A stretch of DNA of 28,224 bases from a virus. Its lineage: Duplodnaviria; Caudoviricetes. Within the stretch, counting starts at the first letter, position 1. Each line of letters begins with the position of its first letter. The notes below the pieces were generated by a model. It did not search any database. It was not told the origin of the DNA and saw only the letters and a list, made by a program, of their open reading frames with translations. Shown here one piece after another: positions 1 through 28,224 of the stretch. The stretch lies in the IMG/VR virus record IMGVR_UViG_3300022181_000145, positions 1 to 28,224 of that record; one strand, given 5' to 3'. Made by a program: the position numbers and the translations under genes.

Positions 1-840
1 CGAAGCGTCGGTTACGAAGAGGAACGATCTCCCACGCTCCGAGCCGGGGTTGTGCCGGGTGTCGCAATCGAAAACCATCCGGCAAACGGCCGATGTAAGG
101 TTTCCGAGGACGGAATGGTGCAGACGCTCACTTCCCGTATGGGAACGGGCGGTATGAACGTACCACTGGCAATACAGCCGTTCGGTATCTGTTCCGACAA
201 GAGCAATTCCATGCTGTCGGATAATCCACACAGCGGCATTTACAAGGCTGAAACTTCCCGCACCCTGGACGCGAACGGCGGAAATCCCGGCTGTAATCAA
301 GGCGGTATCGCCGTGGTTGCCTTACAGGGTTCCATGATCGGACGCGAGGATAAAAACGGCCCCCAGGGCAGCGGCATCGATGAAGATGTGTCTTTCACAT
401 TGAATACGGTCGACCGCCACGCCATAGCGTATGCCATGACCACAGGCTGCTTTTCGCAGGTCACGGAGGAAAAATCACCGACGCTCATGTCGCGTGATTA
501 TAAAGACCCGCCGCTTGTGAACCAGCCGGACTACATCGTCCGCAGGCTGACGCCCACAGAATGCGCACGGCTTCAAGGCTTCCCGGACGGCTGGTGCGCT
601 GACCTCGGTACGGATAGTCCGACCGAGGCGGACATTGCGTTTTGGGCAGGGGTATGGGAGACGCATCGAAAAATCATGGGTACAAGCGAAAAACCGAAAA
701 GCCGCAGGCAGATTATCAAATGGCTGCGGAATCCGCACGCCGACGCCGCCGAATACAAGATGTGGGGCAACGGGGTCGCCCTGCCTTGCGTCTGTTTTGT
801 GCTGGCAGGTATTGTGGAAAAAGAAAAAGGCGCGGATTAA
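1..840 (+). CDS. DNA (cytosine-5)-methyltransferase, C-terminal part (5'-truncated by the window)
   Basis: The frame is open from base 1. It carries motif IX 'VRRLTPTECARLQGFPD' and motif X 'YKMWGNGVALPCV', preceded by a long variable (TRD) region. Confidence 0.9.
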   Translation, partial: RSVGYEEERSPTLRAGVVPGVAIENHPANGRCKVSEDGMVQTLTSRMGTGGMNVPLAIQPFGICSDKSNSMLSDNPHSGIYKAETSRTLDANGGNPGCNQGGIAVVALQGSMIGREDKNGPQGSGIDEDVSFTLNTVDRHAIAYAMTTGCFSQVTEEKSPTLMSRDYKDPPLVNQPDYIVRRLTPTECARLQGFPDGWCADLGTDSPTEADIAFWAGVWETHRKIMGTSEKPKSRRQIIKWLRNPHADAAEYKMWGNGVALPCVCFVLAGIVEKEKGAD

Positions 841-859
841 CCGCACCTCCATTTTATTC

Positions 860-1060
860 TTACTTGCGCGGTGGCTTTACATTGACGTCAGGCCTGATGC
901 CGCCGTCAACCTCTCCGTGTTCGTTTTCAAAGGCTTTGATGTTATCCCGTATTAAAACAAGAATATGGCTGTTGACTGAGCGGCCTTCATATTCGGCCAC
1001 GAAGCTCAGCTTTTCCAGCATCTCTTCCTCAATCCGGATGGATACGCTTTTTACTGCCAT
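860..1060 (-). CDS. Arc/ribbon-helix-helix family DNA-binding protein
   Basis: 66 aa; N-terminal beta strand 'KSVSIRI' then 'EEEMLEKLSFVAEYEGRSVNSHILVLIRD' (RHH A-x-x-E-G-R-S-x-N pattern); RBS AAGGAGG upstream on the minus strand. Confidence 0.8.
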   Translation of the reverse strand: MAVKSVSIRIEEEMLEKLSFVAEYEGRSVNSHILVLIRDNIKAFENEHGEVDGGIRPDVNVKPPRK

Positions 1061-1083
1061 GGAACCCCTCCTTGCAACATTTT

Positions 1084-1152
1084 GGATATACTACGTATCC
1101 ATTTTATAGTCGGCCTGTGGTATAATGGCAGAAACAGATATGCGGTATATCT
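1084..1152. promoter_or_regulatory. Two related palindromic operators flanking an extended -10 promoter
   Basis: GGATAT-ACTAC-GTATCC (1084-1100) and AGATAT-GCGGT-ATATCT (1136-1152), with TG-G-TATAAT at 1118-1126 on the + strand. Confidence 0.6.
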
Positions 1153-1237
1153 AATTTATGTTTATGGGAGGGGCAATGAAAAATGTCGGAAATCCGGAGC
1201 GCCGGTCAAGGTATTTCGGCCTGAATAAGAGAAAGTA

Positions 1238-1277
1238 CTTGCTATCGAACCCATTTAGAGTCATAGATATACCCACC
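1238..1277 (+). promoter_or_regulatory. Conserved promoter-like motif, copy 1 of 4
   Basis: CTTGCTAT-N8-TTTAGAG-TCATAGATAT..ACC just upstream of the ORF at 1300. Confidence 0.55.
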
Positions 1278-1299
1278 AAAAGAAAGGTGGGCATTAAAG

Positions 1300-1572
1300 A
1301 TGGATGATAAGCTGAGAAAAGCCATGGATGAATTCATTACGCACAGGCTCGGCGATTTAGGAACAGATTCTCCCGCCCAGGTCACCGAAGCAATTACAAA
1401 TGTGAGCCGCTGTTCGGATAGACTGGCGGGCTCGTTGACGGAAGAACAGCATGAATACTGGATAGCGTTGGAGAACGCGCTTTCCCTGCAAGCTGGTGAG
1501 GAAGCGCGTTATTATTATAAGTCGGGGTTTAACGACGCCGTCCATTTCCTGCTGGGATGGAATGCTTTATGA
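1300..1572 (+). CDS. Hypothetical phage protein (helical, 90 aa)
   Basis: RBS GAAAGGTGG, ATG start, ATGA-coupled to the next gene; ends with a 'YYYKSGFNDA' motif typical of small Firmicute MGE proteins. Confidence 0.7.
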   Translation: MDDKLRKAMDEFITHRLGDLGTDSPAQVTEAITNVSRCSDRLAGSLTEEQHEYWIALENALSLQAGEEARYYYKSGFNDAVHFLLGWNAL

Positions 1573-1886
1573 TCAAGCCAACGGCTTATTTTGTAAGACG
1601 CCCGTTTCGGCTGGAAGATTTAAAGCGGCCCCACTCCCTTTCCGATGAAAAGCCCTATATAATTGAAAAGACTATCATCCTCGCCGCCATCGACTACGAA
1701 AACTTTGTAACCGACCTGTGCGTAGACCGATGGTTTATTGAGAACAACACAAAATTGTGCCATGTGGATAGAAACGGCGTCTGGCATTGTATCCTCGTGC
1801 GACAGCGCAGCCGCGTGGATGGGGTGCTGGTCATGTCCGGCGGTCGGGACTTCTCCTTGTGGGCTGCATACATACCAATAAGCTGA
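1569..1886 (+). CDS. Hypothetical protein, DUF6329-like
   Basis: ATG at 1569 overlaps the upstream TGA; 'WFIENN..CHVDRNGVWHCILV..DGVLV..AAY' resembles DUF6329 from memory. Confidence 0.65.
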   Translation: MIKPTAYFVRRPFRLEDLKRPHSLSDEKPYIIEKTIILAAIDYENFVTDLCVDRWFIENNTKLCHVDRNGVWHCILVRQRSRVDGVLVMSGGRDFSLWAAYIPIS

Positions 1887-1977
1887 GAGAGTCCGGGTCG
1901 AGCTCTTTTTGCTATGTCATATCCAAGGGTGCCGCATGGTTTTTCCTTGATATTTTTTCGCCTGTTATCACAAAATG

Positions 1978-2017
1978 CTTGCTATCTCAGGTGTTTAGAG
2001 CGAATATGTGATACAAC
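1978..2017 (+). promoter_or_regulatory. Conserved promoter-like motif, copy 2 of 4
   Basis: CTTGCTAT-N8-TTTAGAG-CGAATATGTG upstream of the ORF at 2065. Confidence 0.55.
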
Positions 2018-2064
2018 GAAGGGCGAGAAGCCCGCGAAATCAAGGAAAAATGGGGGAAACGAAT

Positions 2065-2982
2065 ATGAAACTTAGCTACAACGTAACCGGCTCGGAGCGC
2101 AAGTCACTGGTTGGCGCAATCAGTACGACGCTGAACGCCCCTGCCAAATACCTCGGCGCACCAACCTTCGCTTACGAGGTCGGAAGCTACCACATCGACA
2201 AGGTCGGAACGCTCACGGGTCCCGACAGTCTCGACCTGGAGGATGCACTTCACCAGCAGGGCTTTAGCGCAGACGGTGACACCCGCAAGTACGATGAACC
2301 CGACACCTACGAGAGCGGGCTTGGCGGCATGGGCGCACTTGACGAATTTCCGGATATTGACCAACACCACCCCGAACAGTATGCGAAGCCAGACGTACCC
2401 ATTACCGAAGCCATGCAAAGGCAGATTGATGAAGTGGTTTCTTTCGAGGATTTGCGAATGGACGGACGTGAGGAACTGGGGCTTGGACGCACTCCCAGAG
2501 AGGACTTCCAAGGCGAAAACGGAATGCAGGCAAGTGATGTCCCAGAACCTGATGAGGATATCGGACTGGTGGTTGAAATGCCACGCTCCTCCTTCACCGA
2601 TACGGCGCTCGAGAACCTCAAGCGCCTGGTCGAAAGTAAGGGAACCCTTATCAAAAAGGCTCTCGGCGCGGAAACACTCGAACTTGAAATAACAGATGAC
2701 AAGGTGGGGTTCCCGTGGTTCGAGGACGGCACCGACCCGGATGCTGTCAAGGCATACACGCATTTCGTCGCTACCCTTTGCGAGATGGCACGGGTACAGA
2801 AAAGGGTCACCGCCAAGGAAAAAGAGACCGATAACGACAAATACGCTTTCCGCTGCTTCCTTCTCCGGCTCGGCTTTATCGGAGCGGAATACAAAGAAGA
2901 ACGTAAAATTCTGCTCCGCAATCTGACAGGCAGCTCGGCATTTAAAACTCCGAAAAGTGAGGTAGCTGACGATGAACAATAA
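2065..2982 (+). CDS. Conserved clostridial prophage protein (often annotated 'virulence-related protein')
   Basis: N-terminus 'YNVTGSERKSLVGAIS..AKYLGAPTFAYEVG' and C-terminus 'NDKYAFRCFLLRLGFIGAEYKEERKILLRNLTGSSAF' are characteristic, with an acidic central insert. RBS GGGGGA precedes ATG 2065. Confidence 0.8.
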   Translation: MKLSYNVTGSERKSLVGAISTTLNAPAKYLGAPTFAYEVGSYHIDKVGTLTGPDSLDLEDALHQQGFSADGDTRKYDEPDTYESGLGGMGALDEFPDIDQHHPEQYAKPDVPITEAMQRQIDEVVSFEDLRMDGREELGLGRTPREDFQGENGMQASDVPEPDEDIGLVVEMPRSSFTDTALENLKRLVESKGTLIKKALGAETLELEITDDKVGFPWFEDGTDPDAVKAYTHFVATLCEMARVQKRVTAKEKETDNDKYAFRCFLLRLGFIGAEYKEERKILLRNLTGSSAFKTPKSEVADDEQ

Positions 2983-3217
2983 TTTTCCATCAAGAGAGAC
3001 TGTGGAGCGTATCCGAAAACAATACCCGGTCGGCTGCCGTGTGGAGCTTCTTCGCATGGACGATGTTCAAGCACCGCCACTCGGTACAAAGGGCACCGTA
3101 CGATATGTCGATGACATCGGCAGCTTGGGTGTCGCGTGGGACAACGGCAGTTCGCTTCAAGTGGTTTATGGCGAGGATTTATGCAGAAAGCTGGAGGATA
3201 CGAACGATGGACAGTAA
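2972..3217 (+). CDS. DUF4314 domain protein
   Basis: 'YPVGCRVELLRMDD.QAPPLGTKGTV..VDDIG...VAWDNGSSL..VYGED'; RBS GAGGT. Confidence 0.85.
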   Translation: MNNNFPSRETVERIRKQYPVGCRVELLRMDDVQAPPLGTKGTVRYVDDIGSLGVAWDNGSSLQVVYGEDLCRKLEDTNDGQ

Positions 3218-3383
3218 AGTTAAAGAGCAAATTCTCGCTGTCCGTGACACCGGACTGACAAATATGTTCGATGTCAGCACCGTCCAGCGCATTGCCCATG
3301 AAATGAACTTCTTCGAGCTGGTGCTTTTCCTTGAGGAACATAAGGACAAATACGTCCAATTCATCCTCACGGGTGAGGAATAA
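3207..3383 (+). CDS. DUF5049 domain protein
   Basis: 'MDSKVKEQILAVRDTGLTNMFDVSTVQRIA...FFELV...YVQFILTG'; RBS GGAGG; overlaps the previous gene. Confidence 0.85.
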   Translation: MDSKVKEQILAVRDTGLTNMFDVSTVQRIAHEMNFFELVLFLEEHKDKYVQFILTGEE

Positions 3384-3463
3384 CGCTGTAAATCACACAA
3401 TTTCTGCGGTAGTAACAGCCTTAAAATTCGTGCAGTTTATACCCGGATTTATCGCGTAATTGC

Positions 3464-3502
3464 CTGGATACAGTGTGCTTTTAGAGGTAATATGTGACTA
3501 CC
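3464..3502 (+). promoter_or_regulatory. Conserved promoter-like motif, copy 3 of 4
   Basis: CTGGATAC-N8-TTTAGAG-GTAATATGTGACTACC upstream of the ORF at 3537. Confidence 0.5.
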
Positions 3503-3536
3503 GAAAGGGAAAACACACCAAACGGAGGAAACGAAA

Positions 3537-3722
3537 ATGAACGAAAAACAATGGAAACAGGTTGAAGAACAGCTTCCTGCAGGAGCGAAAATCCTGCGAA
3601 CCTATAACGCCTTCGAGAACGGCGAATTGCGGATAATCGTGCAACTCCCCGGCGAGCGGTTCGAAACCCGCTACATCGCCCACTTTGAGGGCGAGGACGT
3701 AAAACTGGAACACAGACCGTAA
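3537..3722 (+). CDS. Small hypothetical protein (61 aa)
   Basis: Strong RBS GGAGG, ATG start, own upstream promoter-like motif. Confidence 0.7.
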   Translation: MNEKQWKQVEEQLPAGAKILRTYNAFENGELRIIVQLPGERFETRYIAHFEGEDVKLEHRP

Positions 3723-3802
3723 CAAACAGCAAAACAGCCGAGGACACCCCGAAAAGCACCGAGCCGGTGTGGCGGGGCTGTCTCTCCTATAATAGACTTT
3801 GA

Positions 3803-3829
3803 AGGCTTGCTTATGGCAGGTCTATTTTT
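3803..3829 (+). terminator. Putative intrinsic terminator upstream of terL
   Basis: GGCTTGC-TTATG-GCAGGTC stem (with G-U pairs) followed by TATTTTT. Confidence 0.5.
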
Positions 3830-3852
3830 ATGCTCGGAAGGAGGCCGCGGAT

Positions 3853-5454
3853 ATCAGAAAGCTAAAGAAATACAAACAGACACAGTTTAAAACCACAGAT
3901 TCTGTTTACGACAAGGCCTCCGCCGACTATGCTGTAGCTTTTGTCGAAGCCCTTGCCCACACCAAAGGCACATGGGCCGGCAAGCCCTTCGAGCTGATTG
4001 ATTGGCAGGAGCAAATTATCCGCGACGTGTTTGGAACCCTCAAACCGAACGGCTACCGCCAGTTTAACACCGCCTATGTTGAGATACCGAAGAAGATGGG
4101 AAAAAGTGAGCTTGCGGCGGCTGTTGCCCTGTTGCTCACCTGCGGGGACAATGAGGAACGCGCCGAAGTTTACGGCTGCGCCGCTGACCGAAATCAAGCA
4201 TCCATTGTGTTCAATGTGGCGGCGGATATGGTGCGAATGTGCCCTGCACTTTCTAAACGCGTCAAAATTCTTGATGCAACCAAGCGGCTCATTTATCAGC
4301 CTACCGGGAGCATTTATCAGGTGCTGTCGGCAGACGTCGGCAACAAGCACGGATTTAATACCCACGGTGTGGTGTTTGATGAACTGCACACCCAGCCGAA
4401 CAGAAAATTATATGACGTCATGACCAAGGGCAGCGGTGATGCGAGAATGCAGCCGCTGTATTTTCTGATCACCACCGCTGGGGATAACCAGAACAGCATC
4501 TGCTGGGAGGTGCATCAGAAGGCACTGGATATTATTGACGGCAGAAAGCACGATCCAACCTTCTACCCGGTGATTTACGGCGCGGCTCAAGAGGACGACT
4601 GGACAGACCCCAAGGTGTGGAAGAAGGCGAACCCATCCCTCGGTATTACGGTGGGTATGGATAAGGTCAGGGCAGCGTTTGAGTCGGCAAAGCAGAACCC
4701 GGCCGAAGAGAACAGCTTCCGGCAGCTCCGACTGAACCAATGGGTCAAGCAAGCTGTGCGCTGGATGCCGATGGACAAATGGGATGCCTGCGCATTCCCC
4801 GTGGATGAAAAGTCGCTCGAAGGTCGTGTCTGCTACGGAGGGCTTGACCTTTCATCCTCCACCGATATCACGGCATTTGTTCTGGTATTTCCCCCATTGG
4901 ATGAGGATGACAAATACAGTGTAATGCCCTTCTTCTGGATACCGGAGGACAACATCGACCTGCGTGTGCGCAGAGACCATGTGAATTATGATGTCTGGAA
5001 AAAGCAGGGCTTCCTGAAAACCACCGAGGGCAATGTGGTGCATTACGGCTACATCGAGCAATTCATCGAAACCCTCGGTGAGAAATACAACATCCGTGAA
5101 ATTGCCTTCGACCGCTGGGGAGCTGTCCAAATGACGCAAAACCTTGAAAACCTTGGCTTCTCGGTCGTGCCCTTCGGTCAGGGTTTTAAAGATATGAGTC
5201 CTCCGACAAAAGAACTGATGAAACTGACGCTGGAGGAAAAACTCGCCCACGGCGGCCACCCGGTACTCCGCTGGATGATGGATAACATCTTTATCCGCAC
5301 CGACCCGGCCGGCAACGTCAAAGCTGACAAAGAGAAAAGCACCGAGAAAATCGACGGCGCGGTAGCCACCATCATGGCGCTTGACCGCGCGATTCGGTGC
5401 GGCAACGATACGGGCGAAAGCGTGTACAACACACGCGGACTGCTCGTTTTTTAA
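3853..5454 (+). CDS. terL: Phage terminase large subunit
   Basis: Walker A 'IPKKMGKSE', Walker B 'VVFDELH', nuclease motifs 'GGLDLSS' and 'KIDGAVA'. Start placed at ATC 3853, 8 nt after AAGGAGG; the ORF track opens at TTG 3799. Confidence 0.95.
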   Translation: MRKLKKYKQTQFKTTDSVYDKASADYAVAFVEALAHTKGTWAGKPFELIDWQEQIIRDVFGTLKPNGYRQFNTAYVEIPKKMGKSELAAAVALLLTCGDNEERAEVYGCAADRNQASIVFNVAADMVRMCPALSKRVKILDATKRLIYQPTGSIYQVLSADVGNKHGFNTHGVVFDELHTQPNRKLYDVMTKGSGDARMQPLYFLITTAGDNQNSICWEVHQKALDIIDGRKHDPTFYPVIYGAAQEDDWTDPKVWKKANPSLGITVGMDKVRAAFESAKQNPAEENSFRQLRLNQWVKQAVRWMPMDKWDACAFPVDEKSLEGRVCYGGLDLSSSTDITAFVLVFPPLDEDDKYSVMPFFWIPEDNIDLRVRRDHVNYDVWKKQGFLKTTEGNVVHYGYIEQFIETLGEKYNIREIAFDRWGAVQMTQNLENLGFSVVPFGQGFKDMSPPTKELMKLTLEEKLAHGGHPVLRWMMDNIFIRTDPAGNVKADKEKSTEKIDGAVATIMALDRAIRCGNDTGESVYNTRGLLVF

Positions 5455-5470
5455 TTGGAGGGAACTGCCT

Positions 5471-6787
5471 ATGAACATCTTTAAGGGAATATTCAAAGCC
5501 CGCGACAAGCCTAAAAACTTAGGCGGCGGCACCAGCTTTTTATGGGGCGGCTCGTCCTCCGGCAAGGTTGTAAACGAAAAAACAGCCATGCAGATGACTG
5601 CGGTTTACTCCTGCGTCCGCATATTATCCGAAGCAATCGCGGGGTTGCCGCTGTTTGTGTATAAATACGGCGACGATGGCAGCAAGGACAAATATCTTGA
5701 ACATCCGCTGTGGCGTGTGCTGCACGACGAGCCAAACCCGGAGATGACATCGTTTGTTTTCCGGGAAACCATGATGAACCACCTATTGCTGACGGGCAAC
5801 GCCTACGCTCAGATTATCCGCAACGCACGCAGCGACGTCGTGGCGCTGTATCCCCTCATGCCCAACCGCATGACTGTGGACCGGGATTCGCAAGGACGGC
5901 TTTATTACCGCTACAGAAAAAGCAGCGACGATGCGCCGGAGGTCAGCAAGAACAAGCCGAGCGATATTATCCTCGCGCCGAGTGATGTGCTGCACATTCT
6001 CGGTTTAGGCTTTGACGGGCTGGTCGGCTATTCACCGATTGCAGTGGCTAAAAACGCCGTGGGACTTGCCATGGCCGCCGAGGAATACGGTGCGAAGTTC
6101 TTCGCCAACGGTGCGGCGCCAAGCGGGGTGCTCGAACATCCCGGCACATTAAAGGACCCGGAGCGCATCCGGGAAAGTTGGCAGTCCACCTTTGGCGGCA
6201 GCGCCAACAGCAATAAAATCGCCGTGCTGGAGGAGGGTCTCAAATATACACCTATTGCCATCTCTCCTGAGCAGGCCCAATTTTTGGAGACACGTAAATT
6301 TCAGATCAACGAAATCGCGCGTATCTTCCGTGTGCCGCCCCATATGTTGGCGGATTTGGAAAAATCCTCGTTCTCCAATATCGAGCAGCAGTCGCTTGAG
6401 TTTGTGAAATACACCCTAGACCCGTGGGTCATCCGCTGGGAACAGGCAATGAACAAGTCGCTCCTGCTGGAAAGCGAAAAGCGTGATGTGTTCACCAAGT
6501 TCAATGTGGACGGGCTGCTTCGCGGCGATTATCAGAGCCGCATGACAGGCTACGCTACGGCGCGGCAAAACGGCTGGATGAGCGCCAACGATATCCGGCA
6601 GCTTGAAAACCTCGACCGGATACCGGCGGGGCTTGGCGGCGACCTTTACCTGATCAATGGTGCAATGACCAAATTACAGGACGCCGGCGCGTTCGCCAAT
6701 ACAAATACAACAGAACCGGAGGAATCTTCAGATGGACAAAACAAATCGGGCGGCAAGCCCAGGCAAAGTCCCCGTCAGGGCGCGTGA
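5471..6787 (+). CDS. Phage portal protein, HK97 family
   Basis: 'AVYSCVRILSEAIAGLP', 'PNPEMTSFVF', 'GNAYA', 'IARIFRVPPHML', 'SFSNIEQQ'; RBS GGAGG; directly after terL. Confidence 0.95.
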   Translation: MNIFKGIFKARDKPKNLGGGTSFLWGGSSSGKVVNEKTAMQMTAVYSCVRILSEAIAGLPLFVYKYGDDGSKDKYLEHPLWRVLHDEPNPEMTSFVFRETMMNHLLLTGNAYAQIIRNARSDVVALYPLMPNRMTVDRDSQGRLYYRYRKSSDDAPEVSKNKPSDIILAPSDVLHILGLGFDGLVGYSPIAVAKNAVGLAMAAEEYGAKFFANGAAPSGVLEHPGTLKDPERIRESWQSTFGGSANSNKIAVLEEGLKYTPIAISPEQAQFLETRKFQINEIARIFRVPPHMLADLEKSSFSNIEQQSLEFVKYTLDPWVIRWEQAMNKSLLLESEKRDVFTKFNVDGLLRGDYQSRMTGYATARQNGWMSANDIRQLENLDRIPAGLGGDLYLINGAMTKLQDAGAFANTNTTEPEESSDGQNKSGGKPRQSPRQGA

Positions 6788-7511
6788 CAAAGCGCATTTC
6801 TGGAACTGGGATAATGACGAGGAATCGGGCGTCCGCACCCTCTGCCTTGACGGCACCATTGCGGACGAGAGCTGGTGGGGCGATGAAATCACGCCACGAA
6901 TGTTCAAGGATGAGCTGTTTTCCGGCAGCGGAGATATCGTTGTTTGGATCAACTCTCCCGGCGGGGACTGCGTGGCAGCTTCTCAGATTTACACCATGCT
7001 CATGGACTACACGGGCAATGTCACCGTGAAAATCGACGGTCTGGCAGCGAGCGCTGCTTCTGTCATTGCAATGGCGGGTACCGAGGTGCTTATGGCTCCT
7101 ACGGCACTGCTCATGATTCACAATCCGATGTCAATCGCTATCGGCGATACCGAGGAAATGCAGAAGGCCATCGCCATGCTGGACGAGGTCAAGGAAAGCA
7201 TTATCAACGCCTACGAAATCAAGACCGGGCAGTCCAGAGCGAAAATATCCCATCTCATGGACGGTGAAACCTGGATGAACGCTAACAAAGCTATCGAGCT
7301 TGGTTTTGTGGACGGAATCTTAGAGGACACCAAGCGCGGTCATGCCGAAGACGTGGTCTTTGCGTTTAGCCGCAGGGCGGTTACCAATTCACTTATGAAC
7401 AAGCTCATCTCAAAATCCGCTCCGAAGTCAGAGCAAAAGAAGCAGGATTCGCCGACCGGCGTTTCCATCGAAGCGGCCATGCAGAAACTGCAGGCCCGTA
7501 AATACATTTAA
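6732..7511 (+). CDS. ClpP-like prohead (head maturation) protease
   Basis: 'WINSPGGD', 'GLAASAASVIAMAG', 'MIHNP', 'ETWMNANKAIELGFVD'; lies between portal and capsid. Confidence 0.93.
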   Translation: MDKTNRAASPGKVPVRARDKAHFWNWDNDEESGVRTLCLDGTIADESWWGDEITPRMFKDELFSGSGDIVVWINSPGGDCVAASQIYTMLMDYTGNVTVKIDGLAASAASVIAMAGTEVLMAPTALLMIHNPMSIAIGDTEEMQKAIAMLDEVKESIINAYEIKTGQSRAKISHLMDGETWMNANKAIELGFVDGILEDTKRGHAEDVVFAFSRRAVTNSLMNKLISKSAPKSEQKKQDSPTGVSIEAAMQKLQARKYI

Positions 7512-7524
7512 CGGAGGTTTTATT

Positions 7525-8706
7525 ATGAAAAAGGTACTCGAAATGCGCGAAAAGCGCGCAAAGGCATGGGACGCTGCAAAGGCGTTTCTGGACACCCGCG
7601 CCAAGGACGGCGTCCTTTCCGCAGAGGATAATGCGACCTACGACAAAATGCTTGCGGATATTGACGCGATGGCGCGTCAGATCGCCCTTGAGGAAGACCG
7701 CGTGGCAAGAGATGCCGCGATGGCGCAGCCCACCAGTTCTCCCATCACTGCAAAGCCCAATGCTCAGGATGGGAAGCCCGTCCACTTCAGAGCGACCGCC
7801 GAATACCGCGAGGACTTTTTAAACCTCGTGCGCGGCAAGCGTCCCGTTCACAATGTCATAGAGGAGGGCACCCCTTCTACCGGTGGCTATCTTGTTCCGA
7901 TCGAGTTCGACAGGAATCTTGTCCGGGCACTTGAACGCGAGAACGTCATTCGTTCTATTGCAAAGGTGATTACCACCGCCGCACCGCACAGGATAAACGT
8001 CGCACTCACCGATGTATCCGCTGACTGGGTGGCGGAGTCCGGCACCTTTACGCCCAGCACGCCCACCTTCAATCAGCTTTCCCTCGATGCGTACACCCTC
8101 CGTGCGGCGGCGCTGGTTTCGGAGGAACTGCTTCAGGATTCCATGTTTGACCTGGAGGACTATCTCATCAGCAATTTCGCCCTCGCTTTTGCAGCCAAGG
8201 AAGAGCAGGCTTTCTGTGTCGGCATCGGCGAAGGGCAACCCACCGGTATCTTCACCGCAAAGGGCGGGGATGTTGGTGTGACGACCGCCGGCGCAACTGA
8301 CATCAAAGCGGATGAGCTCATCGACCTCACCTATTCCCTCAAAGACGGCTACAAGAAAAACGCCAAATTTGTTTTGAGCAGCGCTACTCTTGCGGGTATC
8401 CGTAAGCTCAAAGACGGTAACGGCGCATATATGTGGCAGCCGTCCCTGCAGGCAGATCAGCCCGACCGTCTGCTCGGCTTCCCGGTGTATGTCTCCCAGT
8501 ATGCTCCGACTCTTGCGGCAAACGCATACACCGTCGCTTTCGGTGACTTCCAGAATTACTGGATTGCCGACCGCAGCGGCAGAACCGTGCGCCGTGCGGA
8601 TGAGCTGCATATCGCCAACCTGCAAACCGGCTTCTATGCTTTCCAGCGTGTGGACGGCAAGACCGTATTGCCCGAAGGCATCAAGCTGCTCAAGCAGCAC
8701 GCGTAA
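7525..8706 (+). CDS. Major capsid protein, HK97 family
   Basis: N-terminal coiled-coil delta domain, 'GGYLVP', 'VSEELLQDS.FDLE.Y', 'LKDGNGAYMWQP', 'FGDF'; RBS GGAGG. Confidence 0.95.
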   Translation: MKKVLEMREKRAKAWDAAKAFLDTRAKDGVLSAEDNATYDKMLADIDAMARQIALEEDRVARDAAMAQPTSSPITAKPNAQDGKPVHFRATAEYREDFLNLVRGKRPVHNVIEEGTPSTGGYLVPIEFDRNLVRALERENVIRSIAKVITTAAPHRINVALTDVSADWVAESGTFTPSTPTFNQLSLDAYTLRAAALVSEELLQDSMFDLEDYLISNFALAFAAKEEQAFCVGIGEGQPTGIFTAKGGDVGVTTAGATDIKADELIDLTYSLKDGYKKNAKFVLSSATLAGIRKLKDGNGAYMWQPSLQADQPDRLLGFPVYVSQYAPTLAANAYTVAFGDFQNYWIADRSGRTVRRADELHIANLQTGFYAFQRVDGKTVLPEGIKLLKQHA

Positions 8707-8719
8707 GGAGGGCTGGCCC

Positions 8720-9070
8720 ATGAGTGACTATAACGCAAAAAACTACACCGAACAGGGCGGCGAGAAAACCGTCATCGGCGGCACGCTGGAAATACAGGAG
8801 GGAGCCTCGGTAACGGGACTTACCTCCACCGCTGCACCGGCTTCCGCAGCTGCCCTTGGCGGTGTGAAAGCCGTGGCCAAAGGCGCCGGCGATACTGTTG
8901 AGGCAAAAATTGGCAGCGACAGGAAACTGTATGTGCCGACCTATCCGGTCGTACCTGCAGCCGCAAATCAGGCGGACAGTACCGCCACCGATGCCGCCGG
9001 GCTGGTGACTGACTTCAACACCCTGCTTGCCAAGCTGAAAGCGGCGGGTTTGATGGCGGCGGATGAATAA
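8720..9070 (+). CDS. Head fiber/decoration protein
   Basis: 'YNAKNYTEQGGEKTVIGGTLEI', 'ALGGVK', C-terminal 'DFNTLLAKLKAAGLM'; follows the capsid gene; RBS AAGGAGG. Confidence 0.75.
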   Translation: MSDYNAKNYTEQGGEKTVIGGTLEIQEGASVTGLTSTAAPASAAALGGVKAVAKGAGDTVEAKIGSDRKLYVPTYPVVPAAANQADSTATDAAGLVTDFNTLLAKLKAAGLMAADE

Positions 9071-9085
9071 CGGGAGGTGAGCGGC

Positions 9086-9403
9086 ATGACGCCAACGGAA
9101 CTGTTACCGAAAGTCAAAGATAACCTGATTCTGCAGCATGATCAAGACGATGAACTGCTCCTGCGGCTGATTGCCGCCGCCGTCTCCTACGCGGAGAGTT
9201 ACCAGCACTTTCCCGAGGACTATTATACCAATAACCAGATGCCACCCACCACAGAGCAGGCCGTGGTTATGCTGTCGTCCCACTTTTATGAATCCAGGGA
9301 CGGCAGCACAGGCGGCTTTTTTGCTGACAATGTGCAGGCGGGGCAGCAGGTCTGGAACACGGTCAACACCCTTCTCCGGCTGGACCGGGATTGGAAGGTG
9401 TGA
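9086..9403 (+). CDS. Head-tail connector protein (gp6-like)
   Basis: 'LLPKVKDNL...DDELL..LI.AA..YAE', 'QAVVML.SHFYE.RDG'; RBS GGAGGTGA. Confidence 0.88.
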   Translation: MTPTELLPKVKDNLILQHDQDDELLLRLIAAAVSYAESYQHFPEDYYTNNQMPPTTEQAVVMLSSHFYESRDGSTGGFFADNVQAGQQVWNTVNTLLRLDRDWKV

Positions 9404-9405
9404 GT

Positions 9406-9750
9406 ATGAGCTACGGAAAAATGAACACTTTCGTTGACATTATCACCACGGCGCCGGTCAAGGATGCGGAGGGCTTCGTTACGCATGGAGATACTGTCTT
9501 GGCAAGCGTCCGCGCCTTTAAGGAAGTCCGGAACACATCTGCAAAGTGGGAGCACATCATCGGTAACGCCGCGTTTTCCAGTATATCGGCGATGTTCCGT
9601 TTCCGCAAAATTCCTGATGTGGATGTTGATACCACGCTGTTTATCTCCGATGCGGACGGTCGTTACAACATCGTCAGCGCGGAGGATGTGCGCGGGCGTG
9701 GGATGTATGTCGAGGTGCTGGCGGAAAAGACCGAAGGGAGCGTGAAATAA
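9406..9750 (+). CDS. Head-tail adaptor/head-closure protein
   Basis: Position and size; 'KDAEGF', 'FRFRKIP', 'RYNIVSAEDVRGRGMYVEVLA'. Confidence 0.8.
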   Translation: MSYGKMNTFVDIITTAPVKDAEGFVTHGDTVLASVRAFKEVRNTSAKWEHIIGNAAFSSISAMFRFRKIPDVDVDTTLFISDADGRYNIVSAEDVRGRGMYVEVLAEKTEGSVK

Positions 9751-10182
9751 ATGGCCCGCTGTGACATCCAAATGCCGGAGGATTTCCTGCTGAAGCTTGC
9801 TCGCCTTGGTGAGAAAACCGATGAAATCTTGCCAAAGGTGCTGGAGGCGGGCGGAGAAGTCGTGGAAGCCAAAGTAAAGGACAATCTGCAGGCTGTGATC
9901 GGTCATGGCACTAAGGAAGAAAGCCGTTCCACAGGCGAGTTGCTCTCGGCGCTGGGTGTTTCCGCCGCAAGACAAGATAAGGACGGCAATTTCAATGTAA
10001 AAATAGGCTTTTCAGAACCCCGTCCTGATGGAAAAAGCAATGCCATGATTGCCGGAGTCCTGGAATACGGCAAGCACGGTCAGGCTCCGAGGCCCTTCTT
10101 GAAGCCCGCAAAATCCCAGAGTAAAAACGCCGCCATCGAAGCGATGAAGGTAAAGCTTGAGAGCGAGGTGGACGGCATATGA
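9751..10182 (+). CDS. HK97 gp10 family tail/neck protein
   Basis: 'RSTGEL..AL', 'LEYG', 'APRPFLKPA' motifs. Confidence 0.85.
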   Translation: MARCDIQMPEDFLLKLARLGEKTDEILPKVLEAGGEVVEAKVKDNLQAVIGHGTKEESRSTGELLSALGVSAARQDKDGNFNVKIGFSEPRPDGKSNAMIAGVLEYGKHGQAPRPFLKPAKSQSKNAAIEAMKVKLESEVDGI

Positions 10183-10520
10183 GCATGCTTTCCGAACTGA
10201 ATACTATTCTCACGCCCATTCTCCCTGTGGAGACGGGCGTTTTTTCCGGCATCCCACCTGACGAATACCTTGTGCTTACCCCGATGACAGACGGATTCGC
10301 CCTGTTCGGCGACAATATGCCGCTCATCGATGTATCCGAGGTGCGGATTTCGCTTTTTTCCAAGGGCAACTACCTCCTGAGGAAAGGGCAGATAACCTCT
10401 GCGCTGCTCGGTGCAGAGTTCACTATCACCGACCGCAGGTATATTGGGCATGAGGCTGATACCGGCTATCACCATTACGCCATTGATGTGGCGAAAGAAT
10501 ATGAAATGGGGGATTTTTGA
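10179..10520 (+). CDS. Putative tail completion/terminator protein
   Basis: Sits immediately before the major tail gene; ATGA coupling; 'RRYIGHEADTGYHHYAIDV'. Confidence 0.7.
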   Translation: MSMLSELNTILTPILPVETGVFSGIPPDEYLVLTPMTDGFALFGDNMPLIDVSEVRISLFSKGNYLLRKGQITSALLGAEFTITDRRYIGHEADTGYHHYAIDVAKEYEMGDF

Positions 10521-10521
10521 T

Positions 10522-11112
10522 ATGGCAACCATTGGACTTGATAAGCTCTACTACGCTCCGATCACCGAAGCGCCCATCATCGGCGCCGAGACGTATGGCA
10601 CTCCTGTCATGCTGGCGAAAGCCATCAGCGCTGAGTTATCCGTGGAACTTGCCGAGGCTACTCTCTATGCTGATGACGGTGCTGCCGAGGTGGTTAAAGA
10701 ATTTAAGAACGGCAAGCTGACACTCGGCGTGGACGCAATCGGCCGCAGTGTCGCAGTGGCGCTCACAGGCTCGACCGTGGATGAAAACGGCGTCCTTATC
10801 TCGGCTTCAGAGGACGGCGGCACTCCCGTGGCCATCGGCTTCCGGGCGAAGAAATCTAACGGCAAGTACCGCTACTTCTGGCTCTACCGGGTGAAATTCG
10901 GCGTGCCATCCACAAACCTTGCCACCAAAGGCGACAGCATCACCTTTTCCACGCCAACCATCGAAGGCACAGTCATGCGCCGCAACAAAACCGATGACAA
11001 TGACAACCATCCCTGGAAAGCGGAGGCCGATGAGGACGATACTGATGTAACGGCGGCGACGATCAGCGGCTGGTACACATCGGTCTATGAGCCGGAATTC
11101 ACCGGGGAATAA
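10522..11112 (+). CDS. Major tail protein (phi13 family)
   Basis: 'MATIGLDKLYYA', 'LYADDG', 'VAIGFRAKKSNGKYRYFWLYRVKF'. Confidence 0.92.
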   Translation: MATIGLDKLYYAPITEAPIIGAETYGTPVMLAKAISAELSVELAEATLYADDGAAEVVKEFKNGKLTLGVDAIGRSVAVALTGSTVDENGVLISASEDGGTPVAIGFRAKKSNGKYRYFWLYRVKFGVPSTNLATKGDSITFSTPTIEGTVMRRNKTDDNDNHPWKAEADEDDTDVTAATISGWYTSVYEPEFTGE

Positions 11113-11123
11113 GGAGACTCAGC

Positions 11124-11507
11124 ATGGATAACGAACGCAGCGCAAAAATTAATATCGGCGGCGCGGAATATGAACTGGTCTTGACCACCCGCGCCACCAA
11201 GGAGATCGCCCGCAGGTATGGTGGTTTGGAGAATTTGGGCGAGAAGCTGCTTCAGGCCGAGAACTTTGAGCTGGCCCTTGATGAGATTATCTGGCTGATC
11301 ACACTTTTGGCCAACCAGAGCATCCTCATCTACAATCTGAAGCATAAGGACAAACCGCAAGATGTCCTCACAGAGGACGAGGTGGAACTTCTGACCTCGC
11401 CTTTGGAGCTGGCCACCTATAAAGCGGCGATCACGGAGGCAATGTTCAAGGGCACGGCTCGGAATATTGAAAGCGAGGCAGACTCAAAAAACGCGGAGGT
11501 CGGGTAA
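11124..11507 (+). CDS. Tail assembly chaperone (gpG-like)
   Basis: Lies between MTP and TMP; ends in slippery A AAA AAC (11486-11492). Confidence 0.85.
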   Translation: MDNERSAKINIGGAEYELVLTTRATKEIARRYGGLENLGEKLLQAENFELALDEIIWLITLLANQSILIYNLKHKDKPQDVLTEDEVELLTSPLELATYKAAITEAMFKGTARNIESEADSKNAEVG

Positions 11508-11695
11508 GCGACGATGAGTTGTTTACCCGACTCTTGTATTACGGCACAGTTCATCTGAACCGCTCTGAGGAAGAAACGTGGCTCACGCCCATCGGCCTCC
11601 TGATGGACTTGTGGGAGTGCCACAAACAGTTCCTCGGCTTGGCGAAGCCGAAAAGAGAGATATTCATTGATGAGGTTGTTCCGGATGGTATATAG
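11486..11695 (+). CDS. -1 frameshift extension of the tail assembly chaperone (gpGT-like); absent from the ORF track
   Basis: The -1 frame after A AAA AAC reads RGGRVSDDELFTRLLYYGTVHLNRSEEETWLTPIGLLMDLWECHKQFLGLAKPKREIFIDEVVPDGI to TAG 11693-11695. Confidence 0.8.
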   Translation, partial: KKRGGRVSDDELFTRLLYYGTVHLNRSEEETWLTPIGLLMDLWECHKQFLGLAKPKREIFIDEVVPDGI

Positions 11696-11710
11696 GAAAA
11701 ACCCAAGATC

Positions 11711-11739
11711 TTTACTTCTAGTAAATACTGTGTTACCAT
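11711..11739 (+). promoter_or_regulatory. Putative sigmaA promoter of the moron
   Basis: TTTACT-N17-TACCAT, with an extended -10 TG at 11731-11732. Confidence 0.45.
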
Positions 11740-11869
11740 CCAGGTAAACGTAAATTAAGCTGGCGGATTGTATAAATTCACAGCCCGCTACCTTACTCAT
11801 CCTACTAAAAGAATGATTCTGGATTCTATATCGAACTCTATGTCAAACTATTTTTGGAGGGGTGTTGTA

Positions 11870-12568
11870 ATGATATTGGCAGAACGCGAAAACGGAATTT
11901 TTAATGAGTGGAAATCAAATCTTCCTCAAGAGCAACGGGTTAACTTTATACCTGACGGGATTGTCGATGAAAAGCGATGGAATGAAGCCAAAGTTAAAGT
12001 GCTGTACTTACTGAAAGAAGTAAATGGCGGAACCGATTGGGATGAGAGGGAGTATTTAGCCGGATACAATACGATTCCTGAATTCATTAATACTCATTCC
12101 CCATCCATAGACGCTTTGATTACATGGACATATGGATTAATGAACGGCAACCCGGATGAACTCTGGTCTAAGGTTCTGTCGACTACAGCAGATAAGGCGG
12201 TACAGAGTGCCTTGTTATCAGAAATCGGTGTTGTCAATTTCAAAAAGATATCTGGATTTGGTGTGACTGACTTAAAATCCTTAGATGCATTTGCTACGGA
12301 GTCATACAATCAAGAAATGCTTAGGAAGCAGTTGGCGCTCTATCATCCAGATGTTGTGGTCTGCGGCGGGACGGCATATTACTTAACTGCTCTTTATGAG
12401 GAAGACTTCGCTGCTAAAAAGTGGAACACTACAAACCGAGGCGTTCCATATGCAAAAAAGGAAAGCACAATATATATAGACTTTTGCCATCCTCTTATTC
12501 GAGCACCTAAAAATATGATTTACTATAGTTTACTTGATGCGGTAAAAGAAATTGAAGGGCTAAGATGA
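11870..12568 (+). CDS. Moron: hypothetical protein with uracil-DNA-glycosylase-superfamily-like motifs
   Basis: AT-rich insert between TAC and TMP; RBS GGAGG; motifs 'KVLYLLKEVNG', 'VVNFKK', 'LRKQLALYHPDVVVCGGT' and 'IDFCHP' occur in UDG-fold order. The CDS is well supported; the fold call is tentative. Confidence 0.7.
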   Translation: MILAERENGIFNEWKSNLPQEQRVNFIPDGIVDEKRWNEAKVKVLYLLKEVNGGTDWDEREYLAGYNTIPEFINTHSPSIDALITWTYGLMNGNPDELWSKVLSTTADKAVQSALLSEIGVVNFKKISGFGVTDLKSLDAFATESYNQEMLRKQLALYHPDVVVCGGTAYYLTALYEEDFAAKKWNTTNRGVPYAKKESTIYIDFCHPLIRAPKNMIYYSLLDAVKEIEGLR

Positions 12569-12703
12569 GCGCACGGCTTTGAATCCCTACCGCTAGAATG
12601 GGTGGTGAAGGTTGAATTAGAGCATTTTATTACCCAAATAGCAGATTGTGTGTATGCTTACGGGCAACCTTTATCGCCCTCGCATGGAAAACATAACCTA
12701 TAG
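12569..12703 (+). pseudogene. Remnant resembling the C-terminus of an ADP-ribosylglycohydrolase
   Basis: 44 open codons 'AHGFESLPLEWVVKVELEHFITQIADCVY...' match the ARH C-terminal pattern G-x-x-x-I/L-P-x-x-W-x-x-x-L/V-E-L-x-x-x-I-x-x-x-A-D; no in-frame start. Confidence 0.45.
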
Positions 12704-12720
12704 AAGTAAAAAGCTACAAG

Positions 12721-12747
12721 GGGGCAATCTTCGGATTGCTCCTTTTT
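12721..12747 (+). terminator. Intrinsic terminator closing the moron
   Basis: GGGGCAATC-TTCG-GATTGCTCC followed by TTTTT (UUCG tetraloop). Confidence 0.85.
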
Positions 12748-12775
12748 CATGCCCTTTTCAAGGAGGTGAGACGGC

Positions 12776-14953
12776 GTGGCAGATAATTTTGGCTTGAAAA
12801 TAGGTATCGAGGGTGAGAAGGAGTTCAAAAACGCCCTCCGCGACATCAATCAGTCCTTTAAGGTGCTCGGCAGCGAGATGAAGCTGGTCTCCTCCGAGTT
12901 TGACAAGCAGGACAAATCTGTAGCAGCAGTGGCTGCTCGGAACGAAGTTCTGAATAAGGCGATCGACGCCCAGAAGGAAAAGATATCTGCCCTGGAAGCT
13001 GCTCTCAAGAATGCAGCCGAGAGCTTCGGCGAAAACGACCGCCGCACCCAGAACTGGGCAATCCAGCTGAACAATGCCAAGGCCGAGCTCAACGGCATGG
13101 AGCGGGAATTGGAGGAGTCCGCAGACGAAGCAGACAAACTGGGCGACGGACTGAAGGAGTCGGGCGACGCGGCCGAAAAATCCGGCTCCAAGTTTGAGAA
13201 ACTGGGCGGCGTGCTCAAAGGCATTGGCGCGGCAATGGGCGCTGTTGCGGTCGCCGCAGGAGCTGCCGCCATCAAGCTGGGCAAGGAGGTCATACAGCAG
13301 TTCGGGGAATTGGAGCAGAATCTGGGCGGCTCAGAAGCCGTCTTTCAGGGCTACGCTGACCATATGCAGAGAATCGGGGAAGACGCCTATAAGAATATGG
13401 GCGTGTCGCAGTCGCAGTATCTCGCCACTGCCAACAAAATGGGCGCTCTTTTCCAAGGCTCAGGGCTTGATGTGGAGAAATCCGCAGAACTGACCGAAAA
13501 GGCCATGCAACGGGCTGCGGATATGGCGTCTGTCATGGGCATCGATATGCAGCAGGCGCTGGATTCCGTAGCAGGCGCCGCCAAGGGCAACTTTACCATG
13601 ATGGACAACTTGGGCGTGGCCATGAACGCAACCAACATCGAGGCCTACGCCCTCTCGAAAGGGCTGGATTTTGTTTGGAGTTCCGCCACCCAAGCGGAAA
13701 AAGCGGAAGTCGCCATGCAGATGTTCTTCGAGAGTACGGAGCAGTATGCAGGCAACTTCGCCAGAGAAGCCACGGAAACCATCAGCGGCTCAATGGGCCT
13801 TTTTAAAGCTGCCCTTGGCAGTTTTACAGCGGGGCTGGGTAATGCCGATGCGGACATGACAAAATTAACAGGAAACCTGGTAGATGCTTTTCAGGCGGTG
13901 GTCAAGAACATCGTGCCGGTGATTGAGAACATCGTGGCGGCGCTGCCCCCGGCGATGGACGCCATCCTCTCGGCTATTGGCGACATATTGCCCATGCTCC
14001 TGGAAACGGTGACGGAGCTGTTCACACAGGTGCTGGAAACGCTACTTAGCCTGATGCCCGAACTGATCCCCGCTGTCGTGGAAGCGGTGATGACCATTGT
14101 CGGCGCGCTGATCGACAATCTGCCCCTGCTCATTGAAGCGGCGGTGCAATTAATTACAGCCCTTGTGGAAGGGCTTGGCTCCGCTCTCCCGGAACTGATT
14201 CCGGCGGCGGTGGAAGCAATCATTACTATCGCAACGGGGCTTCTGGACAATATGGATAAAATCCTCGAAGCGGCCTTTTCTATCATCATGGGCCTGGTGG
14301 AAGGGCTGCTGAACGCCCTGCCGCAGCTGATCGATGCCCTGCCGGAAATCATAATGACCATCGTCGATTTCATCACGGATAATCTGCCTGAAATCATCGC
14401 CATGGGTATCGAGCTCATTGTCCAGCTTGCGGTTGGGCTGATCAAGGCCATACCGCAGCTGGTGGCAAAGTTGCCGGAGATCATCGCGGCGATCGTAACC
14501 GGCCTGGGCAAAGCGGTGGGAGCAGTGTTTGAAATCGGCAAGAACATCGTGACGGGTCTCTGGGAAGGTATCAAGTCTTTGGGTTCTTGGATAGCGGACA
14601 AGGTCAGCGGCTTCTTTTCCGGCATTGTTGACGGCGCGAGATCCCTGCTAGGCATCAACTCTCCCTCGACGGTGTTCGCAGGGATCGGCGAGAATATGGG
14701 GCTTGGCATCGGCAAAGGCTTCACCGACGCCATGAAAAATGTCAGCGCGGATATGCAAAAGGCCATCCCCACCAATTTTGACATGGACGCCACTTTGTAC
14801 GGTGTGGGCAGCGAATCGGTTTCCGGGCTTGGCGGTCAGGCATTCAATGTCACCATCCCCTTAACCATGGACGGCACAACCCTGGCCCGTATTCTCGCAC
14901 AGATCCAATGGAGCCAGAACAGCGTCCAGGTTCGCAATCTTGGCATCGCCTGA
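12776..14953 (+). CDS. Tail tape measure protein
   Basis: 725 aa; N-terminus 'FGLKIGIEGEKEFK', Ala/Gly-rich helices, periodic 'LP.LI.A' repeats and the 'LGINSPS.VF' motif; RBS AAGGAGGTG, GTG start. Confidence 0.93.
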   Translation: MADNFGLKIGIEGEKEFKNALRDINQSFKVLGSEMKLVSSEFDKQDKSVAAVAARNEVLNKAIDAQKEKISALEAALKNAAESFGENDRRTQNWAIQLNNAKAELNGMERELEESADEADKLGDGLKESGDAAEKSGSKFEKLGGVLKGIGAAMGAVAVAAGAAAIKLGKEVIQQFGELEQNLGGSEAVFQGYADHMQRIGEDAYKNMGVSQSQYLATANKMGALFQGSGLDVEKSAELTEKAMQRAADMASVMGIDMQQALDSVAGAAKGNFTMMDNLGVAMNATNIEAYALSKGLDFVWSSATQAEKAEVAMQMFFESTEQYAGNFAREATETISGSMGLFKAALGSFTAGLGNADADMTKLTGNLVDAFQAVVKNIVPVIENIVAALPPAMDAILSAIGDILPMLLETVTELFTQVLETLLSLMPELIPAVVEAVMTIVGALIDNLPLLIEAAVQLITALVEGLGSALPELIPAAVEAIITIATGLLDNMDKILEAAFSIIMGLVEGLLNALPQLIDALPEIIMTIVDFITDNLPEIIAMGIELIVQLAVGLIKAIPQLVAKLPEIIAAIVTGLGKAVGAVFEIGKNIVTGLWEGIKSLGSWIADKVSGFFSGIVDGARSLLGINSPSTVFAGIGENMGLGIGKGFTDAMKNVSADMQKAIPTNFDMDATLYGVGSESVSGLGGQAFNVTIPLTMDGTTLARILAQIQWSQNSVQVRNLGIA

Positions 14954-14965
14954 TGGGAGGTTTTT

Positions 14966-16966
14966 ATGAAAATTGAGATATATAACGAAAGTATCCTGAT
15001 CCAGAGCTTCAATAAGGTTCTCTCCGCGACGCTTAGCGACCACCTTTCCGGGGAGCGCACCTTGGAATTTTCTGTGATCACCCCGCGTTCGCAGCCTATT
15101 TCTACAGGCATGATCGCAAAGCATGAGGGGCAGTATTACAGCATTGTCCGTGTAGCGCGTGGGATGACAAACGGCATTCCCGTCAGCTCCGTGTCCTGTG
15201 AGCATATTTCCTATGTCCTGAACAACGAGGAATATAACCTGGTGACCTTTGTATTTGAGGGGTATCCCGCTGCCGGGCTTGCCCAGCTGCTTACGGGAAC
15301 CCCCTTCTCTGTGGGCGTAGTCGAGCCTGTGAGCACCGTAGAGGTAGCGTTTACCGAGGGGACGCTCAACCGCCGTAACGCCGTAATGCGCCTCATCGAC
15401 GCCTGCGGCGGTGAGATCGAGTACGACGGCTACCGCATCAATATCCGCAGCCATCGGGGCAGTACCACGCGCCGGCTGCTGATGGACGGCGAGAATGTGA
15501 CCGATGTATCCGCTATCCTCGACTCCCGGGAGCTTGTGGAAGCCTACGAGATCTCCCTATTCAAGATGGCCGACCTCAGCGCGGGCGACGAGGTGAACAT
15601 CACCTTCACACCCCTGGGTATCAATGTGGATACCCGAATCATCGGCATTTCATATAACCCCTTTTACCGCTACACCGTCCGGGTGGAGGTCGGGGATTAT
15701 GTGCCGAACTTATTAGCCTCCACCGCAACACGGCTTGATAAAATACGGCAGGAATTCCGGGCAGCGGATGGGCAGATGAGTTCTCGCATCGAAGATGCCG
15801 AGGGCAACCTCTCCGAATTGTCGCAGACCGTGAGCAGTTTTGACCTGCGCATCCAAAGTGCCGAGGATGACATGGCGGAGCTATCCCTTACGGTAGGCGG
15901 CTTCGATGTCCGCATCACCAACGCTGAGGGCAGCGTGGCGCAGTTGTCGCTGACTGTGAGCGGCTTTGAGACCCGGATTAGCAACGCCGAGGGCAATATC
16001 TCCACCATCAGTCAAAACGTTTCCAGCATCACAACGCGCGTAAGCACAGCCGAAGGGAATATCTCCACGGTTACTCAGACCGCAAACAAGGTGGAGTGGC
16101 TGATCAAATCCGGCACCTCGGCATCCAACTTCCTGCTGACCGACCGGACGATCTCGCTGGTGGCAAATACGATCGACCTCTCCGGCTTTGTGACCTTCAG
16201 CAATCTGTCCACTTCCGGACAGACGACGATCAACGGCGGCAACATCACCACCGGCGCCATCAACGCGGGCCTGATCACCACCGGCAGCATGAGCGCCGAT
16301 CGCATTTCCAGCGGCACCCTGGACGCAAGCAAGGTCACGGTCACCAAGCTGAACGCTTCCAACATTACCACTGGCACACTAAGCGCCGACCGCATCGACG
16401 TTTCCGACATCAAGATCTCCCGGCTGTATATCGGCACAAAGGTGGCGATTGATTCCCAGTCCAATACCATTTATGTCGGCGGGGACAATTCCAGCAATTC
16501 CTTTACCAATCTGTACCTCAAGGCTTCCTCAGCTATTAATTTCAGCTCCTGGTCGTCCGCCTATGACGGCTTGACTATCGATATGTCCGGCAAGACCGTC
16601 CGGCCCAACCAGGACAATTACTTTTCCTTGGGGACCGGCGCCTATTCCTTCAAAGAGATGTTTGCCTATGCCGCCACCATTGGTGACTCCTATCCCATCA
16701 TCATCAATGTGTCCGGCTCCCAGCGCCAACTTCGCCCGCGCACAACGAATACCTCTTATCCCTGGTATCTGGGAAACTCCGCCAACCCGTTTTCCTATGG
16801 GTATTTTAGTAATCTCTACGCGCAGCTGCAGGTACAACTGGGCACCAGCACCTCGGCCAAGGTCGGCTTTTTCGGTACGACGCCGGTTGCCCAAAAAACT
16901 GTGGCCAGTAGCGCCACTGTCGCCACACTCATCACAGCGTTAAAGGGCTATGGACTAATCGCATAA
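14966..16966 (+). CDS. Tail spike/minor structural protein (prophage endopeptidase-tail/Tal-like N-terminus, coiled and beta-helical stalk, putative receptor-binding C-terminus)
   Basis: 'LSGERTLEF', 'CEHISY.L', 'GGEIEYDGY.I', 'VEVGDY' Tal-like hub motifs followed by repeats; RBS GGAGG. Confidence 0.8.
   Translation: MKIEIYNESILIQSFNKVLSATLSDHLSGERTLEFSVITPRSQPISTGMIAKHEGQYYSIVRVARGMTNGIPVSSVSCEHISYVLNNEEYNLVTFVFEGYPAAGLAQLLTGTPFSVGVVEPVSTVEVAFTEGTLNRRNAVMRLIDACGGEIEYDGYRINIRSHRGSTTRRLLMDGENVTDVSAILDSRELVEAYEISLFKMADLSAGDEVNITFTPLGINVDTRIIGISYNPFYRYTVRVEVGDYVPNLLASTATRLDKIRQEFRAADGQMSSRIEDAEGNLSELSQTVSSFDLRIQSAEDDMAELSLTVGGFDVRITNAEGSVAQLSLTVSGFETRISNAEGNISTISQNVSSITTRVSTAEGNISTVTQTANKVEWLIKSGTSASNFLLTDRTISLVANTIDLSGFVTFSNLSTSGQTTINGGNITTGAINAGLITTGSMSADRISSGTLDASKVTVTKLNASNITTGTLSADRIDVSDIKISRLYIGTKVAIDSQSNTIYVGGDNSSNSFTNLYLKASSAINFSSWSSAYDGLTIDMSGKTVRPNQDNYFSLGTGAYSFKEMFAYAATIGDSYPIIINVSGSQRQLRPRTTNTSYPWYLGNSANPFSYGYFSNLYAQLQVQLGTSTSAKVGFFGTTPVAQKTVASSATVATLITALKGYGLIA
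15770..16084 (+). repeat. Five 21-aa (63-bp) tandem repeats in the tail protein
   Basis: GQMSSRIEDAEGNLSELSQTV / SSFDLRIQSAEDDMAELSLTV / GGFDVRITNAEGSVAQLSLTV / SGFETRISNAEGNISTISQNV / SSITTRVSTAEGNISTVTQTA. Confidence 0.85.
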
Positions 16967-16977
16967 GGGAGGAAATT

Positions 16978-17346
16978 ATGAATATACAACTGAAACGAAT
17001 CATTGGCGCTATCGGTGCGCTGGGTAAGCTGTCGGCAACCGATCTGCCGCTGAAGACCGCCTACAATGTCAAGAAAAGTATCGATCTTCTGCAAAAGGAG
17101 GTCGACTTTTTCAATCAGGAGCGCAAAAAGCTGCTGGAGAAATACGGCACGGAAAATGAAGACGGCAGCTTTACCCTGCGGGAGGATACGCTTTTAGACG
17201 CGCAGCGGAGCATGGAGGAACTGCTGGCCATGGAGGTCGCGCCGGATATAACGGCGGTTTCCATTCCTTTGGATGACGGTATTCGGCTGTCAGCCAATGA
17301 CATTGAAGCGTTAACGCCTTTCGTAACTTTTACAGAAACAGAATAA
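16978..17346 (+). CDS. Hypothetical phage protein (tail-fibre-associated)
   Basis: RBS GGGAGG; 'LPLKTAY', 'RKKLLEKYG' pattern common before holins. Confidence 0.75.
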   Translation: MNIQLKRIIGAIGALGKLSATDLPLKTAYNVKKSIDLLQKEVDFFNQERKKLLEKYGTENEDGSFTLREDTLLDAQRSMEELLAMEVAPDITAVSIPLDDGIRLSANDIEALTPFVTFTETE

Positions 17347-17359
17347 GGGGGATCTCAAA

Positions 17360-17770
17360 ATGAAAGAAATTTGGGCTTGGGCGCAGACGGCGTTTGCAGG
17401 GCTGGGCGCTTTGCTCGGCTGGTATTTGGGCGGCCTGGACGGCTTTCTCTATGCGCTTATCGCCTTTGTGGTGGTGGACTACATCACCGGCGTACTGCGG
17501 GCGATTGTGGAAAAGAAGCTGTCCAGCCGCATCGGAGCACACGGCATCGCCAAGAAGGTGGCCATCTTCTTGGTGGTTGGTATTGGGCATCTCATCGACA
17601 CTTACCTGATTAACGGCACAGGCGCGCCGCTCCGTACGGCGGTTATCTTCTTTTATATCGCCAATGAGGGTGTCTCGCTCCTTGAAAACGCCACAGCTAT
17701 CGGATTGCCTGTGCCGGCCAAGTTAAAGGATGTGTTGGCTCAACTACATGGAAAGGAAGGTAACGCATAA
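17360..17770 (+). CDS. Holin (toxin secretion/phage lysis holin, Phage_holin_4_1-like)
   Basis: Transmembrane segments, 'DYITG', 'LSSRIG..GIAKK', 'FYIANEGVSLLEN', 'GLPVP'. Confidence 0.92.
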   Translation: MKEIWAWAQTAFAGLGALLGWYLGGLDGFLYALIAFVVVDYITGVLRAIVEKKLSSRIGAHGIAKKVAIFLVVGIGHLIDTYLINGTGAPLRTAVIFFYIANEGVSLLENATAIGLPVPAKLKDVLAQLHGKEGNA

Positions 17771-18489
17771 TGAATCTACGCAAACTGGTCTTCACAAATA
17801 ATGCCTGCTACAGAGCAGGTAGAACCATTGTCCCCAAGGGCATCATGGTACATTCCACCGGGTCGAACAATCCATGGCTGAAGCGCTATGTAGGACCCGA
17901 TGACGGTTGGCTGGGTAAGAACCAGTACAACAATCACTGGAACCAGGACAAACCCGGTGGCAGGCAGGTCTGCGTTCACGGTTTCATCGGGAAACTCTCC
18001 GACGGTACGATTGCCACATACCAGACCCTCCCTTGGAATATGCGGGGGTGGCACTGCGGGAGCGGCGCCAAAGGCTCGGCTAATGATTCGTATATAGGGT
18101 TTGAAATCTGTGAGGATGGGCTGACCGACAAAACTTATTTCAATGCCGTCTACAGGGAAGCTGCCGAACTGTGCGCTTATCTCTGTAAGCAGTATGGGCT
18201 GACTGAGAAGGATATTATCTGCCACTCCGAGGGTTACAAGCTAGGTATTGCCAGTAATCATTCTGATGTGATGCACTGGTTTCCCAAGCATGAGAAGAGC
18301 ATGGACACGTTCCGTGCAGAAGTTAAAAGGCTGCTTGATACCGCTAACGCTCCCGCCCCTAAGCCGAACGATCCGAAAAAGCTATACCGTGTTCAGATCG
18401 GAGCTTACTCAGTCAAAGCAAACGCAGATGCCATGCTGGCAAAGGTCAAGGCGGCGGGTTTCAAGGATGCCTTCGTTAAAACAGAATAA
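17770..18489 (+). CDS. Endolysin: N-acetylmuramoyl-L-alanine amidase (Amidase_2) with C-terminal SPOR domain
   Basis: 'GIMVHSTG', 'GWHCG', 'IGFEICED', 'ICHSEG', 'NHSD'; C-terminus 'LYRVQIGAYSVKANA..ML.KVKAAGF.DAFV'; TAATG coupling to the holin. Confidence 0.92.
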   Translation: MNLRKLVFTNNACYRAGRTIVPKGIMVHSTGSNNPWLKRYVGPDDGWLGKNQYNNHWNQDKPGGRQVCVHGFIGKLSDGTIATYQTLPWNMRGWHCGSGAKGSANDSYIGFEICEDGLTDKTYFNAVYREAAELCAYLCKQYGLTEKDIICHSEGYKLGIASNHSDVMHWFPKHEKSMDTFRAEVKRLLDTANAPAPKPNDPKKLYRVQIGAYSVKANADAMLAKVKAAGFKDAFVKTE

Positions 18490-18510
18490 AAGCTTTACGT
18501 AAATTATCAC

Positions 18511-18550
18511 GTCCATCGAGCCGGATTCTCTACTCGGTGGGCATTTTTTT
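18511..18550 (+). terminator. Intrinsic terminator after the lysis module
   Basis: GTCCATCGAG...CTCGGTGGGC stem followed by ATTTTTTT. Confidence 0.8.
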
Positions 18551-18622
18551 CCTTAGGGGTTTACTCCCGCCGTTCCCGTGGCCTACCTGTGAGGGATACC
18601 TCCCTCGGAATGGGGTGCGGTC

Positions 18623-18997
18623 ATGATACGGGATGAAATCATCAAGATCAATGAACTTCGGAAAGACGGAATGGGCTATAAGCGGATATCCGCACTTATG
18701 GGCATTCCCATCAATACAGTCAAATCCTACTGCCGCAGAAACCCTGTCAGCGATGTTGCGGTATGCCGGCAGTGCAGAGAACCCATCAAGCAGACGCCGC
18801 ATAAGAGAGCTAAAAGGTTCTGTTCTGACTCTTGCCGTATGGCATGGTGGAGAGCACACCCGGAGCAAGTTCGGCGGAGAGTCTTTCACCTGACCTGTGC
18901 AAGGTGCGGAAAGCCCTTTGACAGCGTTGGCAGCGGCAAGCGGAAATATTGCTCACGCGCCTGTTACGCCGATGCCCGCCGCAAGGAGGTGCGGTAG
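18623..18997 (+). CDS. HTH plus double zinc-finger DNA-binding protein
   Basis: HTH 'GMGYKRISALMGIPINTVKSYCRR', then CRQC..FCSDSC and CARC..YCSRAC. Confidence 0.8.
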   Translation: MIRDEIIKINELRKDGMGYKRISALMGIPINTVKSYCRRNPVSDVAVCRQCREPIKQTPHKRAKRFCSDSCRMAWWRAHPEQVRRRVFHLTCARCGKPFDSVGSGKRKYCSRACYADARRKEVR

Positions 18998-19162
18998 ATG
19001 ATGCCGGACGAACTGTTCCGCCGTGTGGCCCTCTACCGGGCGACGATGTCGCTCATGCGGGGGATGCTCACCAAGGGTATTATTTCTGAGAAAGAGTACA
19101 AGGAGATCGATAGAATATTTGCCGAAAAATACGGCTTATCTTCGTCCACTATATATCGCTGA
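18998..19162 (+). CDS. Small SHOCT-like protein (54 aa; absent from the ORF track)
   Basis: RBS AAGGAGGT; MMPDELFRRVALYRATMSLMRGMLTKGIISEKEYKEIDRIFAEKYGLSSSTIYR contains the SHOCT-like 'GIISEKEY'. Confidence 0.75.
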   Translation: MMPDELFRRVALYRATMSLMRGMLTKGIISEKEYKEIDRIFAEKYGLSSSTIYR

Positions 19163-19166
19163 CCCC

Positions 19167-19206
19167 CTTGCTATTGCTACGGATTTGAGCGAATATGTCA
19201 TATACC
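19167..19206 (+). promoter_or_regulatory. Conserved promoter-like motif, copy 4 of 4
   Basis: CTTGCTAT-N8-ATTTGAG-CGAATATGTCATATACC upstream of recombinase 1. Confidence 0.55.
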
Positions 19207-19221
19207 GAGGAGGTGATAACA

Positions 19222-20526
19222 GTGGAACGTAAGGTAACAAAGGTCGAGTTTCAGATTCCCGCGCAGCCGGCAGCGAAGCGCGTGGCGGCATACGCACGCG
19301 TTTCCTCCGGCAAGGACGCTATGCTTCATTCGCTCTCGGCGCAGGTCAGCTACTACTCCGACTTTATCCAGCAACACCCCGGCTGGCTCTACTGCGGCGT
19401 GTATGCCGACGAAGCCCTGACTGGCACAAAGGACGACCGAGAGGGCTTTCAACGTCTGCTAGCTGAGTGCCGTGCCGGGAATGTGGACATGGTCATTACA
19501 AAGTCTATATCCCGTTTTGCCCGAAATACGGTAACGCTATTGGAAACAGTGCGGGAGCTGAAAAATCTGGGCGTAGACGTCTTCTTTGAAGAGCAGCACA
19601 TTCACACCGTTAGCGCCGAGGGCGAGCTGATGATGACCATACTGGCATCCTATGCCCAGGAAGAAAGCCTGTCAGCCAGCGAAAACCAAAAGTGGCGGAT
19701 CCAGCGGAATTTTGAGGAGGGAAAACCCTGGAACTGCACGATGTTAGGTTATCGGCAAAAGGATGGCTGGCCCGCAGTAGTGCCTGAGGAGGCAGAGATC
19801 GTCAGGGGTATTTATCACGACTACCTTTCCGGCCTAGGTGTTCAAGGCATTGCAAAAAAGCTAAATGAAAACGGCGTCCCGTCCCGCATGGGTAAAAATT
19901 GGAGCAGACATTGCATTAACGGGATATTGCGAAACCCAACCTATACAGGCTGCTTGCTCCTGCAGCGAAAGTACCGTGAAAACCATCTGACAAAACGGAC
20001 GCTTGACAACAAGGGTGAGCTTCCCATGTACAGCGTAGAAAATAGCCATGAGCCTATCATTGACAGAGAGATGTTCGATGCCGTGCAAGCGGAAATTGAG
20101 CGGCGAGCCAAAAAACACGCGCCCAAATCCAAGAAGCAGGACGTTTACTCTTTCACCGGCTTAATTACTTGCGGCCTCTGCGGTAAAAATTATCGCAGGA
20201 AGGTCACGGCCACGAGTCCAGTCTGGATCTGCTCAACTTACAACACGCTGGGTAAATCGTCCTGCCCATCCAAGCAGATACCGGAAGAAACGCTGCTATC
20301 CGAAACCGCCGCTGCGTTGGGACTACCAGCCTTTGACGATGATATATTTTCGGAACGCATTGAACGTATCGAGGTGCCGGAACCAAACCATCTGCTGTAT
20401 GTGTTTAAGGACGGAAACACAGTTCGGCGCGCGTGGCAAGACCGCTCCAGAGCGGAAAGCTGGACGCTGGAAATGAAAGAAACCGCAAGGCGGCGGGCTT
20501 CTCGGCAAAGGAGGGCAAGCAAATGA
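19222..20526 (+). CDS. Large serine recombinase 1
   Basis: Catalytic 'AAYARVSS', 'TKSISRFARN', recombinase domain 'HEPII', Zn ribbon 'CGLCG..C..C'; GTG start after GGAGGTGA. Confidence 0.92.
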   Translation: MERKVTKVEFQIPAQPAAKRVAAYARVSSGKDAMLHSLSAQVSYYSDFIQQHPGWLYCGVYADEALTGTKDDREGFQRLLAECRAGNVDMVITKSISRFARNTVTLLETVRELKNLGVDVFFEEQHIHTVSAEGELMMTILASYAQEESLSASENQKWRIQRNFEEGKPWNCTMLGYRQKDGWPAVVPEEAEIVRGIYHDYLSGLGVQGIAKKLNENGVPSRMGKNWSRHCINGILRNPTYTGCLLLQRKYRENHLTKRTLDNKGELPMYSVENSHEPIIDREMFDAVQAEIERRAKKHAPKSKKQDVYSFTGLITCGLCGKNYRRKVTATSPVWICSTYNTLGKSSCPSKQIPEETLLSETAAALGLPAFDDDIFSERIERIEVPEPNHLLYVFKDGNTVRRAWQDRSRAESWTLEMKETARRRASRQRRASK

Positions 20527-22109
20527 CAAAGACGGCGCGGTCGGTCACGGTCATCCCGCCGACCATCAATCCCATCACCCATTTGCCGGGCTTATCAGTA
20601 AGAAAGCGCCGTGTTGCCGGATATGCTCGTGTTTCCACCGATAAAGACGAGCAGTTCACCAGCTACGAAGCGCAGATCGACTATTATACACAATATATCA
20701 AGAGAAATCCCGAGTGGGAGTATGTGACCGTCTATACGGACGAGGGCCTATCCGGTTTGAATGCAAAAAAGCGCGAGGGCTTTAACCAGATGGTGGAAGA
20801 CGCCCTTGGGGGTAAGATAGACCTTATCGTCACCAAATCCGTCAGTCGATTTGCCCGAAACACAGTGGATAGCCTGGTTACCGTACGCAAATTGAAGGAA
20901 AAAGGCGTGGAGGTGTATTTTGAAAAAGAGCAAATTTTCACGCTTGACAGCAAGGGCGAACTGCTCATCACCATCATGTCCTCGCTGGCGCAAGAGGAGT
21001 CCCGCTCCATTTCCGAAAACGTCACCTGGGGTCAGCGCAAGCGGTTCTCGGACGGAAAGGTCAGTCTTCCGTACAGCCAGTTCCTCGGCTACGAACGTGG
21101 ACAGGACGGCATACCGCAGATCGTAGAGGAAGAAGCGGTGCTGGTCAGGCGTATTTATAATCTTTTCATGAGCGGAAAGACTGCCTGTGCGATAGCAAAA
21201 AAGCTTACCTCCGAAGGCATTCCTACACCAGCTGGCAAGGCAAAATGGCAGGTAAGCACGATTGAAAGCATCCTCACGAATGAGAAGTATAAGGGCGCTG
21301 CATTACTGCAAAAACGATTCACCGTTGATTTTCTTACAAAAACTATGAAGGTAAACGAGGGCGAGGTACCCCAATACTGGGTGGAACACTCCCATGAGCC
21401 GATCATACCTCCGGATGAATGGGATGTCGTTCAGAAGGAATTTGCACGGCGCAAGGCTCTGGGTCGCAGATACAGCGGGAACAACGTATTTTCTTCCCGC
21501 ATCGTCTGCGGCGACTGTGGAGCATTTTTCGGTTCCAAGGTTTGGAACTCCACCAGCAAATACCGCCGCACCATATGGCAGTGCAACGCTAAGTTCAAAA
21601 ACGAACATAAATGCATGACGCCCCATCTGGACGAGGAGCAGATTAAAATTCGCTTCCTCGCTGCCTTCGACACCCTGCTTGATTGCAAAGATGCTCTTCT
21701 GGAGAATTGCGAACAGGTTAGAGCTATGTATACAGACTGCTCCGCCATCGACACCGAGCTTGCTGAGCTGCTCCGTGAGATCGATGTAGTCACTGAGCTG
21801 ACGAGAAAGTGTATAGAAGAAAATGCCGTGAACATTCAAAGCCAGGATGAGTACCTTATCCGCTATAACTGCTACGTGGAACGGTACGATGCGGCAAAGG
21901 AAAAGGTAGAGGTGCTGGAGCAGGAGCGGACGCTGCGTTTAGCACGAGCGGACGCCTTTGACGCCTTCATCCAGACTGTAAAAGAGCTGGATACCGTCCC
22001 CTCCGAGTTTGACGATAAGTTGTGGCAAAAGACCATAGACGCAGTCACAGTAAGAAACGACGGAGTGCTGGTATTCAGATTCCAAAACGGAATGGAAATA
22101 GAAGGATAA
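20523..22109 (+). CDS. Large serine recombinase 2
   Basis: 'GYARVST', 'TKSVSRFARN', 'HEPII', Zn ribbon 'CGDCG', coiled coil; ATGA-coupled to recombinase 1. Confidence 0.93.
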   Translation: MTKTARSVTVIPPTINPITHLPGLSVRKRRVAGYARVSTDKDEQFTSYEAQIDYYTQYIKRNPEWEYVTVYTDEGLSGLNAKKREGFNQMVEDALGGKIDLIVTKSVSRFARNTVDSLVTVRKLKEKGVEVYFEKEQIFTLDSKGELLITIMSSLAQEESRSISENVTWGQRKRFSDGKVSLPYSQFLGYERGQDGIPQIVEEEAVLVRRIYNLFMSGKTACAIAKKLTSEGIPTPAGKAKWQVSTIESILTNEKYKGAALLQKRFTVDFLTKTMKVNEGEVPQYWVEHSHEPIIPPDEWDVVQKEFARRKALGRRYSGNNVFSSRIVCGDCGAFFGSKVWNSTSKYRRTIWQCNAKFKNEHKCMTPHLDEEQIKIRFLAAFDTLLDCKDALLENCEQVRAMYTDCSAIDTELAELLREIDVVTELTRKCIEENAVNIQSQDEYLIRYNCYVERYDAAKEKVEVLEQERTLRLARADAFDAFIQTVKELDTVPSEFDDKLWQKTIDAVTVRNDGVLVFRFQNGMEIEG

Positions 22110-22110
22110 C

Positions 22111-22166
22111 AAAATAACCCATTTGCAGGCGTCACATGGCGCGGCAAACGGGTTGTTTTTCTTTTT
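22111..22166. terminator. Probable bidirectional terminator
   Basis: AAAATAACCCATTTGC...GCAAACGGGTTGTTTT followed by a T-tract, between convergent genes. Confidence 0.75.
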
Positions 22167-22268
22167 AAGAGTGCAAGGGTGCAGAGTGCAAATAAGGGCC
22201 TCATCGTGCATTCTTGCGCTGGATTGCTCAACGTTTGAAATCAACGTAGATAATGTTGCCCTCAATTC

Positions 22269-22592
22269 TTATGCGGGGTTTTCTTTTTTAATCCCTACTG
22301 CATGCGATGATAACATATTTAGTGCATCCTGCTGCGCCCTCTCGTCCGCATTTCGCGCAGCAGACAAAAGAGCCTTCTCATACGCTGTCAATCTGGACGC
22401 ATCGGGCTTGGCTCTGCCGAAAATGTCATCAAGCGACACTTCAAAACAGTCTGCAATTTTTATGAGCATATCTATTGATGGTTCCCTATCTCCGGTCTCA
22501 TACCTTGAATAAACGACGGACGAGCAACCTATATAATCAGCAACGGCCTTTTGAGTAAGCCCTTTTGCCAGTCGAATTTCTTTCAAGTTCAT
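22269..22592 (-). CDS. XRE-family HTH repressor (CI/ImmR-like)
   Basis: 'LKEIRLAKGLTQKAVADYIGCS...SRYETGDREP...KIADCFEVSLDDIFGR'; RBS GGAGGTG. Confidence 0.92.
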   Translation of the reverse strand: MNLKEIRLAKGLTQKAVADYIGCSSVVYSRYETGDREPSIDMLIKIADCFEVSLDDIFGRAKPDASRLTAYEKALLSAARNADERAQQDALNMLSSHAVGIKKENPA

Positions 22593-22618
22593 GGTCACAC
22601 CTCCACGACTATATTTTA

Positions 22619-22709
22619 TTACCATATTGGCAACAAAGATATTACCGAATCGGTAACTTGACTCTTGACTATCTACCTTATTGGTAATATACTACTACCA
22701 TGTCGGTAA
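22619..22709. promoter_or_regulatory. Four 15-bp palindromic operators overlapping a sigmaA promoter
   Basis: YTACC-N5-GGYAA at 22619, 22642, 22673 and 22695; TTGACT(22665)-N17-TATACT(22688). Confidence 0.85.
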
Positions 22710-22725
22710 TACGGGGGTGCGGTGT

Positions 22726-22932
22726 ATGTGTGGTTTACGTACGATCAGGCAGCAACAAAAAATCTCACAAAAAGAACTTGCTAAAGCGACTGGCCTATCC
22801 GCAGCTAGCATCAGCCGATATGAAACTGGCGATAGAAAGTTATCCGTTGATGTTGCGAAGCGGCTGTCCGTAACCTTGAACATAAATTGGGCCTCTCTTT
22901 TCGACGAACAGATGGCAACAAAGGACGCATAA
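22726..22932 (+). CDS. XRE-family HTH protein (Cro-like)
   Basis: 'LRTIRQQQKISQKELAKATGLSAASISRYETGDRK'; divergent from the repressor. Confidence 0.88.
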   Translation: MCGLRTIRQQQKISQKELAKATGLSAASISRYETGDRKLSVDVAKRLSVTLNINWASLFDEQMATKDA

Positions 22933-22949
22933 GGCGGGTGACAGGCGAA

Positions 22950-23969
22950 ATGGGTGCAACTTTTGAATATGGGTACTTTTCATCTATCAAGCAGAAAAAG
23001 GTTGAGTGGCTATGGTACCCATATATACCGTATGGAAAACTCACGCTCCTTCAAGGTGATCCTGGAGAGGGCAAATCAACTTTCATTTTAAATGTTGCCG
23101 CGCTTCTGACAAGAGGCTCACCCATGCCAGACGGATATGAAGTGCCTACACCACAAACGGTAATATATCAATGCGCAGAGGACAGTATGGTTGATACCGT
23201 GAAGCCGAGACTGGTCGCCGCTGACGCTGACTGCGATAAGGTTGCATATATCGTTGATGAAACAGATCGGCTTACATTGGAAGATGACCGCATTGAAAAA
23301 GCAATCCTGCAAACAAAAGCCCGATTACTCATTCTTGATCCGCTGCAGGCATTTCTGTCTCAGGATGGCGATATGCAAAGTGCTGGCCGGATGCGCAATA
23401 TCCTCGGAAAGCTTTCATTGCTCGCGGCGAAGTATAATTGTGCCATCGTCTTGATTGGGCATATGAACAAAGGGAACGCCGGTAATAGCATATACCGTAG
23501 TCTTGGCAGTATTGATATTGCGGCGATAGCCAGAAGTGTGCTGATGATAAAAAGAGATGGAAAGGATTCGCAGGTACGATATATGATCCCCATAAAATCC
23601 AGCCTGTCGCCAGAGGGCACGGCGATTGCTTTTTCGCTCGGCGGAGAGGAAGGTTTTCAATGGCTGGGGCCGTGCGATTTAGACTTCTACGACATAGAGG
23701 AATGCCACACCCGGAAGAATGGAAAAAAGACCGATGTTGCTGATTGCCTTATAGAAATGCTAAGTGAGCATGATGTATTGAGCGCTGATATTCTCTCCGA
23801 AATGAGCCAGCTTGGCGTGTCTCGGAGGACGGTGTTCAACGCAAAAAAGGAAGTCGGTGTTCAAGCATACCGGAAAAATAATGCCTGGTATTGGCGGTTA
23901 CCTAAAACACGCCTGGACGACGGCGTTGACGGAATAATGCAAAGCTGTGATACAGTGGAACGAGGTTAA
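22950..23969 (+). CDS. AAA_25/RepA-like (RecA-fold) ATPase, putative helicase, with C-terminal HTH-like region
   Basis: 'VEWLWYPYIPYGKLTLLQGDPGEGKST' (Walker A), 'LLILDP' (Walker B), 'LIGHMNK', 'GSIDIAAIARSVL'. Confidence 0.88.
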   Translation: MGATFEYGYFSSIKQKKVEWLWYPYIPYGKLTLLQGDPGEGKSTFILNVAALLTRGSPMPDGYEVPTPQTVIYQCAEDSMVDTVKPRLVAADADCDKVAYIVDETDRLTLEDDRIEKAILQTKARLLILDPLQAFLSQDGDMQSAGRMRNILGKLSLLAAKYNCAIVLIGHMNKGNAGNSIYRSLGSIDIAAIARSVLMIKRDGKDSQVRYMIPIKSSLSPEGTAIAFSLGGEEGFQWLGPCDLDFYDIEECHTRKNGKKTDVADCLIEMLSEHDVLSADILSEMSQLGVSRRTVFNAKKEVGVQAYRKNNAWYWRLPKTRLDDGVDGIMQSCDTVERG

Positions 23970-23974
23970 CCACA

Positions 23975-25810
23975 ATGAAAAATGATGAGGGCAGAGAACA
24001 AATACGTCAGATTTATCGGCGAGAAGAACCTGGGGAAAAGGTGTTTATTCCGGCAAAGCCGAAAATAGATATTTTTGAGGGCGGGAGGATATTCCGAATA
24101 TGTGCCTATTGTCGCGTTTCAACGGACAATGATGCGCAATTATCCTCTTACGAGTTACAGCAAGGCCATTATACCCAAGTTGCTGAGAGCCATCCCAACT
24201 GGGATCTAAAGCGAATATTCGCGGACGAGGGGATTTCCGGCACTTCTCTTAAAAACAGAGATGAGTTCAACGCAATGATCGCTGCCTGCGAAGCTGGAGA
24301 ATATGACCTAATCGTAACAAAGAGCGTTTCCCGTTTTGCAAGGAATTTGGTGGACTGCATCTCTCTGGTACGCAAGCTAAAGAGACTGAATCCACCCGTG
24401 GGTGTAATCTTTGAAACCGATAATCTTAATACGCTCTCCGAGGATTCCGAACTGATGCTATCCTTCCTTGCAACATTTGCTCAGGAGGAGTCAGTAAAGA
24501 AAAGTGAGAGTATGCTTTGGTCGCTCAAGGAGCGCAATAAATCTGGGAAGCTGCTTACCCCGGCATTGCTCGGATATGAGCGGCCTAGAGATGAAGTCGG
24601 ACGGTATATCAAATACGCACCGCTTCAAATTGTTGAATCGGAGGCGGATATCGTCCGTTTCATATTTAATGCTTTTCTTGCTGGGCGGTCGACCACCGAT
24701 ATTGCTACACTGCTCACGGATATACAGTGCCAGACAAAGACAGGCAGCACAGAGTGGAATGAAGGCTCAATCAATTACATACTGAAAAACGAACGATACT
24801 GCGGAAATGTTCTCACGTGGAAAACCTTTACCGCAGATTTGTATGAGCACAAGCACAAAAGGAATCGGCAAGACCGCGATCAATATTTGTATGTCAATCA
24901 TCATGAGGCAATTATATCTGTAGAAAAATTTGAGGCAGTGCAGGTACTGCTTGCAAATAAAAAGCACCATGTTCGCGGCGGTCTCCCTGTTATGCAGGTT
25001 ATTGAGGATGGAATATTCAGAGGGTTTGTTCCGGTTAATCACCATTGGCTGAACGATGACCCCAACACCTATTATGATGCATCAAACAGCGTAGAAAATA
25101 AAAATGCCCTAAAAAGAATCCGCAGAAGAGACTTCAGCGCTTTCAACCTTGAAGGCTATCAGGTGGTGCGTGGTCAGTTCCTGACCGCAAGGTATGAATG
25201 CCCAAGTATCACGATAGCAAAAGAGCGGATTTCTTTTAACGTCAACTGTATGAGAAAGTTTTTCGATGTGCCGTATATTCAACTGCTGCTTCACCCAACA
25301 GAAAGAAAAATCGCCATACGCCCATGTAATGAAAGCGATGTCCATAGTATCAGATGGCGTGTGGATACGGAAAAACCTTTGTCCACCAAAACAATAAGCT
25401 GCCCGCATTTTGGTAACGCTCTGTTCCAGATTATGGGCTGGAATCCGGACTTCTTATACCGAATACGCGGAACCTGGGCTGCAAGGGACTGCGACGAGAT
25501 TATTGTGTTCAACCTTACTAACGCTGCCCCAGCGGCATACATAAACAATAGTATTAAGGCAAGCGGAAGCATCCACCGGAAAAGGGTATCACTTTGCCCA
25601 GAAGAATGGAGTGATACGTTTGGGCAGGAATTCTACGATTATGGTGTTCAAAACGGGTTCTTTTTTATCGCTCGCAATTATGACTGGAAAGCACAGTCAA
25701 AAGCGATTACGATTCCTGGTCTTGAAAACACCACTGTGCTATCTGCGGACGAGCTGCAAATGACCATAGAAAACTTACGATTGAGGGTGGGGCCTGCTCA
25801 TGGAGAATAA
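23975..25810 (+). CDS. Large serine recombinase 3 with an atypical C-terminal domain
   Basis: 'CAYCRVST', 'TKSVSRFARN', 'NERYCG', 'HEAII'; no CxxC Zn ribbon; C-terminal domain homologous to the three downstream ORFs. Confidence 0.9.
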   Translation: MKNDEGREQIRQIYRREEPGEKVFIPAKPKIDIFEGGRIFRICAYCRVSTDNDAQLSSYELQQGHYTQVAESHPNWDLKRIFADEGISGTSLKNRDEFNAMIAACEAGEYDLIVTKSVSRFARNLVDCISLVRKLKRLNPPVGVIFETDNLNTLSEDSELMLSFLATFAQEESVKKSESMLWSLKERNKSGKLLTPALLGYERPRDEVGRYIKYAPLQIVESEADIVRFIFNAFLAGRSTTDIATLLTDIQCQTKTGSTEWNEGSINYILKNERYCGNVLTWKTFTADLYEHKHKRNRQDRDQYLYVNHHEAIISVEKFEAVQVLLANKKHHVRGGLPVMQVIEDGIFRGFVPVNHHWLNDDPNTYYDASNSVENKNALKRIRRRDFSAFNLEGYQVVRGQFLTARYECPSITIAKERISFNVNCMRKFFDVPYIQLLLHPTERKIAIRPCNESDVHSIRWRVDTEKPLSTKTISCPHFGNALFQIMGWNPDFLYRIRGTWAARDCDEIIVFNLTNAAPAAYINNSIKASGSIHRKRVSLCPEEWSDTFGQEFYDYGVQNGFFFIARNYDWKAQSKAITIPGLENTTVLSADELQMTIENLRLRVGPAHGE

Positions 25811-26396
25811 CAAAGTGCAATACCTGTTGGAGAACAGTAAGCCGATAGAAGAAGCATTGGACGAAGAAATTGTCGACCTTGCCGGATACCAAGTCACAAA
25901 GGCGGAGCTTTTTGCCCATACCCGCGAACCGGCTGTTACCATATGGGAAAATCGCCTGAAATTCAATATGGCCTGTCTGCGCCGATTCCCAGGAGTAACG
26001 CATATCCAGATCTTGATTCACCCGGAGCAGAAGCGGCTCATCATTCGCCCCTGCGATCCAGACACTCCCGATTCTCTGCGATGGGCAATTGGAGGAGGAG
26101 AAAAGGAAATAAAAAACCGAGATCTCCTGTGTAAAGTCTTTTCGGCAAGAGTTTTCGACTTTATGCAATGGAGTCCTCAGTATCGCTATAAGCTGCTGGG
26201 AAAACCGGCTACTTGCGACGGCGAAGTCCTGTTTATGTTCAAGCTAACGGATTTCGAGTTGTTCGTTAGCGGCAAGCGGAAAGGCTCCTTCTTGCCTGAG
26301 GAGTGGCGCAATTACTTTGGAATCCCGGTCGAGCAGCATGAACAGGCATACAAAGTTGACCTCGCAGACGGTTATATAACAACCGACAGAGTATAG
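25800..26396 (+). CDS. Hypothetical protein, paralog of the recombinase-3 C-terminal domain
   Basis: 'LAGYQV..PAVTI..FNMAC..IHP..IRPC..SLRW..PEEW..FG'; overlaps the recombinase end by 11 nt. Confidence 0.85.
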   Translation: MENNKVQYLLENSKPIEEALDEEIVDLAGYQVTKAELFAHTREPAVTIWENRLKFNMACLRRFPGVTHIQILIHPEQKRLIIRPCDPDTPDSLRWAIGGGEKEIKNRDLLCKVFSARVFDFMQWSPQYRYKLLGKPATCDGEVLFMFKLTDFELFVSGKRKGSFLPEEWRNYFGIPVEQHEQAYKVDLADGYITTDRV

Positions 26397-26409
26397 AGGA
26401 GGTACCAAA

Positions 26410-26856
26410 GTGCAGGATGACTTCAACATAAACGAGATCAGTCTTGATGGTTTCCAAGTTGTTAGAGGACAGTATTTCAGCCGCCAGCTTGAACCATCGT
26501 TCACCATTTGGTACAGCAGTGTTTCTTTTAATACCGCCGCTTTTAACGCTCTCAATAACTGCGAATCGATTTCGATAATGGTGAACAACAACACTCGGTG
26601 TGTAATAATAAAGCCAATCCCGTCCAAAGACAGGGATGCAATAAGCTGGCTTAAACCGCCGGACAGTAAGAAGTACCGGAAACTGGAATGCTCAAAATTT
26701 ACCCATCAGCTATATGATTTATGGGGCATGGACAAAGAATTGCATTACCGTACCAATGGCAGACTTGTCAAGGCCGATAAGAAACTTATGCTGCTATTCG
26801 ATTTTTCCAAGCCGGAAGCATGGCGTGGGGTGAAGATGGTGAGTGACTTTGAGTGA
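26410..26856 (+). CDS. Hypothetical protein, paralog of the same domain
   Basis: 'LDGFQVVRGQYF..PSFTI..FNTAA..IKP..ISW..CSKF..YR..G..LFDFS'; RBS GGAGG, GTG start. Confidence 0.85.
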   Translation: MQDDFNINEISLDGFQVVRGQYFSRQLEPSFTIWYSSVSFNTAAFNALNNCESISIMVNNNTRCVIIKPIPSKDRDAISWLKPPDSKKYRKLECSKFTHQLYDLWGMDKELHYRTNGRLVKADKKLMLLFDFSKPEAWRGVKMVSDFE

Positions 26857-27229
26857 AAATACTTGCATTTCGTTTTATCTCAACGAGAATAAAATACACG
26901 TATTTTGCGATACCGTAAGAGCTATCGGAGAACCACCATATGTTCGCTTTCTGTTAAATGCAGATGGCACATCAATGATTATGGCGCCTTATAATAAAAA
27001 AGAGTTTCAGTCTATGCGTGTGCCAAAAGCGGTGTACAATAAAACCGGGAAGATGGAGTTTCGCAGCGTCGGCTTCTGTAGGCTACTCTCACACAGGCTC
27101 GGTTGGGAACAAGGGCATTCATATCGCATCCCAGGTAAAGTTCTAATAAAGCAGAGCCTGGTTTTGTTTGATTTGACGTGCGCCGTGAAGATTGGGGTTG
27201 TTGCTGGCGTTGAGGCAGCGCAACGATGA
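26843..27229 (+). CDS. Hypothetical protein, more divergent paralog of the same domain
   Basis: 'PYVRFLLN..MAP..S.GF..LGW..SYRIPG..VLFDLT'; overlaps the previous gene by 14 nt. Confidence 0.7.
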   Translation: MTLSENTCISFYLNENKIHVFCDTVRAIGEPPYVRFLLNADGTSMIMAPYNKKEFQSMRVPKAVYNKTGKMEFRSVGFCRLLSHRLGWEQGHSYRIPGKVLIKQSLVLFDLTCAVKIGVVAGVEAAQR

Positions 27230-27414
27230 TTTAGCTTGCCATGTATACTAACCGATCTGGTCGAGTACAGCGAACTTTTCGAACAGGGTGCGAACGCCAA
27301 GGGGGCTTCGACCGATAACCCAGTAGTAGCTAAAGTCACCAAATCTATATCTACATCTACGCATAATAAAATGCCTCACATTAAAGAAAACAGAGATTTA
27401 GTCCAGGAAGCGTT

Positions 27415-28224
27415 TCAGTGGTCGCGGTTCTTTTTATAGAGCAGCAAAAGAGCCACTAGTCCGATTATTATCAGAAGAACGTAGAATACAGGGTAGAAGA
27501 TATGGCTGATCATGGTCGGATACGGCAGGCTACGTAGGGGCAGCATAGCCAGGCGCATGACAGAAAACCAAATGCCATATAACAGGAAAGCCGCGCCCTG
27601 CGACAAACGCCGCCGGAAATAGAGCCACAATATGGGTGCTAACCCCAACAATGCCAGAGTTAATTCAAATAATTGCGTGGGAAACAAATATATCTTTGGA
27701 TTGCTGTTTCCAATCAGGGCAAACAGGCTGCTTATTAGTTCGGTTTCACCAGCCGACATGGGGAAAGCCACGCCCCAGCGGGAATTAGTGGCAACGCCGG
27801 CGCAACAACCATTTAAGTAGCAACCAACGCGGGCGAGCGCAAAAGCAAGACCCGCAGGCAGCACGAAGGCGTCCAAGAGGCGCCAGGCTGAAACGCGGGC
27901 CAGAAGTGAATAAAGCAAGAGAGCACCTAAGGCACCCAGGATGCCTCCGTATATGGATAGCCCGGCTAGCCGTAGGGTAAAAACATGCAGCGAGCCGCCG
28001 TAAGCCGCCGGGTTTATGGCATAGTTGAACAGCCGTGCGCCAACCAAGAACGCTGCTGCCATAGCGAGCAATAACACGAGTGCGCGCCGAATCGGCAGCC
28101 CTTCCCTTTTGAGAAGGGGAAGGGCTGCCGCAATGCCGACGAGCGCGCCTAACAGCGAAAACAGGGCATAGGATTTAATAACAAACGACATGCCAAACAG
28201 ATCAAAAACAATCTCCGGTCGCAT
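27415..28224 (-). CDS. lgt: Prolipoprotein diacylglyceryl transferase (Lgt) family membrane protein, probably chromosomal
   Basis: Multiple TM helices; 'SYAL', 'GARL', 'GLSIYGG', 'ARVGCYLNGCC.G', 'WGV.FP', 'PTQLFE'. The start lies at the window edge. Confidence 0.8.
   Translation of the reverse strand: MRPEIVFDLFGMSFVIKSYALFSLLGALVGIAAALPLLKREGLPIRRALVLLLAMAAAFLVGARLFNYAINPAAYGGSLHVFTLRLAGLSIYGGILGALGALLLYSLLARVSAWRLLDAFVLPAGLAFALARVGCYLNGCCAGVATNSRWGVAFPMSAGETELISSLFALIGNSNPKIYLFPTQLFELTLALLGLAPILWLYFRRRLSQGAAFLLYGIWFSVMRLAMLPLRSLPYPTMISHIFYPVFYVLLIIIGLVALLLLYKKNRDH

Follow-up and report, generated by a model that had tools for sequence, protein, structure and literature searches.

The serine recombinase LSR3 retains a catalytic domain and DBD1, and a novel domain of about 125 residues appears to stand where DBD2 and the coiled coil would be. 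Directly after LSR3 stand three short genes (A, B and C) in which the same domain recurs. Judged from the sequences, the LSR3-A-B-C architecture is real, conserved and uncharacterised; full-text searches of the literature brought up no description of the cassette, though members might appear in LSR catalogues printed as supplementary tables. The directionality of serine integrases is explained, in the accepted model, by DBD2 and the coiled coil, and a widespread, catalytically conserved clade that has neither must recognise its sites and synapse them otherwise. In our working model, clostridial phages and islands would use LSR3-A-B-C as an inducible, multi-subunit module for site-specific recombination, in which the paralogs would replace the zinc ribbon and coiled coil; we consider it about equally probable that this is right or wrong.

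Architecture of LSR3

LSR3 lies at positions 23975–25810 (plus strand) of the window, by which we mean the whole 28,224-nucleotide stretch of viral DNA analysed, and encodes 611 residues arranged as a catalytic domain, a recombinase domain, a linker, the novel domain and a tail. Pfam places Resolvase (PF00239) at residues 43–192 and the recombinase domain, DBD1 (PF07508), at residues 222–327 (E 3e-23). The predicted nucleophile is Ser49, within the motif CRVST (codon 24119–24121, plus strand); all 73 full-length LSR3 homologs, that of the window included, have both CRVST and SRFAR unchanged. A conserved linker (residues ~331–390) leads to the LSR3-borne copy of the repeated domain, R (25145–25534, plus strand; residues ~391–520), after which comes a PEEW..FG motif.

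The first-pass annotation had described LSR3 as possessing the catalytic and recombinase domains and lacking the zinc ribbon and coiled coil, and this description holds. Zn_ribbon_recom (PF13408), which Pfam detects in both LSR1 and LSR2 of the window, was not found in LSR3, and a CxxC past residue 250 is absent from 72 of the 73 full-length homologs. When the region of LSR3 beyond residue ~333 is compared by hhalign with the DBD2 (zinc-ribbon/coiled-coil) region of 38 canonical LSRs taken from the fetched loci, the match is 0.1–0.2%. A crude heptad score is 1.10 for LSR3 and 1.43 and 1.57 for LSR1 and LSR2, respectively; on this crude measure the family medians are 1.23 (LSR3) and 1.50 (canonical), with overlapping ranges. 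LSR3 thus appears to be a serine recombinase in kind, yet to fall outside the canonical serine integrases, having neither DBD2 nor the coiled coil. Since the active site is kept while these two elements are missing, something else must perform the choice of synapsis site; the obvious candidates are the domain found in their place and the paralogs coupled to it.

Four copies of the repeated domain

Gene A (25800–26396) encodes 198 residues, with an N-terminal arm and a PEEW..FG tail, and is the most conserved of the paralogs, its median identity to its relatives being 70% (55–88% among the matches listed). Gene B (26410–26856) encodes a paralog of 148 residues, and gene C (26843–27229) a minimal and most divergent one of 128 residues, without N-arm or tail; all three are on the plus strand. 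The reading frames of LSR3, A, B and C were all confirmed at these coordinates, and they do overlap or abut, as had been noted: LSR3 and A overlap by 11 nt, B and C by 14 nt, and the 13-nt gap between A and B contains a GGAGG site.

The recurrence of the C-terminal domain of LSR3 in the three small genes, originally read by eye from shared motifs, is well borne out by alignment. In pairwise comparisons against 2000 shuffles, the LSR3 domain matches A with z 49, B with z 23 and C with z 11. A and B match with z 25, A and C with z 4.7, and B and C with z 2.7, a score that 37 of the 2000 shuffles reached. These two weakest pairs, A-C and B-C, turn clear with family profiles (96.6–98.5%). Against the LSR3 domain, the profiles give 98.5% for C (E 3e-15), 97.7% for B and 96.6% for A, so that profile alignment of the four segments finds all of them homologous. 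The recurrence of motifs noted in the four copies is borne out with two refinements: the N-terminal GYQVV arm is common to R, A and B and absent from C, and the PEEW..FG tail is limited to LSR3 (R) and A.

A search for longer C-like proteins returned one match among 8000 candidates. Three two-domain hits (P0143, P0144 and P0146) are single-contig records and were left out of the evidence. A metal site formed by the Cys and His residues of R and A was considered and rejected, these residues being kept neither in B and C nor in the second subfamily described below.

Predicted fold and chemistry of the domain

The domain has no family in Pfam, NCBIfam or PADLOC, and among PHROGs it gives only weak matches to families of unknown function (phrog_1799, E 0.014–0.14). 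Sequence searches of the PDB with the repeated domain produced chance matches only, and were discarded. In the ESM Atlas, B matched unnamed clusters only and C gave no usable named match. Membership of an already characterised family, which would have made the proposal redundant, was accordingly not seen in the families searched. A profile search at E≤0.001 collects 3,215 clusters at 50% identity, the best 150 of which are of R, A, B or C type; the domain therefore represents a large unannotated family without a clear solved structure.

The AlphaFold2 model of B, built from an 87-row alignment, has a pLDDT of 90 and a pTM of 0.77. It predicts strands and two main helices, with a strand-strand-helix-strand-strand order occurring twice. 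Foldseek returns no match to this model at E≤0.001 (PCNA rows superpose at an rmsd of ~17), and none of 48,161 solved chains compared reaches Z 5. MraZ (1n0e) ranks first, at Z 3.7 and rmsd 3.9 over 88 aligned residues, and four B3 DNA-binding domains follow at Z 2.2–2.5; all these values are below the noise level of the tool. Covariation (657 sequences, Neff 283) indicates hairpins and cross-contacts of a kind that would fit a two-fold barrel, though the signal is noisy and has paralog signal mixed in. The core domains are basic, with a median pI of 8.7–9.5. As modelled, the domain is a compact, basic alpha/beta fold without a clear solved relative.

The predicted doubled two-strand/helix/two-strand layout and the basic character recall the AbrB/MraZ/B3 DNA-binding barrels, of which MraZ is the top structural match; the structural scores are nonetheless low, and they come without support at the sequence level. 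The whole-domain profile matches AbrB at 6% and MraZ at 4%, the first half of the domain matches AbrB at 21–32% in two of five alignments, and no half-to-half profile match is seen within the domain. Weak as it is, the likeness to the DNA-binding protein MraZ and to B3 domains, together with the basic core domains, would suit a DNA-binding scaffold as in the multi-subunit model, and the low scores count against that model. The likeness also bears on an alternative that we regard as unlikely, in which the paralogs are separate accessory or regulatory DNA-binders (Xis/HU-like benders, or AbrB/MraZ-like regulators) acting on flanking DNA without binding LSR3. It would account for the basic domains, for the weak resemblance to MraZ and B3 and for stand-alone chromosomal homologs that have no LSR. 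What is seen here would be more typical of subunits: a fixed gene order, position-specific clades, fusion and split forms, and an arm and tail missing from the last gene specifically. The fixed order, the fusion and fission, and the stepwise loss of arm and tail together favour a hetero-oligomer over independent helpers, and likewise over the satellite-like integrase and the defence effector considered below.

Conservation of the cassette

Searches with gene A yielded 9 viral and 80 genome loci (80 of the 88 confirmed matches were kept), in all of which A is present by construction; by record title, they are mostly from Clostridia. In 80 of the 85 loci with enough DNA, the gene immediately before A encodes the LSR3 domain, and two of the five misses are LSR3-A fusions. 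B follows A in 86/86 loci, and C is found in 79/84. The small genes are thus conserved beside LSR3 homologs; the contrary would have refuted the proposal of the first-pass annotation. It had further suggested a survey for a conserved order of AAA gene, LSR and three paralogs: the LSR3-A-B-C part is nearly fixed, but the AAA gene is optional (36/63 loci). An HTH gene lies upstream in 57/64 loci. Another LSR of at least 400 residues is found in 27 of 39 long loci and is lacking nearby in the remaining 12.

A quick tree, built on 151 rows of the domain that come from 39 chosen loci, has one clade per gene position; the clades R, A, B and C comprise 33 rows each, with support values of 91, 99, 99 and 99. 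Because each gene position forms its own clade, the array appears to be old, and we consider it to be selected. Pairwise distances correlate more strongly within the cassette than with LSR2 or LSR1: for the same 13 loci the Spearman coefficient is 0.80–0.92 within the cassette and 0.65–0.80 with LSR2, the pairs not being independent.

We give hardly any weight to the explanation that an integrase tail was duplicated in tandem, or decayed, in a neutral process. Some copies are broken or lost, as it would predict; the clades are deep and position-specific, A is 55–88% identical among the matches listed and the catalytic residues are invariant. The reading is disfavoured by this catalytic invariance together with the clades and the counts of gene order. 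Two observations of loss also count against the multi-subunit model: C is missing from 5 of 84 loci, and some genomes (G005 and G001) have LSR3 in a split or truncated form.

Variant cassettes and single copies

The description of the array as having four copies holds in the main family, and there is also a subfamily with three copies, in which B is missing. Gene A matches 23 of 50,697 phage records; the four examined are Ca. Heliusvirales and carry the three-copy form, with the order HTH-LSR'-A'-C', then a gene of ~320 residues and then DUF6551. The ~320-residue protein has no Pfam match and looks ParB-like when its sequence is read. ParB-fold proteins with DUF6551 are described as binding CTP or ATP in the available part of a recent preprint (bioRxiv 10.1101/2025.10.10.680097), and no discussion of these cassette genes was found in the accessible part of the Heliusvirales paper (PMC11283538). 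In two of the four Heliusvirales the three-copy cassette directly faces an annotated LSR pair, in convergent orientation. The three-copy form also occurs in three genomes (G028, G032 and G330), and a further genome (G372) has the order AAA-LSR-A'-C' with A' interrupted. The absence of B from this whole second subfamily, found in gut phages, counts against the multi-subunit model.

The ParB-like NTP-binding proteins that the second subfamily adds, and the position of the cassette in an accessory region, where phosphoesterase-like and other cargo genes are its neighbours, would suit a scheme in which LSR3 is repurposed as the DNA-cleaving or rearranging effector of a defence or counter-defence module, with A, B and C as sensors. 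We hold this to be very improbable: there is no PADLOC match (2023 library) for LSR3, A, B or C at E≤1, and the full recombinase architecture, the recombinase domain included, is conserved.

Two Acutalibacter-group assemblies encode an 813-residue LSR3-A fusion created by the loss of 1 nt at the overlap, a frameshift that a single lineage may simply tolerate. In the alignment made for this fusion, nearly all rows fall on one half. The opposite, split form is seen in one genome (G482, locus L312), where an LSR of 396 residues ends at the LSR3 linker motif and a gene for the free domain overlaps it.

Of 401 genomes sampled from the phylum, 9 match the domain: three have multi-copy cassettes, one has the split form and five have single copies. 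The five single copies are distant homologs, two of them acidic, and the flanking DNA fetched for them shows no recombinase gene; their neighbours are polysaccharide, fapR-like/ftsK-like or housekeeping genes. These distant homologs without an LSR also count against the multi-subunit model.

Genomic context and element ends

The first part of the 28-kb window is the late region of a temperate siphophage (terminase, portal, ClpP, capsid, tail, holin and amidase). It is followed by LSR1 (19195–20526) and LSR2 (20433–22109), both plus-strand canonical zinc-ribbon LSRs of the prophage by Pfam, then by two divergently oriented Xre HTH genes, an AAA_25 gene, LSR3, A, B and C, after which an lgt-like gene lies on the opposite strand. 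The first HTH gene (22269–22625, minus strand) is repressor-like, and the second (22681–22932, plus strand) is in a Cro-like position as the first gene of the operon. The AAA_25 ATPase (22887–23969, plus strand) is RecA/DnaB-like and ends 5 nt upstream of LSR3. Four imperfect palindromes of the type TACC-N5/6-GGTAA (22617–22712) overlap a promoter-like site, TTGACT-17-TATACT, at 22665–22693. By their match to a consensus, the palindromes between the HTH genes are probably operators, and we infer that HTH pair and palindromes together resemble a repressor/Cro switch ahead of the operon.

The cassette is found in phages, ICE-like elements and gene-interrupting elements, in either orientation beside LSR pairs. 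At seven Acutalibacter-group loci it lies at one end of an element, ~9 kb long where both ends are seen, that splits a gene which, from its translation, we take to be spoIIID-like. A canonical LSR at the other end of this element abuts the crossover site, and the circle junction, as inferred, forms a palindrome centred on CA. On account of this LSR and the junction, the canonical enzyme is likelier than LSR3 to be the integrase there.

In one genome (G001), a 53.6-kb tandem array at the 3' end of tmRNA, bounded by 2-bp CA crossover sites, contains no recombinase other than that of the cassette. A CA-centred site 439 bp after C was considered as the attP of LSR3 and rejected: some match to this type of site is present in 74 of 222 genomes of the genus and the cassette in 6 of 151, and because the site family is so much commoner than the cassette, the site is unassignable to LSR3. 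No att-like inverted repeat is conserved across the loci within 700 bp after C, which counts against the multi-subunit model. A 19-mer metagenome scan gave 120 stretches, 80 of them with fetched DNA and none of these with the repeated domain, and the contigs of four runs contained no junction at the cassette; the site searches thus found no att site attributable to LSR3.

The tandem array of G001, together with the repressor/Cro-like switch and helicase-like ATPase, the variety of elements (phages, ICE-like, gene-interrupting) and of orientations next to LSR pairs, and the absence of another LSR from 12 of 39 long loci, suggests an alternative: HTH-(AAA)-LSR3-A-B-C may serve a satellite-like hitchhiker as its own autonomous module for integration, with A, B and C as target selectors directing LSR3 to sites beside the integrases of other elements. 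We think this quite unlikely. In diverged pairs, similarity at the DNA level continues without a break from LSR1/2 to the end of the cassette (82% over 9.6 kb between loci L002 and L007; 77% over 6.1 kb between the window and L011), the type of site seen in G001 is far commoner in the genus than the cassette, and shared ends were looked for and none found.

Proposed mechanism and comparison with known systems

In the multi-subunit model, LSR3-A-B-C would be inherited as one module, with LSR3 bringing the serine-recombinase active site and DBD1, and two or three free paralogs translationally coupled behind it. The free paralogs would bind the LSR3-borne copy and one another, a hetero-oligomer that may have originated from self-association of the ancestral domain. 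This assembly would act as a DNA-binding scaffold doing the work of zinc ribbon, coiled coil and RDF, reading the outer part of the site and picking which sites synapse. The heteromeric assembly for target recognition or directionality control that the first-pass annotation inferred is supported in part: none of its grounds for refutation that computation can address holds, and the fixed order, the position-specific clades, the fusion and the split form would all fit a joint function. More tentatively, the divergent HTH pair might switch the module on, and the auxiliary reaction following induction might be excision, resolution or re-insertion of the element. The module might then work beside a canonical integrase and not as the only integrase of the element, in keeping with the frequent upstream HTH gene, the other LSR in most long loci and the canonical LSR at the crossover site of the Acutalibacter-group element; against such an auxiliary role, the 12 long loci without a nearby LSR fit LSR3 acting alone. 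The four-gene operon makes the question directly testable.

A broader proposal is that these enzymes form a distinct class of serine recombinases, in which three or four paralogous barrel domains, one of them borne by the enzyme and the rest free, would assemble into a hetero-oligomer that determines target specificity and directionality, with ATPase or ParB-like NTP switches in some lineages. We would sooner expect this to fail than to hold. If true, specificity could be changed by swapping small subunits and not the enzyme, and a modular recombinase whose small paralogs carry specificity would be of interest for genome engineering.

To our knowledge, known RDFs are not paralogs of any integrase domain. 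In canonical LSRs, as far as the available portions of two papers describe them, DBD2 sets the position of the coiled coil, on which the choice of sites for synapsis depends, and the junction of the two is where RDFs bind (PMC12286644; PMC6002521); the former source also states that DBD2 and the coiled coil set directionality and that known RDFs have no fold in common (PMC12286644). The canonical integrases with their RDFs (phiC31, Bxb1, A118/LI and SPbeta SprA) resemble LSR3 in the N-terminal serine catalytic domain and DBD1, and differ in that LSR3 has an unrelated domain and two or three free paralogs in place of DBD2 and the coiled coil.

In SCCmec, a helicase-like gene precedes the ccr LSR genes in their operon, and small genes come after them. 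The layout around LSR3 is alike; the small genes here, however, are paralogs of the recombinase's own domain. Against the NCBIfam models of CcrA, CcrB and CcrC, LSR3 scores 42.7–90.8 bits, where the cut-offs are 700–900.

The gin element of Bacillus cereus is likewise composite, with extra recombinases beside the excising one, and may be compared with the element interrupting the spoIIID-like gene; GirA and GirB are dispensable there, and GirC and GirX are active (PMC5595907). No repeated accessory domain is described in the part of that report available to us (PMC5595907). The serine-integrase triplets of streptococcal ICEs, as presented in the accessible part of their description, are similar in that three serine recombinases stand at one end of an element and fall into position-specific clades (PMC4701971). 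There the triplet is co-oriented, whereas three adjacent co-oriented LSR genes are not seen here: HTH and AAA genes fill the 1.87 kb that separates LSR2 from LSR3, and in the second subfamily LSR3 faces the pair convergently. LSR3 also differs from the triplets in often occurring without the pair, and in having an operon of paralogs.

Interrupted genes and islands

An element of approximately 9 kb splits a sporulation gene, which we take from its translation to be spoIIID-like, in seven of the related loci (L058, L059, L062, L063, L065, L067 and L068), and it is probably a gene-intervening element. At L058 (~7200 and ~16220), as in the rest of this group, the insertion point in the predicted product is ..KSTVH|KDV.., and the two ends of the element have the overlap TACATA in common. 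One end carries a canonical, zinc-ribbon large serine recombinase (LSR), and the other carries the LSR3-A-B-C cassette.

The LSR genes themselves may be integration targets. In genome G005 the LSR3 gene is split (L129:2604-2888 and L070:8446-) by an insert of ~25 kb, whose cargo includes polysaccharide genes and a canonical LSR; locus L008 contains a partial duplication of LSR2 that resembles this case.

A family of islands found in the genus of G001 (L036:11800-12000; L131-L150, L275-L294) uses the CCA end of a variety of tRNAs, and that of tmRNA, as insertion site. These islands have a 2-bp CA overlap, with an inverted repeat as the junction, and form tandem arrays; no LSR lies within 5 kb at most of the right ends examined.

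Variants of the cassette and distant homologs of the domain

In the closest relative, an unrelated gene block of ~1.7 kb has been inserted between A and B (L011:9440-11200). Two other loci (L043:11438-11870; L048:6520-) have a fifth copy of the repeated domain, which is an extra C or a divergent copy. Immediately upstream of a three-copy LSR, that of the LSR'-A'-C' subfamily, is a resolvase-like gene of 209 aa (L272:6994-7623), the catalytic motif of which is degenerate.

Distant homologs of the domain occur as one copy each at five loci in chromosomal surroundings (L311:6017-6460; L313:1461-1889; L314:822-1202; L315:4814-5239; L316:5071-5394), and none of them matched a Pfam family. The surroundings include a polysaccharide cluster, the interval between fapR-like and ftsK-like genes, and the vicinity of aspS/trxA-like genes.

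Other genes in the window

A low-GC accessory gene of 266 aa (window:11768-12568), inserted among the tail genes, has no match in Pfam or PADLOC. A short stretch 3' of gene C (window:27249-27343), from which different sequence continues in one run, reads like a gene remnant.
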